This document shows positions 1 through 64,000 of a stretch of DNA of 64,000 nt, one piece after another. Made by a program: the position numbers and the translations under genes. The stretch is from NCBI GenBank assembly GCA_937889535.1, contig CALBZW010000011.1, forward strand, positions 140,513 through 204,512. The letters run 5' to 3'. Below the pieces are notes generated by a model. The model saw only the letters and a list, made by a program, of their open reading frames with translations. It was not told the origin of the DNA and made no database searches. How positions within the stretch are numbered: position 1 is the stretch's first letter; every line of letters begins with the position of its first letter. Source of the DNA: an uncultured Candidatus Saccharibacteria bacterium. Lineage in GTDB: Bacteria; Patescibacteriota; Saccharimonadia; Saccharimonadales; Saccharimonadaceae.

Positions 1-1429
1 AGCGATTCTTGCGACCAGGCTTCGCGGCAGGCTTTGACGTCTCGGCAGCCCGAGCAGCAATACTACGCTCAACCTTCGGATTGAACTTCCCTGGGCTGCT
101 GGAAAGCGGGCGTTTTTCGACGTTGACCGACCTCAAAAACGGCGATTCCCCGCCGAGGGCGTAGCGATTATTATCAGGTTCTGATTTCTTCTTACTAAAA
201 CTATAATTTGAGATATTATCAGCCTTAATTGTCGGGAGTTCGGGGGTGGTACTGACATGGCCGGCGGCGACTTTTTGCGCCTTAATACTGCCGGTCGGAG
301 CTTTGTCGCCGATGGGCTGAGGTGGGTTTTCGGGGTGATAGCTTTCGATCACGCCAAGGTCGTCAGGAGTTGTAGTTTTTTTCTTAACATTGAGCTTCGG
401 TGGCTCAGCCATAACATAAGAACTGTCGGTTGGCAACGCAGATGGTTGATTGGCGGAAAAATCTTTAGGTTTCGTACGAAAACGCGAGGTACGAACGTTC
501 GCCATGCCAAGGACTTCGGCGGTCTGAGCCTTGCGAGAAAGCGTGCGGGCTTTGGTTACGGTCTGAGCGCCCTGCTGCCCCGCACGCGCACTAGCGCTAC
601 GGCGGGCGCCGGCGAGCATTTGCGGGTCACGTGAGGCGCTAACCTTACGCTTTGGCTGAGAGATCGGGGTGGGTGTAGTGACGGATGCTTCGGAAGTTGT
701 GGACGGGATAATTTTCACGGTCAGAGCAGTGTCATCCTTGGCGGGTAAATTCGCCTGGCCGCTAGTCAGAGTTTTAGTCTTCGTTCCCTGGGCAACGCCC
801 TGCGGCTGAACAATTTGAGCGTCTATGGCGTTCCGGCGCAAGAATTTTGCAAGTTTGCTAGGCGCTGAAGTCGACTGCGCGGCAGTATTAACTGGACGGG
901 CAACCCGAGCCATGCGCGCATTGGGCGGTAAAACAACCGGTGCGGGCTTCGGACGGGCCGCGGCACCAAGTTTAAGCGAGGTACGAACAACCGGGATTTC
1001 TCGCTCAGGACGCTTCTGAGCGCTAGCTGGTTGTGATTTCGCAAGCGGGTCAAGCGAACTAGTACGCGTGTCAATTTTCGTCTCATCTTCGGCGCGGCGT
1101 AGAAGCGCAGAGGCTGAAGTGCGAGTCGATTCCATACTTCGTTGGATTGAGCCATGGTGAAGATTGGCGGCAGATTTAGTTTGCTGGACGCCAGCCTGTC
1201 CGGCGGCAGCATTGACGGCTTCGCGCGCGGACATAACGATCGGTGGCTGAGGATGTTTTGCCTGTTCGGCGTACATAGCATTAATCGCAGCTTTAGCTGA
1301 GGTAACAGGAGTAGGTTGGGGTTGAGGTGCAGGTTGTTGAGGAGCCGACGACTGAGTGGTTTGATTCGTGGATGATGGCTGCGGTGCTGAATACATGGCG
1401 CCAAAATCAATCTGTTGCTTGTTCGGCAT
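1..1429 (-). CDS. hypothetical low-complexity (P/Q/A/T/S/K-rich) protein, partial; C-terminus runs off the window
   Basis: Hand translation of the minus frame from ATG at 1429 (MPNKQQIDFGAMYSAPQPSSTNQTTQ...). The first ~60 codons were checked base by base and the rest read quickly; the frame appears open to position 1. It is absent from the ORF track, presumably because it is partial. Track ORFs 257..634(+) and 823..1410(-) look like shadow frames. Confidence 0.5.
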   Translation of the reverse strand, partial: MPNKQQIDFGAMYSAPQPSSTNQTTQSSAPQQPAPQPQPTPVTSAKAAINAMYAEQAKHPQPPIVMSAREAVNAAAGQAGVQQTKSAANLHHGSIQRSMESTRTSASALLRRAEDETKIDTRTSSLDPLAKSQPASAQKRPEREIPVVRTSLKLGAAARPKPAPVVLPPNARMARVARPVNTAAQSTSAPSKLAKFLRRNAIDAQIVQPQGVAQGTKTKTLTSGQANLPAKDDTALTVKIIPSTTSEASVTTPTPISQPKRKVSASRDPQMLAGARRSASARAGQQGAQTVTKARTLSRKAQTAEVLGMANVRTSRFRTKPKDFSANQPSALPTDSSYVMAEPPKLNVKKKTTTPDDLGVIESYHPENPPQPIGDKAPTGSIKAQKVAAGHVSTTPELPTIKADNISNYSFSKKKSEPDNNRYALGGESPFLRSVNVEKRPLSSSPGKFNPKVERSIAARAAETSKPAAKPGRKNR

Positions 1430-1466
1430 AGCGGCTCCAGATCGGTTTTGGCTCAGGGGATCCATG

Positions 1467-2237
1467 TTAGTCTTGTACCTTCTTTGCGATTTCGATAATG
1501 TCGATAAACTGATCGGCGATTAAGCTAGCACCGCCGACAAGCAGGCCGTTAATCTCGGGAATTGTCAGATAGCCTCCGGCGTTCGACGGGTTCACGCTGC
1601 CGCCATATAGTAGTGGAATTTCTTTCGCGGTCGCCGCGCCGTAGGTGTCTTTCAGAGTGCGACGGATAAACCCAGCGACGTCGCCAATTTCGTCAGGAGA
1701 AGCGAGATGAGCGTCGGTCGTCGTACTAATCGCCCAAATCGGTTCGTAGGCAATGATAACCTTTGAAATATCTTCGGTCGAAACTTCGGAAAGCCCGCCA
1801 AGGAGTTGATCGCGAATCACATCTTCGGTCTCACCAAAAGTATGCTCGGTCTCAGTCTCGCCAACACAGAGAATCGGGGTAATCTGGTTGCGTAAAGCGG
1901 CAGCAACAGAAGCACGGATATCCTTGTCGCTCTCATGGAAGAGTTGACGACGTTCGGAATGACCGATAATACCGTAATCAACAATGCCACGGAGTTGAGT
2001 ATACGAGACGGCGCCAGTATATGCACCAAAATCGTGTGGATTGCCAGCTTGAGCAGCAAGGCGAAGTTTCTTGCGGTCGATCTGGAGCGATAGAGGTTGC
2101 AAGGCGACAAATGACGGTGAAACGACCACGGTGAGGCCTCGCGAAGCGCGGAGTTTTTGCGAAAGTTTATGAAGATAGACGGATGATTCCCCAACAGAGA
2201 AATTCATCTTCCAGTTGCCCACGATATATGATTTCAT
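1467..2237 (-). CDS. tpiA: triosephosphate isomerase
   Basis: MKSYIVGNWKMN..., IGHSERR, AYEPIWAIST motifs. Start moved to ATG 2237, which lies 6 nt downstream of TGCTATAAT (2244-2252, minus). Confidence 0.9.
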   Translation of the reverse strand: MKSYIVGNWKMNFSVGESSVYLHKLSQKLRASRGLTVVVSPSFVALQPLSLQIDRKKLRLAAQAGNPHDFGAYTGAVSYTQLRGIVDYGIIGHSERRQLFHESDKDIRASVAAALRNQITPILCVGETETEHTFGETEDVIRDQLLGGLSEVSTEDISKVIIAYEPIWAISTTTDAHLASPDEIGDVAGFIRRTLKDTYGAATAKEIPLLYGGSVNPSNAGGYLTIPEINGLLVGGASLIADQFIDIIEIAKKVQD

Positions 2238-2291
2238 AATTTTATTATAGCACAAGAATCTGGCTAGGGTTGACATTGTTTCACGAAATGT

Positions 2292-3092
2292 TTAGTGCGT
2301 AGAAACAAGGCCGAGAATGCCACGCAAAGCGTAGAGGGTGTCTTCGTGTGAGCGGACAGTAATAGTGTCGATACCCATTTGGACGACTGGATAATCGTTC
2401 CCTCCGGGTTGGGTCATATCACCAAAGTAGAGAACGTCGGACTTCTCAGCTTTTAACTCTTCAAGCAAGTGCGTCATACCAAATTCCTTGTTCATACCGG
2501 GCGCAGCGACATTGATAGAAGTTGTGCCACCAATTTCGTAGAGGAAATCAGGTAAGGCTTTTTGACATTCAGCGACAATCTGTTCGCGTTTTTTGCAATC
2601 TGGGTCCCAAGCGTATTTTTCTTCGGTGCCAGCGGTTTGACCAAGGGCGGAGAAAGTGACCTGAGAGAGGCGGTTTTCGATGATTTCATCGCCAGGCTTG
2701 AGCTTGTCGGCTTCCCAGTAGCCTAATTTCTCGGCGGCAGCCTGGAGAGTTGTTGTGATTTTTACAACGTCTTCCTCCTTGAGCGGATAATTATAGACTT
2801 GTTCCCAATCATGTTGCTCGAGGTTGTAACGATAATACTGTGTACCTTGAGCGACAAAAAGGTGGAGATGAGTTAATTGCTCTTCGGTGACGTCGACTTT
2901 TTTCAGCTCATCGACAATCTGGATAAGAAATTGCTCAAATTTTTGACCAGAGATCGGGCAAATTTCAAAATAATTAAGACAATTTTTCAGAACTTCGGCA
3001 ATTTCGGGCGGGATTGGGGTTTTCGCGATATTGAGCGTTTGGTCGATGTCAAATGCTAAAATTCGCTTGTGATTGGTTGGGGTTTGATACAT
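2292..3092 (-). CDS. HAD-IIB family hydrolase (phosphomannomutase-like)
   Basis: N-terminal DIDQT (DxDxT) motif and C-terminal FGD...GGNDYP motif. GGAGGAAAAT precedes the ATG. Confidence 0.7.
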   Translation of the reverse strand: MYQTPTNHKRILAFDIDQTLNIAKTPIPPEIAEVLKNCLNYFEICPISGQKFEQFLIQIVDELKKVDVTEEQLTHLHLFVAQGTQYYRYNLEQHDWEQVYNYPLKEEDVVKITTTLQAAAEKLGYWEADKLKPGDEIIENRLSQVTFSALGQTAGTEEKYAWDPDCKKREQIVAECQKALPDFLYEIGGTTSINVAAPGMNKEFGMTHLLEELKAEKSDVLYFGDMTQPGGNDYPVVQMGIDTITVRSHEDTLYALRGILGLVSTH

Positions 3093-3122
3093 ATTTTCCT
3101 CCGAAATTATTTTGGTATGGGC

Positions 3123-3151
3123 TTGACGAATGTTTTGTGTATTGTTAAAAT
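3123..3151 (+). promoter_or_regulatory. sigma70-type promoter for the short antisense RNA (TTGACG-17-TGtTAAAAT)
   Basis: TTGACG at 3123-3128, a 17-nt spacer, and an extended -10 with TAAAAT at 3146-3151. No plus-strand gene lies downstream before the terminator. Confidence 0.5.
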
Positions 3152-3157
3152 GGGACT

Positions 3158-3209
3158 ATAAGTTTTTATTTGTTGTTCTTAGTCTTGCGGCTGAGAACAA
3201 CTTTTATTT
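3158..3209 (+). ncRNA. candidate ~50-nt cis-antisense RNA overlapping the 3' end of sORF A
   Basis: Predicted TSS is about 7 nt after the -10. Hairpin GTTGTTCT (3172-3179) / AGAACAAC (3194-3201) is followed by TTTTATTT. Confidence 0.4.
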
Positions 3210-3255
3210 CGGAGACTCCAGATTGGAGCTCGAAAGTCAGTTTGACTCTACTCAT
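3166..3255 (-). CDS. small ORF A, 29 aa (MSRVKLTFELQSGVSEIKVVLSRKTKNNK)
   Basis: GGAAGGGGTGAGT lies immediately 5' of ATG 3255; stop TAA at 3166-3168. Paralogous to the sORF at 22719..22802. Below the 60-aa cutoff of the track. Confidence 0.45.
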   Translation of the reverse strand: MSRVKLTFELQSGVSEIKVVLSRKTKNNK

Positions 3256-3409
3256 ACTCACCCCTTCCACATTTTAATTTACTAAAGTTTTATCGACCTT
3301 AGTTCGTCTTGCCCATGCGTTCATGCTAGCAGAACAAAAAATAAAAGTAAACCCCTAGGGTTGATAAGTTGCAAAAATATGTTTTCGTATAGTTTTTCCA
3401 GGGTTATAG

Positions 3410-3438
3410 TTGACATTTTTGATAAAGTGTGCTATAAT
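3410..3438 (+). promoter_or_regulatory. consensus promoter TTGACA-17-TGCTATAAT
   Basis: TTGACA at 3410-3415 and TATAAT at 3433-3438, with an extended TG. Confidence 0.6.
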
Positions 3439-3484
3439 GGAGAGTAGAGGGCTGGGGGATTCCCCTGGTACATATTAAAAGGAG

Positions 3485-4045
3485 GTGGTTGTCTTGAAGA
3501 GGCAATCGAAGTTGTTATATGAATCGGCAAATATTCTCTGCTGGTTTCGGACTATTGTAAGCGTAGTGTTAGCTCTGATTTCTCGGGCGAGCGTGGCGTT
3601 TGCAGTGTTGTTCGCGTTGGCGTTCATTAGTGACGCCCTGGATGGTTGGTGTTATCGGAAATTTGCGAAAGAGCGACCATACCAGCACTGGTTTAATCGA
3701 CTACCAATCACAATGGATCCGATTGCGGATTTCTTCCTTGTAGGAGGAGGGATCATCCATGTTATGGATGATAAGCCCAGGGGCTTAGTTTGTTTTATCG
3801 GAATGGCAATCGTGATGCTACTTTGGAGTGTAGTCGGCGGGCGAACAACTGGCAAATTGTACACTGTATTGATGACTGGACTGACGTATTACTGGTTTGT
3901 CATGATGGTAATAACAGTGGTTCTGGTCTGGCGTCATGATGGCGGTCCATGCTGGCCAATCGGCTTTATTGTAACTATTGTTAGTTTTTATGCCATCTGG
4001 TTCAAAACGAGAGTGAAGAACCGGACAATCCGTAGAAGGGGGTAA
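3485..4045 (+). CDS. multi-pass membrane protein, distant CDP-alcohol phosphatidyltransferase-like motif
   Basis: Hydrophobic throughout; SDALDGW...DPIAD resembles the DG..AR...D...D motif. AGGAGG at 3479-3484 favours the in-frame TTG at 3494 over the GTG at 3485. Confidence 0.55.
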   Translation: MVVLKRQSKLLYESANILCWFRTIVSVVLALISRASVAFAVLFALAFISDALDGWCYRKFAKERPYQHWFNRLPITMDPIADFFLVGGGIIHVMDDKPRGLVCFIGMAIVMLLWSVVGGRTTGKLYTVLMTGLTYYWFVMMVITVVLVWRHDGGPCWPIGFIVTIVSFYAIWFKTRVKNRTIRRRG

Positions 4046-4050
4046 AATGG

Positions 4051-4833
4051 ATGAGAATTTTTATTGCTGCTTTAATGATTAACGCATTGAGTTTTATGGT
4101 GATGCGGATTTATTGGCGATTAACTGGGAAACTGAGTGCGGAGATTGTATTCCCGCGGCAGAAATTCCGCACGGAGGATGAGGATGGAGTGATATTCTTG
4201 TCGGCGGGAAATCTGGCGCAGCCGCGCAAAGCCTTTGAGTTTTTGTATTCGAAACTGAGGCGCAAACAGTATGCGTTTCTGGAGTTCAAGATGATCGGCT
4301 GGAGCGCACGAGAGACGGCGAGAGCAATCGCGAAGGCAGTTTGGCCGGGCAACCGGGTGACAATGTATGCGATTTCGGTCGGAGACCACGTGGCGAGATA
4401 TCTTGATGAGTCGCCAGCTCTGACGCAACTGCAGATCTACACGATTAACCCGTGTCCATGCCGGAGAGCCGTGCGAAAAGAGCTGAGAATATTGCTAACC
4501 GTAGCGGCGCCGATTTTCTGGGTATTATGCCATATGATAGGCTGGCTAAGCGTTATACCGTTCATCCCGGCGACTGGCGGTAAATATTCGCTGGTACTGT
4601 TGGCAGACCAGTATATGACGATTGCTTTTGATGAACCTCCGATAATTTATGCTCCTCATACGCAGGGAGTAATCTTGAGTGCAGCGGATGAGCTGCTGGA
4701 TAATGATTATCTGGAGCAGGTATTTGCAGACCAGAAGATCGCAAGAGTGCCGACACACCACGGTGATACCGTCGGGATGGCGTTCGAGTATCTGCGTGGA
4801 GTAGAGAAGTTGCTGGAACTTCCAGAAGAATAA
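4051..4833 (+). CDS. hypothetical protein, alpha/beta-hydrolase-like; paralog of 45515..46327
   Basis: 260-aa ORF with an N-terminal TM segment and a shared hydrophobic ...IPF(F/I)P segment with the paralog. Confidence 0.55.
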   Translation: MRIFIAALMINALSFMVMRIYWRLTGKLSAEIVFPRQKFRTEDEDGVIFLSAGNLAQPRKAFEFLYSKLRRKQYAFLEFKMIGWSARETARAIAKAVWPGNRVTMYAISVGDHVARYLDESPALTQLQIYTINPCPCRRAVRKELRILLTVAAPIFWVLCHMIGWLSVIPFIPATGGKYSLVLLADQYMTIAFDEPPIIYAPHTQGVILSAADELLDNDYLEQVFADQKIARVPTHHGDTVGMAFEYLRGVEKLLELPEE

Positions 4834-4885
4834 AACCAGCCGGCTGCTTGTCATGAGCGGCCGTTTTTATGCTATAATTATAGGT

Positions 4886-6097
4886 ATGAAATTATCAGAA
4901 GAACTTATTTGGCGCGGATTTGCGGCCGAAACTACAATCAAAGACCCAGCAGAACTTGATACGAGGGCGTCAAAGAAGTTTTATTGGGGGGCAGATCCGT
5001 CGGCTGATTCCCTGACAATTGGAAATTTGGCGGCAGCGATGATGTGCGCGTGTTTTGTGCGGCACGGGTATGAGCCGTATCTGCTGGTCGGAGGAGCGAC
5101 AGGACAGATTGGTGACCCGAAAGATAACGGGGAGCGAGATCTGAAGTCACTAGAAGAGGTTGAGCATAACAAGGCCTGCATCGCGGCGCAGATGAAGAAT
5201 GTAGTCAAGAGTGATAATCTGGTAATGGTCGATAATTACGACTGGTTTAAGGAGATGAATTACTTGACGTTCCTGCGCGAAGTTGGGAAGGTGTTTTCAA
5301 TGACGCAGCTCCTCGACCGGCAGTTCGTCCAGAATCGGATTGGCGAGGGCGGAAGTGGGATTTCGTATGCAGAGTTCTCGTATACACTGATTCAGGGATA
5401 TGATTTCTTGCATTTGTACCGGACGTACGGGATTGATTTGCAACTCTGCGGGGCGGACCAATTCGGAAACTGTTCGAGCGGAATTCATCTAATCAAGCGA
5501 CTGGAGGGAGCAACAGCGGATGCTTGGAGCACACCACTGATAATTGACCCGGCGACGGGGCGGAAGTTCGGAAAATCAGAAGGTAATGCAGTGTGGCTGG
5601 ACAGCAAAAAGACATCGGTGTTCGACTTCTATCAGTTTTGGATGAATCAGCCGGATAGCTCGGTAGAGTATTTGATGAAGATTTATACGTTGCTTTCTCG
5701 AGAAGAGGTTGAGGAAATTATGCGGGAGCAGGCTTTGGCGCCGGAAAAGAGGATGGCGCAGAGGGCGCTGGCGAAGGGCGTAACGGAAGTCGTGCATGGA
5801 GAGCAGGCGACCGAAGCGGTGATTGCGCTCAGTGAGAGGTTGTTCACAGGTGGATTGAATGAGCTGACGGAAGACGAGATTGCGGAGATGGGGCAGTATC
5901 TAGCACAGGGGCAGATGGGCCGGAAGCTGTTTGATTTGCTGGTGGAGACCGGGTTGTGTGCAAGCAAGGGGGAGGCGAGGAAGTTGGCGAGCGCGGGGGC
6001 GATTAGCGTAAACGGGGTAAAAGTGACCGAGGATACGGTCGTTGACCAGGTGGCGTTGCTGAAACGGGGTAAAAATAAGTTTGCGGTCGTAATGTAG
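4886..6097 (+). CDS. tyrS: tyrosine--tRNA ligase with C-terminal S4 domain
   Basis: GADPSADSL..., LVGGATGQIGDP and KFGKS (KMSKS) motifs. Start re-called to ATG 4886, 7 nt after TGCTATAAT (4870-4878). Confidence 0.9.
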   Translation: MKLSEELIWRGFAAETTIKDPAELDTRASKKFYWGADPSADSLTIGNLAAAMMCACFVRHGYEPYLLVGGATGQIGDPKDNGERDLKSLEEVEHNKACIAAQMKNVVKSDNLVMVDNYDWFKEMNYLTFLREVGKVFSMTQLLDRQFVQNRIGEGGSGISYAEFSYTLIQGYDFLHLYRTYGIDLQLCGADQFGNCSSGIHLIKRLEGATADAWSTPLIIDPATGRKFGKSEGNAVWLDSKKTSVFDFYQFWMNQPDSSVEYLMKIYTLLSREEVEEIMREQALAPEKRMAQRALAKGVTEVVHGEQATEAVIALSERLFTGGLNELTEDEIAEMGQYLAQGQMGRKLFDLLVETGLCASKGEARKLASAGAISVNGVKVTEDTVVDQVALLKRGKNKFAVVM

Positions 6098-6220
6098 GCC
6101 GCCCATACTTCTATTGTAGCACAGATTTTGATTTTTGTCAATGGATGGGGTGCGTAGTTGACAATTTTGAGCTACTGATGTATAATAGAATAGTCACATG
6201 TTGGGGGTCTCGAGAAAGAG

Positions 6221-6733
6221 GTGAGTTCTTTGAAGTATGCAATAGTTTTGGATTTTGGATATCCTAATGACCCGGAGGAGATTTCCAGTATTACAGATTT
6301 GGCGCAATGTGCGCAGAGAAATTACTGGAAAGATGATGACGCTGTGGTTTTGGCACAATCTTGCACTTATGAGCATCTGATGAAAGGCGACTTGTTCCCG
6401 AAAGGAAAGTTATTAAGGATTAATGTCGGACAGTCAAACACGAATGGCCTGGAAGAGGGTGGTTCATATCATGTCCTAAAAAGGGCGAGTGAAATGATTG
6501 CAGAAAGAGGCGATAGCTACGCAGAAACAGAGGTAGAAATAGTGGCGCATAAGTTACATCTGCCGCGCGTAATGAAGCAGGCTGAGCTTTTTAACCTAAA
6601 GGTAAGGCCAAGCAAGAATTTACCGACTAATCTCTATCCAACGGCAGCACAATGGTGGTGCCGTAAGAAATACCTCTGGTATTTCCGGGAAATCGTGGGT
6701 TATATTCCACTCAAACTGAGTGGGCAACTTTGA
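6221..6733 (+). CDS. hypothetical protein, possibly DUF218/YdcF-like
   Basis: 170-aa ORF behind TTGACA-17-TATAAT and an AAGAGGTGA SD. The start could be GTG 6221 or TTG 6230. Confidence 0.5.
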   Translation: MSSLKYAIVLDFGYPNDPEEISSITDLAQCAQRNYWKDDDAVVLAQSCTYEHLMKGDLFPKGKLLRINVGQSNTNGLEEGGSYHVLKRASEMIAERGDSYAETEVEIVAHKLHLPRVMKQAELFNLKVRPSKNLPTNLYPTAAQWWCRKKYLWYFREIVGYIPLKLSGQL

Positions 6734-6751
6734 TATCCAAAACAATAATAT

Positions 6752-6785
6752 GAGCGTCCGGCTTTTATAGCGGGCGCTCTTCAAT
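6752..6785 (+). terminator. possible intrinsic terminator
   Basis: GAGCGTCCG / CGGGCGCTC stem (one G-U pair) with a weak T tract. Confidence 0.35.
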
Positions 6786-6862
6786 TATGACAGGAAAGTG
6801 ATTTTTGGGAACTTTGGGCGCAGAAAAGTAGTTTTTATGCTATTTGTGCTATAATTGAAAGT

Positions 6863-9577
6863 ATGGACAAAACTGCGAAAAAATCGAAAGATAAGTCCTC
6901 AAAGCGAGGAAACATGGGGGTTTATTCTAGTTTAGTGGCCGACCGGACGAAAAAATTGGTCAAATCGGCAAGTAATAAAGTCAAGAACGGCGGCAAGAAA
7001 AAAACGACGGAAAATCCGAAGTTGAAGCCATTGCCAAGGGAACAGCCGGCGCGGTTTTTTGCGCATTTTCGCTGGGAGCGAATTAAGGCGTATTGGTTCT
7101 CGAAGGCGGGGGCGAAGAGGATTGGAAAGATTTTTGCGGCGTGTTGTTTGATTGGGATTATCGCAGTTGGAGCTTTGTTTGTCTATTATAAAAATCAGTT
7201 AAAAGAGATTCAGCTGAACGATTTGACGATCTCGGAGACGGTGAATACTTATCTTGACCGGAACGGGATCGTACTCTGGGAGGATAAAGGCGACGCGGAT
7301 TATCGCTTGGTCGTAGAGGAAGGTGATATTGCGACGTACGCGCGGCAAGCGACGGTGGCAATTGAGGATCGGAATTTCTATAATCACCCAGGTGTGGATA
7401 TCGGGGCTTTGATGCGGGCGACACTGTCAACGCTGACTGGGCGCGGGGTGCAGGGTGGTTCGACTCTGACGCAACAGTTAATTAAACAGATTTATTTCTC
7501 AGATGAGGCGGCGAGTGCGAACCGTGGCGGTATTGCGCGCAAGGTAAAAGAGTTGATTCTGTCGATTGAGCTAGAGAAGATGTACAGCAAAGAACAGATC
7601 ATCACGATGTATCTGAATGAGTCTCCGTATGGTGGGCGCAGGAATGGGATTGAGAGTGCAGCACAGACGTATTTCGGGAAGAGTGCGAAGGAGTTGAATT
7701 TGGCTGAGTCGGCGCTGCTGGCGGCGATTCCGAACAACCCGGCGATTTTGAACCCGTATAACGAAGCGGGAAATGAGGCGTTGATCCAGAGGCAGCACAA
7801 AGTCCTAGATGATATGGTTGAGATGGGATATATTAACAGTGATGAAGCAAAAGCGGCGAAGGAAGTGGCAATTCTAGACCAGATTCAGCCAGAGTCGAAT
7901 CAGTATGACAATATCAAGGCGCCACATTTTGTGCTTGAGGTACGGGATCAACTAGAGGAGAAATATGGGATTCAGTTCATGCGAACTGGAGGTTATACGA
8001 TCACAACGTCACTGGACTACCGCGCGCAAGAGATGGCAGAACGAGCTGTAGCGAATGGTGCACAGTTGACTTACCTAAATAATAGCGATAATATTGCCCT
8101 GGCATCGGTGGACGTAGAAACTGGGCAAGTGTTGGCGATGGTAGGGTCAATTGATTGGAACACGCCAGTGTATGGAGAGGTGAATGCGGCAGTATCAGAC
8201 CTTGAGCCAGGCTCGTCGATTAAGCCGCTACTGGATTATACGCCACTGTTCTCGCTGACAGGCGATCAGGTGTATGGACCGGGGTCGATTCTGAAAGATG
8301 AAAATATTGATAGTATATATTGTGCAGGTTATACGGGCGGAGACTGTGCGTTGAGGAACTTTAGTGGTAGATTTTACGGGAATTTGACCGCGAGACAGTC
8401 GCTAGGTAACTCACTGAATATTGGTGCGGTGAAAGCATTGGCGCTCGCAGGGATTGATAACGCGCTGGAAATCTTGCATGGGTTAGGTGATAAGAGCTAC
8501 TGCGCTGGAAATACAACGGCTGGTTTGTCGATGGCAATCGGTAGCGGTTGTATGGTGAAGCCGATTGAACACGCAAATGCGTATGCTTCGATTGCGCGCG
8601 GTGGCGTATATCGCGAATTGGCGTATGTGCTAGAGGTTAAGGACTCAAGTGGTAAGACCCTCGAAAAATGGGAGGATGAGGACGGCGAACGAGTTGTCGA
8701 CGAGCAGGTAGCATATGAGATTGCAGATATCATGGGTGACCACAGTGCGCGCAGAATTATGTTTGGTGACACTTCAAGCATGTTCGGATTTAATATTCCG
8801 GGAGTCTGGACGGGCAGCAAAACCGGTACGACGACAACAACAAATAGCGCGGTGGCGAAGGATAACTGGATGGCGAGCTTCTCGACGGCGATTGCAACAG
8901 TGATTTGGAATGGTCGACATGATGGGTCGGGGCTGTCTAGTAGCTTGAATAACGTCGTGCGGCGAGTGATGGCAGATTATATGGAGCCAGTACATAAAGA
9001 ACTGTATGCGAGCGAAGGCAAATGGAAATCGGGTGACCAGCCCGTGAAGCCGGCGGGGATCCAGACTCTGACGATTAACGGCGTAACTGACATCTGGCCG
9101 AGTTGGTATAACTCAAAAAAATCTGGGGTGCAATCTGAAAGTGTAGCCTTTAACAAAGAAAATGGTCTGCGTGCCGCGGATTGTACCCCCGAAAGCAAGC
9201 GGATTTCGGTGGAAGTAACAAGATCAAAAGACCCGGTGTCAGGCGTAGAGATTCTGAATGTGCCGGATGGGTATAATTATGATGAGTTTGACCCTTGTGA
9301 GAATACGACGGCAGACGTGCATCCGTCAGTGAGTATTAGTAAGGTGGCGTCGGGAGATGCGTCGTACCTGAACATTACGCTCGCCAAGGGGACGTATGAT
9401 CTGAAGAGTTATAAGATTACGGTTGACGGTGAAGTAGTCGATAGCGGTAGTGCAACGGTTGGGACGATACATCAAGCGTTGGCTGGTGGCGAAAAATTGG
9501 TAGTGGTAGAGGTGACTGATACCAAGGGGAACACAACGCGCAAGACGTATGAACTGGGCGGCGGGGAGGACGACTAG
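6863..9577 (+). CDS. class A penicillin-binding protein (GT51 transglycosylase + transpeptidase)
   Basis: EDRNFYNHPGVD, GGSTLTQQL, RKVKE, SSIKP (SxxK), SLN and KTGTT motifs. ATG lies 7 nt after TGCTATAAT (6847-6855). Confidence 0.9.
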   Translation: MDKTAKKSKDKSSKRGNMGVYSSLVADRTKKLVKSASNKVKNGGKKKTTENPKLKPLPREQPARFFAHFRWERIKAYWFSKAGAKRIGKIFAACCLIGIIAVGALFVYYKNQLKEIQLNDLTISETVNTYLDRNGIVLWEDKGDADYRLVVEEGDIATYARQATVAIEDRNFYNHPGVDIGALMRATLSTLTGRGVQGGSTLTQQLIKQIYFSDEAASANRGGIARKVKELILSIELEKMYSKEQIITMYLNESPYGGRRNGIESAAQTYFGKSAKELNLAESALLAAIPNNPAILNPYNEAGNEALIQRQHKVLDDMVEMGYINSDEAKAAKEVAILDQIQPESNQYDNIKAPHFVLEVRDQLEEKYGIQFMRTGGYTITTSLDYRAQEMAERAVANGAQLTYLNNSDNIALASVDVETGQVLAMVGSIDWNTPVYGEVNAAVSDLEPGSSIKPLLDYTPLFSLTGDQVYGPGSILKDENIDSIYCAGYTGGDCALRNFSGRFYGNLTARQSLGNSLNIGAVKALALAGIDNALEILHGLGDKSYCAGNTTAGLSMAIGSGCMVKPIEHANAYASIARGGVYRELAYVLEVKDSSGKTLEKWEDEDGERVVDEQVAYEIADIMGDHSARRIMFGDTSSMFGFNIPGVWTGSKTGTTTTTNSAVAKDNWMASFSTAIATVIWNGRHDGSGLSSSLNNVVRRVMADYMEPVHKELYASEGKWKSGDQPVKPAGIQTLTINGVTDIWPSWYNSKKSGVQSESVAFNKENGLRAADCTPESKRISVEVTRSKDPVSGVEILNVPDGYNYDEFDPCENTTADVHPSVSISKVASGDASYLNITLAKGTYDLKSYKITVDGEVVDSGSATVGTIHQALAGGEKLVVVEVTDTKGNTTRKTYELGGGEDD

Positions 9578-9597
9578 GTAGAAAAAGTCTAAGATGG

Positions 9598-9632
9598 CTA
9601 TGGGAGCTCAGTTGAGTTCCCATAGTTGTTTG
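9598..9632. terminator. bidirectional hairpin terminator between convergent genes
   Basis: CTATGGGA...TCCCATAG stem followed by TTGTTTG. Confidence 0.5.
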
Positions 9633-9643
9633 TGGGTTTAAAC

Positions 9644-10399
9644 TTATGATTGTTTTTGGTTGGTTTTGCGAGTTTTGGTCTTAGTCTGGCGGGGAGTCTT
9701 GGAGGGCTTGGCGTTTGGAGTGAGTTTGGCGAACATCATTGTGCCAGCGGCAGTTTGGTTCAGACGCTCAAACTCAACTTCGACTTCCTTACCGATATGG
9801 CTCTTAGCCTTGTCGACGACCACCATAGTGCCATCTTTCAGATAACCAACGCCCTGATTTGGGCCGCTACCAGTCGAAACGAGTTTGACCGTAGCGCGTT
9901 CGCCGGGCAAATATTCATTACGCAAGACAAGCGCAAGAGCGTTGAGATTGAGTACGTCTATGTGGCCGGTGGCGGCGACTTTTTGAAGATTGAAGTCGTT
10001 GGTCAAAATCGCGCCACGCCCGGCTTTTGCTAGCTCAAGGAGACGGTTGTCGACCGGGGTGTGGTCGAGCGGGTCGTCCAAAATCGTTAGATTAAAATAG
10101 ACGACCCGCTCCAGCTCGCGGATAGCATCAAGCCCAGCGCGGGCGCGCACACGCTTATCATGGTCTTTTCCGTCGGCGAGAAGCTGCAGTTCGGCAATCA
10201 CGCTGCGCGGGACGATCATTTCATCGCTCAAGAATCCAGTCTGCGCGACCGCGACCAACCGCGGATCCATCAAGGCGGAAGTGTCGACGTAAACCTTGCG
10301 TTTCTGGTTGCTGAGAAGCGGCTTTTGACGAGATTTTAACAATAGAATGCTAGTCTCGGCTAAAAGTAAAATCGTAATAATTAAAATTATAAAATCCAT
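9644..10399 (-). CDS. PIN + TRAM domain protein (YacL-like) with N-terminal TM segment and K/T-rich tail
   Basis: VYVDTSALMDPRL (PIN) and a C-terminal TRAM-like GKEVEVEFERL. Start re-called to ATG 10399 behind TAAGGAAAAC. Confidence 0.75.
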   Translation of the reverse strand: MDFIILIITILLLAETSILLLKSRQKPLLSNQKRKVYVDTSALMDPRLVAVAQTGFLSDEMIVPRSVIAELQLLADGKDHDKRVRARAGLDAIRELERVVYFNLTILDDPLDHTPVDNRLLELAKAGRGAILTNDFNLQKVAATGHIDVLNLNALALVLRNEYLPGERATVKLVSTGSGPNQGVGYLKDGTMVVVDKAKSHIGKEVEVEFERLNQTAAGTMMFAKLTPNAKPSKTPRQTKTKTRKTNQKQS

Positions 10400-10525
10400 G
10401 TTTTCCTTATATTTATATTGTATAACAAGCGCAGATGTACGAGCAAAAGACAAAACAGTACGTCAAAATCTAGACCTCTAGGAGGTTATACTTTCATTAT
10501 AGCACACATGTTTAAAAATGTCAAA

Positions 10526-11698
10526 CTAAACATCGATCTGGTCGACACCGTATTCACGAGCGTACCTAGTATTCTCGGCGAGAACTTTTTCGTATTTTTC
10601 GACCAGATCATTGCGTTTTTCGAGTTTAGCGACATCAATCGCGAGGTGATACCTGGAGGCGCGATTCATACTCAGCATCTCAAACGGCGTCGTCGTACTG
10701 CCCTTTTCGAGAAAGCCGTGAATCTTGAGGCGTTTCGTATCAGTGTAATTACTAAGAATTTGCCTCAGAGTCGCCGGATAGCCATGGAAATTAGCTATAA
10801 TCGGCTTGTCGGACGTAAAGAGCTCCTGGAACTTGCTCGGGCTAAGCTTACACTCGGTCGTGCCAATCGCTTCGTAAGACAGAGCTGAGATATTGACGAA
10901 GCGGAATTTCTTCTCCGGAAGGTCTTTGCGGAGAATCTCTATGGCTTTTAGGGCTTCGCAGGAGACAATATCGCCGGCGGCAGTAAAAATGTAATCGGGA
11001 TTATCGTCCGAAGCAAAATCGAAGATACTAGCACCACCTTGACTAAATTGATCATCAGCCTGATGCGAATCAAGCCAGCGAGGCTGGTCGGTTTTGTTAA
11101 ATGTTGTAAGATTTACAACATTTGTCGAACGCATCATATAGATAAAGCTGGCTTCGGCCGCAACATCATCAACCGGGAAGAGACAGTTCGCATGATTGCT
11201 CGGGATACTGAGCAGCGTAGAAATCAGGGCTGGGGATTGATGGGTGAAGCCATTGTGATCTTGGCGCCAACAGGTACTGGTCGAGAGGAAATTTGCAGCG
11301 GGGTAATCTGGGCGCCATTTCACGCCGGCAGATTGGTCGAGGAATTTCAGATGCTGGAGAATCTGCGCGGTGATGATAGCGAAAAAAGCTTCATAACTCG
11401 TCATGACGGCAGGTTCGCCAGCGACGAGGTGACCGACCATACAAGCAAACAAGGCATTCTCGGAAAGCATCTCGACGATCCGACCATTCGCGGATTCGGG
11501 CAAATCGAATCCTTGGCGTGGGAGATTCCAAGCACGCTCAGAGACTTCGTAGACTGCGTCGAGCTTGTTACTAGTGGTTTCGTCAGGGGAAAAGAGATAA
11601 AAGTCTTCGTGTTTCGACATGTAATCAGCCATGATAGCACCGATACTACGAGCTGGCGAGAATTTGTCCTTGCCGGGGTTATCAACAATGTCAATCAT
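10526..11698 (-). CDS. xfp: phosphoketolase, C-terminal two-thirds (separate ORF)
   Basis: FSPDETTSNKL and typical XFP middle/C-terminal similarity. Its ATG overlaps the upstream stop as ATGA. Confidence 0.85.
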   Translation of the reverse strand: MIDIVDNPGKDKFSPARSIGAIMADYMSKHEDFYLFSPDETTSNKLDAVYEVSERAWNLPRQGFDLPESANGRIVEMLSENALFACMVGHLVAGEPAVMTSYEAFFAIITAQILQHLKFLDQSAGVKWRPDYPAANFLSTSTCWRQDHNGFTHQSPALISTLLSIPSNHANCLFPVDDVAAEASFIYMMRSTNVVNLTTFNKTDQPRWLDSHQADDQFSQGGASIFDFASDDNPDYIFTAAGDIVSCEALKAIEILRKDLPEKKFRFVNISALSYEAIGTTECKLSPSKFQELFTSDKPIIANFHGYPATLRQILSNYTDTKRLKIHGFLEKGSTTTPFEMLSMNRASRYHLAIDVAKLEKRNDLVEKYEKVLAENTRYAREYGVDQIDV

Positions 11699-12783
11699 AG
11701 CCGAAATCCTTTCTTCGTATCAAATAGTTTATTGAAATGATAGCTCGTGAGCCAATCTTCGAGGATTTTAAGCTCGTCGGCGTCTTCTTTTGCATTCGGC
11801 AAAGGAATCTGATGAGCAAGGTAGTTGCCGGCAACCTTTTTACCATGAACTTCGGTCGGGCCGGTCGCACCTTTTTCGGTACGCAAAATGAAGAATGGAT
11901 ATTCATATTTTTCGGCTCGGGCTAGAGCGTCTTGGAAAGTCTCGGGTTTATCGCCGTTGATTTCGACTGGCGTATAGCCAAAACCGCGAATCATTTCGTT
12001 AAGCTCGCGCTCTGACTTGCGACCGTATAGAGTTGGTCCAGAAATTTTGTAACCGTTGAGATGTAAAATCGGCAAAACTTTTCCATGATAAAGGTGGCTA
12101 CCGGAAGTTTTGACGAGATTTAGCGAAGCTAAAGCGGAGGCGGTCTCTAATTCCCCATCGCCAAGCATAACTGCGACAGTGCGCTCAGGATGACCCAGCA
12201 CATAACCATAAGCTGCGCCAAGAGCATAGCCTAATTCTCCACCTTCACAAATCACGCCGGGAGTAAAAGGGCTGGCGTGGGACGGGAACCCGCCAGGCCA
12301 GGAGAAATTGCGGCAGATATAGGCAATGCCTTTTTCGTCAAGCGTAGCCTTCGAGTCGACTTTGGCAAGTTCGCCGTCGAGGAATAAATTTGCTTGAAGC
12401 GCAGGAAAACCGTGACCGGGACCGAGAACAAAGTAAAAATTCGGATCAGGAACACGAGGCTCGGAATGATAACTGTCGTCATCGTCCCGAGATTTTTGCT
12501 TTATGGCAAATGGGTCAAAATCTTCTAGCTTCTGCTTATCACTAGTAGAGGCGGAATGATCGGTATTAGCGCTTTTGCTAAAGTAGTATTTAAGATTAGC
12601 ATAGGCGACATCAATGCCATGGCAAGTTCCCCAGTGGCCGAGAAGACGAGGCTTAATATCGTCAAAAGTTAGCTTGCGCGAAAGTAGATAATTGTCTTGG
12701 AGGAAAAGCTGTGCCACTACCAAATAATCGCTGGCGCGGACGCGACGACGAATCGTCTCAAGATTGCTCCCATGTGTTTCCAT
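11695..12783 (-). CDS. xfp: phosphoketolase, N-terminal TPP-binding part (separate ORF)
   Basis: GHWGTCHG, GPGHG, GDGELET and EDWLTSY motifs. ATG 12783 lies 7 nt after TGCTATAAT. Confidence 0.85.
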   Translation of the reverse strand: METHGSNLETIRRRVRASDYLVVAQLFLQDNYLLSRKLTFDDIKPRLLGHWGTCHGIDVAYANLKYYFSKSANTDHSASTSDKQKLEDFDPFAIKQKSRDDDDSYHSEPRVPDPNFYFVLGPGHGFPALQANLFLDGELAKVDSKATLDEKGIAYICRNFSWPGGFPSHASPFTPGVICEGGELGYALGAAYGYVLGHPERTVAVMLGDGELETASALASLNLVKTSGSHLYHGKVLPILHLNGYKISGPTLYGRKSERELNEMIRGFGYTPVEINGDKPETFQDALARAEKYEYPFFILRTEKGATGPTEVHGKKVAGNYLAHQIPLPNAKEDADELKILEDWLTSYHFNKLFDTKKGFRL

Positions 12784-12842
12784 ATATATTATTATAGCAG
12801 TTTTTAACGAAAATATGGAAAATGTCTACGGTTTCGCGGATA

Positions 12843-13373
12843 TTACTTATGCTTGACTTTGACCATCGCCGCGCGGATAACTGAACCGTCATAAAGATAG
12901 CCGGGGCGCAAAGTTTCAGCGATAACTTCGGTATCACCCTCGCCATTTTCGACGGAAACCGCTTCATGGAGATCGGGGTTGAATTCAGTGCCAGGAGTAG
13001 AATCAATCTGCGCTAGACCGAGATTGGCTAAAGTTTTGTCAAAATTCTTGCGTAGAGGAGAAAGCTGCTCGGGGTAAGCACTCAGCGCGCGTTCAAAATC
13101 GTCAACAAGCGGAAGAAATTTCTCGACGGTGGCATATTTCGCAGCAGACATGGCGAGAGTTTTCTGGCTTTCAACTTGCTTGCGATAGTTCTCGAAATCA
13201 GCACGAGTGCGCTGGAGATCGCCAAGTAATTCGGCCGTCGCGTCAGTTTGCGCAGTGACAGTTTCTACCTCGGGCTGAGCAGCAGAATCGGGTGCCTGGG
13301 CGGAGTCTATAATTTCGTCAGGTTGCATAGCAATGTCTTCCGGGGAGTTTTCTTCGATTTTGACTTTTTTCAT
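12843..13373 (-). CDS. grpE: nucleotide exchange factor GrpE
   Basis: ADFENYRKQ motif; follows hrcA. Confidence 0.9.
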   Translation of the reverse strand: MKKVKIEENSPEDIAMQPDEIIDSAQAPDSAAQPEVETVTAQTDATAELLGDLQRTRADFENYRKQVESQKTLAMSAAKYATVEKFLPLVDDFERALSAYPEQLSPLRKNFDKTLANLGLAQIDSTPGTEFNPDLHEAVSVENGEGDTEVIAETLRPGYLYDGSVIRAAMVKVKHK

Positions 13374-13385
13374 ATAATTCCTTCC

Positions 13386-14141
13386 TTATTTTAGAGATAA
13401 TGCATTTTCCAGCATGACACCAGCTTGACGCACGAGCGACATGACGCGGGCGTAATTTTGACGAGTCGGGCCAAGCACGCCAATATAGCTTCGATCGGAA
13501 TATGGCGAACGGAAACGGCTAACGATTAAAGAAACTTGAGAAGTTTTGCCGATAGGATTTTCTTGGCCAATGAAGATATTGAGCGGCTGACCGGGTGCAG
13601 CCTCACGAAGCCAAGGTTCAAGATTGTCGAGCAACTTCGCGACGGCCTGGACGCGCTGATTATCAAGAAACTCAGGCTGAGTAAAAAGTCGAGCAATGCC
13701 AGACATGTAGAGTTGGTCGCCAATCGTAGCTAGACCAAGGTTGCCAGTCAGTTCAACTAGCGAATCGACGGCGCCACGAATTGCAAAATCGGCACGAGTC
13801 TGCGAGCTAATGCGGACTTCAAGTACACGATTCCCCCGTTCAAGCGGTTTGTCATCTGGCGTCTCGCGACGTAGCGGAATCGCAGATTCGACTTCTTCAG
13901 GATTTTCCGACAGAGTATTCACATAATAGCGATACCCCGCATCAGTCGGGACACGACCAGCGGAAGTGTGCGGCTGAGCAATATAGCCGTATTCTTCAAG
14001 GCGGGCCATCTCGGCGCGGATTGTAGCCGAAGATACGTCAAAAAGTTTTGCCAGAGTAACGCTACCAACTGGAGTAGCTAACTCAGCGTATTCTTCGATA
14101 ATTGCAAAGAGGATTCCCTCTTGGCGTTTTGTCAAACTCAT
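13386..14141 (-). CDS. hrcA: heat-inducible transcription repressor HrcA
   Basis: N-terminal winged-helix LTKRQEGILFAIIEEY. Start re-called to ATG 14141, 6 nt after TGCTATAAT (14148-14156). Confidence 0.9.
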   Translation of the reverse strand: MSLTKRQEGILFAIIEEYAELATPVGSVTLAKLFDVSSATIRAEMARLEEYGYIAQPHTSAGRVPTDAGYRYYVNTLSENPEEVESAIPLRRETPDDKPLERGNRVLEVRISSQTRADFAIRGAVDSLVELTGNLGLATIGDQLYMSGIARLFTQPEFLDNQRVQAVAKLLDNLEPWLREAAPGQPLNIFIGQENPIGKTSQVSLIVSRFRSPYSDRSYIGVLGPTRQNYARVMSLVRQAGVMLENALSLK

Positions 14142-14158
14142 ACTTTCATTATAGCAAA

Positions 14159-14185
14159 TTAGCACTCTTTTCGCAATAGTGCTAG
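14159..14185. promoter_or_regulatory. CIRCE operator (TTAGCACTC-N9-tAGTGCTAg)
   Basis: Near-consensus match to TTAGCACTC-N9-GAGTGCTAA, directly upstream of the hrcA -10. Confidence 0.8.
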
Positions 14186-14222
14186 ATGGGAGACAGATTG
14201 GATTTTATGCTATAATCAATAC

Positions 14223-14861
14223 ATGGAAGAACAGATACAGAATATTAAGACTTGGCTCGGGCGCGGGAGCATAAATATCTTCGGCTTGCCAATGAGCGGT
14301 AAAGATACGGTGGGGGTGCGACTCGCGGAGACGATTGGGGGGAAATTTTTGTCTTCGGGTATCATCGTACGGGCGCTAGAAAAATCAACACAGCAGAATC
14401 ACACGGGCGAAGGTAAGTTAATGCCATCAAATGTGTTTTATGAATGGGTCTTGCCGTATTTTGAAAAAAATGAGCTATTAAATTATCCGTTAGTCTTGTC
14501 ATCAATTGGGCGCTGGGAAGGCGAAGAGAATCAAGTAATGAGCGTGGCACGGGAGAGTGGGCATCCGATTCGCGCAGTAGTTATGTTACAGCTTTCGGAA
14601 CAAGATGCAATTGAGCGTTGGGAGGCGGCGAAGCTCTTGAACGATCGCGGGCTGAGAGCGGATGATGCCGACCCGGCAGTATTTCAGACGCGGATTAATG
14701 AATATCGCGAGAAAACCGTACCTGTTCTAAAACATTATCAGGAATTAGGGCTTCTTCTTCCGGTGAAGGCTGATGCGCCGCGCGATCAGGTTTTTGCGAA
14801 CGTGATTGAGGCGTTGGATAGTTTTGCGCGCCGTTCGGGCAATTTCACGACGGAATTGTAA
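14223..14861 (+). CDS. adenylate kinase-like nucleotide kinase
   Basis: P-loop GLPMSGKDT and an Adk-like C-terminus. ATG lies 6 nt after TGCTATAAT (14208-14216). Confidence 0.6.
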   Translation: MEEQIQNIKTWLGRGSINIFGLPMSGKDTVGVRLAETIGGKFLSSGIIVRALEKSTQQNHTGEGKLMPSNVFYEWVLPYFEKNELLNYPLVLSSIGRWEGEENQVMSVARESGHPIRAVVMLQLSEQDAIERWEAAKLLNDRGLRADDADPAVFQTRINEYREKTVPVLKHYQELGLLLPVKADAPRDQVFANVIEALDSFARRSGNFTTEL

Positions 14862-16331
14862 AATAATATAGACTGTTCCAGCCGAAATGATAAGTGTTAC
14901 GATGCCGGCGGCAATGAAGACCGATTTGCTAGAAGATGTATTGGGAACGAGAGCGTAGGTCGCGCCATCGTTGTTAGAGGTAATCTTACGGCAGCGATTA
15001 GTTTCAGGATTACGCTCGTATCCAGCCTTGCATTCTTTTGCTCCGCTGGACTCGGCGATTTTCTTGCAACGTCCGGTCAGTGGGTTAAGATATTTTCCCT
15101 CCGGGCAGACTGTAGTACTAGAGCCGGAGGTGACGTTAACACAGTTGCCTGTATCAGGATTGATGGTCTTACCGGTCGGGCAAGTGCGAAATTCTTGATA
15201 GACATTTGCGCTGCCCGGAGTAGGTGCGTAGGTCAGATCCCAAATTTCTTCACTACCGGTAGTATAGAAACGAGCATAACTGGTAGACTTTTTCTGACCA
15301 TGATTATAGACTAGGGTGTCGACGGTTGCCCCGTTGGTGTCTATGAGTTCTATCGTATTAGAGGAATTGGGATTTTTTGTCAGACTAAAGCTAGTAGTCT
15401 GGGCTGACGGATAGTAGGCATAATAGCCATCGGCGGTAATTTCTCCAGAGAGGTAATAGGTTTTGTTCTTATAGCGAAGCGCGCATCGGTCCATGACAAC
15501 TGTCTGACCAGAAGGATTATAAAGTTCAATAAATTGTTCGGACTTGTCGTTCGCATAATAAGCAAGAATTTCAGAAAATTCTAAATCGTAGCAGCGCGAG
15601 GTGGTTTCGGTAGAATTGTCGTTAGATCCGTCAGGGCTATCCGGAGTCGGCGGAAGGATGAGCGAGGGCTGAGATGGGTCGAAATCGGGTTCATAGTCAA
15701 TAATATGTTCAAAGTTCCCAGTATCAGAATTGCGCACTAGCGTAGTGGGTTTGGCGCTCTTGAAGCTCGATAAACAACCCTCGCCGCTCCCCCAGCAAAC
15801 TTGGTCGATGGTTTCATTATGATAAGTTAATTCAATCCGGCCATTCGCCATAGCGAGCGTCGTCATATAGGTCGCGTCCGCCCGATCGCTAGCTGGCGAC
15901 CGAGCGTAACGCATGAGGAGAGTCTCGCCAGTCATAAGGCTTCCCTCCGCAAAGTCAAGGAGGAGGGTGGTTTTACCGCTGGAGTTCGTATAACGAAGTC
16001 CATAACCAGCGAGCGAAAAATCAGGAGTGTCGACAATTTTCTGCAACTCGATGAGCTCGCCGACATTTTGAGCCTCATCGATAGTATAGCCAGGATTAAC
16101 AGCTTGAATTATGAGATCGGTTGTGAATTTGAAACTATCATCTGGTTCTTTCGGCAAGTCAGAGTCAGGATTATCAGGGTTAGGCCCATCGACTGTTGAA
16201 TTGTCTGCCTGATACTCTTGCAATAGCCGAGAAGAGGAAGCAATAATGGGACTAATTTGACAGCCACAGCAACTTAAAATCGCAGTACCAAACAGTAGAC
16301 TGAACCGAAAATGATGTAAAAATTTCTTCAT
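14745..16331 (-). CDS. secreted/anchored protein with two lamin-tail (LTD) domains, Cys-repeat stalk, C-terminal TM and basic tail
   Basis: Signal peptide MKKFLHHFRFSLLFGTAILSCCGC; LTD-like FIELYNPSG. Start re-called to ATG 16331, 6 nt after TGCTATGCT. Confidence 0.7.
   Translation of the reverse strand: MKKFLHHFRFSLLFGTAILSCCGCQISPIIASSSRLLQEYQADNSTVDGPNPDNPDSDLPKEPDDSFKFTTDLIIQAVNPGYTIDEAQNVGELIELQKIVDTPDFSLAGYGLRYTNSSGKTTLLLDFAEGSLMTGETLLMRYARSPASDRADATYMTTLAMANGRIELTYHNETIDQVCWGSGEGCLSSFKSAKPTTLVRNSDTGNFEHIIDYEPDFDPSQPSLILPPTPDSPDGSNDNSTETTSRCYDLEFSEILAYYANDKSEQFIELYNPSGQTVVMDRCALRYKNKTYYLSGEITADGYYAYYPSAQTTSFSLTKNPNSSNTIELIDTNGATVDTLVYNHGQKKSTSYARFYTTGSEEIWDLTYAPTPGSANVYQEFRTCPTGKTINPDTGNCVNVTSGSSTTVCPEGKYLNPLTGRCKKIAESSGAKECKAGYERNPETNRCRKITSNNDGATYALVPNTSSSKSVFIAAGIVTLIISAGTVYIILQFRREIARTARKTIQRLNHVRKNLIARRISLHRKKKP
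14976..15182 (-). repeat. three tandem C-x2-G-x3-NP-x-T-x2-C peptide repeats within the LTD protein
   Basis: CPTGKTINPDTGNC / CPEGKYLNPLTGRC / CKAGYERNPETNRC. Confidence 0.55.
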
Positions 16332-16391
16332 GAACGGAGCATAGCACAAAATGAAAAAAATTAGCAAGCATAAGTGTGATATAATTTTGGT

Positions 16392-17084
16392 ATGGAGATG
16401 ATAGTTCCCTTTAGTGAGGTGTTTTTGGCCGCGGTGATTCACGCGACTTTGCAGCTCAGTTTGGGAGCGTTACTGTTGCTTTATCATGCAAGCCTTGGTA
16501 AGCATGTGCGGAAAAAGACGCGTTTTCTAGTAGATAGCTACATTTCTGGAATGGGAATGTTGGTGTTTTTGGGACTTGCAGCGACGATTTTTGTTCTTGA
16601 CCGTTATTTTGAAAAACCTTTGTATATTGAGGAGCTTGTAATCGTAGTAGGGATGTTAGTGGCGCTGGCGATTGCGACGTGGTTCTTCTATTATCGGCGT
16701 GGAAAGAGTACAGAACTGTGGTTGCCTCGGAGCGTGGCGCGATTTATTGATAAGCGCGCGAAGACGACCAATAGCAATACCGAGGCATTCTCGTTGGGAG
16801 TTTTGACGAGCCTAGCAGAAATGCCATTTACGATAGTTCTATTCGTGGTCGCGGCGAATAGCATTTTGGTCCTGCCACATTTATATCAGATTCTTGCGGT
16901 AGCAATGTACACGATTATCACTATTGTGCCGCCGATTGTGCTACGATTTGCAATACGTAAAGGGCAAACCGTAGTAGACATTCAAAGATGGAGAGTGAAA
17001 CATAAATTATTCTTTCGATTGTTGACATGTGTAGGATTTTTGGCGCTGGGATTCTTCTTGTTTACTTTTGAGGTCCTAGTATGA
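16392..17084 (+). CDS. multi-pass membrane protein, unknown function
   Basis: 230-aa hydrophobic ORF. ATG lies 6 nt after TGATATAAT (16377-16385). Confidence 0.6.
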   Translation: MEMIVPFSEVFLAAVIHATLQLSLGALLLLYHASLGKHVRKKTRFLVDSYISGMGMLVFLGLAATIFVLDRYFEKPLYIEELVIVVGMLVALAIATWFFYYRRGKSTELWLPRSVARFIDKRAKTTNSNTEAFSLGVLTSLAEMPFTIVLFVVAANSILVLPHLYQILAVAMYTIITIVPPIVLRFAIRKGQTVVDIQRWRVKHKLFFRLLTCVGFLALGFFLFTFEVLV

Positions 17085-17431
17085 CAGAGAAGTCTAGTGA
17101 AGAAAAGCAAAAACGTCTTAGAATTAAGCGTAAGCGGGGTGCTTGTCAACCCGTAACCACAAGCGGTATAAAACGACGCAATAAAAGTCAACCCGTAACC
17201 TTTAGCGAAAAGGAGTTGAGAGAAGAACTATTGCGCGAGGCGAAAGCCCTCAAGATGCCAGTAGGAACAGCGGAAGTTGTCGCTTCTAAGGTGGCGGAGC
17301 AAGTTGGTAAATGGGCAGCCAAACGGCCGGTGGTAACCGTAGACGATATCTATCGACGAATAGCAATAGAAACAGAAAAATATAGTGCTGATTTAGCTTA
17401 TGTCTATCAAAATCGTGGTAAAATAATATAA
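17081..17431 (+). CDS. small basic protein, possibly with an ATP-cone-like C-terminal domain
   Basis: ATGA overlap with the upstream gene. K/R-rich N-terminus followed by a helical domain. Confidence 0.4.
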   Translation: MTEKSSEEKQKRLRIKRKRGACQPVTTSGIKRRNKSQPVTFSEKELREELLREAKALKMPVGTAEVVASKVAEQVGKWAAKRPVVTVDDIYRRIAIETEKYSADLAYVYQNRGKII

Positions 17432-17454
17432 GATGAAGATGGTGGGTAATAGTA

Positions 17455-18819
17455 ATGAGTAAGTTTGACTATCAATATGTAGTGATTGGTAGCGGCGCAG
17501 CTGGAAGCGCGGCGGCTTTGATGGCGGCTGGACTGGGAGCGCATACAGCGATCGTTGAATCGGATCGTTGGGGCGGCACGACTCTGAATTATCGTGATAT
17601 TCCCTACGGTGCGGCTTTGGAATTTTCACAGCTATATGCGGAGGCGGTAGCAGGTTCGCGCTTTGGGATGTCAAGTTCGACGCTGAGATATAATTATCCA
17701 ACCGTGTTAAATTGGCAAGCGGCGGCAGTGCGGCGATCAGGGGGAGGAAGTCGGAAGGTTTTTGAGAATGCCGGAATTGATTGTCATCATGGTTTCGCAC
17801 AGTTTATTAGTCCGCATGTGATTGCACTCGGGAATCGGCAAATTAGTGCGGAGAAGTTTTTGATTGCAACCGGTACGAATATTGCGGTGAATGGGATTTC
17901 GGGAATTGATACAGTAAATTGTTGGTCACCGGACACGGCACTGAGGATGGCGAAGTTACCAAAAGTCTTGTTGGTTGTTGGTGGTGGTTCAACAGGCTGC
18001 GAGCTAGCGGAGTATTTTGGGGCGCTCGGAGTAAAGGTTTTGATGATAGAGGCGCAAGACCGGATTTTGCCGCGCGAAGATCCGGAAGCGAGTGAGGTCA
18101 TCAGTAAGCATTTGCGGGATCGGTTTGGAGTGAAAATTCTAGAGAATTCGCGCGTGGTCGCTTTGGAGCAGGAGCAGAATAGTCAGCGAGCGGTGTTTAT
18201 TCGAGGTGGTCAAGAGAAAGCTGTGCGAGTGGAGGCGATTGTACTCGCGACAACGCCAGAACCGACGACAGATTTGGGATTGGAAAATGCGGGAGTGAAG
18301 TTTTCATATCGCGGCATTCAGACCGACCAAAATCTCAAGACGACTTGTCGCCATATTTGGGCGGCGGGCGATGTGATTGGCGGAGAAAGTTCAACGGAAA
18401 AGGCGACTTATGAAGGTAAGTTGGCGACGTTGAACGCAATTAAAGGTGCCGGGAATGTGATTAATTATACTGGTTTTACGCGGATGACAAATACCTTGCC
18501 GCGTGTAGCGAAAGTTGGGTTGAATGAGATGGAATGCGCGCAGTTGAAACAGAAGCAGAAGACGGCATTGGTGCCACTGGATGCGGTGAGCGCATCAAAT
18601 ACGAGTGATTTTCGAGCTGGGTTTGTGAAGATTACGGCAAATCTAAAAGGACAGATTATTGGTGCAACAGTAGTAGCACCGGAAGCGGATATTATTATAC
18701 AAGAGATCGCGATGGCAATTCGGAACGGGCTAAAGGCGAATGAGCTGGCTGGAACGCCGCATGTAGCGACGAGCTGGAGCGAAGCAGTGAGGCTTGCGGC
18801 GCGAGACTTAGCTGCGTAG
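17455..18819 (+). CDS. FAD/NAD(P)-binding pyridine nucleotide-disulfide oxidoreductase family protein lacking the CxxxxC redox centre
   Basis: GSGAAGSAAA and GGGSTGCELA dinucleotide folds plus a C-terminal dimerisation domain. GGTTLNYRDIP replaces the usual GGTCLNVGCIP. Confidence 0.8.
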   Translation: MSKFDYQYVVIGSGAAGSAAALMAAGLGAHTAIVESDRWGGTTLNYRDIPYGAALEFSQLYAEAVAGSRFGMSSSTLRYNYPTVLNWQAAAVRRSGGGSRKVFENAGIDCHHGFAQFISPHVIALGNRQISAEKFLIATGTNIAVNGISGIDTVNCWSPDTALRMAKLPKVLLVVGGGSTGCELAEYFGALGVKVLMIEAQDRILPREDPEASEVISKHLRDRFGVKILENSRVVALEQEQNSQRAVFIRGGQEKAVRVEAIVLATTPEPTTDLGLENAGVKFSYRGIQTDQNLKTTCRHIWAAGDVIGGESSTEKATYEGKLATLNAIKGAGNVINYTGFTRMTNTLPRVAKVGLNEMECAQLKQKQKTALVPLDAVSASNTSDFRAGFVKITANLKGQIIGATVVAPEADIIIQEIAMAIRNGLKANELAGTPHVATSWSEAVRLAARDLAA

Positions 18820-18822
18820 TAG

Positions 18823-18851
18823 TTGACAAAAAGCTTATGGTATGCTAGAAT
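18823..18851 (+). promoter_or_regulatory. orphan consensus promoter TTGACA-17-TGCTAGAAT pointing antisense into arcC
   Basis: TTGACA at 18823-18828 and TAGAAT at 18846-18851 with an extended TG. No plus-strand ORF lies downstream. Confidence 0.45.
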
Positions 18852-18889
18852 AAGAGTACAAGCCGCTCTGGTCGGCTATATCTGTAGTG

Positions 18890-19831
18890 TTAACCCTGGA
18901 CGATTGTGCCGGAACGGCGCTTGAGGGCGAGTTCTAGATTTTCGGGCGAAGTGATAATCCCGAGACGTTTTTTGCTGGCGAATTGTGCGATTGCTTGAAT
19001 CTTTGGAAGCATCGATCCGGCGCCGAAGTGGCCATCGCGGATATAGTTCATTGCTTCAGTCGGCGTCAGTATACCGAGCGCAATTTGGTCAGGTTGGCCG
19101 TAGTTAATATAGGCATTAGGTACGGCGGTAACAGAGACAAAAATATCGGCTTTAATAAGTTCGGCGAGTTTCTCGGCAGCGAGGTCTTTGTCAATAACGG
19201 CGTCGACGCCACGCAGAGTTTTGAGAACTCTAGAGCGGACAACCGGGATACCGCCGCCGCCAACCGCAATCACGATGGCGCCAGATTGCATCAAAGACAT
19301 AATCTCGCGACGCTCAACGATATCAATCGGTTTCGGCGAAGGAACAATGCGGCGATATCCACGACCGGAATCTTCGCGCATTTCCCAGCTGCGAGTCTTG
19401 GCCAGCTTGACTGCCTCCTTTGCAGTATAGAATTCCCCGATTGGCTTCGACGGATGTTTGAAAGCTGGATCATTACGATCGACGACAACTTGAGTAACGA
19501 TGCTGGCAACTTGTTTACGCTTATGATCACGAGCAAAAGCGTTACCAATTGCCTGCGAAAGCCAATAGCCAATCTGCCCCTGGCTCATAGCAACAGCAGT
19601 CTCAAGAGGCATAGCAGGAGCAGTCGCTGTACTGGCGGTCTCCTCATGGATTAAAATATTACCAACCTGCGGGCCATTGCCATGAGCGACAATAATCTCG
19701 TACTTTGCAGAAAGTTTAGCAATAATTTGGCCGATTTTCTCGGCGACAGATTTTTGGGCTTCGGCGGTGACTTCGCCGTCTTTTTGAAGTGCGTTGCCAC
19801 CCAAAGCAATGACCACACGTGGTTTACTCAT
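18890..19831 (-). CDS. arcC: carbamate kinase
   Basis: VVIALGGNAL, HGNGPQVG and GGGGIPV motifs. Confidence 0.9.
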   Translation of the reverse strand: MSKPRVVIALGGNALQKDGEVTAEAQKSVAEKIGQIIAKLSAKYEIIVAHGNGPQVGNILIHEETASTATAPAMPLETAVAMSQGQIGYWLSQAIGNAFARDHKRKQVASIVTQVVVDRNDPAFKHPSKPIGEFYTAKEAVKLAKTRSWEMREDSGRGYRRIVPSPKPIDIVERREIMSLMQSGAIVIAVGGGGIPVVRSRVLKTLRGVDAVIDKDLAAEKLAELIKADIFVSVTAVPNAYINYGQPDQIALGILTPTEAMNYIRDGHFGAGSMLPKIQAIAQFASKKRLGIITSPENLELALKRRSGTIVQG

Positions 19832-19921
19832 GTAAAAAGTATACGCTAAAAATTAATTTTAGGCAAATCTCTAATGCTTGACAAGTGTTTTTGAGGGCTG
19901 ACAATAGGAGCTGACTCCGTG

Positions 19922-21154
19922 TCAGAATCCAGGTTTACCGAGGAGATGGAACATGTTGCGCTTGTAAGCTTCCACGCCAGGCTGGTCAAAAGGATTGACG
20001 CCGGAAAGTTTAGCAGAAAGCGCACAAGATAGTTCAAAGAAATAAATCAAGGCACCGAGCGATTTTTCGTCGAGCGTCGGAATTGTAATTTCGGAAACCG
20101 GGATACCGCCATCGCGGTGCGCAGTGACAGTCGCCTCAAGTGCCTTTGTGTTGAGAAAATCTAAAGTCTTACCCTCAAGATATTTCAGACCATCAAGGTC
20201 TTTTGCGAGCCGTGGGACTGTCACGGCGGGAGCGCCTTCCTCCGAAAAACGTAGCATGGTTTCGAAGATATTACGACGACCATCCTGGAGATACTGCCCA
20301 AGTGAATGGAGATCAGTAGTATAGATAACTGATGCTGGGAAAATTCCCTGCTTATCCTTCCCTTCAGACTCGCCAAAAAGCTGTTTCCACCATTCTTCAA
20401 AATATCGCATGCAAGGCTCAAAAGACGCCAGAATTTCTACATCATAATCCTTTTTCAGCAAATCAGCGCGCATGGTCGCATACCGGATAGCTGCAGATTC
20501 AGAATTATCGAGATTCGCGGCACGTTCCGTAGCAGCGCCAGACATTAGCTGATCGATATTTACTCCGGCAACGGCAAGCGGGAGGAGGCCGACAGCAGTC
20601 AAGACAGAGTAGCGCCCACCGATATTATCGGGAACAACAAAACGAGCATAGCCCTCAGCGATAGCCTCTTCATAAAGCGCACCTTCTCGAGCGTCAGTAG
20701 TAGCAAAAATACGTTCGCTAGCTTTGTCGCCATATTTTTCTTGGAGTTTGGCTTTCAATAGGCGGAAAGCGACAGCCGGTTCGGTCGTAGTGCCGGATTT
20801 TGAAATGACATTAATCGAAAAATCAGAATCACCAAGCGTGTCCATGAGACGATTTAGCTCACGCGTGCTGAGTGAATTACCAGCGTAGAGAATCTTGGTC
20901 GGGCTTGCAGGGCGCAAGGCTTCGATCAACGCGCGATGACCAAGATACGAGCCGCCAATTCCGATACAGACAAGGTAATCAGAGTTATTTCGAATCTGCT
21001 GAGCCGTAGTTTTTATTTTATCAAATTCTGCGTGGTCATAAGTTTCTGGCAAATCATACCAGCCGCCCATGGGGTCAGATTGAATATCGTTGATAATTTC
21101 GCGAATGCGTGGCGCATCGACTGTGACGTCGATGTCTGAATGGAATTTAACCAT
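19922..21154 (-). CDS. pgi: glucose-6-phosphate isomerase (short form)
   Basis: IGIGGSYLG and GGRYSVLTAVG motifs. Confidence 0.9.
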   Translation of the reverse strand: MVKFHSDIDVTVDAPRIREIINDIQSDPMGGWYDLPETYDHAEFDKIKTTAQQIRNNSDYLVCIGIGGSYLGHRALIEALRPASPTKILYAGNSLSTRELNRLMDTLGDSDFSINVISKSGTTTEPAVAFRLLKAKLQEKYGDKASERIFATTDAREGALYEEAIAEGYARFVVPDNIGGRYSVLTAVGLLPLAVAGVNIDQLMSGAATERAANLDNSESAAIRYATMRADLLKKDYDVEILASFEPCMRYFEEWWKQLFGESEGKDKQGIFPASVIYTTDLHSLGQYLQDGRRNIFETMLRFSEEGAPAVTVPRLAKDLDGLKYLEGKTLDFLNTKALEATVTAHRDGGIPVSEITIPTLDEKSLGALIYFFELSCALSAKLSGVNPFDQPGVEAYKRNMFHLLGKPGF

Positions 21155-21165
21155 AACCGCCCTTA

Positions 21166-21558
21166 CTACTTTTTACCCTTTTTGATATACGTGTCTTCTT
21201 TTTCGAGTTGAGCACGGAGAGTATATTCTTGGCATTCGTTCTTGGAATTGCAATTCGCGACTTCGTAGGTATAATTACTACCCTCAATACCAAGATTCGT
21301 ACCGAATGGGTCGGTGAAAAGCTCTGGATCAATCACGGGAAGATTTTCCTCGGAAATCGTATCTGGATAATAACCGTATTTCGGATAATAATATTCCTCT
21401 AGGGCATAATACATAGCGTTGATAGCGGTCTTGCGCGCGTCGTCGCGGTCCATAGCCTCAACGTTAGACTTCTGAAGGAAGAAAATAATCACGAGAAGTG
21501 CTGCAAATGCACCAACGATCATAAGTTCAATAAGGGTAAAACCTTTTTTGTCGTTCAT
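21166..21558 (-). CDS. type IV pilin-like protein (prepilin N-terminal methylation motif)
   Basis: KKGFTLIELMIV motif. ATG lies 7 nt after TGTTATAAT. Confidence 0.8.
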   Translation of the reverse strand: MNDKKGFTLIELMIVGAFAALLVIIFFLQKSNVEAMDRDDARKTAINAMYYALEEYYYPKYGYYPDTISEENLPVIDPELFTDPFGTNLGIEGSNYTYEVANCNSKNECQEYTLRAQLEKEDTYIKKGKK

Positions 21559-21616
21559 AATATTGATTATAACACAATGCCACGAAAAAAGTGCCTCGCG
21601 GCACGATAAACTTGGA

Positions 21617-21693
21617 TGGTAGTACCAGGTGGGATCGAACCACCGACCTCAGGCTTATGAGTCCTGCGCTCTAACCAGCTGAGCTATGGTACC
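21617..21693 (-). tRNA. tRNA with anticodon CAT (Met, or Ile2 if lysidine-modified), CCA encoded
   Basis: Hand-folded cloverleaf: GGTACCA acceptor (G1-U72), GCTC/GAGC D stem, loop CTCATAA, GGTTCGATCC T arm. There is an A31-G39 mismatch. Confidence 0.8.
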
Positions 21694-21735
21694 ACACGTT
21701 GTTATTATAACATACTTTTTTGAAATTGAGAGAGA

Positions 21736-22278
21736 TTATTGATTTTGCTGCCATTTATAGTACTCGATAAGATATTCCCAGCAGCCTTCTTTGTCGGTGA
21801 TTCCCTCGTAGTGATTTTGGATGCGGCGGATAATTTCGTCGCGGTCAATCCATTCCACCTCCGAAACTTCCTCGGTCTGGAGCTTGAGAGTTAAAGGGTC
21901 GAGATCTTTATGAACAATATAGTATTCATTAAAATGATTATTAATTACGTTGCCTTTTAGATTGGTCGAGGTAGTTGCGCCGATGAAAGTAATATCGTTT
22001 TTGTCGAGTTTAATATCAAGTTCTTCTTCGCATTCGCGCATTACAGCCTGAAAACCGAATTCGCCAGCCAAAACATGGCCGCCAGCACTAACGTCCCACA
22101 TACCCGGCCAAAGTTTTTTGGAATCGCTACGTTTCTGTAGGAGAACCTGATTTTTAGAGTTAATGATGAAAATTGCGACAGCCTTGTGCCAGTGGCCGGA
22201 TTGGTGACACTCATCGCGAGTGGCGACCTTACCAGTATAGCGGCCCTTAGTGTCGAGAATATCAAAAGTTTCTTGCAT
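21736..22278 (-). CDS. NUDIX hydrolase
   Basis: Nudix box GGHVLAGEFGFQAVMRECEEELDI. ATG lies 6 nt after TGTTATAAT. Confidence 0.8.
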   Translation of the reverse strand: MQETFDILDTKGRYTGKVATRDECHQSGHWHKAVAIFIINSKNQVLLQKRSDSKKLWPGMWDVSAGGHVLAGEFGFQAVMRECEEELDIKLDKNDITFIGATTSTNLKGNVINNHFNEYYIVHKDLDPLTLKLQTEEVSEVEWIDRDEIIRRIQNHYEGITDKEGCWEYLIEYYKWQQNQ

Positions 22279-22302
22279 GTGATAATTATAACACGGTAAG
22301 GC

Positions 22303-22656
22303 TTGAGACTATTCGGGTTGGCTTTTGTCCGTAGTGGAAACGTCAATCTTGTCTATGGTCAGGGTCGAGTTGTTGGTGAATATGGTTATGGATGGTCACG
22401 CACTAATGGAGGAAAGAGGAAGGAGACCACCGGCGCCACCACCATAGTACAGTTACCATTGGCTTTTGTCCGTAGTGGGTATGTCGCCCTCAACAATGGT
22501 ACTACTAGCTATGTCGGCTACTATGGCTATGGCTGGTCTAGCATTTCCAAGGCATCTACCGCAAGTGCGTATAATTTGTACTTTGGCATTACAAATGCTC
22601 CTCTTACGTCAGATAGCGGCAATCGTTATCATGGTTTCCCCCTCCGCTGCCTCTAA
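22303..22656 (+). CDS. truncated Fibrobacter-succinogenes-major-paralogous (FISUMP/DUF1566-like) domain ORF; possibly a gene remnant
   Basis: Two LAFVRSG...YGYGWS units and a GFPLRC end typical of the domain's C-terminus. No signal peptide and no convincing SD or -10; TTG start. Confidence 0.4.
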   Translation: MRLFGLAFVRSGNVNLVYGQGRVVGEYGYGWSRTNGGKRKETTGATTIVQLPLAFVRSGYVALNNGTTSYVGYYGYGWSSISKASTASAYNLYFGITNAPLTSDSGNRYHGFPLRCL

Positions 22657-22672
22657 CTAGGGGCGACAAAAA

Positions 22673-22701
22673 TTGCCTTATTTATAAAACTTTGATAGAA
22701 T
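22673..22701 (+). promoter_or_regulatory. promoter TTGCCT-17-TGaTAGAAT for the antisense RNA
   Basis: TTGCCT at 22673-22678, a 17-nt spacer, and TAGAAT at 22696-22701 with an extended TG. Confidence 0.5.
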
Positions 22702-22707
22702 AGGAAT

Positions 22708-22750
22708 TACAAGTATGGTTACTTTCGTTTTCGGACGAAAGTAATTTTTA
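22708..22750 (+). ncRNA. candidate ~45-nt cis-antisense RNA overlapping the 3' end of sORF B
   Basis: 9-bp hairpin TTACTTTCG / CGAAAGTAA (22719-22744) followed by TTTTTA. Confidence 0.4.
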
Positions 22751-22802
22751 TCTTCAGGTCAGCATCGAGCTTAATAAAGCCGCACTTAATCCGTACTTTC
22801 AT
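22719..22802 (-). CDS. small ORF B, 27 aa (MKVRIKCGFIKLDADLKIKITFVRKRK)
   Basis: GAGAAAGGAGTGCAGT lies 5' of ATG 22802; stop TAA at 22719-22721. Paralog of sORF A (shared R-x-K..F.......IK[VI].[LF].RK.K). Confidence 0.45.
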   Translation of the reverse strand: MKVRIKCGFIKLDADLKIKITFVRKRK

Positions 22803-22941
22803 ACTGCACTCCTTTCTCCCACCTATGACCAAGTTAAGCTACATGTCGCCCCTAGGATTCAGACTAGCATAAAATTGAAAATTTTAGCAAGCATAAGACT
22901 AGTAGACAGGAAAGTTCTCCCTGCTACCTTCCCTTTAAAAT

Positions 22942-22975
22942 AAAAACAAGAGAGCAATCTCTCTTGTTTTTATTT
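22942..22975. terminator. bidirectional intrinsic terminator
   Basis: AAAAACAAGAGAG-caat-CTCTCTTGTTTTT. Confidence 0.8.
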
Positions 22976-23062
22976 TGGCGGAAGGGACAGGATTCGAACC
23001 TGCGAGGCTATTAACCTGCTGGTTTTCAAGACCAGTGCCATCAACCACTCGGCCACCCTTCC
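22976..23062 (-). tRNA. tRNA-Ser (anticodon TGA), long variable arm, CCA encoded
   Basis: Hand-folded. Acceptor GGAAGGG/CCCTTCC, loop CTTGAAA. TGCTATAAT lies 7 nt upstream of +1. Confidence 0.9.
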
Positions 23063-23126
23063 AAGTATAATTATAGCACGAGTTCGGATATTAGGCAATC
23101 TTGCGCCATACAACTAATTGACTGCT

Positions 23127-23828
23127 CTATTCGGCGTTTGTATGCACAGCCGTAACGTCATCAAGGTCATCAAGCGCATCAAGAAGTTTCTCGAGCTTCG
23201 CTTCGTCATCACCGGCAACAGCAATCGTACTAGTCGGTACATAACGGAGCTCGGCGTTCGTGACGGTCAGACCGGCATCAATCAAAGCCTGGCGGACTTT
23301 CATGAGGTCGCTCGCAGCGGTGATAATTTCGAGGCCTTCGTCGCCTTCTTCGACATCCTCAGCGCCAGCATCGAGTACCGTCATCATGGCTTCCTCGCCA
23401 TTATCGCTCAGCTCAATACAACCCTTGCGCGCAAATTGAAACATGACTGAACCCGGGTCGGCCATGCGCCCGCCATTTTTTGACAGAGTGTTGCGAACCT
23501 CAGGCATGGTGCGGTTCTTGTTATCAGTCGCAACTTCAATGATAATACCGACACCACCAGGGCCGTAGCCTTCGTAAGTTTCTTCGTTTAAGGCGGCAGC
23601 ATTTTTATCCGAAACGCGAGCAATAGCGCGCTCAATATTAACTTTCGGCATATTCGCTTGGCGGGCTTTTTCGAGCATCATTGCAAGCGATGGGTTCATA
23701 TTTGGATCAGTACCAGCACGAGCAGCGATAGCAATCTGATTAGCGATTTTGGTGAATAACGCGCCGCGCTTTGCGTCGACGACGGCTTTTTGGCGTTTTG
23801 TGGTGGCCCACTTACTGTGTCCTGACAT
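23127..23828 (-). CDS. yebC: YebC/PmpR family DNA-binding regulator
   Basis: MSGHSKWATTKRQKA signature. Confidence 0.9.
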   Translation of the reverse strand: MSGHSKWATTKRQKAVVDAKRGALFTKIANQIAIAARAGTDPNMNPSLAMMLEKARQANMPKVNIERAIARVSDKNAAALNEETYEGYGPGGVGIIIEVATDNKNRTMPEVRNTLSKNGGRMADPGSVMFQFARKGCIELSDNGEEAMMTVLDAGAEDVEEGDEGLEIITAASDLMKVRQALIDAGLTVTNAELRYVPTSTIAVAGDDEAKLEKLLDALDDLDDVTAVHTNAE

Positions 23829-23937
23829 AGTTCATCTTCCCTGTTTACAATTTAGTAAAATAATCTCTACATATATATTATCATATCTCAAGCTAAATGA
23901 CAAATCGAGAGGAGACATCTGAACGATAAAATTCTGC

Positions 23938-23967
23938 TTGACAGTTGAATGCTTGTTCAATTATACT
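23938..23967 (+). promoter_or_regulatory. promoter (TTGACA-18-TATACT) with an embedded imperfect dyad, likely the ArsR-family operator
   Basis: AGTTGAA-N6-TTCAATT at 23943-23962 sits between the -35 and -10 of the arsR-ATPase operon. Confidence 0.5.
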
Positions 23968-23996
23968 GGTGTTGTAATAGTTGAAGGAATATTCAT

Positions 23997-24389
23997 ATGT
24001 TTAAGAAAAAGGAGCCTGTTTGCGATTGTAATGTAATTCATCGCGATGCAGTGCAAAGAGCCTTGAAGCGTAAACCACACGATGTGCAACTGGAAAAATT
24101 ATCGGAATTGTTTAAGGTATTGGGCGATCCGACACGAATAAAGATTCTCTGGGCGCTGGACCAAAATGAGATGTGCGTTTGCGATATCGCGAATGTGCTA
24201 GATATGACAAAATCATCGATCTCCCATCAATTAGCAGTGCTACGAGCGGCGAGGATCGTGAAATATCGACGCGAGGGGAAAGAAGTATATTATATGTTGG
24301 ATGATGACCATGTGACTCAACTTTATGAGATGGGGTTGAGACATATTATTCATCAAATACAAAACGGTAAAAGTGAGATAATTGCGTAA
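23997..24389 (+). CDS. ArsR/SmtB family metal-sensing repressor
   Basis: ELFKVLGDPTRIKILWAL, CVCDIA and SHQL motifs. Confidence 0.85.
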   Translation: MFKKKEPVCDCNVIHRDAVQRALKRKPHDVQLEKLSELFKVLGDPTRIKILWALDQNEMCVCDIANVLDMTKSSISHQLAVLRAARIVKYRREGKEVYYMLDDDHVTQLYEMGLRHIIHQIQNGKSEIIA

Positions 24390-24390
24390 A

Positions 24391-26493
24391 ATGAAATATA
24401 AGTATAAAATAAATGGCTTAGATTGTGCGAATTGCGCGCGTGAAGTCGAAGAATTTTTAGTGAAAGATAAACGTTTTAAAAACGTCGTGGTAAATTTTAA
24501 CACGGCGAAGTTATCTTTTGAAGCGAAAGCAGAAATACCGATCAACGAACTGAATAGACTAGTGCAGAGTGTCGAGTCGGAAGCAACTATTAGCGAGATT
24601 GAAGCAATACGATCGAATGCTGCAAAAAACGCTCAATCGTGCGAAACTTGCAACGGCGCCAAGAATAATAAGACAGAAGTTAAAGGTGGTTTACGCGAGC
24701 GGATTTGGTTTTTGATTATTGGGATAGTAGTTGGAGTTTCGGCTTATTTTGCGCCATTGCCAGAGCTAGTGAAAGTTATTTGTTACGTAGTAGGTTATGG
24801 TTTCCTATTGTGGCATACGGCGCTAACTGCCGCGAAAACCTTGATTAAAAGTCATGCATTGAATGAAAACACCTTAATTACAATTTCGTGTATCGGCGCA
24901 CTGGTGATTGGCGAAGTGCTAGAGGGGATGATGGTAATTGCGCTATATACGATTGGCAAGATATTGGAAGCAAAGGCGCTGAATAATTCGCGGCGCTCCA
25001 TTGAAGGTCTGCTCGATATCAAGCAGCCATTTGCGGAGCGAAAAGAAGGGCGGAGACTGGTGCGAATTAACGTGGAGGAAATTGAGCCAGGAGATATTCT
25101 GGTCGTGAAGAAAGGCGAGCGAGCGCCAGTAGACGGAGAAATCTTAAAAGGCGAGACTGAACTGGATCTGTCAGCATTAACTGGTGAGAGCGAAAAAGTT
25201 AAAGTCGGCGTAGGTGAGCGGATATTGTCGGGAGCAATCAACTTAGGGAATGCGATCGAAATGCGAGCGACGACGGATTATGCGGATTCGACGGTAGCGA
25301 AAATTCTAGAGTTACTAGAAGATGCAACGGACCGCAAGGCAAAAACTGAAACCGTAGTAGCAAAAATTAGTAAAGTTTATACGCCAGTGATTTTGGGGTT
25401 GGCAATCCTAGTAAGTATAGTCTTACCGGTAATATTCCAAGTGTCGGTCGTGGAGAGTATTTATCGGGGGCTAACCTTTCTGGTAATTTCCTGCCCGTGC
25501 GCAATCGCGATTTCCGTGCCGCTGTCATACTTCACGGGAATTGGTGCAGGAAGTAAGCATGGGATTTTAATAAAGGGTAGCAACTACTTAGATGCATTGA
25601 GCGATGCGAAAAACATTATCTTTGATAAAACTGGGACATTGACCGATGGTAGCTTCGCAGTGTCGGAAATTAAAATTTCTGATCCAAAGTATTCTAAGGC
25701 AGAAGTTATTGAGATTTTAGCGCAAGGCGAAGCGTTATCGAATCATCCGATTGCGCAGTCGATTTTGAAACTATATGACGATGAGGTTGATACGAGCAAC
25801 GTGCGAGATTTTAAGGAAATCGCGGGTGAAGGAATTTCCTATACGCTGGGAAAAGACAAAATTAGCGTCGGAAATAAACTACTATGCCCGTGTCAAGAAG
25901 ATGCGGTATTACATCTAAACATTAACGGTAAACATGTCGCGTCAATTACGATTAATGACGGAGTGAAGACTAACGCTGAAGAAGCAGTGGCGAAGCTCAC
26001 GAAGCTTGGGCTGACAAGTTATATGTTCACGGGGGATAAGAATTCAGTAGCGCGAGTCGTAGCGAAGAAGCTTGGAATTGATCACGTACAAGCGGAGATG
26101 TTGCCGACAGATAAGTTTCAGGCATACGAAAAAGTTGCGGCAAAAAACGGGATGACGATCTTCGTAGGGGACGGGATTAACGATGCGCCGGTTTTGAAAC
26201 GAGCAGATATCGGGATTGCAATGGGCGGTGTGGGTTCGGAATCGGCGATTGAAGCAGCGGACATCGTTATTATGAATGACGATTTATTGAAAATTCCACA
26301 AGTGATGGAGGTTTCGCATTACACGAAACGGATAATTTATCAGAATTTAATCTTCGCAATTGGCGTAAAAATCATAATACTTGCGTTAAGTGTGTTTGGA
26401 CTGGCGAATATGTGGTGGGCGGTGTTCGCGGATACGGGAGTAACTCTACTTGCGATTTTGAATACGTTGAGAATTATGTATAGGTTTCAGTAA
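24391..26493 (+). CDS. heavy-metal (Cd/Zn/Co-type) P1B-type ATPase
   Basis: N-terminal HMA GLDCANCA, plus CPC, DKTGTLT and GDGINDAP motifs. ATG 24391 is preferred over TTG 24382. Confidence 0.9.
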   Translation: MKYKYKINGLDCANCAREVEEFLVKDKRFKNVVVNFNTAKLSFEAKAEIPINELNRLVQSVESEATISEIEAIRSNAAKNAQSCETCNGAKNNKTEVKGGLRERIWFLIIGIVVGVSAYFAPLPELVKVICYVVGYGFLLWHTALTAAKTLIKSHALNENTLITISCIGALVIGEVLEGMMVIALYTIGKILEAKALNNSRRSIEGLLDIKQPFAERKEGRRLVRINVEEIEPGDILVVKKGERAPVDGEILKGETELDLSALTGESEKVKVGVGERILSGAINLGNAIEMRATTDYADSTVAKILELLEDATDRKAKTETVVAKISKVYTPVILGLAILVSIVLPVIFQVSVVESIYRGLTFLVISCPCAIAISVPLSYFTGIGAGSKHGILIKGSNYLDALSDAKNIIFDKTGTLTDGSFAVSEIKISDPKYSKAEVIEILAQGEALSNHPIAQSILKLYDDEVDTSNVRDFKEIAGEGISYTLGKDKISVGNKLLCPCQEDAVLHLNINGKHVASITINDGVKTNAEEAVAKLTKLGLTSYMFTGDKNSVARVVAKKLGIDHVQAEMLPTDKFQAYEKVAAKNGMTIFVGDGINDAPVLKRADIGIAMGGVGSESAIEAADIVIMNDDLLKIPQVMEVSHYTKRIIYQNLIFAIGVKIIILALSVFGLANMWWAVFADTGVTLLAILNTLRIMYRFQ

Positions 26494-26496
26494 AAT

Positions 26497-26527
26497 AAAT
26501 CCCCCGATAGTATCGGGGGATTTATTG
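26497..26527. terminator. bidirectional intrinsic terminator
   Basis: AAATCCCCCGAT...ATCGGGGGATTT. Confidence 0.8.
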
Positions 26528-26535
26528 CGTGCCGT

Positions 26536-26826
26536 TTAGCGTGCGCAGAAACCGCCCGCATTATCTTCAAACCATTTTTCAAATTCATCAAGGTAAGCGT
26601 CGACGCCGATGCTCTTAGCATAAGATTTTTGGCTATCGAGATCATAACTTAGCCCACTTGCGGCGTAACCGGTGATTTCATTTTCATTATACATAATCGT
26701 GATATCACCGCGAGACGATTCGCATTTCATCTTTTTGGATGTGAGTGAAACTATGCCGATAATTATGGCAGCGAGAGCAAAAATGCCAAGCACGACGGCG
26801 CCGATAATCATTAAAACTTTTTTCAT
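26536..26826 (-). CDS. small membrane-anchored protein, unknown function
   Basis: N-terminal TM segment; AAGGAGGTAAT SD. Confidence 0.65.
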   Translation of the reverse strand: MKKVLMIIGAVVLGIFALAAIIIGIVSLTSKKMKCESSRGDITIMYNENEITGYAASGLSYDLDSQKSYAKSIGVDAYLDEFEKWFEDNAGGFCAR

Positions 26827-26865
26827 ATTACCTCCTTGGGTGTTATGCGCATTTCGTATGGCGAC

Positions 26866-26978
26866 ATAAAAAATGCGACTATTTACTAAGTCGCTAAACT
26901 CTACAATTACTCATATAAGAAATTGCGTAAATAGCCGCATTAACGCTTATATGAGTAATAATGATGTAGAGTTTAGCT
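26866..26978 (-). ncRNA. structured 5' leader or sRNA: 85-nt imperfect hairpin plus intrinsic terminator upstream of 26826
   Basis: TGCTATAAT (26985-26993, minus) leads into arms 26893-26919 / 26946-26977, then GCGACT-N8-AGTCGC + AUUUUUU (26866-26894), then the SD and ATG. Confidence 0.4.
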
Positions 26979-27166
26979 GATTTGATTATAGCATATTTTC
27001 GCAATACTTGCCTATGTTAAAATGAGAGGGTGGATATTTAGGTCCATGGGACCGGATGATGGCGATTGAGGTCAGGCTCCAGCTATCAAATGCTCTCTTT
27101 TGAAGATCGTGAAATTCCCCTCTCTATGAGTCAAAAGGTGAAACTGGGAGGTTAGAGGAAGTATTT

Positions 27167-27451
27167 TTGGTTATGGCCAACTCTACTTTGAGGAATTTCT
27201 GTACCAACATTGCCTGCGCTTTTCTGGCTTTTGTCCGTAGCAATGCGGTAAATGTTAACGATGGTAAGATATGGAACTTGGGTCAGAACGGGAACTACTG
27301 GTCGCGTACGGCTAGTTCGTCTACCGCTGGCCGCAACTTATGGTTCAATCCTACGGATGTCAATCCGTCAAATAGCAACAATCGTTGGAACGGTTTCTCC
27401 CTCCGCTGGGGGTGGCCGCGGTGCGGTGCCGATCTTCTAGGATTTGTGTAA
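27167..27451 (+). CDS. truncated FISUMP/DUF1566-like domain ORF (second copy); possibly a remnant
   Basis: FLAFVRSN...NGNYWSRT...NGFSLRW. Shares the 15-mer GGCTTTTGTCCGTAG with 22303..22656. Confidence 0.35.
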   Translation: MVMANSTLRNFCTNIACAFLAFVRSNAVNVNDGKIWNLGQNGNYWSRTASSSTAGRNLWFNPTDVNPSNSNNRWNGFSLRWGWPRCGADLLGFV

Positions 27452-27502
27452 AGATGGAATCTTAGCATTCGAAGCTCGGAGCAGGAAAACGGATTTTCTA
27501 CG

Positions 27503-27536
27503 AAAAAGACTCTAGCTTAGGCTAGAGTCTTTTTAT
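27503..27536. terminator. bidirectional intrinsic terminator
   Basis: AAAAAGACTCTAGC-ttag-GCTAGAGTCTTTTT. Confidence 0.8.
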
Positions 27537-27623
27537 TGGTCCCCGGAGCAGGACTTGAACCTGTACCTGATTGCTCAGACTAGCACCTGAAGCTAGCGCG
27601 TCTACCAATTCCGCCATCCGGGG
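27537..27623 (-). tRNA. tRNA-Leu (anticodon CAG), CCA encoded
   Basis: Hand-folded. Acceptor CCCCGGA/TCCGGGG, loop TTCAGGT, long variable arm. Confidence 0.9.
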
Positions 27624-27683
27624 ATATGCTATATATTATAGCACGGAATGCCTCCATTCGCTAGAGACATTCCGTATACACCC

Positions 27684-29585
27684 CTAGTGCAACTTGACCG
27701 CAGCCGGGAGTTTTGAATCTTTGAGAATCGGCTCTAATTCCTTTTCTTCGAGAGTTTCATGTTTTAGCAAGGCTTCGGCGAGTTTATCGAGCACTGGTTT
27801 ATTGGCCTTCAAAACAGCCTCAGCGCGCGCGGCGGCTTCATCAGACAAAACCTTTATTTCCTGGTCAATTAGTTCGGCAGTTTTCTCGGAATATGGCTTC
27901 GCTGTGGCAATCGTGTAATATCCAGTGTTGCCCTCAGGGAAGACGAGATTGCGAGTCTGCTTCCCCATCCCCTCCTCGACAATCATTTCTTTGCTGAGCT
28001 CGGCGACATGCTGTAGGTCGGAGGCGGCGCCGGTCGTAACGGCATCTTCGCCGAAGATAAGCTTTTCAGCAATCCGACCACCCATGGCGCGAGCGAGAAT
28101 ATCCTTAAGCTCGTAAATACTCTTGTAACTGCGGTCTTCAGGCGGGAGGAACCAAGTCACACCGCCAGTACGTCCACGCGGAATAATTGTCACTTTATGC
28201 ACAGGGTCAGAATCCGGCAAGACATGACCAACAATCGCGTGACCGGCTTCATGGTAAGCAGTCAACTTACGCTCATGGTCGTTCATGACTTTGCTCTTGC
28301 GTTCTGGACCGATAGCGACGCGTTCAAAGGCCTCAGTCAAATCGTCATTTGTAATTTCTTTATGACCCTCACGAGCAGCAGTAATGGCAGCCTCGTTCGC
28401 GATATTGGCTAGGTCAGCGCCAGAGCTACCGGCGGTCTTGGCGGCAAGCGCGTCGAGATTAACGGATTTTTCGGTCGGCTTGTTCTTGAAATGTACATTA
28501 AGAATCTCAAGACGGTCTTTGCGTTCTGGCAAGGTCACATTGACGTGACGGTCGAAACGACCAGGGCGGAGCAAGGCCTTGTCCAACATGTCGACGCGGT
28601 TGGTTGCAGCGATCACAATGACACCAGAATCGTTATCAAAGCCGTCCATCTCGACAAGAATCTGGTTCAGGGTTTGTTCGTCTTCGCGACCAGCACCGCC
28701 GCGAGCGTCGCGCTTATGAGCGACGGCGTCAATTTCGTCAATGAAGATAATGCTCGGAGCGTTTTTCTTGGCTTTGGCGAACAAATCGCGGACACGAGAA
28801 GCACCGACACCGACAAACATTTCAGCAAACTCGGAACCGGAAATGCTAAAGAATGGGACCGAAGCTTCGCCAGCAACGGCGCGCGCCATGAGGGTCTTAC
28901 CGGTACCCGGCTCACCAGCAAGCAGGACACCGCGCGGGATTTTCGCGCCAAGTTTTTCGTACTTCTTCGGCTCTTTGAGGAAATCAACGACCTCGGCGAG
29001 ATCTTGCTTCGCAGATTCGTTACCAGCGACATCAGAGAAAAGAACTTTTTTCTTATCTGGACCATAGAGTTTGGCCTTAGCCTTGCCGAAGCCCATGGAC
29101 TGATTGTTCATAGACTGCGCTTGGCGCATCATGGAATTAAAGAAGAGGATGACAATAATAATCGGAATTGCAATAATCGCAATGTCGAGAGCGTAGTCCC
29201 AGAAATTCGAGGCTTCTACGTACTCGAGTGTCGGGTATTTTTCTTGACAAGTAGTTAGCTCGTCGCCAGCCAAGCCTTCGCAGTGATTGATTAATCCCTG
29301 TTCATAGAGAGTGCCAGACGTATCCTTGCGCGAAGTCTGAGTATAGTAGTCGTCACCTTTAAGTGTAATTTTAAGGTTGCTACCCTCGACGGTAATTTTC
29401 GCAATATCACCATCTTCGTCGTTCGCCCGAGCAATTACATCAGAAAGTGGAACTTCCTCAATCGCGCTACCCGGAGCGAGAAGTGAGGTCATCATGGCAC
29501 AAAAACAGAGCAACAAGAGGGTAAAAATCACCCACCGCAGCATATTATTGCTTTTGTTTGGTTTTTTCTGAGCAGTTTGTGGCAC
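27684..29585 (-). CDS. ftsH: ATP-dependent zinc metalloprotease FtsH
   Basis: [13 protein letters not shown] and AAA SRH motifs. GTG start behind AGGAGG. Confidence 0.95.
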
Positions 29586-29741
29586 GATACCTCCTATTAT
29601 TTCGCTATAAAAATCAATTCAAAACCCAATACCGCTAGGCGGTTTCCCTGTATCTATAGTAACACTCGGGGGCGGGGAGGGCAAGGGAGATATTGTTCGC
29701 GAGGCGAGTTTCTGGTATGCTAGGGGGGAATTGGAGGAAAA

Positions 29742-30434
29742 ATGTTTAGCGAAATTGAAAAAGAATATCGGAAAAGCGTACAGGAGAGAAGATACTGGGC
29801 TTACTATATAAAATGGGCGGTGCCGATTACCGGCATAGCGCTGATATTTAGCATCTTATTTCACCGCCTTTATTGGGTGATTTATAGTATCATGATTGTG
29901 TTTTTGCTGAGTTTGGTGATTATTTTTATTGTGCGTGAAATTAGAACTTCTGATGAAATAGCGCGAGTAGTACGAAGAAAGAAAGGCATAATCGCGAAAC
30001 TGCAAAGCTATTTTGAAACGGATGACGCCATGCGCGTGAATAATCTAGTGGCGAATTTGGTGAAACATGATATACGTACGAAGGAGGATTTGAAGCTTGC
30101 GATCGAGTATTATGAATCGAGGCTACCGATGAATACGAAGCCAAATCTGATGGATTGGATTTTGACGACGATTGTAACAGTGGCGTCAGTAGCGCTCGTG
30201 GCTTATGATGAGGCGACAAGCACGATAGACGTGCAGAAATTTTTGAATGTTTTTATCTCAGCGTTGATTGTGGCGGCGATATGTATTACGCCGATATTGG
30301 TGTTTAAAATCGTACGCTATGCATTATCACGGTTCCGGAATCGCGTGGATACGATTTTGGTAGAGGATTTGGCGGAGATTTATGTTAATTTTGAAGGGTA
30401 TGAGGAGAGGCTCGAGAAGGCTAAAGAGGGATAG
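29742..30434 (+). CDS. membrane protein, unknown function
   Basis: 230-aa ORF with about 4 TM segments and a GGAGG SD. Confidence 0.6.
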   Translation: MFSEIEKEYRKSVQERRYWAYYIKWAVPITGIALIFSILFHRLYWVIYSIMIVFLLSLVIIFIVREIRTSDEIARVVRRKKGIIAKLQSYFETDDAMRVNNLVANLVKHDIRTKEDLKLAIEYYESRLPMNTKPNLMDWILTTIVTVASVALVAYDEATSTIDVQKFLNVFISALIVAAICITPILVFKIVRYALSRFRNRVDTILVEDLAEIYVNFEGYEERLEKAKEG

Positions 30435-30860
30435 TCTGTTCAAACCCAACATTTCCTGCGAACACCTCATTATGCGTGGCGGCAAGAGTAGCGCCACGAT
30501 AATTCTGGAGGGCGAGCTCGATATTTTCGCGAGCACGGATGTCGAGATGGTTGGTAATTTCATCGAGAATGACGAGGTCGAGCGGGCTCAAGATGAGCTG
30601 CAAAATGGCAAGTTTAGTAAGTTGGCCACGCGATAGCTCCCCGACGGGACGGCTCATATCGCTAGGCGAGAAATCCATTGTGACGGCAGCGCGGTAGATC
30701 TCAGTAGGGTGAAGCTCGGGATCATCTGGAATAAAGTGCTTTTGCCGGCGCCGTTATCACCAATAATGGCAATAATTTCTGGTGCAGAAAAACTAAGATT
30801 TAGATTCTGAAAAATGATTTGATCGTGATAAGAAAAGCTGAGATGAGAAATTTGTAACAC
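30421..30860 (-). pseudogene. degraded ABC transporter ATP-binding gene (frameshift plus internal deletion)
   Basis: Walker A GDNGAGKST is in the frame of 30654..30860. Signature LSRGQ, Walker B LVILDE and the H-loop are in another frame (30421..30678). Walker A to signature spacing is far too short. Confidence 0.65.
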
Positions 30861-30955
30861 AAAAATACCTCGTTAGATTTTAATAGAAATTGAGATATTT
30901 TTAGATTCGCATGGGGATATTATAACATAATCTGATATAATTTATAAGAAGTGAT

Positions 30956-33448
30956 ATGAAAATTTTACAAAAGCTGATTGCTAGACATAAGAAAAAGGTC
31001 AACGCACGCGAAGCACTATGCAGTGGCTACATTGCCGATATCGAAGCAGCGCTGGATGCCACTAAAGATCTTTTTGCCGATTCGGACGAGTTTATTGAGC
31101 CTGATATCGCCAAGCGACAACGAGCCAATGTTGAGGGCTTGCTAGCTAAGATACAGACAAAAGATATTCAAAAAATAAGACGAGCCACCGATTTCAAGAA
31201 GCTAGAACTAAAACGTGAGAATTTAAAACAGGTCATCAAAAACTTACAAAATGACGTAGATCAACATAATTCTCTAGTCGCAAGGAACCGGATTCATAAG
31301 GCGCGGGACTTAATCGGGAACGTGGAAGGCAGAAGCCTAGATGACCAGCAGATGTCTTGCGTTGTGCATGAATCCCATAATCAACTTATTATTGCCGGAG
31401 CAGGCACTGGCAAAACTACCACTATTATCGGTAGAATCAAATACTTATTGAAAACAGAGCGGTGTAATCCAGATGAGATTCTAGTATTATCTTTCACTAA
31501 TGCTTCGGCCACGGAAATGCATGATAGAATTCGACAAGAAACCCAATGTAAAATTGATGCCTCAACTTTTCATAAGCTTGGATTAGAGATTATCGCCAAG
31601 GCTAATGATGTAAAACCAAAAATCACAAAAATAGAGCTGCATGCCTTTGTGCGGGACGAAATCACAACGCAAATGAAGGATGATATCTATTTACGAAAGT
31701 TAAGTGATTATTTAATTTATAGCAGAGTGCCAGCAAAATCAGAATTTGAATTTAAGACTTACGAGGAATATGTAGAATATCTTAAGTTAAATCCTCCTAC
31801 CACGTTAAACGGTGAAGTTGTAAAAAGCTATGGGGAGATGAAAATTGCAAACTTTTTACTGCAAAATGGAATTAAATACGTTTACGAGGCCGAGTATAAG
31901 TTCGATACACGGGATCCGGAATATAGTCAGTACTACCCTGACTTCTATCTACCAGAATATGACTTATATATAGAATATTTTGCGGTAAATAAGAAGGGCG
32001 CTGTACCGAATTATTTCCGCGCCAACCATGGTATGTCGGCAACGGAAGCCTACCAAGCATCCATGCGGTGGAAGCGCGAGCTCCACAGGAAAAATCATAC
32101 AACCATGATTGAAAGTTTTGCCCATGAAAAGTTTGATGACGCGTTGCTTGAGAATTTAAAGCTGAGACTAGAGGAGCACAATGTGCCTCTAAACCCTAAA
32201 ACATCGCAAGAACTATGGCAGCAAATTTTGGCTACGGACAAGAATACGGTAAATGGAATGATCGATTTATTTGTTACTGTGATCAATTTAGCTAAAAGTA
32301 ATAATTATACAATAGCGCAAGTGCGGAAGTTAAATAAAACTGACGCACGCTCCAGTAAAATTAATTCGCTATTGCTAGATTTAGTTGAGCCGATACTTGA
32401 TGCCTATAATAATTCCCTTGAAGAACGAAACGAGATAGATTTTAATGACATGATTAATCTTGCAACGAAATATGTTCAGCGACGAATGTATCTTCACCCA
32501 TATAAATATGTGATAGTTGACGAGTATCAAGATATTTCAATGGGGCGTTTCAAGTTGCTGAAAGCGATGCGAGAGTCTAAAGATTACCAACTCTTTTGCG
32601 TAGGTGATGATTGGCAGAGTATTTATCGCTTCGCCGGGAGTGATGTTGGTTTTATTTTAAATTTTGAGAAATACTGGGGCGCAGCAGCGATTAATAAGAT
32701 CGAGACGACATACCGTTTTTCGCAAAGTCTTATCCAGGTGAGTAGTAATTTTGTCATGAAAAATCCAGCCCAAGTATCGAAAAATATAATAGGTAAAGCG
32801 GACGAGAGTAATTTTGCGCTGGAAGAAATAAATGGATATACCGATAACTACGCAATTGAGTTTATGGTGCAAAAATTATTTGATCTACCCATAGAGAGCA
32901 CGGTATTTTTTATCGGTCGGTATTCATTTGATGTAAACCTGCTAGATAATAATCCTTCGTTAAAATGCAGCTATGATAATATAGAAAAAATGACAAAAGT
33001 AGAATGCATTAACCGCTCTGATTTGAAAATGTATTTCGTGACAGCACACAAGGCAAAGGGTCTGCAGGCTGATTATGTTTTTATTATTAACAACAAAAAC
33101 GCACGGATGGGTTTTCCGAGCAAAATTCAAGATGCGCCAATTCTAGACCTACTTTTGGAAAAATGCGATACTTATCCTTATGCCGAGGAACGTCGTTTGT
33201 ACTATGTTGCGCTTACTAGAGCAAAGAAAAAAGCGTTTATTGTCACCGTTAAGGACCGGGAGTCGATATTCGCCCTGGAGCTACGTGAATGCTACAGGAG
33301 GGAGATGGCACACGAACGTTTCACTTGCCCAAAATGCGGTGGACGCCTAGTGCGTAGGCAGGGACCATACGGGGAATTCTTTGGATGTTCAAATTATGCA
33401 AAGACTCAGTGTGGGTATGTAAGAAAAATCGGTAAAAGCCAAAAATAG
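30956..33448 (+). CDS. UvrD/Rep-family SF1 helicase with embedded PD-(D/E)XK-like nuclease module and C-terminal topoisomerase-type zinc finger
   Basis: AGAGTGKTTT, VIVDEYQD and YYVALTRAKK helicase motifs. YPDFYLPEYDLYIEYF nuclease-like insert. CPKCGG...FFGCSNY...C finger. Confidence 0.8.
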   Translation: MKILQKLIARHKKKVNAREALCSGYIADIEAALDATKDLFADSDEFIEPDIAKRQRANVEGLLAKIQTKDIQKIRRATDFKKLELKRENLKQVIKNLQNDVDQHNSLVARNRIHKARDLIGNVEGRSLDDQQMSCVVHESHNQLIIAGAGTGKTTTIIGRIKYLLKTERCNPDEILVLSFTNASATEMHDRIRQETQCKIDASTFHKLGLEIIAKANDVKPKITKIELHAFVRDEITTQMKDDIYLRKLSDYLIYSRVPAKSEFEFKTYEEYVEYLKLNPPTTLNGEVVKSYGEMKIANFLLQNGIKYVYEAEYKFDTRDPEYSQYYPDFYLPEYDLYIEYFAVNKKGAVPNYFRANHGMSATEAYQASMRWKRELHRKNHTTMIESFAHEKFDDALLENLKLRLEEHNVPLNPKTSQELWQQILATDKNTVNGMIDLFVTVINLAKSNNYTIAQVRKLNKTDARSSKINSLLLDLVEPILDAYNNSLEERNEIDFNDMINLATKYVQRRMYLHPYKYVIVDEYQDISMGRFKLLKAMRESKDYQLFCVGDDWQSIYRFAGSDVGFILNFEKYWGAAAINKIETTYRFSQSLIQVSSNFVMKNPAQVSKNIIGKADESNFALEEINGYTDNYAIEFMVQKLFDLPIESTVFFIGRYSFDVNLLDNNPSLKCSYDNIEKMTKVECINRSDLKMYFVTAHKAKGLQADYVFIINNKNARMGFPSKIQDAPILDLLLEKCDTYPYAEERRLYYVALTRAKKKAFIVTVKDRESIFALELRECYRREMAHERFTCPKCGGRLVRRQGPYGEFFGCSNYAKTQCGYVRKIGKSQK

Positions 33449-33483
33449 CCTTTTAATTCTGGGAGCGGTGTTATAATAAACAT

Positions 33484-33645
33484 ATGCACGCAGGGAAGAT
33501 TTTGCTGATTTGGATAATGACGGCGGTGATTATGGTCGTGGGGTTGATTGCGAGCGGGCTAGTGAAGGTGGATATTGATATTGAGGTGGAAAATCCGAAA
33601 AAAGATAAATCTAAGAAACAAGATGACGAAGTCGGCGAAAAATAG
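33484..33645 (+). CDS. small membrane protein, 53 aa (single TM + acidic/basic tail)
   Basis: MHAGKILLIWIMTAVIMVVGLIASGL... ATG lies 6 nt after TGTTATAAT (33469-33477). Below the track cutoff. Confidence 0.45.
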   Translation: MHAGKILLIWIMTAVIMVVGLIASGLVKVDIDIEVENPKKDKSKKQDDEVGEK

Positions 33646-33733
33646 CACCAGTTGAATGGCCACGTATATACGCTATTCGTGTGATTTTGTGTTATATTAT
33701 AAACATAATAACTAATCATCGGAAAGGGTGAGC

Positions 33734-33946
33734 ATGGGGCTATTTGGCTCAAAGAAACAACTCAAAAAAGATATCGCAAAAGTCGGCAAAGATTTGAAGA
33801 AAGATCTAAAAGCTGACGTCAAAAAAGGCAAAAAGGAAGCTGCGAAGCTAAAGAAAGATGCTTCAAAGAAAGTTTCAAAACTGAAGGCTGATGCGAAAAA
33901 AGAAACTACAAAGGTAAAACGCAAAGTCGCTGCAAAGAAAAAATAA
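33734..33946 (+). CDS. lysine-rich, histone-H1-like small protein
   Basis: K-rich repeats. GGAAAGGGTGAG SD before ATG 33734 (the track start GTG 33728 is less likely). Confidence 0.55.
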   Translation: MGLFGSKKQLKKDIAKVGKDLKKDLKADVKKGKKEAAKLKKDASKKVSKLKADAKKETTKVKRKVAAKKK

Positions 33947-33961
33947 GTAGCTACCGACGAG

Positions 33962-33990
33962 GCTCGCAGGGTAACTTGCGAGCTTTTTGT
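33962..33990 (+). terminator. intrinsic terminator
   Basis: GCTCGCA-N8-TGCGAGC + TTTTT. Confidence 0.7.
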
Positions 33991-34022
33991 ATTATAATAG
34001 TAAAAATAACGGAGTGAGGTAG

Positions 34023-34442
34023 ATGCAAATTGCAGATTTTCAGGTGGGGCAAAATTACACGAATCGAGAAATCGTAGAAGCATTCAAATGTGGAAACATG
34101 GGCGGAATGCGGCGTTCAAAACAGACGAATACGTTAGTACTAATTGCAAAATATGAGCAATGTTACCGAAGTCACGACTGGGACGAGAAAAACGGAATCT
34201 TGAATTATATGGGGATGGGTAAAACAGGAGATCAACGACTTGATTATGCGCAGAACAAAACTTTAGCTGAGTCGAAGCAGAGCGGAATCGGGGTTTATTT
34301 GTTTGAATGTTTCGAGCCGGGGGTTTATCGTTATGCCGGCGAAGTAGAGCTGGCTGGTGAGCCATTTATGGAAGTAGAAGCAGACAAGACCGGTGAAATG
34401 CGGGAGGTGATAAAGTTCCCGCTGCGAAGAAAGATTAAGTAA
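34023..34442 (+). CDS. stand-alone SRA/YDG-like (modified-DNA reader) domain protein
   Basis: Pattern GGMRRS...LVLI...GILNYMGMGKTGDQRL..QNKTLAES...GVYLFE...YRYAGEV resembles SRA/SAD domains of modification-dependent nucleases. No nuclease domain is present. Confidence 0.4.
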   Translation: MQIADFQVGQNYTNREIVEAFKCGNMGGMRRSKQTNTLVLIAKYEQCYRSHDWDEKNGILNYMGMGKTGDQRLDYAQNKTLAESKQSGIGVYLFECFEPGVYRYAGEVELAGEPFMEVEADKTGEMREVIKFPLRRKIK

Positions 34443-34489
34443 ATTAATCATAGAGTATAATTATATACATAACTTACGAAAGGTTAATC

Positions 34490-35023
34490 ATGCCGCGAGC
34501 GCGCAGTAAAGACGATCTAATAAAATCAGCTAATGAACAATATCAGAAATTAAACGAGCTAATTGCTTCATTGACCGAGGAGGAATTAGCGACTGCGTTT
34601 GATTTTTCTGCCGATCCAAAGAAGGCTGAACGACATTGGAGTCGAGACAAAAACTTGCGCGATATTTATATTCATCTACATGAATGGCACCGGCTTTTGT
34701 TGAACTGGATTCGCGCCAACGAAAAGGGAGAGAGTAAACCGTTTATACCCGAGCCCTACACTTGGAAAACTTATGGTGATATGAATGTAGAGTTTTGGCA
34801 AAAACATCAGAAGACGGGCCTGGATGAAGCGAAGAAATTGTTTGAAAAATCACATGCCGAGGTTTTTGGGCTATTGGATAAATATACGAACGAGCAACTC
34901 TTTGGTCGTGGGGTATATCCTTGGGTAAATACTGATCTTGGGTCGTATTTTGTAAGTGTCATGCCTAGCCATTACGATTGGGCGATGAAGAAACTCAAGG
35001 CGCATCGGAAGAATTGCAGATAA
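34490..35023 (+). CDS. ClbS/DfsB (DUF1706) family four-helix-bundle protein
   Basis: RDIYIHLHEWHRLLLNW, PFIPEPYTWKTY, NVEFWQKHQ and SHYDWAMKKLK match my recollection of the family. Confidence 0.8.
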   Translation: MPRARSKDDLIKSANEQYQKLNELIASLTEEELATAFDFSADPKKAERHWSRDKNLRDIYIHLHEWHRLLLNWIRANEKGESKPFIPEPYTWKTYGDMNVEFWQKHQKTGLDEAKKLFEKSHAEVFGLLDKYTNEQLFGRGVYPWVNTDLGSYFVSVMPSHYDWAMKKLKAHRKNCR

Positions 35024-35033
35024 AATCGTGGTG

Positions 35034-35459
35034 CTATTTTCCCTTGCTAGATTCGTATTCTTCCCCTGCCTTTCTCATGGCCTCCTCTATTCTTCGTTTA
35101 CGCGCTTCGTGCTCTTTCTTGGATAATTCCCAAAATTTTGTTTGCACAGCCTCTCGTTCCTCGCCCTCTAGCGTCCTGCCTCCATCTTCAATAATCTCAA
35201 AATACGAATAGCTATCACTGTCATGATCCATGCGACTAGACTGTTCGGCATATAGCACTGGTTTATCGTCTACTTTTTCAAGACAATATGTGAAGCCGCC
35301 GAATAATCCAGGCACCGTGATGTACCCATGGCAGTTTTCTGTAATTTTTGGAAATTCAAAGTTGGGATTTTCTTCTAAATATTTATCGAATTGACAAAAC
35401 TTACATCGTTCGATAATAAGTTCGCGGAAGTTTTGCTCTAAAATTTTATTTATATCCAT
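35034..35459 (-). CDS. hypothetical protein (downstream partner of 35472..36161)
   Basis: 141-aa ORF, 12 nt after the upstream stop, with a charged helical C-terminus. Confidence 0.55.
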   Translation of the reverse strand: MDINKILEQNFRELIIERCKFCQFDKYLEENPNFEFPKITENCHGYITVPGLFGGFTYCLEKVDDKPVLYAEQSSRMDHDSDSYSYFEIIEDGGRTLEGEEREAVQTKFWELSKKEHEARKRRIEEAMRKAGEEYESSKGK

Positions 35460-35471
35460 GGAATATATACC

Positions 35472-36161
35472 TTATTTTAGTTTAGTTTTTAGAACCCTCA
35501 CTACTTTGGCGAAGTTTTCTAGGCCTAAGTTTTTCTCCGATAGGCTAGCGCTACGCGTGCTATGAGGGATGATACAATTGCCTGTTTGCCGATAAGCCTT
35601 GAGCTCTGGCACATCTTTGAGCCACCACTTCTCGCCCCGCATCAGGAGAATTATGGCGCCATTCTCAATAGCTTGACGAACTAGGGCAAAACTATACTGT
35701 TGCGATTCTAGAGGCGTCTTCAGCCTAGACTCGAAAGTCTTGGAATGATAAGGAAAATACTCAACGACGGCAAAATTGCGGTTTAGGTCGTCGCGCGTCA
35801 CTCCGTGCCGGGATAATGGATTCAAAATATTCCGCCGAATCCACTCACCGCCGCTAGTCCAATCAAATTCATCATCAAGGTGAACTAAGCGTGTTCCGGT
35901 GGAGCTTAAATTCTCCCGGAGCGCTTGTTGGAGGTTTTGGCAATTTAGCTCAATACTATCTTCCGTGCTCGAACATCCCGGATTTAGTAACAAACAAATA
36001 ACCTTCGCAGAACTGACGTTGCCGAGATAAGGCTGCGGTATGAGTTCCAGACGCAGATTGTAAAAATCAGTAAACTTAATATCTTTGTCGCACCCAGCCA
36101 GATAAGGCGGATTTTGCCGTTTAGCTACTTCAGGCCAAGGATTAACTATATCTAGCGACAT
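35472..36161 (-). CDS. hypothetical protein with uracil-DNA-glycosylase-superfamily-like motifs
   Basis: PYLGNVSSAKVICLLLNPGCSS resembles the MUG/TDG GINPG motif; C-terminal IIPHSTRSAS resembles motif 2. This is weak similarity judged by eye. Confidence 0.3.
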   Translation of the reverse strand: MSLDIVNPWPEVAKRQNPPYLAGCDKDIKFTDFYNLRLELIPQPYLGNVSSAKVICLLLNPGCSSTEDSIELNCQNLQQALRENLSSTGTRLVHLDDEFDWTSGGEWIRRNILNPLSRHGVTRDDLNRNFAVVEYFPYHSKTFESRLKTPLESQQYSFALVRQAIENGAIILLMRGEKWWLKDVPELKAYRQTGNCIIPHSTRSASLSEKNLGLENFAKVVRVLKTKLK

Positions 36162-36178
36162 GCAAATTGCTTTCTCAG

Positions 36179-36199
36179 AAATGTCATATCATGACATTT
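36179..36199. promoter_or_regulatory. perfect 9-3-9 palindrome AAATGTCAT-atc-ATGACATTT, candidate operator
   Basis: Begins 18 nt upstream of ATG 36161, within a ~125-nt leader downstream of TGCTATCAT. Confidence 0.45.
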
Positions 36200-36580
36200 A
36201 TATTCTCTTTGTCAATATATGGTCGACCCAACTTCGCGAAGCTATAACCGAATTTAAAGGTATTGGTTCGGAAGAAGATGACTTGTACCTATGATAGCAC
36301 ACAGGTCGTAAGTTGAGAATTGTAAATAAAAAGAATAAGCGAGAAATACCGTTTTGGCGTTTTTGGTTGACTCGTACGTAATGCGTATAACGTAGACACG
36401 GACCACTCGGATTAGTTTGAACTTCTTAGAAACTGCATGTGCGCCTCGAAAATCGAATAGTTCTGAAAATAGGAAATTCATAAGATATCAATCGTTATGG
36501 CAATATATATCATATATGTAAAATAAAATATGAACGATATATAATAAATATAAATACGAAAAATATGATATAATACATGT

Positions 36581-36994
36581 ATGGAAAATGGATTAAAGGA
36601 ATTTGAAATATTCGACAATAATACTGTGGGGCGAGTGGTGGATAGTATAACAATTACGAAGAATTACCAAATAAATTTCCCCTCAGCTTTCTATAAAAAT
36701 CACAATCTGTACGACAAGAAGTCAGTTCTACTGTATTTTAATAAGCGTGCAAAAATGATAGCGATAGAATTCCTAGATAATCACGATGAGCGTGGTTTTA
36801 AAATTTCAAAATCAAATAAGGGCAAGAATGGTGGTTACATAACTGCGAAGAAGTTCTTCGCAGCGGCTGAGTTCGTAAACAAAATTGAATTTGGGCGCTA
36901 TAAATACAAAAAGATTGCTAGGAGTGGTTGCAATACTGAGTTCTTTGTGATAAAATTGGAGAATAAGCGGCCCACCGTAGTGACAGTGCGGTAA
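36581..36994 (+). CDS. hypothetical protein
   Basis: 137-aa ORF. ATG lies 6 nt after TGATATAAT (36566-36574). Confidence 0.55.
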   Translation: MENGLKEFEIFDNNTVGRVVDSITITKNYQINFPSAFYKNHNLYDKKSVLLYFNKRAKMIAIEFLDNHDERGFKISKSNKGKNGGYITAKKFFAAAEFVNKIEFGRYKYKKIARSGCNTEFFVIKLENKRPTVVTVR

Positions 36995-37173
36995 AAGGCA
37001 AATAAGGAGGTACCCACATATGAAAAAACTTCAAAAATAGGCGCCGAAATTCCGGCAAGAATTGCGACGCCAAAAGAGTTTATGATGGATCAAAAACTCT
37101 GTTCTTTTTGATTATATCATAGGCCTTCTAAAGAATCTATATTAATTTTACCTCATGAAAGGAGGGTCATATA

Positions 37174-37476
37174 ATGAGTAAGTATTATATTTATGGTATC
37201 ACTAAAGATAATGGAGATGTAGACGATCAGGATGAAGCTATCGACCGCTATTTTTATCATAAGTATAATGAACGAGGTGAATATTGCGGACGTTTCAATG
37301 CGCTACGGCAATATTTAGTTGATAGGGTGAAGGAGGGGTCTACCGCCTACACTTATCCGAACGGACGCATTGGGGCATGTTGTGTAGTAAAAATTTCCAA
37401 GAACGGAGTTGAGTATCTCAAATCAATTCCAGACGGCAATCCTATGAACAACATCTCAGCTTTACCTGAGATGTAG
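37174..37476 (+). CDS. DUF3892-like protein
   Basis: The C-terminal YLKSIPDGNPMNNISALPEM resembles the DUF3892 ending. AGGAGGG SD. Confidence 0.5.
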   Translation: MSKYYIYGITKDNGDVDDQDEAIDRYFYHKYNERGEYCGRFNALRQYLVDRVKEGSTAYTYPNGRIGACCVVKISKNGVEYLKSIPDGNPMNNISALPEM

Positions 37477-37630
37477 AGTGCATCACAATATCAGACTACG
37501 ACACTAAGCAGAGCGGGTAGTCCTATATTGATTAGGGTCGGCGGTTTTCCAAAAAGCTAATCATTCAACTTGGTCAGGGTGACTGGTAACTTCAAGTTGC
37601 TATGCAGCTTTTAGAGGAAGGGCATCGGTT

Positions 37631-37672
37631 CGGGAAAGCTAGAGCAAGGTTCTAGCTTTCCCGACGCTTTTA
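37631..37672 (+). terminator. intrinsic terminator (13-bp stem)
   Basis: CGGGAAAGCTAGA-N7-TCTAGCTTTCCCG followed by acgCTTTT. Confidence 0.6.
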
Positions 37673-37761
37673 CCGCCTATGAGTCACAGTGCAAAGTGGT
37701 TCTGACGCCTGTCGCTGCAATTTATCATAAAAAATCGACCCAAAGGTCGTTCTTTTGATGA

Positions 37762-37837
37762 TGGTCGGGGCGACTGGACTCGAACCAGCGACCTCACGGT
37801 CCCAAACCGTGTGCGCTACCAACTGTGCTACGCCCCG
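37762..37837 (-). tRNA. tRNA-Pro (anticodon TGG), CCA encoded
   Basis: Hand-folded. Acceptor CGGGGCG/CGCCCCG, loop TTTGGGA, one A-C mismatch in the D stem. TGTTATAAT lies 8 nt upstream. Confidence 0.85.
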
Positions 37838-38000
37838 ATATGTGAATTATAACACGGATAAGGAGAAAATGCTAGAGGGATTCTGAGGTTCAGGGTTCGA
37901 TGAAGTCGTATCGTGAGTTGGGCTTCTGCAAAAAACAAAAGTCACCCTAGCGGGCGGCCTTTGCTACATAACATATATAATAGAAAGGAGATTTCTATCA

Positions 38001-38077
38001 TGGCGGAACCGACGAGACTCGAACCCGCGACCTCCGCCGTGACAGGGCGGCGCTCTAACCAACTGAGCTACGATTCC
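38001..38077 (-). tRNA. tRNA-Asp (anticodon GTC), CCA encoded
   Basis: Hand-folded. Acceptor GGAATCG/CGGTTCC, loop CTGTCAC. TATAAT lies 8 nt upstream. Confidence 0.9.
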
Positions 38078-38202
38078 ATATGTTCATTATAACTCATTTC
38101 TGAGTTCTACGCAAGAGTGAAATTCGATAGCTGACTAGGCGGTGTTTAGAGATGCTGATTCCCTCTTTCTCTAGAGGCGATTTTGTGATAGAATGAGGTT
38201 AT

Positions 38203-38278
38203 CAGGGTGTGGCGCAGTTGGTAGCGCGCGCGGTTCGGGACTGCGAGGTCGTCGGTTCAAATCCGATCACCCTGACCA
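38203..38278 (+). tRNA. tRNA-Pro (anticodon CGG), CCA encoded
   Basis: Hand-folded. Acceptor CAGGGTG/CACCCTG, loop TTCGGGA. TGATAGAAT lies 8 nt upstream. Confidence 0.9.
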
Positions 38279-38393
38279 TGAGATGGCAATGCTTTGCGTT
38301 GTGGTTGTCGGAACTTCCCTACGGGGATGTTTTTGTGGTTTCGGGAGAGGCAGCGGAGGGGAAATGGTAACTGTACTATGGTGGTGGCGCCGG

Positions 38394-38963
38394 TTACTTG
38401 AACTGCGTCAAATCCACTCCTTCAAGCTGGAGAAGAAATCGCTTCTTATCTAGCCCGCCAGCATAGCCGGTCAGCTTCCCTGCTGCGCCGACAACGCGGT
38501 GACACGGGACGATGATGGAAATCGGATTGCGACCGACTGCGCCGCCGACGGCTTGGGCGGACATTTTGGGCTTGTGAAACTCGTGGGCAATCTGCTTAGC
38601 AATTGCGCCGTAAGTCGTGAGCGTACCATACGGAATCGTGGCGAGGATGCGCCAAACCGCAAGTTGGAACTCGCTACCACTAGGGTCGAGCGGAAGACGA
38701 TGCGGGTCAGGATTTTCTCCACGAAAGTAAGCGTCAAGCCAAAATTTAGTTTGAGTGAGAACGGGAGTTTCCTGAGTATCGACGTGACTGAGTTGTAGAT
38801 TTTGTACATAATGCTTCTGATTGTCAATCCAAAGGCCGACAAGTGCCGAATCGTGCGCGACGATGGTGATTTTGCCGAGCGGCGAAGAGTAAAACGACTG
38901 GAATAATTTTTGCGGTGACGGCGTATCAGTCGTGTGATGTTTTTTCGCTTGTAGTCGTGACAT
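38394..38963 (-). CDS. ogt: methylated-DNA--protein-cysteine methyltransferase
   Basis: IIVPCHRVV active-site motif. ATG lies 7 nt after TAAAAT. Confidence 0.9.
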   Translation of the reverse strand: MSRLQAKKHHTTDTPSPQKLFQSFYSSPLGKITIVAHDSALVGLWIDNQKHYVQNLQLSHVDTQETPVLTQTKFWLDAYFRGENPDPHRLPLDPSGSEFQLAVWRILATIPYGTLTTYGAIAKQIAHEFHKPKMSAQAVGGAVGRNPISIIVPCHRVVGAAGKLTGYAGGLDKKRFLLQLEGVDLTQFK

Positions 38964-39012
38964 TATCTCTATTTTACCTCAATACGGCGGAATCGTGATA
39001 GAATTAGTCTAG

Positions 39013-39087
39013 CGGGGCTTGGCGCAGTGGTAGCGCGCACGCCTGGGGGGCGTGAGGTCGCCAGTTCGAGCCTGGTAGCCCCGACCA
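39013..39087 (+). tRNA. tRNA-Pro (anticodon GGG), CCA encoded
   Basis: Hand-folded. Acceptor CGGGGCT/AGCCCCG, loop CTGGGGG. TGATAGAAT lies 8 nt upstream. Confidence 0.9.
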
Positions 39088-39196
39088 TGGACAGAATTGA
39101 GAAAAAAATGTTATAATATTAAGCTCGCAGGTTGTTCTGCGGGCGTTTTAGGCGTTGCGCTTTGATTTTTAACTCCGCCGAAGCGGTAGATACAAT

Positions 39197-39355
39197 ATGA
39201 TTATGGAAGCCGATAAGGCGATTAAGGCTTGCGGTATTAGTAGTCGAGAATATAGGGATATTATACTCGGCTATAGCACCTACAAACGTTATATTGAGGC
39301 AGAATATGGTACAGTTGATAGTTTTATGCGGAGGCACAAGAAATGCGACTTTTAG
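39197..39355 (+). CDS. possible 52-aa ORF overlapping the start of 39343..39642
   Basis: MIMEADKAIKACGISSREYRDIILGYSTYKRYIEAEYGTVDSFMRRHKKCDF. Overlaps the next ORF by 13 nt. No strong SD. Confidence 0.3.
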   Translation: MIMEADKAIKACGISSREYRDIILGYSTYKRYIEAEYGTVDSFMRRHKKCDF

Positions 39356-39642
39356 ACTATGAATGTAAAACTACCTTTTGGGAAGATTTCAGTATAGCGG
39401 AACGTTTTGGGGTGGAAGCAATTAGGGATACTTACAAGAGGGCTAGGGCGGAATGGAAGAATGACAGGGTTTACGGAACGGAGCTGTCTATGGTACTTAA
39501 CCATAAGTGCTGGTATTGGTACGAGGAACAGAATATTAAACTTAGCCAACTTTACGCTGGGCTTTGGGAGGAATGGCATGAGTGGGTGTTGGAGAATTGG
39601 AAAGGTGAGGATTTGGGGTATTATTTGAGAACCACCGACTAA
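39343..39642 (+). CDS. hypothetical W-rich small protein
   Basis: 99-aa ORF. Confidence 0.5.
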   Translation: MRLLDYECKTTFWEDFSIAERFGVEAIRDTYKRARAEWKNDRVYGTELSMVLNHKCWYWYEEQNIKLSQLYAGLWEEWHEWVLENWKGEDLGYYLRTTD

Positions 39643-40067
39643 ACCTCAACATCTAGCATATGCAAAGTATTAGCGTCTTGTTCGCCATGGTAGAAACGCT
39701 TTAACACTTGCATAAATAAATCTTCGCTCGGATCGGCTTGATGGAATAAGGTCATACAAGAGAATAGTTTAAGTTCGTCAACGTAAGAAAATATCTCATT
39801 TAGACATTCAATATCAGAACATAGGAGTGCTTCGGTAATTTCTCTTAGCCTACTTCCGAGTATGTCATGCTTTAAGTAAGCTTTCGCTTCGGCTAAGTCG
39901 GTAATTCCGTAATATTCTGCTGTTTCGCTAGTACCTAAGCCTTTAAGTTGTGGAAATATAAACCACATCCAATGTCCGTCTTTTCTGTATTGGCGTATTT
40001 CTGCCAAGGCTTCGGAATAAGTGTTTTCTTGAGCAACGATAAATCTGTCTAACGAGTCGGGGTTCAT
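39639..40067 (-). CDS. DUF1810 family protein
   Basis: LDRFIVAQENTYSEALAEI...GHWMWFIFPQLKGLG matches my recollection of the family. ATG lies 6 nt after TGCTATAAT. Confidence 0.75.
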   Translation of the reverse strand: MNPDSLDRFIVAQENTYSEALAEIRQYRKDGHWMWFIFPQLKGLGTSETAEYYGITDLAEAKAYLKHDILGSRLREITEALLCSDIECLNEIFSYVDELKLFSCMTLFHQADPSEDLFMQVLKRFYHGEQDANTLHMLDVEV

Positions 40068-40217
40068 ATTTATATTATAGCAGGCTAGTATGTTCGAGGG
40101 CTGTTTTTCGGATTCTTCCCCTGAGGGCTGTTGTGGCTAAGCGAACGGCTCTAAGGGTTTAATAGGTATTATTTGTGTGCGACGGACTAGATAATTATAT
40201 CAATTTACATATTATAG

Positions 40218-41423
40218 ATGACTATGATATTATTAGAGTTAATGGATATATTGCAGAGTGTAATTACTCAACTTATTTCGCTTCAGCATGAGGGAGAGTA
40301 TTGGGACTTTAAAAGAGAATGGTATAAAAATCTAGCCGACTTACTTCATGATATACTCTGTTTGGCAAACAGCCCGTCAAGATCTGAAAAATACATTATT
40401 ATAGGTGCTGGCGAAAGCGATATAAGAAAGACGTTTAGCGTGGTTGGGGTAAAACTAAATGACGCAAATCGTAAGGACTCCAAGGATCTTAATGATTTTT
40501 TGAGCACAAAAAAATTCGTGGGAGATATTAGACCTATGGTTCATGTTAGTCGGACAGTTGTTGATAAAAAGAACCTCGACATTATTGTTATTGAGCCCAA
40601 CGACAATACTCCATTTGTACTGGCTGAAGACTACAAGTATCATCCGGAAAAAGGTAAGCCTACTGTTGTACGTTGCGGGCATGTATATACTCGTATTGGA
40701 GATAAGAATACTCCAAAAGATAAAACCGCCGACAACGATAAGACCGAAGCTTTGTGGCGAAGACGTTTTAGGCTTGATGCAACACCGACGGAGCGACTAT
40801 CGTATTATTTACTAAGACCAGATGAGTGGGAAATCATAAACTTATCAGACAATGACACTATTGCCTACTATTATAAATATTCTCCAGAGTATAGAATTGA
40901 GTTTGAAGACGACGATTCGACAGCTAGAAAAGGTGATTTTCTGTGCAAGGGCTGGTTAAACGGACCGAGTGCCTATCATAGCATTACATTTAAATTATTT
41001 GAGACTACAATTCAGAGATATAGGTACTCATATTCCAAGAGCATGGCTTATGCCTTTATAAAGCCTTATTGTGTTACGGCAGGAACTAGTTTTTCTGTTA
41101 CTACTTCTAGAATTCTTGCATATTATATTAAGAATACGCCAGAGTGTAATTTATCTTATTTTATGCAATCAAAGTTTCACAATTCAGTTTGCGATATGCT
41201 AGAACCCAATTCCGATCGCCTAAAAAACATTATAATTTTTGAATCTGAAGAACAGAAGCAATCATTTATTAAATATGCTGCCTCATTATCTGACAGTATA
41301 TTAGAACTTTCGGCAGACCCTTTCCCCGAGTTGAATGAAGATGCTTGGACTCAAGAAGAATATAAAGATTGGCAATCTACCAAATGTATGAAAAACCTCT
41401 ACAACAGATGGAAAAATGGATAA
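40218..41423 (+). CDS. AlbA_2 (Schlafen-like) domain protein with unknown C-terminal region
   Basis: EGEYWDFKREW...LLHDILCLANS...YIIIG resembles the AlbA_2 nucleic-acid-binding domain. Confidence 0.5.
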   Translation: MTMILLELMDILQSVITQLISLQHEGEYWDFKREWYKNLADLLHDILCLANSPSRSEKYIIIGAGESDIRKTFSVVGVKLNDANRKDSKDLNDFLSTKKFVGDIRPMVHVSRTVVDKKNLDIIVIEPNDNTPFVLAEDYKYHPEKGKPTVVRCGHVYTRIGDKNTPKDKTADNDKTEALWRRRFRLDATPTERLSYYLLRPDEWEIINLSDNDTIAYYYKYSPEYRIEFEDDDSTARKGDFLCKGWLNGPSAYHSITFKLFETTIQRYRYSYSKSMAYAFIKPYCVTAGTSFSVTTSRILAYYIKNTPECNLSYFMQSKFHNSVCDMLEPNSDRLKNIIIFESEEQKQSFIKYAASLSDSILELSADPFPELNEDAWTQEEYKDWQSTKCMKNLYNRWKNG

Positions 41424-41440
41424 GAAACTTTATTTCCCCT

Positions 41441-41486
41441 CTAGAAAAGCTGTTATAGCCGAACGAACTATGCCCGACCATCAAAG
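41441..41486 (+). repeat. left copy of a ~45-bp imperfect direct repeat bracketing the OLD/PARIS-like gene
   Basis: CTAGAAAagCTGTTATAGCCGAACGAACTAtGcCCGACCATcAAAG, compared with 44098-44142. Confidence 0.7.
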
Positions 41487-41888
41487 GAAAAATAGATCAT
41501 TTAGGATATATTTCTCTCTAATTGAATTTGATAAGTGGGGCTCATGTTCTGGTCGGTTCGTTATCAGCCTGGTGCGCAGAACTACGGCGCGGAGTACTGC
41601 GCAGCCACCTGACTAAGTGAAAGCCTCACGATTATGTAAGTTCATTAGTAAGACGTTTCGATTTTGAGTGAAGTTATCTAATTAGCTTGGAGTATGGAAG
41701 ACAACATTCATAAAGTAAAGTCATCGTTAAAGCACTGCCTCGTAGGGTATGGAAAATGTCGTAAATATTAATTCGTGTGTTATTATAGATAGGGGTTACT
41801 TCCTCTGGGTTGACGTCTTGAAATTCAGATATAGTTTTGACGTATAATCAAATACTCAATATATACGTATTAATATGACTGGCGGTAT

Positions 41889-43850
41889 ATGAAGGTTAGA
41901 ATTAAGAAGATCAGTATTAGAAGATTTCGTTCGTTTGGACAAGTTGAGATTGAGGCAACACGGCTAAACATTTATTCCGGTAAGAATAATTCTGGAAAGT
42001 CAAATATCCTAAGAGCCCTGAACTTATTTTTTAATTCACAAAGTAACTATGGTGTTCCTTTTAATTATTTCGAAGATTACAATAAGGCTTTTCGTGGCGC
42101 AGCTGGAGGAAAGCGCGAGGTACAGATTGAAATATCCTTTGTAGGTACTGGTGATGGAGCGTTAAAGGATGGTTTTTCTATTTGTCGTACTTTTTCAGAA
42201 GGATCCTCTAGCCCGGAAACGCAATATAAATCGACTAATGCGAAGATCAATGCGGCTATTCAAGCTCGCAATGGGAATATTACTCGCCAATTTACAGCTT
42301 TTTTAAATAAGATTGAGTATCTATACATACCAGCAGTGCGAGATAAGTTTTTTATACGCTCGCTATTGTTGAAGTTTGAGCAAGTTATTAAATCTGCTGC
42401 CCGAGGCGAGCAATTTGATAAAGCGATAGACGAGCTTTCGACTATACTTGGCGATGTCTCTAAAGGTATTAGCCTGAATTTCAACACATATATGCAAATG
42501 CCCGCGACTGCATCCTTATCATCTAATGTGACGGATATATTGGGCGCAATTGAAATTAATGTTGAATCCGGCTTGCAAATTCAAGACAAAAAATCTAGTA
42601 GCAAAGGGCATAGAATCAGAAATGTGCCTATTAACCTATTTTCTTCTGGCGATGGGATAGTTATGGCTTACCTTGTATATTTTCTTGCTTTTTTGACGAA
42701 AAATGATAAGAAGAATTATATTTGGGGGTTTGAAGAGCCTGAAAACTCTTTAGAGTACTCTAAGATTGAAGATCTAGCACATCAATTTTATTGTGAATTT
42801 TCTAACCAAGCACAGATTTTTATTACGACTCACTCACCGGCATTTATTAATCTACGTGAGCAGGACGGGGTGTCCCTGTACAGGGTATATATCGAGCCAC
42901 ATTTGGCAAGCGGAGGACAACAGCCTTCACCAAACAAGCGTTTAACTCATGTGGAGAAGTTGGAAACCATCCGAAAACAACTATCGTTACTAGACTGGAA
43001 TGACCCGAGACGCACGGTTCTTGACGACGAACTACATCTAGCGGAGCAATCAAGAGCGATTGAGGAGATAGCTTGCTCTGTAAGACAAGAAAGGGAGCGT
43101 CTTGCCAAGGAATACCAAGAGTTTGAAAAGAAGAACGCGTCATTGCTGAATAATTTTCCAGACAAGATTTTTGTTTGCGAGGATGATCGGGGAACAGAAT
43201 TATGGCGTCATCTTTTAAAAGAGGCACGTATCGATAAAGTTCACGTTATATCTTCAAGTGGCTGCTGTAATAATCAGGTGGAAAATTGGACCGTTATACA
43301 ACAGCACTATAAACCGGAGTATTATCCAAAAATCTTTAGAGAAATCGATCGTGATGGAATGATGGACCGCCAAGCAGAGGTTGTTAGTGAATACCTTAAT
43401 AAGAAATATGAGGGGGTATTTAAGAAATATAATGTCGGAGTGTTGCCGGTTTGCGAAATCGAAAATTTTTCAATTTTATGTAATAACAACTATGAAAAAA
43501 TCCCAGGAGAATATCACCAAATCGAAGCTAGCCGACTGCTTAAAATCGATAGGCATTTCACGAAAACAATAGAGGATAAATTAACTCAAATGCTAAAGCT
43601 GACTGGCGACAACAACGAATTCCCAACTATTAAATCTACGTCGAGCCATAAGAAGATAGAAGAGATGCGTTGCATTGCAACAGCAAATTTTGTACAGCAG
43701 ATGCCCGGAAAAGAGTTATCGAAATTAATACAGAACTTTAATCCGGTGAAGACGTTAATGAATCTTACATATCCAGACTTTCCAGAACCACTACGTGATT
43801 ATTTAGCCAAAGTCAAAGATTTTTTCGACGATGGCCATCCTTCCATCTGA
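41889..43850 (+). CDS. OLD-family ABC-type ATPase fused to a Toprim/DUF4435-like domain (class 1 OLD or fused PARIS-like defense nuclease)
   Basis: IRRFRSF...GKNNSGKSNILRAL (Walker A), FEEPENSL...ITTHSP (Walker B/H-loop). C-terminal IFVCEDDRGTE and EIDRDG are Toprim-like acidic motifs. Confidence 0.6.
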   Translation: MKVRIKKISIRRFRSFGQVEIEATRLNIYSGKNNSGKSNILRALNLFFNSQSNYGVPFNYFEDYNKAFRGAAGGKREVQIEISFVGTGDGALKDGFSICRTFSEGSSSPETQYKSTNAKINAAIQARNGNITRQFTAFLNKIEYLYIPAVRDKFFIRSLLLKFEQVIKSAARGEQFDKAIDELSTILGDVSKGISLNFNTYMQMPATASLSSNVTDILGAIEINVESGLQIQDKKSSSKGHRIRNVPINLFSSGDGIVMAYLVYFLAFLTKNDKKNYIWGFEEPENSLEYSKIEDLAHQFYCEFSNQAQIFITTHSPAFINLREQDGVSLYRVYIEPHLASGGQQPSPNKRLTHVEKLETIRKQLSLLDWNDPRRTVLDDELHLAEQSRAIEEIACSVRQERERLAKEYQEFEKKNASLLNNFPDKIFVCEDDRGTELWRHLLKEARIDKVHVISSSGCCNNQVENWTVIQQHYKPEYYPKIFREIDRDGMMDRQAEVVSEYLNKKYEGVFKKYNVGVLPVCEIENFSILCNNNYEKIPGEYHQIEASRLLKIDRHFTKTIEDKLTQMLKLTGDNNEFPTIKSTSSHKKIEEMRCIATANFVQQMPGKELSKLIQNFNPVKTLMNLTYPDFPEPLRDYLAKVKDFFDDGHPSI

Positions 43851-44097
43851 TTACATTTGCTTCGGACATTAGATAGCGTGCTCGCTTCAGTAAAATTACA
43901 TTAAAGATATTATCAGGCCATTTTTATCATCGTTCATTAATTTTTATCCCCTACTCTAGCGCAACGCGTTGAAACTTTGCCTATATACATAATAATGTTA
44001 GTAAAACGGCTAGCACTTTAAGAATCTTATCATCTAGGCTATCAGAAAAAATGAAAAGGCCTCAAATGACATGCATGATATTTTATTCTTCATTCAT

Positions 44098-44142
44098 CTA
44101 GAAACTCTGTTATAGCCGAACGAACTACGTCCGACCATAAAG
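44098..44142 (+). repeat. right copy of the ~45-bp direct repeat
   Basis: CTAGAAActCTGTTATAGCCGAACGAACTAcGtCCGACCATAAAG. Confidence 0.7.
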
Positions 44143-44183
44143 ACCATAGCTCAAGATAGTAGAACACGCTATAATAAAAATGT

Positions 44184-44720
44184 ATGAATCTCATCACCAC
44201 AGATTATTACGGCAATAAATACGAAGCGGATCCGGAAAATATGTCCGTCTCGATACATGTGTATGGCATCGCGATTAAGGATAACCAGGCGTTAATCTCG
44301 CCGCAGTTTGACGGTTATGATTGGCCAGGCGGGACGTTTAAAATCGGTGAAGATACGATACAGACCTTGAAGCGTGAGTTTAAAGAAGAGACGGGATTTA
44401 ATGTTGAACCGATAAAACTGCTGGATGTGGAGACGAGTCTGTTTCATCATTATAAGCGCGGTACGGATCATCACTCGATACTCGTATTTTACCTCGTTAA
44501 AATTGTTGGAGGCGAGCTGTCAGATGCTGGGTTCGATGATGACGAGCGCGAATACACTAAGCTGGCTCGTTGGGTGAATTTAGACGATTTGCGAAAAATG
44601 CATCATGCCTGTAGCGTTGATATTGCTGATAAGATAATTGATTTAGCTCAGAGTGAGACTGTGACTAACCTTTCTATATCTCCCATTGCCAAGAAAAACG
44701 ATGAACCCCTTGTCTCGTAG
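44184..44720 (+). CDS. NUDIX hydrolase
   Basis: Nudix box GGTFKIGEDTIQTLKREFKEETGF. ATG lies 8 nt after GCTATAAT. Confidence 0.8.
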   Translation: MNLITTDYYGNKYEADPENMSVSIHVYGIAIKDNQALISPQFDGYDWPGGTFKIGEDTIQTLKREFKEETGFNVEPIKLLDVETSLFHHYKRGTDHHSILVFYLVKIVGGELSDAGFDDDEREYTKLARWVNLDDLRKMHHACSVDIADKIIDLAQSETVTNLSISPIAKKNDEPLVS

Positions 44721-45428
44721 AACTTGAAGTTGCTGACGGATTTTTGCTTCGATATGATGATTTTGAGGGTGTTTTCGACTTAGATAATTCGTATATTGGT
44801 AAACGTCGCTTAGATAAAAGTCATCCGTTCTAAGCGAATTGATACAGTTTAGCACGTCCAGTATCCAACTCCTAGAATCGATATTAGAGACGTGCAGTTT
44901 TTTGATATGATTATAGGCTTTTATAGTATCGCCGATGTTCGCCATTAAACCATCTGTAATGAGGTTAATCTTTCCTTGCTGGGGTATGTTTTTATATAGT
45001 ATATTAGACCCTATCCAACCCGCTCTTCTTGCGGTTTTTGATAAAGGAGGTCTTTTTTCTATAACGTCAGGAGTAAAGAAAAAGCTAGGCACAAAGACTA
45101 AATTCTGTACATTGTAGTCTTTTGAATATTGAAGGACGAGGAGTTCTGGGTTGGTCGCGCTCGTAATGCGCTCTATCATTTTCGAATATGCGCTGCCAGC
45201 TATTTTTGTTCCGATATGTTGACATTTGCTTTTTAGCTCAAAAATTTTTTGACACTTTTCGCAGACAAAATCAGAGACTGGTGTGTTATTTTTTAATTTT
45301 TTTAGATGAGAATTGCCACAGCAAGGGCAATACACATTATCAGCTACCCACTGCTCACTCATAACTCTAACTTTTTGACTATTACTCTTATAATGCGTAG
45401 TTAGTTCAATGTCAAAAGATAAATTCAT
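44643..45428 (-). CDS. DpnI-like methyl-directed (Type IIM) restriction endonuclease
   Basis: YKSNSQKVR..SEQWV...YCPCCGN...PVSDFVCEKC...FELKSK...RRAGWIGSNI...IRQQLQVLRDKG closely parallels DpnI as I recall it. AAAGGAG SD. Confidence 0.8.
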   Translation of the reverse strand: MNLSFDIELTTHYKSNSQKVRVMSEQWVADNVYCPCCGNSHLKKLKNNTPVSDFVCEKCQKIFELKSKCQHIGTKIAGSAYSKMIERITSATNPELLVLQYSKDYNVQNLVFVPSFFFTPDVIEKRPPLSKTARRAGWIGSNILYKNIPQQGKINLITDGLMANIGDTIKAYNHIKKLHVSNIDSRSWILDVLNCINSLRTDDFYLSDVYQYTNYLSRKHPQNHHIEAKIRQQLQVLRDKGFIVFLGNGRYRKVSHSLTLS

Positions 45429-45514
45429 CGGATCTCCTTTCTATAGATGTTAGAGCTTTATTCGAAAATTGTAAACTATTATTAGATAACCCCGGCTCAT
45501 CGCCAGGGTTATAC

Positions 45515-46327
45515 CTACAGCTGACGAACCTCGTTCATGACTTTAAATAAAGTCTTAGCTGGCATCATGCTGTAAAAACTGAAATTATTTTTGGGCTGGG
45601 AGATGGCCTTGACGCCATTCTTTTCCCAGACGGCAGCGGCTTTTGCTTGATCATAAGTGTTGTCCCACCACTTCGGGCGAACGGTTTCGCCATTCGGAAC
45701 AAAATAACACTCGCAATAATCGCCCACCAAATCGCTGTTTTTTCGTGCTAAGACCTGGATGTATTTACTCAAGTCCCATTCTGTAAACTCAAGCGCCACC
45801 GAATCCTTACCCCAATTACCGATAAAGGCCAGTTGGTTACGATAAAGCTTGGGGTTGGCGCGCATGACTTGCGTCGATGATGCACGGATTTGATCGATAA
45901 CTGGATCATTGTGCGGATTCGGGTCGTCGGCGAAAAACGGAATTGGCAGTAAATACCAAAGATACGCGAAATAGCGATGAAATAGTTTCGCCACCCACGT
46001 CATAGCACTGCTCGGTGCGCCACCAACAAAAAAGACGCGCTTAATTCTCCGCTGTTCTTCGTCGAAATTCCAGAGCAATATCATTTGGCAGGCGACATAT
46101 GCGCCTAACCCGCCCTGTGCGTGGATTTCCAAATCTCGGAAATCATAACGCCTTTCGTATTTCAGGATTTGCTGGCGAATATTCTCCTTGACATTTGGAT
46201 TTTGACCGTAGTCGAAGACAATAACATCTAAGTCTTCGCCATAGCATCTCTTCAGCTCGTTAACGTACGCCTGCTCGGTCTCTGCCGAATCGCCTTCGGC
46301 AGGAATAACCAAAATTGTTGACCGCAT
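45515..46327 (-). CDS. hypothetical protein, alpha/beta-hydrolase-like without an obvious nucleophile; paralog of 4051..4833
   Basis: 270-aa ORF with a GGAGGTGG SD. Confidence 0.55.
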   Translation of the reverse strand: MRSTILVIPAEGDSAETEQAYVNELKRCYGEDLDVIVFDYGQNPNVKENIRQQILKYERRYDFRDLEIHAQGGLGAYVACQMILLWNFDEEQRRIKRVFFVGGAPSSAMTWVAKLFHRYFAYLWYLLPIPFFADDPNPHNDPVIDQIRASSTQVMRANPKLYRNQLAFIGNWGKDSVALEFTEWDLSKYIQVLARKNSDLVGDYCECYFVPNGETVRPKWWDNTYDQAKAAAVWEKNGVKAISQPKNNFSFYSMMPAKTLFKVMNEVRQL

Positions 46328-46425
46328 TTTACCACCTCCTTTTTAGAATGACGGTCTACAAAAGGAATAGTGTGTATATTATAACACGTAATTATACTCT
46401 ATACAACTGCTATACTGAGTTTTGT

Positions 46426-47113
46426 TTAAAAATCTTCGTAATAGTCTTGAATTTTGTCGATAATTTCTTCTTGTTGCATTTTTTGGTAAGCTCGCGAGTA
46501 AATTTGATAGACGAAATCGCGCCTGTGATAATCACGTTCAAATTGATCGCGGCGCTGCGCCAAAATAGGATTATCAGTCCAGAGATGAAAATGGCCAGTA
46601 CGTTGCGTACGCCCCAACATGTATTCGTAACAGCGATTAAAATGATCATCGAAAGTGTTTAGCTCTGGATAATTTTTAATACTGGTTGCTAGCTGGCGCG
46701 GAGCTAGCACTTCGATATCGAAGTCGCGGTCGGAGTCGGAAATAATTTTACCATAAAAGTTACGAGGAGGGGTTTTGCGCGAGCCGCGATGATCCTCCAC
46801 CGCTTCCCGGATGATTTGAATTTCTGGATTTGAGAAGAAAGTTTTGAGATTAGCGTCGCTAGCTACGATTTCACCAGAAGCAAGCTCGTGATGCTCTCGG
46901 TCAGTTTTTAACCCTAAATCCGTGATAAACGGCGGCAGTATAGGCAACATCGTAATCTTTGTGATAATATTCAGCCAGCATGAGAGCGTTACGCACTACG
47001 CTTTGGATGTGAATGGGGCCATGAGAATAAAATTTTTCATAGCGTGGCAAAATTTCAGACTCAATATACGCCTTTAATTTTGGATTAATCTCGGAATTAT
47101 GGCTTTCGTTCAT
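46426..47113 (-). pseudogene. HD-domain phosphohydrolase disrupted by a 1-nt insertion
   Basis: Frame 1 reads ...AAVYHGFRVKN* and frame 2 reads ...TDLGLKTDREHHELAS. Removing one G from coding-strand CACGGAT (plus-strand CC at 46920-46921) restores AAVYHDLGLKTDREHH, the HD motif. Confidence 0.75.
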
Positions 47114-47133
47114 AGATATATTATAATAGAACT

Positions 47134-47760
47134 ATGCGAAAATACATACCAGAGAATGTGAAATTGATACCGGCGGAGGCGGAATGTAAGTTCTGGGGTG
47201 AGTTGTTTGATGTTTATCAGTGGCCACAGGAAATGTTTGATGGCTCGACGGCGACTTTTGAAATGTTAAGACGCGAAGATACGGTTGTGATTATTGCGAT
47301 GTTGACGGCGGAAGAACAGAGGCGCTTGGGGAAAGTTGCAGAGGGCGAAGATGCGGAAGACAAAGTGGTAATTACTTATCAAACGCAGCCGCATCAAGAT
47401 TGGTTTTATGATTATCCGGGCGGGCGACATGACAATCCGGACGAAACAGAGCTCGAGGCGGCGAAACGAGAATTGCGCGAAGAAACGGGTCTAAGTTTTG
47501 CGAACTGGAAACTTGTAGAAGTGCACCAACCATTTACGAAGATCGATTGGCTAGTTTATACTTTCGTGGCGACAGACTTAGTCGGGCAAGTTGCGCAGAA
47601 GTTGGATGCAGGAGAAAAGATTGAGGTCCTAGAAGCCACTTTGGATGAACTACGTGAGTACGCGAAGAAGCCGAACGCGAAATACTTAATGCCTGGATTT
47701 ATGCGAGGGGTCAAAAATCTGAATGGGCTGCGAGAACTGCCAGCGCTGTACGAATACTAA
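47134..47760 (+). CDS. NUDIX hydrolase (ADP-ribose pyrophosphatase-like)
   Basis: Nudix box GGRHDNPDETELEAAKRELREETGL. ATG lies 6 nt after TATAAT (47122-47127). Confidence 0.8.
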   Translation: MRKYIPENVKLIPAEAECKFWGELFDVYQWPQEMFDGSTATFEMLRREDTVVIIAMLTAEEQRRLGKVAEGEDAEDKVVITYQTQPHQDWFYDYPGGRHDNPDETELEAAKRELREETGLSFANWKLVEVHQPFTKIDWLVYTFVATDLVGQVAQKLDAGEKIEVLEATLDELREYAKKPNAKYLMPGFMRGVKNLNGLRELPALYEY

Positions 47761-47770
47761 GTTTAGCTAA

Positions 47771-48538
47771 TTAAGTTTCCGTCTTATCCTCTTCTGATTC
47801 TGTATCTTTTTGCGATTCCCCTTTCAGTACCCGCATAATCCATTCGCGTTTCCAGACAACGAGGCCAAGTATGGCTATACCGGCGACCGCGGTGACAGCG
47901 ACAAGGCCGAGGTTGTCGCTCAGGCCAGCGCCGAGATAATTTGTCATGATAATCGTCGGGAGGCGGCCAAGGCCGACGAGAAGCATGAGCTTCGGAATCG
48001 GAACTTTCGTCAATCCGGCAATATAACAGACGACGTCATCCGGAAAACCGGGGAGCAGGAAAATCGCAAAAAGGATGAACGAGGCACTTTTGGCTTCGAG
48101 AATAAAATCAAATTTCGCGATCACGGATTTCTTGAAAATCTTTTCCAACAAGGGGCGACCAAAGCGGCGAGCGAGTTTGAAGACAATCCAACAACCAATT
48201 AGGCTACCGATCAGCGTCCATAAGATTCCCCACGGTCCGAAAAGGAATCCGCCGACGCTGCCGACGAGCTGCCCAGGAATCGGTGCGGCGACGGTCTGAG
48301 CAATCTGGAGCAGAATATATAATAACGGTGCGAAAATTCCCCACGACTGGACCGAGGCGACGAGCTGGTCGCGGTTCATTAGAAGCGAAGTGAGCGGACC
48401 TTCGAGCGCAATGTCAAAGATAAGATAGATAGCTAGAGCGGCAATCGCAATCGCAACCACGGTGACTTTGAGTTTCGTCTGGCGCGAAATGCGTTTCTTA
48501 ACTAGCGATTCATCATTACTTCGCGTATTCAACGGCAC
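47771..48538 (-). CDS. TVP38/TMEM64 (DedA superfamily) membrane protein
   Basis: LLPGFPDDVVCYIAGLTKV motif; multi-TM; GTG start. Confidence 0.8.
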   Translation of the reverse strand: MPLNTRSNDESLVKKRISRQTKLKVTVVAIAIAALAIYLIFDIALEGPLTSLLMNRDQLVASVQSWGIFAPLLYILLQIAQTVAAPIPGQLVGSVGGFLFGPWGILWTLIGSLIGCWIVFKLARRFGRPLLEKIFKKSVIAKFDFILEAKSASFILFAIFLLPGFPDDVVCYIAGLTKVPIPKLMLLVGLGRLPTIIMTNYLGAGLSDNLGLVAVTAVAGIAILGLVVWKREWIMRVLKGESQKDTESEEDKTET

Positions 48539-50033
48539 GGGTCTCCCGGATCACGTTGACTTTAATCACGCCAGGATAAGACATAGTGGCTTCGATCTTG
48601 TTCGCAATATCGCGAGCGAGTTTCAAAGCACTCAGGTCATCAATTTGTTTCGGTTCGACAATCACCCGAATCTCACGACCAGCGGAAATCGCGTAAGCCT
48701 TGTCGATGCCCGGGAAGGACGTCGCGATGTTTTCGAGGTCGCGCATACGCTCGGCGAAGTTCTCAGCGGAAATGTTGCGAGCGCCAGGGCGAGCAGCACT
48801 GAGAGAATCAACAATCTTCACGATGATTGCTTCTGGAGTTGTAGGCTCGATGTCGTCGTGGTGAGCAGCCATAGCGTGGACAACTTCATCCGGCATGCCG
48901 TACTTCTTCGCGAGTTCTGCACCAATTTCGGCGTGCTTCCCTTCGATTTTATGGGTTACGGCCTTACCGATATCATGAAGCAAAGTTGCGGTCTTCGTCA
49001 CGCGCTTGTTGGCGCCAATTTCTTCGGCAATCATGCCAGCGATGTGCGCCATCTCGACAGAGTGGAGCAAAACATTCTGACCATAGCTAGTGCGGAATTT
49101 CAGTTCACCGAGTAGATGAATCAGCTCACGCGGAATACCAACGACACCAACTTCGCGAGCGGCATCTTCGCCGGCGCGCATAACTTCTTTTTCAATCTCA
49201 CGCTCGGCCTTGGCGACAGCATCTTCAATCGAACTTGGGTTAATGCGGCCATCCTTCATCAAACGTTCAAGAGCATAGCGTGCGACTTGGCGACGAATCG
49301 GGTCGAAGCTCGAAAGTACCACCATGCCCGGAGTATCGTCGACCATAATGTCGACACCAGTAGCGCGTTGGAGAGCCTGAATATTGCGGCCTTCCTTACC
49401 GATAATGCGACCCTTCATGTCATCGTCAGGAAGTTTGAGCGCGGTAACCGTGCGGTCAGCAGTGACTTCAGACGACATACGCTCCATGGCAGTCAGTAAA
49501 ATCGCCTGCGCAGTTTCGTCAACATCATGCTTAATTTCTTTCTGTTCCTTCGCGACAAGCCCGACGAGATCTTGCTTAATGTCGCGTTCGGTCATTTGCA
49601 TAAGTTTTTCGCGCGCAGCTTCTTTCGAGAGGCTGGCGATTTTCTCGAGCTTTTCTTGCTGACGATTGCGGATGTCGCGGACTTCGTTTTTCAGATCATC
49701 AAGTTCTTTTTCCTGTTTCGCGAGACGCTCGGTTTTCTGTTCGAGCTGGTCGAGTTTGTTGTCGAGATTTGCTTCGCGCTCGGTGAGACGAGTCTCGGTC
49801 TTTTTCCATTCGCGACGACGCTCAGCTTCTTCTTGCTGAGACTGCGAGGTAATCTCTGCGGCGTCAGTCTTCGCTTTTAATACAATATCCGAAGCTTCGT
49901 TCTTCGCCTTACGAACTAAATCATCGGCTTTATTCTTGCCGCCATTTTCATTCTTTTTATTGTACGCAAAAAGCGCACCAGCGCCCGCACCCATCCCGAG
50001 TACGAGGGCAATAATTATTCCTACTACGTTCAC
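48516..50033 (-). CDS. rny: ribonuclease Y
   Basis: N-terminal TM, coiled coil, KH (GRIIGKEGRNI) and HD (LLHDIGKA) domains. GTG start behind GGAAAGGT. Confidence 0.95.
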   Translation of the reverse strand: MNVVGIIIALVLGMGAGAGALFAYNKKNENGGKNKADDLVRKAKNEASDIVLKAKTDAAEITSQSQQEEAERRREWKKTETRLTEREANLDNKLDQLEQKTERLAKQEKELDDLKNEVRDIRNRQQEKLEKIASLSKEAAREKLMQMTERDIKQDLVGLVAKEQKEIKHDVDETAQAILLTAMERMSSEVTADRTVTALKLPDDDMKGRIIGKEGRNIQALQRATGVDIMVDDTPGMVVLSSFDPIRRQVARYALERLMKDGRINPSSIEDAVAKAEREIEKEVMRAGEDAAREVGVVGIPRELIHLLGELKFRTSYGQNVLLHSVEMAHIAGMIAEEIGANKRVTKTATLLHDIGKAVTHKIEGKHAEIGAELAKKYGMPDEVVHAMAAHHDDIEPTTPEAIIVKIVDSLSAARPGARNISAENFAERMRDLENIATSFPGIDKAYAISAGREIRVIVEPKQIDDLSALKLARDIANKIEATMSYPGVIKVNVIRETRAVEYAK

Positions 50034-50151
50034 TCAAGTACCTTTCCTAATTGTTGTGTCGATATTTTTCTCTATACCGACGGGGTAACAAATAAATATA
50101 AATTAATAACTTTCTGTTTTAATTATACCATAAAAATGACTCAATGTAAGT

Positions 50152-50182
50152 AAAATACCTCGGTTTTCGCCGAGGTATTATT
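50152..50182. terminator. bidirectional intrinsic terminator
   Basis: AATACCTCGG-N6-CCGAGGTATT flanked by A and T tracts. Confidence 0.7.
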
Positions 50183-50256
50183 CAGTGTGATGTACGTTAG
50201 CCATAAAACATATTGTTTATAAGTTACTTAAAGACTTAAATGCAGTCGTATCTATT

Positions 50257-50985
50257 TTATTCAACTACACTATCGAGACCTTCCCATTCGCCAGTAAAAT
50301 TGTTCAATATTTTAACCGAGGAATTATAAAACGTCTGGATATCGTCGGTTTTTACTTTCGCTTGGACTTCGCGTAGCCCACCTTTAAAGCCAATGATAGC
50401 ATAAGTGTCCGGCTTATTCTTGTACGCAGCCTCATCAATCATATAAACCAAGTATGTTTTACCGGATTCAATGCGAATATCGTCAGTATTTAATACCTCG
50501 ATATAATCAGCCATAGCCAAGCTGCCATCATTTTCCTTGGCGCGTTCATACTGCATTTTTTCCATATCCGATAGACTTTTGACATATTCGTCAACCGATA
50601 TTGCGCCTCCCAAGCGATAGAACTCAAGTTTTTCATTCACTGGTAGATTGCCTTTGATATTTTCGAGAACCGTTAAACTACCATAAGTATATGCGGAAAC
50701 ATATTCTTGGCTTACGTCGCTATAGTTGCTAACGCCGTCAACCGAATCAACTCTTACAATAGCTACATACTGGCTCATATCTGCCATCTTGCTCGGATCC
50801 GAAATATCCGTCGCTAAACTACTTTCTGACCGTATAGTATAAACAGTAGAATTATTCTCTCTATCTATTACAGTCTTAGATGAAGGCTCTTCTTGTTTCG
50901 TCTGCATATTGACCGCACCTGCTGTCACTAAAACTCCCAAAACAATACAACATCCCGCACAGATAATCTTTTTGATATTTTTCAT
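50257..50985 (-). CDS. secreted hypothetical protein
   Basis: Signal peptide MKNIKKIICAGCCIVLGVLVTAGA. Lies downstream of the metzincin gene in the same orientation. Confidence 0.6.
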   Translation of the reverse strand: MKNIKKIICAGCCIVLGVLVTAGAVNMQTKQEEPSSKTVIDRENNSTVYTIRSESSLATDISDPSKMADMSQYVAIVRVDSVDGVSNYSDVSQEYVSAYTYGSLTVLENIKGNLPVNEKLEFYRLGGAISVDEYVKSLSDMEKMQYERAKENDGSLAMADYIEVLNTDDIRIESGKTYLVYMIDEAAYKNKPDTYAIIGFKGGLREVQAKVKTDDIQTFYNSSVKILNNFTGEWEGLDSVVE

Positions 50986-50996
50986 GTTTTCACCCC

Positions 50997-51611
50997 CTAA
51001 TACATATTGCTTAACAAGTTATTGTCGACTTGTTGAACGCGCCTTACGTTGCAGCCGTCCAGGTATGGGTACATAACACTATTTGGGTTATCGACATGCG
51101 CCATCCCAAATCCGTGCCCCATTTCATGGATAAAAACCCAAATGGCGTCGTCATTGCTATACCGATCCCGCCGCAGGAGTGGATCATTAAGATTAAATTC
51201 CGCTGAATACCAACTTGAATTCCATGGGTAAACTTCGCTCATATTGTAAGCATAAAATTTAGTCTCACCCAAGACGTTGCTACCATCGTTGCCCCAGAAA
51301 CTACTGTTACGTGCATACCAGTCCATTTTTGAACCGCTGGTTCCAGAACTTACGTACCCTAAGCAATAGAAATCATTAGCCCCAACTCCAGTATACATCC
51401 AGTTATTCACCGCCGTTTTAATCAGATTTTGCCATTACGTTGCCTGTGGCGACCCGTTTCCATCTATATACATATAGATATTACCGATTCCGCCCTCCAT
51501 GCGATAGCCGCTAAATGGAGCTGCGGACACCGTTGTAGAGAATAGTGCTAAAATAAGTATCGTTGCCGTAGTGAAGCATAGTTTAGTGCGTATGCTTTTT
51601 ATTAGTCTCAT
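50997..51611 (-). pseudogene. secreted metzincin-type zinc metalloprotease interrupted by an in-frame TAA
   Basis: ATG 51611 behind AAAGGTGGA encodes signal peptide MRLIKSIRTKLCFTTATILILALFSTTVSA... An in-frame TAA sits at 51435-51437. The same frame continues into HEMGHGFGMAH. Confidence 0.7.
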
Positions 51612-51721
51612 TTTAATTCCACCTTTCTAAAGTACTTATGACCTACGACAATCACACCGAACTAGTTTAGTATATGTGTCTTTTTATATTTTGTCAACAT
51701 TTTTATTTTTTAAAATTTTTC

Positions 51722-51752
51722 TTGACCCTCACCTTGCGTCATAGACTATGAT
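51722..51752 (+). promoter_or_regulatory. promoter with 19-nt spacer (TTGACC-19-TATGAT), MerR-type geometry
   Basis: TTGACC at 51722-51727 and TATGAT at 51747-51752, upstream of the MerR-family gene. Confidence 0.35.
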
Positions 51753-51804
51753 AGGGTTATTATAAAATTAAGCAGAAAGGATTATAATTTAATATCGTTG
51801 TATT

Positions 51805-52827
51805 ATGAAAACTATTAAGCAGGTTTCCGAGTTAAGTGGCGCTAGCGTGCGAGCATTACAATACTACGACAAAATTAATTTGCTTTCGCCTAGCCGTACT
51901 GACTCTGATTACCGCCTTTATAGCGATAATGATATTGCGAGACTACAGAAGATATTATTTTTGAAGGAATTAGGGTTTTCGTTAAAACAAATTCGCGAGT
52001 TAATAGATGGGTCTGGCTTAGAAAAAAGTATGACTTTTCAAAAACAAAAGGAAGTTCTGCGCGCGAAGCGTTGTCGAGCCGAGAAAATTATAAATGTTTT
52101 AGAACGCTTGGAGAATGGCGACACAATTGATGACTGCGCGAATGACATTAGGGCCATCGCTAAAGAATCGAAGAGCATAAAGAAGACAATTGGAATGCTA
52201 ATGATTCTTGCCGCGATAACCGCTGGAGGAATAGGATTTTATCGTTTTCTACAGGAAAACTGCGGAAAATCTAACGTGCAAATAGCCGAACCGGAGCAAC
52301 CCCACGGCGAGGATAATGTTACTTCGGATTTCATAGCGATAAATTCAGTCGTGGCGGATAGTAGTATAGATTGTTCGACATTTGATATAGTGCAGATTGA
52401 TGAAACGTTTTTGCCGGAGGGGCTAGAAATTTTAGGTAAAGTCGTATTTCCGGACGACCTGCAGAATGATGTCCAGGCGCAGGCGTTTTATTCTTCCGCC
52501 GACGAGATGTATTATGACGCAGAGGTTCAACCGATTAGCTATGTAGTAAAAAGCTCAAATGGTAAACGTTATATTGCGATTAATTTTGCGTTTGACCGCA
52601 CGCCGATTCGCGAAATGTATGCGCCAGCGGGTGAACCGTCAATAATAAACGGGATCGAGATTATGATAGGATCTTATATCGGAGAATACTATGATGAAAC
52701 TCTGGATATTCTCGAACCTGTTGAGAAATACTATGCGGACTTTATGGTTGATGGCGTGAATTATAGTGTTGAAACACATGGTCTAAACGAAACCGAATTA
52801 GTCGAGCTATTTAAATCGTTACTTTAA
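51805..52827 (+). CDS. MerR-family HTH regulator fused to a TM segment and a large C-terminal domain
   Basis: IKQVSELSGASVRALQYYDKINLL, then TM IGMLMILAAITAGGIGFY, then about 180 aa of unknown function. Confidence 0.75.
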   Translation: MKTIKQVSELSGASVRALQYYDKINLLSPSRTDSDYRLYSDNDIARLQKILFLKELGFSLKQIRELIDGSGLEKSMTFQKQKEVLRAKRCRAEKIINVLERLENGDTIDDCANDIRAIAKESKSIKKTIGMLMILAAITAGGIGFYRFLQENCGKSNVQIAEPEQPHGEDNVTSDFIAINSVVADSSIDCSTFDIVQIDETFLPEGLEILGKVVFPDDLQNDVQAQAFYSSADEMYYDAEVQPISYVVKSSNGKRYIAINFAFDRTPIREMYAPAGEPSIINGIEIMIGSYIGEYYDETLDILEPVEKYYADFMVDGVNYSVETHGLNETELVELFKSLL

Positions 52828-52895
52828 TTCTGATTTAAGGTTCGATTATTAGAATAGGATGGGGGGGTGGTATAGCGTAAAGACAAGGAGCTTAT

Positions 52896-53822
52896 GTGAA
52901 GCAACATTTTTTGCAGTCCCCGGCGTGGGAAGACTATGAACATGTAGAAAAGCACGAAACGTTTCGGTTGGATGGTGATGGATTTTCGGCGATGGCAATG
53001 TTGGAGTATACTGTGCTAGGAAATTACTTGTTCGTTCCCTATGGGCCAACGGCAGAAAACGAAAAAAGTTTTAGGAAGGCTCTAGATGCGTTGCGAAAAC
53101 TGGCGAAAGAACAGGATGCATTCTTTGTCCGGATTGAGCCGACAACTCCGTTTCCTGTTGCGGAATTAAAGACCATTGGTCTTACGAAATCGCATAATAT
53201 CGACCCGGCGCATACTTGGGTGTTGGATTTAACTCAGCCGGAGTCGCAAATTTTTGCGGACATGGAAAAAGAGAAAGGGCGACTTTGGCGGAATTGCTAT
53301 AAAAAAGATATTACCGTACGGCAAACTAGGAACCCGGAGGAAGTTGATATTTTGGCAACGATGCTAGATAAAGTTGGTAGCCAAAATCATTTCATCCCGC
53401 AGAAAAAGATTCATTTGCGTCGGCAGATGGAGGCTGGATTTGCGACACTCTATGTAGTGGAATTAAAAGGCGAATCGATTGCCGCGGCGCTAGTTTATGA
53501 CTACGATGACGTGAGATATTATGCACATGCGGCGGCAGATTACGAACATCGTAAGTTGGCAGCGGGTGCGATTTTGCTCGTACAGATGATTGTCGATGCG
53601 AAGCGCGCCGGAATGAAAACTTTTGATTTTTGGGGAATTACAGCCTCCAAGAACAAAAATCATCCGTGGTATGGATTTACTGAATTTAAGAAATCTTTTG
53701 GCGGAAAACAAGTCGATTACGCGGGAACTTGGGACTTGCCGGTAAGGAAGTTGCGTTACTACTTTTATAAAATTATTCGCAGGGTGAATAGGGTGCGGAG
53801 GAAAATTTGGCGTAGAAAGTAG
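52896..53822 (+). CDS. FemAB-family peptidoglycan interpeptide-bridge aminoacyltransferase
   Basis: FLQSPAW..., FEKSFGG-like C-terminus. GTG start behind AAGGAG. Confidence 0.75.
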   Translation: MKQHFLQSPAWEDYEHVEKHETFRLDGDGFSAMAMLEYTVLGNYLFVPYGPTAENEKSFRKALDALRKLAKEQDAFFVRIEPTTPFPVAELKTIGLTKSHNIDPAHTWVLDLTQPESQIFADMEKEKGRLWRNCYKKDITVRQTRNPEEVDILATMLDKVGSQNHFIPQKKIHLRRQMEAGFATLYVVELKGESIAAALVYDYDDVRYYAHAAADYEHRKLAAGAILLVQMIVDAKRAGMKTFDFWGITASKNKNHPWYGFTEFKKSFGGKQVDYAGTWDLPVRKLRYYFYKIIRRVNRVRRKIWRRK

Positions 53823-53838
53823 TTAGCTTTAGACGTGG

Positions 53839-54171
53839 TTACTTTTTCGGCGCAGAGATATTAGCTGGGCGGCCATAATCCGGAAGAATAATCTTGTGCT
53901 GCTCACCATGATGGTCGTAAAGCGGGATTTGGAGTTGGTCGGCAAGCGCATTCACGACCGCAGCGCCGATACGTAATCCAGTGAACGACCCGGGGCCGCT
54001 CATGAAGGTAATCTCAGAAATATCTTGCCAGTCGGCGCCGTTTTCTTGCAACTTGTCGTGGATAAAGGTGAAGATTTTTTCGGCTAAATCGTAACGGCCG
54101 ACGCGAGTATATTCTCGATCATTGAGCCGCAAAATACAAGTGTCGGTCGAGGTATCGAGGTAGAGTTTCAT
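53839..54171 (-). CDS. tsaB: tRNA t6A biosynthesis protein TsaB, N-terminal half only (110 aa)
   Basis: LYLDTST...GPGSFTGLRIG motif. Confidence 0.75.
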   Translation of the reverse strand: MKLYLDTSTDTCILRLNDREYTRVGRYDLAEKIFTFIHDKLQENGADWQDISEITFMSGPGSFTGLRIGAAVVNALADQLQIPLYDHHGEQHKIILPDYGRPANISAPKK

Positions 54172-54656
54172 GACAATTTCTCCAAAAAATCCGATTGGTT
54201 TGTGGTAACATCGCGGCTGCCGTCAGCATTTAGCGTAATGTCGAGGCGCAGATGTTCTTCTGGAAGCAACTCCGCAACATCGCCACCCCACTCGACGACA
54301 ACGATAGAGTTGGGCTCGTGCAGGGTTTCGGCAAGTTCGTCGCGCATGATGCCTGGATCGCCAAGACGGTAAAAATCGTAATGAACTAATTCCCCACCAG
54401 CTGAGAGTTGTTCACTAGAAGTGTTGTAAAAATTACAACGTTTTATGGGAAAGCTGTAGCGTTTGGAAATCGTGAAACTGGGACTAGTAACGGGTTCGGA
54501 AATGCCAAGACCAGCGGCGAGCCCACGCGTAAAAGTCGTCTTGCCAGCGCCGACGTCACCGACTAATTCAATGACAGCAGGAAGTTGTAAGTGCGTGGCG
54601 ACTTTCTGACCAAGTTCAATCATCTCGGATTCGGACTTTATCTTCATGTTTTTCAT
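54168..54656 (-). CDS. tsaE: tRNA t6A biosynthesis ATPase TsaE
   Basis: GDVGAGKTTFTRG and HYDFYRL motifs. ATGA overlap with tsaB. Confidence 0.85.
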   Translation of the reverse strand: MKNMKIKSESEMIELGQKVATHLQLPAVIELVGDVGAGKTTFTRGLAAGLGISEPVTSPSFTISKRYSFPIKRCNFYNTSSEQLSAGGELVHYDFYRLGDPGIMRDELAETLHEPNSIVVVEWGGDVAELLPEEHLRLDITLNADGSRDVTTNQSDFLEKLS

Positions 54657-56112
54657 TATAACATATTTTCTTATAATGTCGATATTGCACGACGACCAAC
54701 AATACTCCTATAAGCAGATATAAGAGAAAGATTAGTGCATCATCCGGCGGAAGTTCAAGGATAAACATTTTCTTCTCGCTAAGGAAGTTGATGATGAAAA
54801 TATGAAAATCGAGCAGATAAGTTGCAATTTGGCCGAAAACTTGAGCGATAGCAGTGCAGAAACTAAAACTACCAGTGAGAAAAACTAGGAGCATAGCGTA
54901 GGGCAAAGTAGGTAGAATAATGAGATTGGCAATAAGCGAGAGAAAAGATAGGCTGCCGAAATTATAAATCAAAATCGGCGCACAGATGAGACTGGTGGAG
55001 ATGCTAGTGATGAGCATGCCAGCGAGCCAGGGAGGTTTCTTTCCGCCGTAGAGTAGCTTTTGCAGACAGGGCGCGAGAATCATGATACCAAAGAAAGAGG
55101 CGAAGGAGAGTTGCCAGCCGAGATTTTGGAAATTAGTCGGAACAAGAAGAAGGGTGAGCGCAGCAACGAGACTAAGTAAACGTAACGGAGTAAACTTGCG
55201 ACCAACATAGCCGACCATGAGACTGAGGCTGGTGACGAGCGCTGCGCGGGTCATGGAGGGTGTAAAGCCAACGATTAGAACAAAAGCCAAGACGAGAAGA
55301 AGCGAAAGCATGAGACCGGAAAATTTAGAAAGTTTGCCAAAGAGTTTCCCAGCGGCGCCGATGAGAATGCCAAGATGTGCACCCGAAGCAACGACGATAT
55401 GCGTCATGCCGACCGCACTCAGAGCATCGGAAAAACTTTCCGAAAGACCAGATTTCATACCAACGAGATAACCGAGCCCAAGATCGACCGCCGGGCTAAC
55501 GATAAAATCGCGAACACGTTCGGCAAACCAGTTTTTTAGTCGGGCAAAAATGTCGCCAGTCTCCGAGCGCGTGACTTCTGTGAGTTCGGGGCGATAAAAA
55601 CTCGCGACATAAATACCGAAACCAGTGCCAACCTTGCCCGTGATGGCGATTTTATCAGAGCGTTCAAGGTCGATGCGCGGGTTAGAAAGTTGAACATAAA
55701 CTGTGCCAGCAACCTCGACGAGTTCGTCGCGCGGCAAATGAAGTTCAAGGTGAGTAAGATGTACTGTGACTTGCCCAGAAGCAACCACAGGATCATCCGC
55801 GATTTTGCCATTTAAAGTAACCGTTTCGCCGACGAGGTTTGCGAGATTGGCCCGGCCGATAATCTCCGGAGCGACACGCAGATTGCCAATCATCATTCCA
55901 GAAAAAATGGCGAATATTAGCATAATGCAAGTAGAGTGACGCAAAGCGAAAATCAGAATCAAAATCGCGACGACGAGCCAGAGCCAGTGATTAAAAATCA
56001 TGATCTCGAAAATAAAACTACCGATAGTCCCAATAATAATTCCCCAAATTGCAGCGTAAAAGATCCAAGACGGGTGAATAGATTGCTCAAAAATAGTTTT
56101 CGCGAAACGCAT
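54616..56112 (-). CDS. comEC: ComEC/Rec2 family competence channel (no metallo-beta-lactamase domain)
   Basis: Multi-TM competence-domain similarity. ATG lies 6 nt after TGCTATGCT. Confidence 0.8.
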   Translation of the reverse strand: MRFAKTIFEQSIHPSWIFYAAIWGIIIGTIGSFIFEIMIFNHWLWLVVAILILIFALRHSTCIMLIFAIFSGMMIGNLRVAPEIIGRANLANLVGETVTLNGKIADDPVVASGQVTVHLTHLELHLPRDELVEVAGTVYVQLSNPRIDLERSDKIAITGKVGTGFGIYVASFYRPELTEVTRSETGDIFARLKNWFAERVRDFIVSPAVDLGLGYLVGMKSGLSESFSDALSAVGMTHIVVASGAHLGILIGAAGKLFGKLSKFSGLMLSLLLVLAFVLIVGFTPSMTRAALVTSLSLMVGYVGRKFTPLRLLSLVAALTLLLVPTNFQNLGWQLSFASFFGIMILAPCLQKLLYGGKKPPWLAGMLITSISTSLICAPILIYNFGSLSFLSLIANLIILPTLPYAMLLVFLTGSFSFCTAIAQVFGQIATYLLDFHIFIINFLSEKKMFILELPPDDALIFLLYLLIGVLLVVVQYRHYKKICYNEKHEDKVRIRDD

Positions 56113-56219
56113 GACCGGAGCATAGCATAATTTTGAAAAAATCTACAAACATAAGTGTAAAAATACTTATTGCGAAAAAATGCGTGTCAAGCACAAGTTC
56201 GTTCAAAAACGCAAAAAGT

Positions 56220-59027
56220 CTACAAAGCTGAATGTTTTTGCTGTTTAGCGATTAGACGGCTACGACGATAGGTCGCCATGCCAGCATAGGCGCCAGCAAG
56301 CATACTCATGATCCAGTTCGGCGTCACAGTCGGATCTTGCTCAACGGCTGGAGATGGAGTATAGACAGCGGATTCAGCGCCAGCTGCCGGTGCAGGGTTA
56401 GCAGTGGTGAGATTTTGAGCCTGAGGGGCATGTTCGAGGGCGAGCAGGGCGAGGTTGATTTCAAAAACTAGGTCCTCGACCGTAGACTGGGTGGCATCAG
56501 AGTTTCCGAGTAGTGATTTTGCGACTTCAAGCTGCGAGAGAACGCGCGCATAGCTCGTAGCAGTGAAGTCATCGGGGTTAAGGCGGGAGATTTCAGCTAC
56601 AACCTCACTAAGCCCAGTCCAGTCAACTTGCACGGCTTGTTCAAGGGCGCTAGGAGCGAGCTGCGTCTCTGCTGGAGTAACAGTTTCAGCCGGAACATCT
56701 TCAGCGCTAGTGACTTCGGTCATGCCTTTAAGCCCGGTGGTTTTCTCGGCGAGATCATCCATGGCTGACATTAGCTCAACGAAGTTGGCGTTTGGTCTAT
56801 ATAATATACTACGAGCTTTGACGATGGCGACCTGAAGTTCGCCGAATTGCTCAGCAAAGTCAGTTTCGTAGTCGCCGAGCGTCAAATCTTGGACAGCTTC
56901 GAGCATAGAATAGAGATTCCCCTTCGCTTCGAGTAAAGCGGCTTCAGCGGGATAATCAACACTATGTGAAAGAATGTAGGCGGGGTCGGTTTCGGGCGTA
57001 ATGACCGGTTCGACTGGTGTAACTTCGACAGGGTTTTCTACGAACGGTTGCGCTTTGGGAGCTGCTCCGATACTAGCTCGCGGTTCAGACTCGGGCGGCG
57101 CAGCGGATTGAACCGGCGTGAAAAATGCAGCTGACTGTGTCAAAAATAGTGAAGCCAGAAATTCAGAAATATCAATAATTTCATCTGAAGATAATTCCGA
57201 TACTTCCAGCTCGAGGGGGGCTTGCAATTCTTGAGTTGCCGGTTCTTGAACTGGCGCTTCTACTAGCTCAGGCATAGGTTCCGCTTCAAACATCTCGGTT
57301 GGCAATTTCGGCTCTTGCGACTGCGGAGGCAAGACAGATGGCGGAGCGAGAGTCGGAGCGGAGTCAGGCAGAGGCAGCGAAGTTTCAAACATTTCGTCAA
57401 GCTCTTCTGCTGATACCTCGTCGATGCCATCGAGCAAGTCAATGTTGATTTCAACGTCAAGAATCGCGGAATATAAATCCTTGAGTGAAGCGCTTTCCCT
57501 CTGCAAAAGTTCATCGGCGGCAGCGGCGACGGTTGTAAGTTGTTGATAGCTATACTTAGTATAATCTCCAGGGTCGATGGCGTCGACCGAAGCAATTGAT
57601 TCGGCGAGTTCGGCGCGCATAGCATCGTTCACAAGTTCGAGATTATCGAGGGCGCGCTGGAGGGATTGCTCGGCCGAAACGATGCGCTCATATTCAAGAT
57701 GCTGTTTAAGTGCTTTCTTGCCGAGCGTAATCGCGCGCTTGATCAAAGCGATAGCCTTAGTAGCGACCGGTTTCCATTTACCGAGGTCGCCGCTAACATA
57801 ACCATTTGTATAGACAGCTGATTCCTCAATGAGGGCCTGAAGTTGACCTTCGGCACGCGCCAGCCGAGTAGCTTCGTCAATCTCCTCAGCGACCTTATCC
57901 TCAATGACGTGGTAAATTCCCTGGCCGCGAACCTTGTCGATATGGCAGCTGGAGGAAATATAGTCTTGGACATTTTCGGTAAAATCACCACCATAAACTA
58001 CTGTGACTGCATGCTCAGTATTGCGTGGAGCTAGTCCATAGAAAGTCCCGAGTTTGCCAGCGAATTCCCCGCCTTCAATAATCAGCATCTGGAGAGCAGG
58101 CTTCGACTTATTCTGGCGAGTTTCAGCAAAAAGATAACTGCGCAGGCTAGTATATTCGCCGCCGTTAACAGTAACTTCGACGGAGTGATCCGGGTTAATG
58201 GCCTTGCCAGACTGCAAAACGGCGCCAATCATAGTGAGGCTATCATCGGCAGAGTCCGCCTCAACATATTCGCCAGTCGCAATAATTTTAGTGCCGTTCA
58301 AAGTCAAGTTGCCAGATTGAGCAACAATACCGGTAGCGCCGGTGATTTCCGAAGCACCAATTTCCCAGCGCCCATAACCAGCGGCATGAATTGCAACACC
58401 GGTATTTTCGTCAACCGTAATTCTCGTCTGGTCGGCGATTTTAATCAATGGGATGTTTTTACCACGACCGCGGATTCCGCCATTGATACAGAAACCATCT
58501 TGCGCCACCATCGTCCCGCGAAAGTCGATCGTCGCGCCGTAAGCCGCTTTAAAATTGGGCGCAACGAGTAGTCCGTAATAGTTTGGAGCGAAAAGTTTGA
58601 TATTCTCATCAATCAGAACTTCGGCGTAATTTTCATTATCGGAAGTTGTAGCACCTTTGACGCAGACTGCTGTACCCTTAAGGCCATAGGCGACAATGCT
58701 TCCCTTGCCAGTAATTAAAACACTCCCGTGCTTAATGTCAAGCACGCAAATATTTTCCTTAAGCGAGGTGATATTAAACCCGCCTAGGTCGAGGATGAGA
58801 TGGCGCGAGATTTCGAGATTGCGAGTCGTAACGATGTCGTTTTTGAGTGTGATCTGGAAGACACGAGAATCTTGGAGGGCAGAGACGAATTCGGTTTCGG
58901 TACGAATTTCAGCATCAAAAATCTTGCCTTCCGCGATCAAAACGACACACGCAAAAAGCTCAAACGGGAGCGGCATCCCTAGCGCCAACATGAGTGCTAG
59001 GATACCGAGAAATTGATTTTCTCGCAT
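56220..59027 (-). CDS. large cell-surface protein (N-terminal TM/signal, beta-rich region, P/E/A-rich linkers, C-terminal TM anchor)
   Basis: Roughly 935-aa ORF. ATG 59027 behind GAGGGAAG is preferred over TTG 59054. Confidence 0.6.
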   Translation of the reverse strand: MRENQFLGILALMLALGMPLPFELFACVVLIAEGKIFDAEIRTETEFVSALQDSRVFQITLKNDIVTTRNLEISRHLILDLGGFNITSLKENICVLDIKHGSVLITGKGSIVAYGLKGTAVCVKGATTSDNENYAEVLIDENIKLFAPNYYGLLVAPNFKAAYGATIDFRGTMVAQDGFCINGGIRGRGKNIPLIKIADQTRITVDENTGVAIHAAGYGRWEIGASEITGATGIVAQSGNLTLNGTKIIATGEYVEADSADDSLTMIGAVLQSGKAINPDHSVEVTVNGGEYTSLRSYLFAETRQNKSKPALQMLIIEGGEFAGKLGTFYGLAPRNTEHAVTVVYGGDFTENVQDYISSSCHIDKVRGQGIYHVIEDKVAEEIDEATRLARAEGQLQALIEESAVYTNGYVSGDLGKWKPVATKAIALIKRAITLGKKALKQHLEYERIVSAEQSLQRALDNLELVNDAMRAELAESIASVDAIDPGDYTKYSYQQLTTVAAAADELLQRESASLKDLYSAILDVEINIDLLDGIDEVSAEELDEMFETSLPLPDSAPTLAPPSVLPPQSQEPKLPTEMFEAEPMPELVEAPVQEPATQELQAPLELEVSELSSDEIIDISEFLASLFLTQSAAFFTPVQSAAPPESEPRASIGAAPKAQPFVENPVEVTPVEPVITPETDPAYILSHSVDYPAEAALLEAKGNLYSMLEAVQDLTLGDYETDFAEQFGELQVAIVKARSILYRPNANFVELMSAMDDLAEKTTGLKGMTEVTSAEDVPAETVTPAETQLAPSALEQAVQVDWTGLSEVVAEISRLNPDDFTATSYARVLSQLEVAKSLLGNSDATQSTVEDLVFEINLALLALEHAPQAQNLTTANPAPAAGAESAVYTPSPAVEQDPTVTPNWIMSMLAGAYAGMATYRRSRLIAKQQKHSAL

Positions 59028-59109
59028 TAGATTACTTCCCTCGCACCTTTCCAATAACTCTGCCGGTTATTGTCTAGTATTATAGCAAATTATTGACAAT
59101 TCGGCAAGA

Positions 59110-60018
59110 CTAGGCGCCGATGCGATCTTTAGAATTCTTACGGCTAGCGTTATGCTCGATATATTCGATAATCTTTTCGGCGACGTTGCGGCCAGTGACT
59201 TTTTCGATACCAAATCCAGGCGAAGCATTAACTTCAAGGACAAGCGGACCGCGCTCGGAGCGCATTAGATCAACACCAGCGACATGGAGACCCATGACTT
59301 TTGCGGCCTTGACCACAATGCGTTTTTCTTCGGCGGTGAGCTTGACGCTCGTTCCCTCGCCACCCTTATGGAGATTACTGCGAAAATCGTCATCTAGCGA
59401 TTGGCGTTTCATACTAGCAACTACACGTGAGCCAACGACGAAAGCACGAATATCGGTCCCAGCGGATTCTTTGACGTATTCCTGGAGCAAGATATTCGTA
59501 CCGTCTTCGTTATAAAGATAAAAAGCTTGGAGAGCAGACTTCGCAGCCTTCTTGGTCTCAGCCAGAACAACACCATTACCATGCGTACTAGTAGCGAGTT
59601 TGATAATCACCGGGAGACCGATTTGCTCAATTAGGTCGTCAATATCAGCGGTGTTGCGACTCACGAGAGTTTTCGGAGTGTCGATGCCGGCCTTGGTCAG
59701 AATTTGCTGTGAGCGAAGTTTGTCGCGCGAGCGAGAAATCGCAATCGAGCTTGAGGCGGTCCAAGCGCCCTGCATCTCGAACTGGCGTACAATTGCGCAG
59801 CCATAACGTGTCATGCTGTTGGCAATACGCGGAACAATAGCATCATACCCCGGCAACTTTTCCCCACGATAGAAAATATTCGGATGCTTCTCGTCAAGTG
59901 AAAGATAACAATCTTTGTATTTAATCACGCGCACTTGATGCCCATGTTGCTCAGCCTCAGCAACCAAGCGACGCGTAGAGTAGTTTGCGTTTCCGTTCGA
60001 CAAAATTGCGATTTTCAT
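59110..60018 (-). CDS. rimK: RimK-family alpha-L-glutamate ligase (ATP-grasp)
   Basis: MKIAILS...YSTRRL and typical ATP-grasp motifs. ATG lies 6 nt after TGGTAAAAT. Confidence 0.9.
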   Translation of the reverse strand: MKIAILSNGNANYSTRRLVAEAEQHGHQVRVIKYKDCYLSLDEKHPNIFYRGEKLPGYDAIVPRIANSMTRYGCAIVRQFEMQGAWTASSSIAISRSRDKLRSQQILTKAGIDTPKTLVSRNTADIDDLIEQIGLPVIIKLATSTHGNGVVLAETKKAAKSALQAFYLYNEDGTNILLQEYVKESAGTDIRAFVVGSRVVASMKRQSLDDDFRSNLHKGGEGTSVKLTAEEKRIVVKAAKVMGLHVAGVDLMRSERGPLVLEVNASPGFGIEKVTGRNVAEKIIEYIEHNASRKNSKDRIGA

Positions 60019-60061
60019 GATTTTATTTTACCATATTTAGTTATTAATTATATGCAGGCGC

Positions 60062-60559
60062 TCAACTAGACATATGCTTTTGATGAAAAGCCTGGGGGTT
60101 CTGCTCTAACTCTGCGTTCAATTCCATATCTTGGATGCGTGGCGGGTACGGGACTTCTAGCTGTGAGACGTCGACTAAGAAACGGTCTTTGAGCAGACGA
60201 CGACCAATCAGGACGGGGAAATTATTCTTGCTGCGGTCAGCAAGAGTGAAGCCGGCTTTGATATTTTTCTTGCCAATTTTCACCGAGAGGTGGACGCGAT
60301 AGCGCACCTTAGCTTGACCGGTAGAATTACGTACTAACATGGCTTTATAGTCGTCAGCAACAATACGCTCACCCGTATAAAATTCACTGCCGGGAGCAAA
60401 GAGACAAAAACTCAGTCGATTATCGGCGTCCATCGCAATATCGCTCGCCCAGACAGACGAACTTTCGGCGCCAGTATCAATCTTCGCAGGGACTTTTTTA
60501 ATCCCATTGAGGGTGATTAAAGCGCTATTACCGATAATTTCGAGTTTTCGTGTACTCAT
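60062..60559 (-). CDS. RimK-associated retropepsin-like protease (DUF785/Zn_protease family)
   Basis: PAKIDTGAESSS motif; directly upstream of rimK. ATG lies 6 nt after TGCTATAAT. Confidence 0.75.
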   Translation of the reverse strand: MSTRKLEIIGNSALITLNGIKKVPAKIDTGAESSSVWASDIAMDADNRLSFCLFAPGSEFYTGERIVADDYKAMLVRNSTGQAKVRYRVHLSVKIGKKNIKAGFTLADRSKNNFPVLIGRRLLKDRFLVDVSQLEVPYPPRIQDMELNAELEQNPQAFHQKHMSS

Positions 60560-60777
60560 ACTTCCATTATAGCACAGATAGCGTAAAAAGTCAATGTTTA
60601 TCGCCTAATTTTAATCTCTGGAGACAATTTTTCAAAAACTAATTGTGTATTTATAGAAAATAAGTTATTTTAGTAATAAGAAACACAATAAAGGAGTAAT
60701 AAACATGTATACTTACAACACTACATATTACACGACTACATCAGTGGATACTGAAGCGCTAGGAGCAGCGATGGGGG

Positions 60778-61134
60778 GTGGTGTCGGTCTTCGCGTTGAT
60801 CCTGATGGTGATTATGATCGTTGCGAACTGGAAGATTTTTACCAAAGCCGGTAAGCCGGGCTGGGCAAGTATCGTGCCGTTCTACAACATGTACACCTTG
60901 TTCGAGGTCGCTGGGATGAATGGCTGGATGTTCTTGCTGCTCCTGGTACCGATCGTCAATATTGTGATGGCGATTATGGTTTATATTAATTTGGCGAAAG
61001 CTTTCGGTCAGTCTGGCGCTTTTGCGGTTGGCTTGATTTTACTCAATCCGATCTTCTCACTGATTCTTGCCTTCGGTAAGGCGCAGTATGTTGGAACTGG
61101 CGATACGAAGACCGGCAACGTTGCGACCAAATAA
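60778..61134 (+). CDS. DUF5684-like membrane protein; the N-terminus probably lies in another frame upstream of a G6 tract
   Basis: ANWKIFTKAGKPGWASIVPFYN motif. See the finding at 60705-60790. Confidence 0.65.
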   Translation: MVSVFALILMVIMIVANWKIFTKAGKPGWASIVPFYNMYTLFEVAGMNGWMFLLLLVPIVNIVMAIMVYINLAKAFGQSGAFAVGLILLNPIFSLILAFGKAQYVGTGDTKTGNVATK

Positions 61135-61207
61135 TCACTAATTTAGTGATGCTAAATCCCGCTTCCATAAAGAGGCGGGGTTTTAGCTGTAAGCGGTTAG
61201 TATTCTA

Positions 61208-62161
61208 CTAAATCTTTGCAAGGTATTCGACATACGCCTCGACGGCTCGCGTGGCCGACTCGTCTCCAGTCGGATAATATAGACTGGGGCAAGCGTTAAT
61301 TTCAATCACTTGGTCGCCATAATAATCAATTCCTACTACCGGAAGCTCAGCTGCGCGGGCGATTTTCTCGGCTAACTCGCGCTGCTCGGGCGAAAAATCA
61401 CCAGAACAGTCTTCGGCCGTGCCGCCTTGGCCAACGTTACAGCTCGCAACGACTCGCACCCGCTCTCCTGAGGCCGGTACGAGATGGATTTTATCTCCCA
61501 AAAACCGTTCTGCCGTTTCAAAATCAATATATGCTAGCTCGCCCTGGTACGGCGCTGTACGAATTGTCTCGTTTTCCCGTTTAATCAATTCAGCAATCGT
61601 ACTCTGTCCGTCGCCGGTCACTCGCGCAGGGATGCGCGCTACTGCGACAACGAATTTATAATCAATGCAAAGCACTCGTCGTTCGATTTCGTCTACTGGT
61701 AATTGCGGCTGGACAATTGCGAGCTTCATATCGGGCGAAGCTTCCATTGCTTTCTCGATCGCCGTTTCGGCCCCTGCTGCGTCTTTCACACCAACCGTCA
61801 CGCCATTACCATGTGCTCCGTCAATCGGCTTAACTACGACCGAGCCATATTTTTCAATCATTGGCAGAACCTCAGCTGCCGTCCGCGCCGCGACCGCCTC
61901 GGGCTGCGGAACTCCCAGCTCACGTAATAGTTCATAGCTCATCAGCTTATTATCCGCCAGACGGAGAGAATACACGCTAGTTGTCGGAGGTGTACTCGAC
62001 GCGATGCGAATAGTCACACCGTCTGGTCGAGTCAGGATTAAGTTATTCAGACTTTCCGCGCATAGCTTCTCAGCTCGCCAGCCACGCTTCTTTAGACTTT
62101 TGCGGAAGAACCGCATAGACATTGGTAGATCGCTTTCTGGTAAATCGTAGTAATTAATCAT
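61208..62161 (-). CDS. ATP-grasp ligase (cyanophycin-synthetase/RimK-like)
   Basis: VVKPIDGAHGNGV and a C-terminal ATP-grasp fold. Lies immediately after the dnaJ-like gene. Confidence 0.65.
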   Translation of the reverse strand: MINYYDLPESDLPMSMRFFRKSLKKRGWRAEKLCAESLNNLILTRPDGVTIRIASSTPPTTSVYSLRLADNKLMSYELLRELGVPQPEAVAARTAAEVLPMIEKYGSVVVKPIDGAHGNGVTVGVKDAAGAETAIEKAMEASPDMKLAIVQPQLPVDEIERRVLCIDYKFVVAVARIPARVTGDGQSTIAELIKRENETIRTAPYQGELAYIDFETAERFLGDKIHLVPASGERVRVVASCNVGQGGTAEDCSGDFSPEQRELAEKIARAAELPVVGIDYYGDQVIEINACPSLYYPTGDESATRAVEAYVEYLAKI

Positions 62162-62167
62162 GCTAGG

Positions 62168-63073
62168 CTACCCCCAGAAGCCGCGTTTTTTATTCTTCGG
62201 GTCGCGGAATTCTTCAAGGATTTCTTTTTGCCGCTTGCTGAGGCTCTTCGGGGTGTCAACGATGACGGTCACGATATGCGGACCGCGGTCACCGTCGCTA
62301 CGCATAAGCGGCACACCATGACCAGAAAGTTTGAACGGTGTGCCAGACTGAGTACCGGCAGGAATTTTCATGCGAACGTCGCCATCGACAGTCTCGACGT
62401 CGACCTCCGTACCAAGAGCGGCATCGACCATCGGAACGTGGATTTCGGAAAGAATGATACTACCTTCGCGGGTAAGATGCTTATGCGGCTTGACCCGAAC
62501 GAAGACATAGAGGTCGCCCTTTGTACCGCCTTTGGGCGCGGGACCGCCCTTGCCACTGAGACGAATCGACATACCGTCGTCAATGCCGGCAGGAATCTTG
62601 ACTTTCAGATCTTTGCCGTCAGCGCTAATGACCTTGGTCGTACCAAAAATTGCGTCTTCAAAGCTCAAGGTAACAGTCGTGCGATAGTCAGCCCCACGGA
62701 CTGGTCGACGCTGTCCGCCGCCAAAACCGAAGATTGAACCCAAAATGTCATCGAGACCGCCGCCACCACCGAAATCGAAGTTGAAGTTCTGACCATTAAA
62801 GTTGAAACTGCCATTCTGGAAAGGATTGCCTCCGGCACTACCTGCGCCACCGACGCCAGCGTGACCGAATTGGTCATAGCGGGCGCGCTTCTGCTTGTCA
62901 GCTAATACTTCGTGAGCTTCGGAAATCTCTTTGAATTTTTCTTCGGCAGCCTTGTCGCCCGGATTTTTGTCCGGGTGGTATTTGACTGCGAGTTTGCGAT
63001 ACGCTTTTTTGATTTCGTCATCAGAAGCGTTTTTGGAAACTCCTAAAACCTCATAATAATCTTTTTTCGCCAT
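62168..63073 (-). CDS. dnaJ: J-domain co-chaperone, class B (CbpA-like; no CxxCxGxG zinc finger)
   Basis: DYYEVLGV...HPDKN, then a G/F region and C-terminal substrate-binding domains. Start re-called to ATG 63073. Confidence 0.85.
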
Positions 63074-63087
63074 AGTATAGGGATATT

Positions 63088-63114
63088 TTAGCACACTTTC
63101 GCGTAGAGTGCTAG
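63088..63114. promoter_or_regulatory. CIRCE operator (TTAGCACAC-N9-GAGTGCTAg) overlapping the -10 TGCTAAAAT
   Basis: Near-consensus CIRCE, separated by 14 nt from the ATG of the J-protein gene. Confidence 0.8.
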
Positions 63115-63157
63115 GGTTTTCTATGGGGTTTCAAGTTCTAACAGAATCAGACTCCAC

Positions 63158-63254
63158 AACAAAAAGCACCCCGAAGAGTGCTCAAGGCTGCGTATGGCTC
63201 GGTGCCGGAAAAACGACACTTACTAACCAAAGCTCACCATACGGCTGACGCCAT
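63158..63254 (-). ncRNA. candidate ~97-nt sRNA defined by a consensus promoter and an intrinsic terminator
   Basis: The predicted TSS is about 6-7 nt after the -10. Internal helix CGUAUGG...CCAUACG. Terminator AGCACUC-UUCG-GGGUGCU + UUUUUG (63161-63182). Confidence 0.45.
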
Positions 63255-63260
63255 AATTTT

Positions 63261-63289
63261 ATTGTAGCACAGGTTGATAAAAATGTCAA
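63261..63289 (-). promoter_or_regulatory. consensus promoter TTGACA-17-TGCTACAAT
   Basis: tgtcaa at 63284-63289 and attgta at 63261-63266 on the plus strand, with an extended TG. Confidence 0.6.
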
Positions 63290-63324
63290 GATTCACGCGT
63301 TAGAGCTGTAGCGCGGTACAGGTC

Positions 63325-63984
63325 TTACAACAGCCCACCCCTAAAAGTCGCACGCGGGAACTCGTCGCCTTTGACGATACGCTCTTCGATCAGACTGAGA
63401 AAATGGCGATTTTGCTGGCAATAAGCTTGCGCGATAGTTCCGGCCAGAATGTCAGCAGTCTGGAGATTATTATGAGTCTTTGAGTCCTTTTGCTCGACTT
63501 GGACGGTATGATTGACGTGCTGATGCGAGGTGTAGGCGTTAATCGTGATATAGTCGATGAGTGAATTCATGGATTTGACTGCAGTCGAGCGCTGGTCGAA
63601 CGTGACAATGAAATCATCATTGTAACGACTAAAAATCTGGTCAGTGAGGAGTTTAGCGAAATAATTATAGACAAGGTTTTTAGGCTTGCTCTGGCGCAAA
63701 AGCTCGACTTTTCCCTTGTCGACGACGAGATAAAAGATGTCGATATCGGCCTTCGCGACGAGCTTATTAAGGATACGCTGGCGCTGCGGAACAGAGAGGC
63801 GACAAGATTTGATCTCTTCGATAATTGGAATAGGCTTATCTTTGGCGAGCATGATCTGAGTCTTACGAATGAGGCGAGCGGCGCGCTTGATGCCTTGTGG
63901 CGTGTCAAAAACCGCGGCGGCGAGGACAAAATATTGACCGCCGCGACCGAGATTGCCGGATTCGTCAATAAAAACTCGAATCAT
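63325..63984 (-). CDS. DUF3800 domain protein
   Basis: MIRVFIDESGNLG... N-terminal signature. Confidence 0.75.
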   Translation of the reverse strand: MIRVFIDESGNLGRGGQYFVLAAAVFDTPQGIKRAARLIRKTQIMLAKDKPIPIIEEIKSCRLSVPQRQRILNKLVAKADIDIFYLVVDKGKVELLRQSKPKNLVYNYFAKLLTDQIFSRYNDDFIVTFDQRSTAVKSMNSLIDYITINAYTSHQHVNHTVQVEQKDSKTHNNLQTADILAGTIAQAYCQQNRHFLSLIEERIVKGDEFPRATFRGGLL

Positions 63985-64000
63985 GCTTGAGGTGTGCCCT

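Follow-up and report, generated by a model that had tools for sequence, protein, structure and literature searches.

Two copies of one layout in the window

In the window, by which we mean the whole 64-kb stretch of Saccharibacteria DNA that was analysed, the HAD gene occupies 3092-2292 on the minus strand and the 392-bp spacer at 3093-3484 lies upstream of it. An earlier reading made without database searches (the sequence-only reading) had placed this spacer 'after the HAD gene', which is incorrect. Every sequence feature that it listed there was nevertheless found in its place. The features of the cassette in this spacer, copy A, are as follows.

3346..3351, minus strand: sense promoter -35, TTTACT; the block GTTTACTT is kept in alignment A3
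3323..3331, minus strand: sense extended -10, TGcTAGCAT (TAGCAT 3328-3323, TG 3331-3330), 8/12 consensus plus TG; TGCTAGnAT is kept in alignment A3
3303..3316, minus strand: 5' arm of pairing P1, ATGGGCAAGACGAA, with which the predicted mRNA begins; family-wide covariation with the 3' arm
3281..3303, minus strand: P2, a small hairpin in the 5'UTR with the conserved loop GGUCGAU(A); role not assigned
3261..3268, minus strand: Shine-Dalgarno (SD) sequence GGAAGGGG, 5 nt before the ATG
3166..3255, minus strand: small ORF (sORF) of 29 codons plus TAA (ATG 3255, TAA 3166-3168), product MSRVKLTFELQSGVSEIKVVLSRKTKNNK
3142..3162, minus strand: anti-TIR, the part of the 3'UTR that is predicted to base-pair with SD and AUG; on the other strand this DNA provides the antisense -10 and +1
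3117..3130, minus strand: 3' arm of P1, TTCGTCAAGCCCAT on the mRNA; includes the antisense -35
3123..3151, plus strand: antisense promoter TTGACG (3123-3128), 17 nt, TAAAAT (3146-3151), TG at 3143-3144; 10/12 consensus plus TG
3158..3209, plus strand: predicted antisense RNA of ~52 nt, comprising a 14-nt tail, a 13-bp hairpin (3172-3201) and a U-tract (3202-3209)

The predicted minus-strand start, at ~3316, is the first base of the outer inverted-repeat arm, and the two arms (3117-3130 and 3303-3316) are complementary at 12 of 14 positions. The terminator-like hairpin at 3172-3201, which is followed by TTTTATTT, has 13 pairs, so that the eight originally described (3172-3179/3194-3201) were an understatement. 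Because the sense promoter belongs to the unit, copy A reaches 3351, past the inverted repeats that had been taken to bracket a ~200-bp unit. The antisense RNA had been said to cover the 3' third of the sORF; it covers the last ~14 codons, about half.

A second copy of like layout had been claimed at 22657-22855, and this held. Its features, those of copy B, are as follows.

22861..22890, minus strand: sense promoter TTGCTA, 18 nt, TGcTAGTCT; the same promoter type occurs in members L009 and L006
22844..22855, minus strand: 5' arm of P1, CTAGGGGCGACA
22817-22809, minus strand: SD AGAAAGGAG
22719..22802, minus strand: sORF of 27 codons plus TAA, product MKVRIKCGFIKLDADLKIKITFVRKRK
22657..22668, minus strand: 3' arm of P1, TGTCGCCCCTAG
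22673..22701, plus strand: antisense promoter TTGCCT, 17 nt, TGaTAGAAT
22708..22754, plus strand: predicted antisense RNA of ~47 nt, with hairpin 22717-22746 and U-tract 22747-22754

The inverted repeat of copy B (22657-22668 and 22844-22855) is complementary at 12 of 12 positions. Two tRNA genes flank the variable interval that contains copy B. The copy points at the end of an ORF that runs in the opposite direction, where it has no gene to serve; no direct repeat or target-site duplication is visible flanking it.

An accessory module family with a real small gene

Copies A and B are members of one family, comprising 20 distinct homologous modules of ~235-270 bp in related Saccharibacteria, each with two promoters. 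Eighty HAD loci were collected and iterated nhmmer searches found cassettes in 19 of them, one being only a 3' half, in addition to the two in the window. A DNA-pattern scan of metagenomes returned 27 matches, three of them true and representing one additional peptide type in three contigs, and the same pattern had no match in viral contigs. Since a direct two-sequence DNA alignment of copy A with copy B is near chance level, their homology rests on the family model: models built without either window copy still recover copy B (E=7.6e-12) and copy A (E=2.2e-23). Peptide-level identity between the copies is only ~35%. So far the family has been found only in a clade of animal-gut Saccharibacteria, and its copy number is two in the 64-kb window; the cassette is absent from three related genomes around yebC (~60 kb unique, 6 loci). 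A weak match in L112 was discarded as merely a generic strong promoter.

The module is accessory, as it is missing at orthologous sites, occurs in both orientations and leaves decayed remnants. It is carried by 16 of the 26 closest HAD loci as against 3 of the next 54, and the spacers of empty orthologous HAD sites measure 109-177 nt compared with 392 nt in the window. In two of the remnants, L004 and L049, the core is missing and nothing but the cassette promoter and P1 arms is left ahead of HAD, and L018 retains the antisense gene alone, the 5' half of the cassette having gone. In L016 the stop codon is lost and the reading frame continues to 59 codons. Subfamilies at one and the same locus diverge fast.

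The small ORF is a real gene; this is shown by sequence comparison, without peptide data. The ATG and SD are kept in 20/20 modules and an ORF of 23-35 codons in 19/20, L016 being the exception. Every member has its SD, GAAAGG, at a distance of 7-10 nt upstream of the ATG, and SD and ATG both keep to the same alignment column. The sORF is also the best-conserved segment of the module (0.76-0.98 identity, against 0.45-0.6 in most flanks). Over five independent close pairs the differences at the three codon positions number 12/8/32 and pN/pS is 0.16 (pS 0.349, pN 0.057; Fisher p=6e-12). The signal of purifying selection persists in the first 15 codons, outside the antisense overlap, where pN/pS is well below 1 (p=3e-7). 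The SD-led sORF that had been claimed for copy A is in this way backed by purifying selection over the 20-module family. The comparison with relatives, which the sequence-only reading had itself proposed as a check, found that homologous copies do preserve the ORF, the pairing of the arms and the antisense promoter and terminator.

The encoded peptides are hydrophilic, with GRAVY values of -0.8 to +0.41 across the family and no transmembrane helix; their best 19-residue Kyte-Doolittle window is ≤1.15, compared with 1.35-2.5 in five classical type I toxins. AF2 models both window peptides as a two-stranded beta-hairpin (pLDDT 89 for copy A, 81 for copy B), and the family peptide is thus predicted to be an amphipathic beta-hairpin of 23-35 residues. 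The earlier description of the peptides as amphipathic and not hydrophobic held, and that of 'basic' peptides held in part, being true of the two window peptides (+5 and +8) and not of the family, in which net charge ranges from -4 to +10. Given this range, the peptides do not share an obvious physicochemical route by which they could be toxic. The codons of the conserved motif K-I/V-K-V/I-T-L are complementary to the antisense U-tract and stem, and the RNA may therefore drive part of the peptide conservation.

Searches with the peptides gave no matches in Pfam at E up to 10, none in NCBIfam and none among PDB sequences, and a Foldseek search with the hairpin model found nothing at E ≤0.001. 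When the two extended window ORFs were made into a profile and compared with 1.84 billion representatives, the only matches were the L015 peptide and two repetitive artefacts, and in a 15-billion-protein collection family members occur as unnamed singletons only.

The predicted antisense RNA and mRNA fold, and the downstream genes

Sequence comparison shows that the promoter and terminator of a convergent cis-antisense RNA are conserved; the transcript itself is inferred. An extended -10 antisense promoter, the hairpin and the U-tract are retained in 20/20 members. The antisense promoters match 8-11 of 12 consensus positions (mean 9.45), whereas the sense promoters average 7.9. Selection on the hairpin is strand-specific: 40 G.U pairs fall on the antisense strand and three on the sense strand, and the summed folding energy is -352.7 kcal/mol for the antisense against -265.6 kcal/mol for the sense strand. 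With the hairpin arms aligned by anchoring on the Val/Ile codon, the 11-bp stem is 97% paired and has compensatory changes at 9/11 pairs, and its covariation score is 0.70 as against 0.29 in shuffles (0/500). The predicted antisense RNAs of the two window copies fold better than shuffles, with z = -5.9 and -4.3. Across the family the predicted antisense start lies 7-17 nt past the sORF stop. The RNA, of ~50 nt, would begin with a short tail, followed by a hairpin of 12-15 bp and the U-tract, and it is complementary without mismatch to the final ~12-15 codons. At gathering score Rfam reported tRNAs only, and its sub-threshold matches were at chance level. The antisense RNA that had been inferred from a promoter and a terminator in one copy is upheld by the conserved promoter, the strand-specific G.U pairs and the covariation, with its transcripts still a matter of inference.

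The strength of these signals raises the question of whether only the ~50-nt plus-strand RNA is functional, acting in trans, with the opposite ORF and mRNA folds as by-products. In favour of this, the antisense promoter and terminator come closer to the canonical form than any other signal of the module and selection on the hairpin is strand-specific. However, given that codons 1-15, beyond the reach of the antisense RNA, have pN/pS well below 1, that the SD, ATG and sense promoter are conserved, and that P1 and the SD lock described below concern the sense RNA only and both co-vary, we regard this alternative as all but ruled out.

The sense RNA is likewise predicted to be structured (z = -6.9 and -4.65 against shuffles for the two window copies), and two long-range pairings within it co-vary, which is shown by comparison; the structures themselves are predictions. 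In the first, P1, the 5' end of the mRNA is predicted to pair with the 3' region that holds the antisense -35. The 5' arm starts within 2 nt of the predicted transcription start (-1 to +2) in 19/20 members, the exception, winB, being due to a mis-chosen promoter. In the second, the SD and AUG are predicted to pair with the stretch just past the stop codon that is also the site of the antisense -10 and +1; the translation initiation region has a mean pairing probability of 0.74, including 0.70 with the 3'UTR. With P1 closed and the SD and AUG paired, the full-length mRNA is expected to be translationally closed.

RNAalifold, run on a MAFFT alignment, recovered the terminator hairpin only, since the P1 arms are misaligned there, and column-wise covariation was therefore replaced by own-versus-cross duplex permutation tests for P1 and the SD lock. 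For P1, duplexes with a module's own partner sum to -664.7 kcal/mol, whereas permuted partners give a mean of -501.8 (sd 19.9; 0/20000), a result that also stands with one representative per subfamily; for the SD/AUG-3'UTR pairing the own and cross energies are -286.3 and -205.6 (sd 12.4; 0/20000). P1 shows no strand asymmetry (G.U pairs 44 versus 37), and the G.U test alone thus cannot assign it to RNA over DNA. No complementarity of the P2 loop to the antisense RNA was found by eye. A sense-strand terminator was not found, the hairpin having its U-tract on the opposite strand only, and the 3' end of the mRNA is therefore undefined. The fold-back mRNA that had been proposed for copy A is supported, as a prediction, by the co-varying 5'-3' pairing.

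The arms also bear on whether the cassette is a MITE-like mobile repeat with terminal inverted repeats that merely carries promoters, its ORF being incidental. Its bounds are inverted repeats, it is intergenic, it measures ~200-270 bp, its presence is polymorphic and it is found in both orientations, all of which would suit such an element. Against this, the arm sequences are unconserved yet co-vary, as in RNA pairing and unlike a transposase site; the 5' arm coincides with the transcription start; the copies are few, with ~35% peptide identity and no direct repeat at copy B; and the ORF has a pN/pS of 0.16. We consider the MITE-like alternative, which the sequence-only reading had left standing, very unlikely and not supported by these data.

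A co-directional gene (HAD, tyrS or GH25) begins 20-120 nt downstream in most members (within ~120 nt in 17/20), the downstream gene by member being HAD/PMM-like, tyrS, GH25 or none, an arrangement that would fit a leader or promoter role as well. On the minus strand of the window, no promoter-like site matching ≥9/12 lies between the cassette and HAD, and from the sequence we infer that the copy A sense transcript reads on into the HAD/TIM genes, which have no promoter of their own. The strongest form of this idea is a portable promoter-leader that tunes the downstream gene, with the sORF as an upstream ORF and the antisense promoter as a source of transcriptional interference. The missing HAD promoter in the window speaks for it, as do the empty sites L045 and L041, where HAD has its own promoter instead, the remnants L004 and L049, in which the cassette promoter and P1 arms persist before HAD, and the frequency of close co-directional genes. 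In contrast, the downstream genes are functionally unrelated, copy B has no gene to serve, tyrS has its own TATAAT right ahead of its ATG, which persists even in L018, no terminator/antiterminator alternative was found between the sORF and the next gene, and a pure leader would not need a selected amino-acid sequence. For these reasons we believe the promoter-leader reading to be unlikely. A T-box or tyrosine-codon leader for tyrS was dropped, as Rfam gave no T-box match and the tyrS-facing peptides contain ≤1 Tyr; a leader-peptide attenuator or T-box-type leader in general fails for want of an alternative terminator and because the downstream genes are functionally unrelated.

A type I toxin-antitoxin-like reading and its relation to known systems

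Our working reading is that the module is type I toxin-antitoxin-like with a non-canonical peptide, to which we assign a probability of roughly 0.5: the architecture is well supported and the toxicity is inferred. On the sense strand a promoter of modest strength is followed by a leader of ~60 nt and a strong SD ahead of the gene of 23-35 codons. In this view, the mRNA would form a panhandle in which its first bases and the SD/AUG are held by the 3' region. Locked in this manner, the mRNA would be inert until its 3' part is trimmed, or while that part is still unmade. An abundant antisense RNA would pair with the 3' half of the ORF and lead to cleavage or decay. The peptide would be produced, harming or arresting the cell, only once the antisense RNA runs out. 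The transcripts, the direction of regulation and the toxicity are inferences only, there being no transcript, peptide or growth data. Counting against this reading are also the non-hydrophobic peptides and their wide range of charge, the undefined 3' end of the mRNA, the nearby co-directional genes, the possible share of the RNA in the peptide conservation, and the low copy number, with two copies in 64 kb and none in the ~60 kb of the three relatives.

Two features that define the type I class, a small gene with its own ribosome-binding site and a complementary antisense RNA, are present, as judged by sequence comparison only. T1TAdb further lists, as descriptors of type I systems, pairing of the SD with an anti-SD, long-range 5'-3' contacts and stem-loops (PMC8594479), and SD sequestration and/or a 5'-3' interaction is met on the predicted structure. 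The peptides do not meet the criteria for membrane-associated type I toxins (PMC8309996), and known type I toxin and antitoxin families in Pfam, NCBIfam and Rfam gave no significant match. The earlier suggestion of a type I toxin-antitoxin architecture, possibly in an undescribed small-gene module, is accordingly supported as to architecture, with toxicity and antitoxin function inferred only.

It remains possible that the module encodes a small protein that is not toxic and is controlled by the antisense RNA. The beta-hairpin peptide might then act as a regulator, or as the partner of some larger protein, of RNA or of the ribosome, and would not be an addiction or stress toxin; the antisense RNA and the mRNA lock would then merely hold its level low or conditional. 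The peptides are hydrophilic, without a transmembrane segment, and some are neutral or acidic; purifying selection is what any functional protein would show; the module is inferred to be often co-transcribed with housekeeping genes; and Bacillus has cytosolic small proteins paired with antisense RNAs (PMC7834092). However, the module is patchy among close relatives (the 16/26 versus 3/54 HAD loci given above), it has decayed copies, one with the antisense gene alone, its subfamilies diverge fast at one locus, and it has three layers of predicted repression (an antisense promoter that outdoes the sense one, the 5'-3' closure and the sequestered SD), as is usual for genes that have to be kept silent.

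The type I-like reading also has a bolder form, in which this would be the first type I family of Saccharibacteria (Patescibacteria/CPR), with a hydrophilic amphipathic beta-hairpin as toxin and, as its control, a minimal antisense RNA of ~50 nt; the DNA of the antisense promoter would at the same time code for the anti-SD of the toxin mRNA. On balance we lean slightly against this form. A beta-hairpin toxin could conceivably oligomerise into a beta-structured pore, or bind nucleic acid or the ribosome. Type I toxin-antitoxin systems have so far been described only in Proteobacteria, Firmicutes and Tenericutes, according to a 2025 paper (PMC12390103), and a full-text literature search returned no paper on them in Saccharibacteria. 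These bacteria are ultra-small episymbionts with reduced genomes; if they carry an RNA-controlled module that is selfish or responds to stress, this would inform how such genomes retain or lose accessory DNA. If toxic, the peptides would widen the type I toxins past hydrophobic helices and two known cytosolic nucleases (PMC8309996). Even if they are not, this is a well-defined, unannotated small-protein family in which every regulatory part can be read from the sequence, and in which one stretch of DNA doubles as the antisense promoter (-35 and -10) and as the 3' partner of the mRNA 5' end and SD. The module is also compact and directly testable.

Among known elements, MITEs of the Correia, RUP and BOX type resemble the module in being intergenic, ~150-300 bp long and bounded by inverted repeats, with promoters and RNA folding; unlike them, the module has unconserved termini, a low copy number, a selected peptide and a dedicated antisense gene. 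The par locus of pAD1 (Fst/RNA II) likewise has a convergent toxin mRNA and antitoxin RNA in a ~400-bp unit, with the terminator hairpin at the heart of their overlap. The par RNAs share a bidirectional terminator and interact via 5' direct repeats, and Fst is a membrane peptide. In contrast, the hairpin of the module terminates the antisense RNA only, its G.U pairs and U-tract being one-stranded.

The bsrG/SR4 and txpA/RatA systems of Bacillus subtilis are also convergent, with an antisense RNA that covers the 3' end of the toxin mRNA, and a comparable effect would be expected here, through RNase III-type decay and structure near the SD. Their antitoxins are ~180-220 nt long and overlap the toxin mRNA by 75-120 nt, whereas the module RNA is ~50 nt and ends inside the ORF; their toxins are hydrophobic with a transmembrane helix, unlike the module peptide; and they are not known to have a comparable 5'-3' closing helix. 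Such a closure is found in hok/Sok, where the far 5' end of the full-length mRNA pairs with the 3' region and so closes the molecule, the translation start is sequestered, a short antisense RNA is made from a stronger promoter, and the loci are multi-copy and patchy, some of them decayed. However, Sok pairs with the 5' leader, in the mok start region, and in the module the 3' end of the ORF is the target of the antisense RNA; hok requires the overlapping leader ORF mok; and Hok is a hydrophobic membrane peptide of ~50 aa. Rfam, Pfam and NCBIfam searches gave no sequence similarity between the module and hok/Sok. Finally, in aapA1/IsoA1 of Helicobacter pylori, a different phylum, IsoA1 overlaps the 5' UTR and AapA1 has an amphipathic alpha-helical membrane segment. 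The likeness here lies in a peptide of ~30 aa with a cationic tail (for the toxin features see PMC8309996) and in a primary mRNA that is inert through a 5'-3' interaction and is activated by 3' trimming.

The module family and its small gene

Comparison across loci of related Saccharibacteria shows that the small gene of the module is real, that the promoter and terminator opposing it are conserved, and that two long-range pairings co-vary, which between them close the mRNA and mask its start site. The whole analysis is computational. The two modules in the window consist of the following parts, where the sORF is the small peptide gene and P1 the helix joining the 5′ end of its mRNA to the 3′ region.

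3255-3166, minus strand: copy A sORF, translated as MSRVKLTFELQSGVSEIKVVLSRKTKNNK, with GGAAGGGG just before it
3123-3151, plus strand: copy A antisense promoter, TTGACG, 17 nt, TGtTAAAAT (10/12 consensus plus TG)
3172-3201, plus strand: copy A antisense hairpin, 13 bp, then TTTTATTT
3117-3130 / 3303-3316: copy A P1 arms, 12/14 complementary
3331-3323 (TGcTAGCAT) and 3351-3346 (TTTACT), minus strand: copy A sense promoter, predicted start ~3316, where the outer arm begins
22802-22719, minus strand: copy B sORF, translated as MKVRIKCGFIKLDADLKIKITFVRKRK
22657-22668 / 22844-22855: copy B P1 arms, 12/12 complementary

Copy B also carries the antisense promoter and hairpin. The sequence-only reading had described the ORF, antisense promoter, hairpin, arms and sense -10 of copy A, and all of these held at their positions, as did its second unit of the same layout at 22657-22855, which has the same parts. 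Its unit boundary held in part; copy A reaches 3351, since the sense promoter belongs to the unit. Its 392-bp spacer "after" the HAD gene failed, as the spacer lies upstream of that minus-strand gene (3092-2292). Its antisense RNA complementary to the 3′ third of the sORF held in part, as the predicted RNA overlaps roughly half of the sORF.

The family was sought in 80 HAD loci from related species, a sample biased to that locus from which no per-genome copy number can be derived. At HAD the window shares 99% identity with L001, a locus of a mouse-gut MAG, and tblastn placed the copy A peptide upstream of HAD in L001 and in two further HAD loci, L023 and L015. Searches with a peptide HMM and iterated nhmmer found cassettes in 19/80 loci (one a 3′ half only) in addition to the two in the window, and a pattern scan of metagenomes added one more type, giving 20 distinct members. 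Compared directly, copies A and B show a weak likeness (BLASTP 33% identity over 24 residues, E=0.016); copy B was recovered at E=7.6e-12 by a model built without it, and copy A at E=2.2e-23 by a model built without its subfamily. In the nucleotide alignment the conserved blocks run, in sense order, from a -35 GTTTACTT and TGCTAGnAT through a G-rich 5′ arm, a small hairpin with loop GGTCGAT(A), TAGCAGTTTAAAA, GAAAGG and ATG, to an ORF ending AAAATAAAAGTTACTCTC, a loop and GAGAGTAAC, then TATAgTTCCATTCTAACA and GTCAAGCC. No matching family was found for the module in Rfam, Pfam, NCBIfam or PDB, and some of the peptides are present in public protein collections solely as unnamed singletons.

That the sORF is itself a gene is shown by comparison. 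The ATG and SD occupy the same place in 20/20 members, and an ORF of 23-35 codons is kept in 19, the stop codon being lost in the HAD locus L016. Five close pairs, independent of one another, give pS 0.349 and pN 0.057 (Fisher p=6e-12), with 12/8/32 differences at codon positions 1/2/3, and p=3e-7 is obtained for the first 15 codons alone, where the antisense RNA does not overlap. The ORF is the most conserved segment of the unit, and most flanks drop to background. Beside these figures we regard a MITE as very unlikely, and a small RNA gene in which the antisense RNA alone is functional as less likely still.

The peptides are hydrophilic (GRAVY -0.8 to +0.41), range in net charge from -4 to +10, and have a best 19-residue window of at most 1.15, against 1.35-2.5 in five classical type I toxins. 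Their hydrophobic moment is far greater at beta-strand than at helix periodicity, and AlphaFold2 without alignment predicts a single long beta-hairpin for the extended forms of both window peptides (pLDDT 89 and 81), with the caution that these are single-sequence predictions of short peptides. A conserved K-I/V-K-V/I-T-L motif is doubly constrained, since the DNA encoding it is complementary to the antisense U-tract and stem. Such a peptide could also be a small non-toxic protein controlled by an antisense RNA, which remains a possible reading.

The predicted antisense RNA and fold of the mRNA

Comparison supports the antisense RNA, although the transcript itself is inferred from sequence. 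Its promoter is present in 20/20 members, with an extended -10 (TGn), 8-11 of 12 consensus matches (mean 9.45) and a spacer of 16-17 nt; transcription is predicted to start (+1) at an A located 7-17 nt beyond the stop codon on its 3′ side. Downstream come a hairpin of 28-46 nt and, for most members, a U-tract, which gives a predicted RNA of ~48-60 nt. Within the hairpin, 40 G.U pairs fall on the antisense strand vs 3 on the sense strand, and the energies sum to -352.7 vs -265.6 kcal/mol; this asymmetry argues that selection maintains the stem on the antisense RNA. In the in-register 11-bp stem 97% of cells are paired and 9/11 pairs show changes on both sides, with a covariation score of 0.70 vs 0.29 shuffled (0/500); slid controls are just 34-50% paired. 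The register was fitted, which biases toward pairing, but the strand asymmetry is independent of it.

The promoter calls presuppose a sigma-70-type consensus, which is plausible because a perfect 12/12 promoter stands at 3410-3438. That plus-strand site (TTGACA-17-TGnTATAAT) lies upstream of a CDP-alcohol phosphatidyltransferase gene (3485-4045); its block is conserved in L014, L045, L041, L002 and L003, all related HAD loci, and the cassette antisense promoters are similar to this house consensus.

The mRNA is predicted to form a locked panhandle, both of whose pairings co-vary. In the minimum-energy fold of every member the 5′ end pairs with the 3′ region, via differing sequences. P1 duplexes with their own partners total -664.7 kcal/mol vs a permuted mean of -501.8 (sd 19.9; 0/20000), and -414.8 vs -295.0 (sd 17.3) with one representative per subfamily. 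The 5′ arm begins -1 to +2 nt from the predicted start in 19/20 members; the exception, copy B, is attributed to a mis-chosen promoter. The antisense -35 sits within the 3′ arm, and a strand asymmetry looked for in P1 was absent (G.U 44 vs 37). From -14 to +3 around the AUG the mean predicted paired probability is 0.74, 0.70 of it with the 3′UTR: in this SD lock GAAAGG pairs with UUCC beside the antisense -10, and the AUG with UAUA at the antisense +1. The helix co-varies (-286.3 vs -205.6; sd 12.4; 0/20000), and the two window mRNAs have fold z-scores of -6.9 and -4.65.

A small 5′UTR hairpin, P2 (3281-3303, minus strand, in copy A), has the same position in most members, with covarying stems (UUGG/CCAA, CUGG/CCAG, CUAAGG/CUUUAG) and a conserved loop, GGUCGAU(A), for which no complement was found in the antisense RNA or the mRNA. 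One member (L006, ~250-340) carries between P1 5′ arm and SD a ~80-nt insert with a terminator-like hairpin (GCAAGCATTTTTATTTT...).

Genomic setting and decay

In many species the cassette spacer separates divergent tyrS and HAD genes. The sORF is directed toward HAD in 7 HAD loci and the window, and in 6 loci toward a 403-409-aa ORF, identified as tyrS in the two of these 6 that were tested (L017, L012); on metagenome contigs it faces either a GH25 gene or one of unknown identity. Cassettes occur in 16/26 loci closest to the window vs 3/54 next. At the cassette-free orthologous sites L014, L045 and L041 the spacers are 109-177 nt vs 392 nt in the window, and L045 and L041 show their own HAD promoter. 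On the minus strand between copy A and HAD we found no promoter-like site of ≥9/12, so HAD/TIM are likely, by inference, to be transcribed from the copy A promoter. Several loci are decay products: in L004 and L049 the core is missing, with the sense promoter and both P1 arms left; L018 is reduced to the antisense gene plus the 3′ half of the ORF; L016 lacks the stop; and the 3′ arm is gone from one variant in the metagenomes. A portable promoter-leader serving the downstream gene could draw on the HAD/TIM inference and on the two coreless remnants; beside the conservation of the ORF, we consider it unlikely.

Other features of these loci were noted in passing. In six (L018, L019, L021, L036, L016, L025) only 6-7 nt separate a TATAAT from the tyrS ATG and no SD is present, suggesting a leaderless tyrS mRNA. 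The L011 cassette (~2560-2960) is flanked by an additional inverted repeat, ACCCGCTGCGCAC / GTGCGCAGTGGGT; the near-identical GTGCGCAGCGGGT stands beside the L006 cassette (~20-70), perhaps as another repeated element.

Copy B lies between tRNA-Ser and tRNA-Met, adjoining yebC, in an interval that varies among related species and resembles an integration hot spot. In the window (21617-23062) it holds a NUDIX gene, a 117-aa ORF and cassette B; in the yebC loci it holds a GmrSD-type gene (L110), a 211-aa ORF (L111) or nothing called (L108). Near it, L110 15996-20702 has integrase, holin, CW_7 and portal genes, a prophage or remnant; ~7 kb from yebC on a related Saccharibacteria contig (L108 and L109 1-2751) are Cas9, Cas1 and Cas2 genes. 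The 117-aa ORF (22303-22656, plus strand, TTG start) has no Pfam match, and its C-terminus, ...YHGFPLRCL, directly abuts the cassette B arm. We take this ending to resemble the C-terminal motif of Fib_succ_major-type domains, one of which Pfam finds in a protein beside another cassette (L089); the ORF is possibly a gene fragment.

A proposed mode of action

We propose that the strong antisense promoter would maintain an excess of the ~50-nt RNA, which would base-pair to the ORF over its 3′ half and bring about cleavage or decay. P1 and the SD lock are inferred to keep the full-length mRNA inert. Peptide would be made solely under depletion of the antisense RNA, from mRNA whose 3′ part has been trimmed or is so far untranscribed; once made, it may harm or arrest the cell, a toxicity that is inferred.

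A literature search for "type I toxin-antitoxin" together with "Saccharibacteria" returned no paper with both terms, and a 2025 paper describes type I systems as known solely from Proteobacteria, Firmicutes and Tenericutes (PMC12390103). The module follows the logic of these systems and meets their architectural features, sharing with the T1TAdb descriptors SD/anti-SD pairing, a 5′-3′ long-distance interaction and stem-loops (PMC8594479). As the architecture is met and toxicity only inferred, we describe the module as working like a type I system, a reading to which we give a probability of roughly 0.5, and do not place it in any described family.

Follow-up and report, generated by a model that had tools for sequence, protein, structure and literature searches.

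The 64-kb stretch of DNA analyzed here (hereafter, the window), from a mouse-gut Saccharibacteria genome, holds a module of ~200 bases, copy B, whose two ends form a perfect inverted repeat. This raises the question of whether such a unit is a miniature mobile element, a leader that controls a neighboring gene or a gene module in its own right. The original prediction had placed a small open reading frame (sORF) and an antisense RNA within a unit closed by a terminal repeat. The reading that we favor with moderate confidence, from sequence comparison, is that cassette B would be an autonomous gene module producing two RNAs, with the build, and most likely the regulation, of a type I toxin-antitoxin locus.

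Layout of copy B and of its paralogue, copy A

The features of copy B are, in the direction of the sORF:

22861-22890, minus strand: predicted promoter of the sORF mRNA, composed of TTGCTA (22890-22885), an 18-nt spacer and TGc-TAGTCT (22869-22861), read from the sequence
22844-22855, minus strand: 5' arm of the end helix P1, CUAGGGGCGACA, at the 5' end of the mRNA; pairs with 22657-22668
22808-22823, minus strand: 5' strand of helix P3, which holds the Shine-Dalgarno (SD) sequence 22813-22809 and has the anti-SD segment 22694-22707 as its partner (consensus fold)
22813-22809, minus strand: SD sequence AGGAG, 6 nt before ATG 22802
22719-22802, minus strand: sORF of 27 codons plus stop (22719-22721), MKVRIKCGFIKLDADLKIKITFVRKRK, read from the sequence
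22717-22746, plus strand: terminator-like hairpin of the antisense RNA, followed by TTTATCTT (terminator scan)
22708-22752, plus strand: predicted antisense RNA of ~45 nt, including the terminator hairpin and U tract
22694-22707, minus strand: anti-SD segment of the 3' UTR, AUUCCUAUUCUAUC (consensus fold, pairs 33-48 with 158-171)
22673-22701, plus strand: promoter of the antisense RNA, TTGCCT-17-TGaTAGAAT, with an extended -10 (sequence and conservation)
22657-22668, minus strand: 3' arm of P1, UGUCGCCCCUAG, immediately next to the stop codon with which the convergent orf117 ends

The features of copy A are:

3117-3316, minus strand: the whole paralogous module, with the same layout as copy B
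3323-3351, minus strand: mRNA promoter, TTTACT-17-TGc-TAGCAT, read from the sequence
3303-3316 and 3117-3130, minus strand: arms of P1
3166-3255, minus strand: sORF, MSRVKLTFELQSGVSEIKVVLSRKTKNNK
3172-3201, plus strand: antisense terminator
3123-3151, plus strand: antisense promoter, TTGACG-17-TAAAAT

The sORF, promoters, hairpin and repeat of copy B all lie where they had been predicted, with one correction: the antisense hairpin is present, but its perfect stem comprises 10 bp (22719-22728 with 22735-22744; 13 pairs counting plus-strand G·U) and not the 9 bp first described. The likeness in layout to 3117-3316 was borne out, copy A having the same order of repeat, sORF, antisense promoter and terminator. 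The perfect inverted repeat of copy B consists of two 12-nt arms, CTAGGGGCGACA (22657-22668) and TGTCGCCCCTAG (22844-22855), separated by 175 nt; the repeat of copy A has 14 nt, is 86% complementary and has its arms 172 nt apart. Copy B is convergent with orf117 and lies ~50-110 nt away from a tRNA-Ser integration hot spot. A first impression of orf117 as a Fibrobacter-type paralogous domain was not confirmed by Pfam or NCBIfam, which gave no match. On the same strand as copy A, the start codon of the PMM gene (2292-3092) is found 25 nt beyond the end of the module, with neither promoter nor terminator between them; the mRNA of copy A would probably read into this gene, and its promoter is probably the only one that PMM has as well.

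The similarity proposed for A and B stood in part. Global nucleotide alignment exceeded the shuffles (z = 4.7; 0/1000 as good), whereas local alignment did not, and the peptide alignments gave p values of ~0.01-0.08. BLASTN detected no similarity between A and B or between A and 13 YebC loci of other species. A covariance model built from the B alleles alone, however, recovers the A-type orthologues of other species (E = 0.0013-0.015), which argues that A and B are distant relatives. A joint A/B covariance model was dropped because the MAFFT alignment of A-type with B-type sequences mis-aligned the P1 arms.

Coding potential, promoters and fold of the predicted RNAs

The elements of the module were searched for in relatives, where a comparable element had been anticipated and was indeed found: three divergent strain alleles of B and A-type orthologues in about 3-4 other species keep the ORF, both promoters and the antisense terminator. 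The sORF is open in 7/7 distinct members (25-29 codons, with an SD sequence at 5-7 nt) and its length differences are multiples of 3; B alleles that are only 52-59% identical maintain it, with length differences of 6 and 12 nt. In the 98%-identical B allele both sORF substitutions are synonymous, and synonymous swaps occur among the A-type species at Val4 (GTC/GTT/GTG) and Leu6 (CTG/TTA). The peptide motif KIK(I/V)T is in part dictated by the stem and U tract of the antisense terminator, and thus gives no independent sign of protein-level selection. Gene callers left the sORF uncalled in all assemblies examined, and an exact look-up of the 37-aa ORF product found it absent from protein records.

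The encoded peptides are cationic (net charge +3 to +10), with GRAVY values from -0.68 to +0.08, and no more than 3-5 residues in a row are free of charge or polarity. Kyte-Doolittle scores of the best 15-residue window reach 0.09-0.89, compared with 1.8-3.2 in six known toxins. Their N-terminal strand has a higher beta (0.38-0.86) than alpha (0.09-0.50) hydrophobic moment, and a hydrophobic i, i+2 pattern is kept. Four family peptides had no match in Pfam or NCBIfam at E up to 10, nor did the cassette in Rfam, whether gathering scores or E up to 10 were applied, and no sequence or covariance match to known type I families was obtained (Hok, Fst, Ldr, TisB, Ibs, ShoB, TxpA/BsrG, AapA, SymE; Sok, Sib, IstR, RatA etc.).

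On the opposite strand, an antisense promoter and an intrinsic terminator are kept in every member. The promoters match the consensus at 9-10/12 positions and carry TG ahead of the -10 box, with TTGCTT-17-TGaTAAGAT in the B alleles L110 and L107, and TTGACG, TTGACT or TTGACA followed by 16-17 nt and TGnTA(A/G)AAT in the A-type sequences. The terminator hairpin, which has a U tract after it, is more stable on the plus strand in 4/5 members (plus versus minus: -13.1 versus -10.2 in B, -18.6 versus -5.7 in L110 and -18.2 versus -10.7 in copy A) and about equally stable on both in L107; its stem contains two compensatory pairs. The conserved plus-strand promoter and terminator thus predict an antisense RNA of ~45-50 nt over the 3' end of the sORF. 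In copy B, where the RNA start was deduced from the -10 box (predicted length range, 45-50 nt), it would be complementary to the last ~11 sORF codons and the first ~11 nt of the 3' UTR.

The -10 box of the mRNA promoter of B is weak (3/6) and was missed by a consensus scan. The layout TTTACT/TTGCTA-17/18-TGC-TA(G/C/A)nnT is nonetheless present in all A-type orthologues and moves with the cassette where this is inverted, in relative L152. TGCTAGTCTGAA is located at 22858-22869 on the minus strand, upstream of copy B. The pattern TGCTAGNNTGAA is enriched in the window, with 3 sites where 0.18 would be expected; the third, at 59408, lies inside a coding gene and was rejected. A 33-nt near-copy of the B mRNA promoter was also observed upstream of another gene, at ~16342-16374.

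The minus-strand RNA appears to be under structural constraint. RNA fold z-scores were -5.0 for B, -6.6 for A and -4.3 to -6.7 for the orthologues. The end duplex P1, whose 5' arm begins 6-7 nt past the conserved -10 box, is found in 7/7 distinct members with -17.8 to -26.6 kcal/mol, compared with -5.6 to -10.2 in shuffles, 0-8/1000 of which were as good. All 12 pairs are intact in 6/7 alleles, with G·U pairs in 4 alleles. In the consensus fold of the 7 alleles, helix P3 has four G·U pairs per sequence and is therefore possible solely on minus-strand RNA. Pairing of P3 and of the AUG is present in the consensus folds, with covariation; in single-sequence ensembles the AUG is occluded in 6/7 members (unpaired probability <=0.22) and occlusion of the SD is uneven (0.16-0.68). 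In the A-type alignment, 90% of the cells are paired, and 13 compensatory pairs were counted, against 6.5 +/- 1.6 in shuffled alignments (0/500 as high) and 1-3 in slid controls. Whole-unit minimum free energies do not tell the sense strand from its reverse complement, whereas individual helices do. No obvious mRNA terminator follows P1. Overall, the predicted combination of sORF and antisense RNA gained support, its elements being conserved in three B alleles and four A-type species under strand-specific structural constraints. The same DNA would also be put to double use: the segment 22694-22707 is an anti-SD on one strand and carries the -10 box of the antisense promoter on the other, and the Lys-Ile-Lys codons on one strand are the terminator U tract on the other.

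We propose that a weak minus-strand promoter would give rise to a ~200-nt mRNA whose first 12 nt pair with its last 12 nt (P1) and whose SD/AUG region would be held by a conserved 3'-UTR segment (P3), so that the full-length mRNA would be poorly translatable. The peptide encoded by this mRNA would be cationic, 25-29 residues long and patterned like an amphipathic beta-strand. On the plus strand, a stronger promoter close to the consensus would direct the synthesis of a ~45-nt antisense RNA with its own intrinsic terminator. This RNA, perfectly complementary to the proximal 3' UTR and to the sORF at its 3' end, is predicted to silence the mRNA, either through duplex-dependent cleavage or because it locks the closed fold. 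The sequence analysis shows the ORF, both promoters, the terminator and the helices, together with their conservation, covariation and strand specificity; production of the two RNAs, repression by the antisense RNA and a harmful effect of the expressed peptide are inferred. In T1TAdb, type I toxin mRNAs are described by SD/anti-SD pairing, 5' stem-loops, a 5'-3' long-distance interaction and terminators (PMC8594479). The cassettes share with type I loci, whose toxin ORFs are usually shorter than 60 codons, a small ORF (25-29 codons) on its own short predicted mRNA and a fold expected to block translation (P1 in all members, AUG paired in 6/7). They depart from them in the peptide, which lacks a hydrophobic stretch or transmembrane helix; an alpha-helical transmembrane domain is characteristic of nearly all type I toxins known (PMC8309996).

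Variation among relatives and alternative explanations

In the strain alleles of B, the sORF/antisense core is only 52-59% identical, compared with 92-98% for the 5' UTR, and the alleles diverge far more quickly than the flanking genes. As the neighboring orf117 is also just 66-87% identical in the diverged alleles, the divergence of the core may stem from hypervariability of the island as a whole. The sequence of strain L099 ceases to be homologous to the window exactly where the P1 3' arm meets orf117. The locus of copy A varies as well: L137 and L149 have no cassette, in L152 its orientation relative to PMM is reversed, and in L140, where the mRNA promoter and the P1 arms still precede PMM, its interior is deleted. 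The inverted cassette of L152, including both promoters, faces away from PMM, which there is preceded by a TTGCAT-17-TATAAT promoter of its own. The PMM-TIM genes are apparently transcribed from the cassette promoter as well in the window, L142 and L145. The loss, inversion or gutting of the cassette at this locus in relatives argues for an autonomous module, which is neither the leader of a downstream gene nor a MITE. A peptide HMM and the B-allele RNA model, run over the window and ~650 kb of related loci, detected no further copies. Weak covariance-model matches at 50134-50253, 26485-26583 and L002:15116-15271 proved to be ordinary terminator hairpins devoid of an sORF. BLAST against phages and plasmids gave no match, two patterns scanned against viral collections gave 0 matches, and the 22 matches of the 18-mer ATAGGTGGGAGAAAGGAG in a JGI metagenome scan were all unrelated.

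A MITE-like miniature mobile element bounded by 12-bp terminal inverted repeats would fit the perfect repeat at the ends of B, the adjoining integration hot spot, and the presence, absence and inversion at orthologous sites of related genomes. We consider it highly improbable, however. The arm sequences vary between A, B and each orthologue, those of A and B being unrelated, and yet pairing is kept in all; 3/4 arm substitutions yield G·U pairs, which preserve pairing on the minus-strand RNA only. No target-site duplication is seen (B is flanked by TAA on one side and GAT on the other), a single copy of each type was found in the window and the related loci scanned, and phage, plasmid and viral collections gave no match. 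Empty sites had been suggested as a sign of mobility; presence, absence and inversion do occur between species, but no strain has a precise empty site, and the differences are gene-level gain, loss and rearrangement and not precise transposon excision. Because differing arms always pair, with G·U substitutions and without target-site duplication or extra copies in the loci scanned, the 12-bp repeat of B is the 5'-3' closing helix of the predicted ~200-nt mRNA and not a transposon end, and the idea of a terminal repeat closing a mobile unit was not supported. Only slightly less improbable is a cis-regulatory 5' leader (uORF plus structured RNA) controlling PMM-TIM in the case of copy A and Nudix in that of copy B. 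The proximity of copy A to PMM, with no signal in between, and the promoter and arms retained before PMM in L140 speak for it, but L152 contradicts it, since the orientation is not fixed and PMM has its own promoter there. Moreover, copy B is convergent with orf117 and 380 nt separate it from the next co-directional gene, the peptides contain no run of a single regulatory amino acid, and a leader would not need the conserved antisense promoter and terminator.

A small basic protein without toxicity, such as a nucleic acid- or ribosome-binding protein or a regulator, with its level tuned by the cis-antisense RNA, is a more serious contender, although still a doubtful one. It would suit a cationic, non-hydrophobic peptide without transmembrane helix, unlike nearly all type I toxins; the A-type orthologues at one locus in at least 4 species, suggestive of a vertically inherited useful gene; and the cassette promoter apparently driving PMM-TIM in the window, L142 and L145. 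On the other hand, the module appears to be dispensable, as it was lost, gutted or inverted without replacement in L137, L140, L149 and L152, the B alleles outpace their flanking genes in divergence, and a double lock together with an antisense promoter stronger than that of the mRNA is typical of products that are kept off (PMC8594479). It is tempting to speculate, as a tentative proposal, on a Saccharibacteria/Patescibacteria type I family whose toxin would be of a new kind, a cationic amphipathic beta-hairpin of 25-29 residues in place of a transmembrane helix, acting on nucleic acids, ribosomes or membrane surfaces. If so, the diverging core at the tRNA-Ser hot spot would represent selection for strain-specific pairs of toxin and antitoxin RNA.

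Relation to known antisense-controlled modules

Saccharibacteria are ultra-small epibionts with reduced genomes, in which RNA-based regulation is little known. Here, two paralogues of a complete antisense-controlled mini-gene are predicted in one genome, with orthologues in several species. According to a 2025 paper, type I toxin-antitoxin systems had been found in no phyla other than Proteobacteria, Firmicutes and Tenericutes, to which it proposes to add Cyanobacteria (PMC12390103), and a full-text literature search combining "type I toxin-antitoxin" and "Saccharibacteria" gave no result. If the peptide were toxic, the phyletic range of type I systems would be widened and an effector class without membrane helix added. 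A covariance model of the cassette family would reveal genes that annotation pipelines overlook.

The closest parallels in architecture are hok/sok of plasmid R1 and aapA1/IsoA1 of Helicobacter pylori, which likewise have a ~30-codon ORF on a ~200-nt mRNA (PMC5416894, PMC8594479). They also share 5'-3' end pairing and occlusion of the ribosome-binding site, the full-length transcript being untranslated in those systems, as well as a constitutive cis-antisense RNA from its own promoter, as predicted for the Saccharibacteria one, and an organization in small modules at several chromosomal loci. In contrast, their antisense RNAs overlap the 5' region or translation start of the mRNA, whereas the one predicted in Saccharibacteria covers the ORF at its 3' end; the Saccharibacteria peptides lack the alpha-helix, transmembrane or amphipathic, of Hok and AapA1; and there is no likeness in sequence or in Rfam/Pfam family. 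With regard to the peptide, cationic beta-hairpin antimicrobial peptides combine small size and a strong positive charge with an alternation of hydrophobic and basic residues. The Saccharibacteria peptides resemble them in composition alone (high beta hydrophobic moment), and differ in having neither a signal peptide nor conserved cysteine pairs. That type I toxins are not confined to membrane peptides is shown by SymE and RalR, which are cytosolic (PMC8309996). These are, however, nucleases of 64-113 residues with recognizable folds, while the peptides described here have 25-29 residues and no detectable homology.

The position of the predicted antisense RNA finds its counterpart in the Firmicutes. 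In txpA/RatA, bsrG/SR4 and yonT/SR6 of Bacillus subtilis and in the par RNAI/RNAII-Fst system of Enterococcus, toxin and antitoxin are transcribed towards each other, and the antitoxin RNA can pair with the toxin mRNA in the 3' part of the latter; these systems are often found in prophage or island regions, their antitoxins measure 100-220 nt with overlaps of roughly 75-120 nt or more, and their toxins are hydrophobic membrane peptides. The Saccharibacteria cassettes belong to a different phylum and have a predicted antisense RNA of ~45-50 nt in all, with its terminator within the ORF. Notwithstanding, they are likewise convergent, with the antisense RNA on the 3' part of the mRNA, and duplex-dependent degradation would be the expected main mode of antitoxin action in both.

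Anatomy of the two cassettes

The window genome belongs to the Saccharibacteria (TM7), near Candidatus Nanosyncoccus; the YebC gene adjoining the cassette has its top matches in Saccharibacteria MAGs (64-90% identity), and exact-protein look-ups found the window's genes in mouse-gut metagenome assemblies as well. Such look-ups, with the flanking genes, retrieved the same locus from many assemblies (L-numbers below), and orthologues of cassette A (3117-3316), the paralogue of cassette B (22657-22855), were reached through homologues of the adjacent PMM gene (2292-3092) in three further species beyond the window's. The small ORF (sORF) was left uncalled by gene callers in every assembly examined. 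Cassette B comprises the following elements:

22657-22668 and 22844-22855: arms of a perfect 12-nt inverted repeat (P1)
22861-22869, minus: TGCTAGTCT
22802-22719, minus: sORF of 27 codons, with AGGAG 6 nt 5' of ATG 22802 and its stop at 22719-22721
22673-22701, plus: promoter TTGCCT-17-TAGAAT, with TG preceding the -10 box
22717-22746, plus: terminator-like hairpin, then a T-rich tract

These agree with the original prediction, except that the perfect stem of the hairpin is of 10 bp and not 9. Cassette A has the expected equivalent layout, with a 14-nt imperfect inverted repeat, a spacing of 172 nt (175 nt in B) and its own plus-strand promoter and terminator. The claimed likeness of the two units held only in part: BLASTN found none and local alignment did not rise above shuffles, but global alignment did (z = 4.7), with p ~0.01-0.08 for the peptides. 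A and B are distant relatives despite this weak sequence similarity, since a covariance model built from B alleles only detects the A-type orthologues (E = 0.0013-0.015). Both types have in common the promoter type, a 5' hairpin bearing GGUC(G)AUA, the anti-SD/-10 segment UAUYYUAUCA and the KIK(I/V)T codons.

Three allele groups of cassette B were found among the retrieved loci: the window type (with 98-99.6% variants in L103, L105, L108 and L109), L110/L112 and L106/L107. Identity between groups is 92-98% in the 5' UTR, 52-59% in the ORF and 65-77% in the 3' UTR; for the flanking Nudix gene it is 93-97%. The ORF is open in all B alleles, its length differing by 6 and 12 nt, and in a 98% allele both of the two ORF substitutions are synonymous (GGC -> GGG, TTT -> TTC).

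Peptides encoded by the sORF
B-type: MKVRIKCGFIKLDADLKIKITFVRKRK, MVRVRIRVWRVCIQANLKIKITLTHKKRR, MVIRIVCEGDIAKADLKITFAKRRK
A-type, L142/L144: MKEVSLELVLKERKVHKIKITARKDGQ
A-type, L145-L148: MKKVSLSLDVQISDTSKIKVTLEQKPKSN
A-type, L152: MRKVSLELSMNNRQVQKIKVTLSNTEG

The peptides are cationic, non-hydrophobic 25-29-mers with a strong beta-type hydrophobic moment, in which composition and hydrophobicity analysis found no possible transmembrane helix. In the four A-type species, the Val4 codon is GTC, GTT, GTG and GTT and the Leu6 codon CTG or TTA; all four have hydrophobic residues at positions 4, 6 and 8, and three have one at position 10 as well. The N-terminal part of the ORF carries no conserved RNA helix; its codon and hydrophobic pattern bears the signature of selection on the translated product, and this strand provides independent evidence of protein-level selection. 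The most conserved peptide motif, KIK(I/V)T (AAAAUAAARRUUACU), complements the 3' stem and U tract of the antisense terminator (22745-22760 in the window, equivalent positions in all cassette members) and therefore is not such independent evidence. This overlap is one compact example of the same bases serving a different function on each strand; segment 22694-22707 is another, being the anti-SD of the mRNA on one strand and the antisense promoter's -10 region on the other.

Structures and promoters of the sense and antisense RNAs

The minus-strand RNA of every member gave a fold z-score of -4.3 to -6.7 against shuffles, with one architecture throughout: P1, joining both ends of the mRNA; a small 5' hairpin; the long-range helix P3, pairing the SD/AUG region with a 3'-UTR segment; and a hairpin over the stop codon. 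P1 was found in all seven distinct members with differing sequences (CUAGGGGCGACA, AUGGGCAAGACGAA, AGGGCGG..UUGACUG, GGGGUGC..UGACGCAA, GGGUGAAAAUCUGAC), its end-duplex reaching -17.8 to -26.6 kcal/mol against -5.6 to -10.2 in shuffles and being matched by only 0-8 of 1000 of them. Pairing covers 90% of cells in the A-type alignment, where 13 compensatory pairs occur, against 6.5 +/- 1.6 after shuffling (0/500 as high) and 1-3 with slid partners; adding L152, whose longer arms MAFFT mis-aligned, gave 18. Substitutions in P1 and P3 of the B alleles are absorbed as G·U pairs that on the opposite strand would read as A·C mismatches, and these helices therefore belong to the minus-strand RNA; the L110 allele has an A·C mismatch within P1. 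Given this helix and strand evidence, what was described as a terminal inverted repeat is the closing helix of an RNA.

The stop-codon hairpin has the opposite strand asymmetry, favouring the plus strand.

Energy of the stop-codon hairpin, plus versus minus strand
Window B: -13.1 versus -10.2
L110: -18.6 versus -5.7
Window A: -18.2 versus -10.7
L152: -14.9 versus -11.8
L107: -17.7 versus -18.2 (about equal)

Because of this asymmetry and of a U tract always 3' of the hairpin on the plus strand, we assign it as the terminator of the antisense RNA. The cassette would thus hold two overlapping transcripts, each with its own structural footprint.

The antisense promoters (TTGCCT, TTGCTT, TTGACG, TTGACT or TTGACA, 16-17 nt, TGnTA(G/A)(A/G)AT) are near consensus, with an extended -10 box. 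The mRNA promoters (TTGCTA or TTTACT, 17-18 nt, TGc-TAGTCT, TAGCAT, TACCAT or TAAGCT) are conserved in position and of lower strength than the antisense ones. A weak toxin promoter and a strong antitoxin promoter are the usual type I arrangement. The B mRNA promoter region also has a 33-nt, 91%-identical copy at ~16342-16374 (minus; CTTATGCTTGCTAA...TGCTA), 5' of an unrelated LTD-domain gene (14745-16442). This near-copy supports the B promoter as a likely real promoter type of this genome, and suggests a promoter or regulator-binding site common to unrelated genes.

We propose that a weak promoter would yield an mRNA of ~200 nt, self-closed via P1 and with its AUG kept paired; the predicted unpaired probability of the AUG is at most 0.22 in six of seven members, that of the SD being more variable (0.16-0.68). 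A more strongly expressed antisense RNA of ~45-50 nt would form a perfect duplex with the final third of the ORF and the beginning of the 3' UTR, the predicted RNA leaving the anti-SD core uncovered. By analogy with 3'-overlapping type I systems, it would likely act by duplex-dependent cleavage or by stabilising the closed form.

Leader, mobile element or autonomous module

Cassette A ends 25 nt upstream of the start codon of PMM, which lies on the same strand; neither a promoter nor a terminator intervenes, and the cassette's promoter probably drives PMM-TIM too. In L140, the promoter and P1 arms are kept 5' of PMM and the sORF/antisense interior is deleted; L137 and L149 have no cassette at this locus and PMM has another promoter; and in L152 the whole cassette, with both promoters, is inverted and directed away from PMM, which has its own promoter (TTGCAT-17-TATAAT). 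Copy B is convergent with orf117 (22303-22656, plus); the stop codon of that gene is immediately adjacent to the P1 3' arm. Because the cassette is lost, gutted or inverted at the PMM locus, and B is convergent with its neighbor, we read it as an autonomous module and not as a leader. Swaps of the PMM-TIM promoter appear repeated (the cassette's in the window, L142, L145 and gutted L140; its own in L137, L149 and L152), and this housekeeping operon seems to have come to rely on a dispensable cassette for its only promoter.

The original prediction also raised mobility of the unit, closed by its inverted repeat. A MITE reading was rejected, as the A and B arms are unrelated, target-site duplications are lacking, and neither in the window nor across ~650 kb of related loci did a peptide HMM or the covariance model find further copies; viral, phage and plasmid collections gave no match to the cassette. 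Comparison with relatives did find the site of B without the cassette, but with no precise excision: in strain L099, where the Nudix protein is identical, the region is rearranged and homology ends exactly at the boundary of the P1 3' arm. From tRNA-Ser to tRNA-Met there are 107-130 nt in the two nearest other species (L001, L002) and 1.28 kb in the window, holding cassette, orf117 and Nudix.

In some strains of the window's species, insertions lie between tRNA-Ser and the cassette, namely a 7.7-kb island that encodes a large serine recombinase of 541 aa (L081, L083, L107) and a phage-like element with integrase and portal protein (L106). The cassette thus borders an integration hot spot and is not part of the inserted elements. 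The hot spot is the 3' end of tRNA-Ser (TGA) (22976-23062, minus), where several assemblies break. Directly after this tRNA lies a perfect 18-bp hairpin at 22937-22976 (AAAATAAAAACAAGAGAG / CTCTCTTGTTTTTATTTT), flanked on each side by A and T runs; it probably terminates transcription in both directions, setting the tRNA apart from the cassette promoter. orf117, with an internal repeat (LAFVRSG...YGYGWS, twice) and the C-terminus ...GFPLRCL, belongs to a real multi-copy, hypervariable family (68 to 121 aa across strains; three partial paralogues near tRNA-Met in L002, one copy in L099) with no Pfam or NCBIfam match. In L136 (metagenome contig JAAROH010008173.1, ~11000-11300, minus), a chance 18-mer match adjoins an unrelated CRISPR array (repeat GTCGCACTCTTCATGGGTGCGTGGATTGAAAT).

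Comparison with type I toxin-antitoxin systems

Searches of Pfam, NCBIfam and Rfam matched no known toxin or antitoxin family to the cassette, and the module falls outside the families described so far. We judge it highly probable that the module is a small-protein gene of this architecture under antisense control; that it works like a type I toxin-antitoxin locus we favor slightly, and a strictly toxic peptide we hold to be a little doubtful. The anatomy of the RNA fits the defining descriptors of type I toxin mRNAs, namely SD/anti-SD pairing, 5' stem-loops, a 5'-3' long-distance interaction and terminators (PMC8594479), and resembles that of aapA1/IsoA1 (PMC5416894), whereas the hydrophobic helix that typifies the class is missing from the peptide. 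A 2025 paper restricts the known type I systems to Proteobacteria, Firmicutes and Tenericutes (PMC12390103), and our full-text literature search found nothing on type I toxin-antitoxin systems in Saccharibacteria. Compared with these systems, what would be new here is the phylum, the type of peptide and the unusually short antisense RNA with its terminator inside the ORF.
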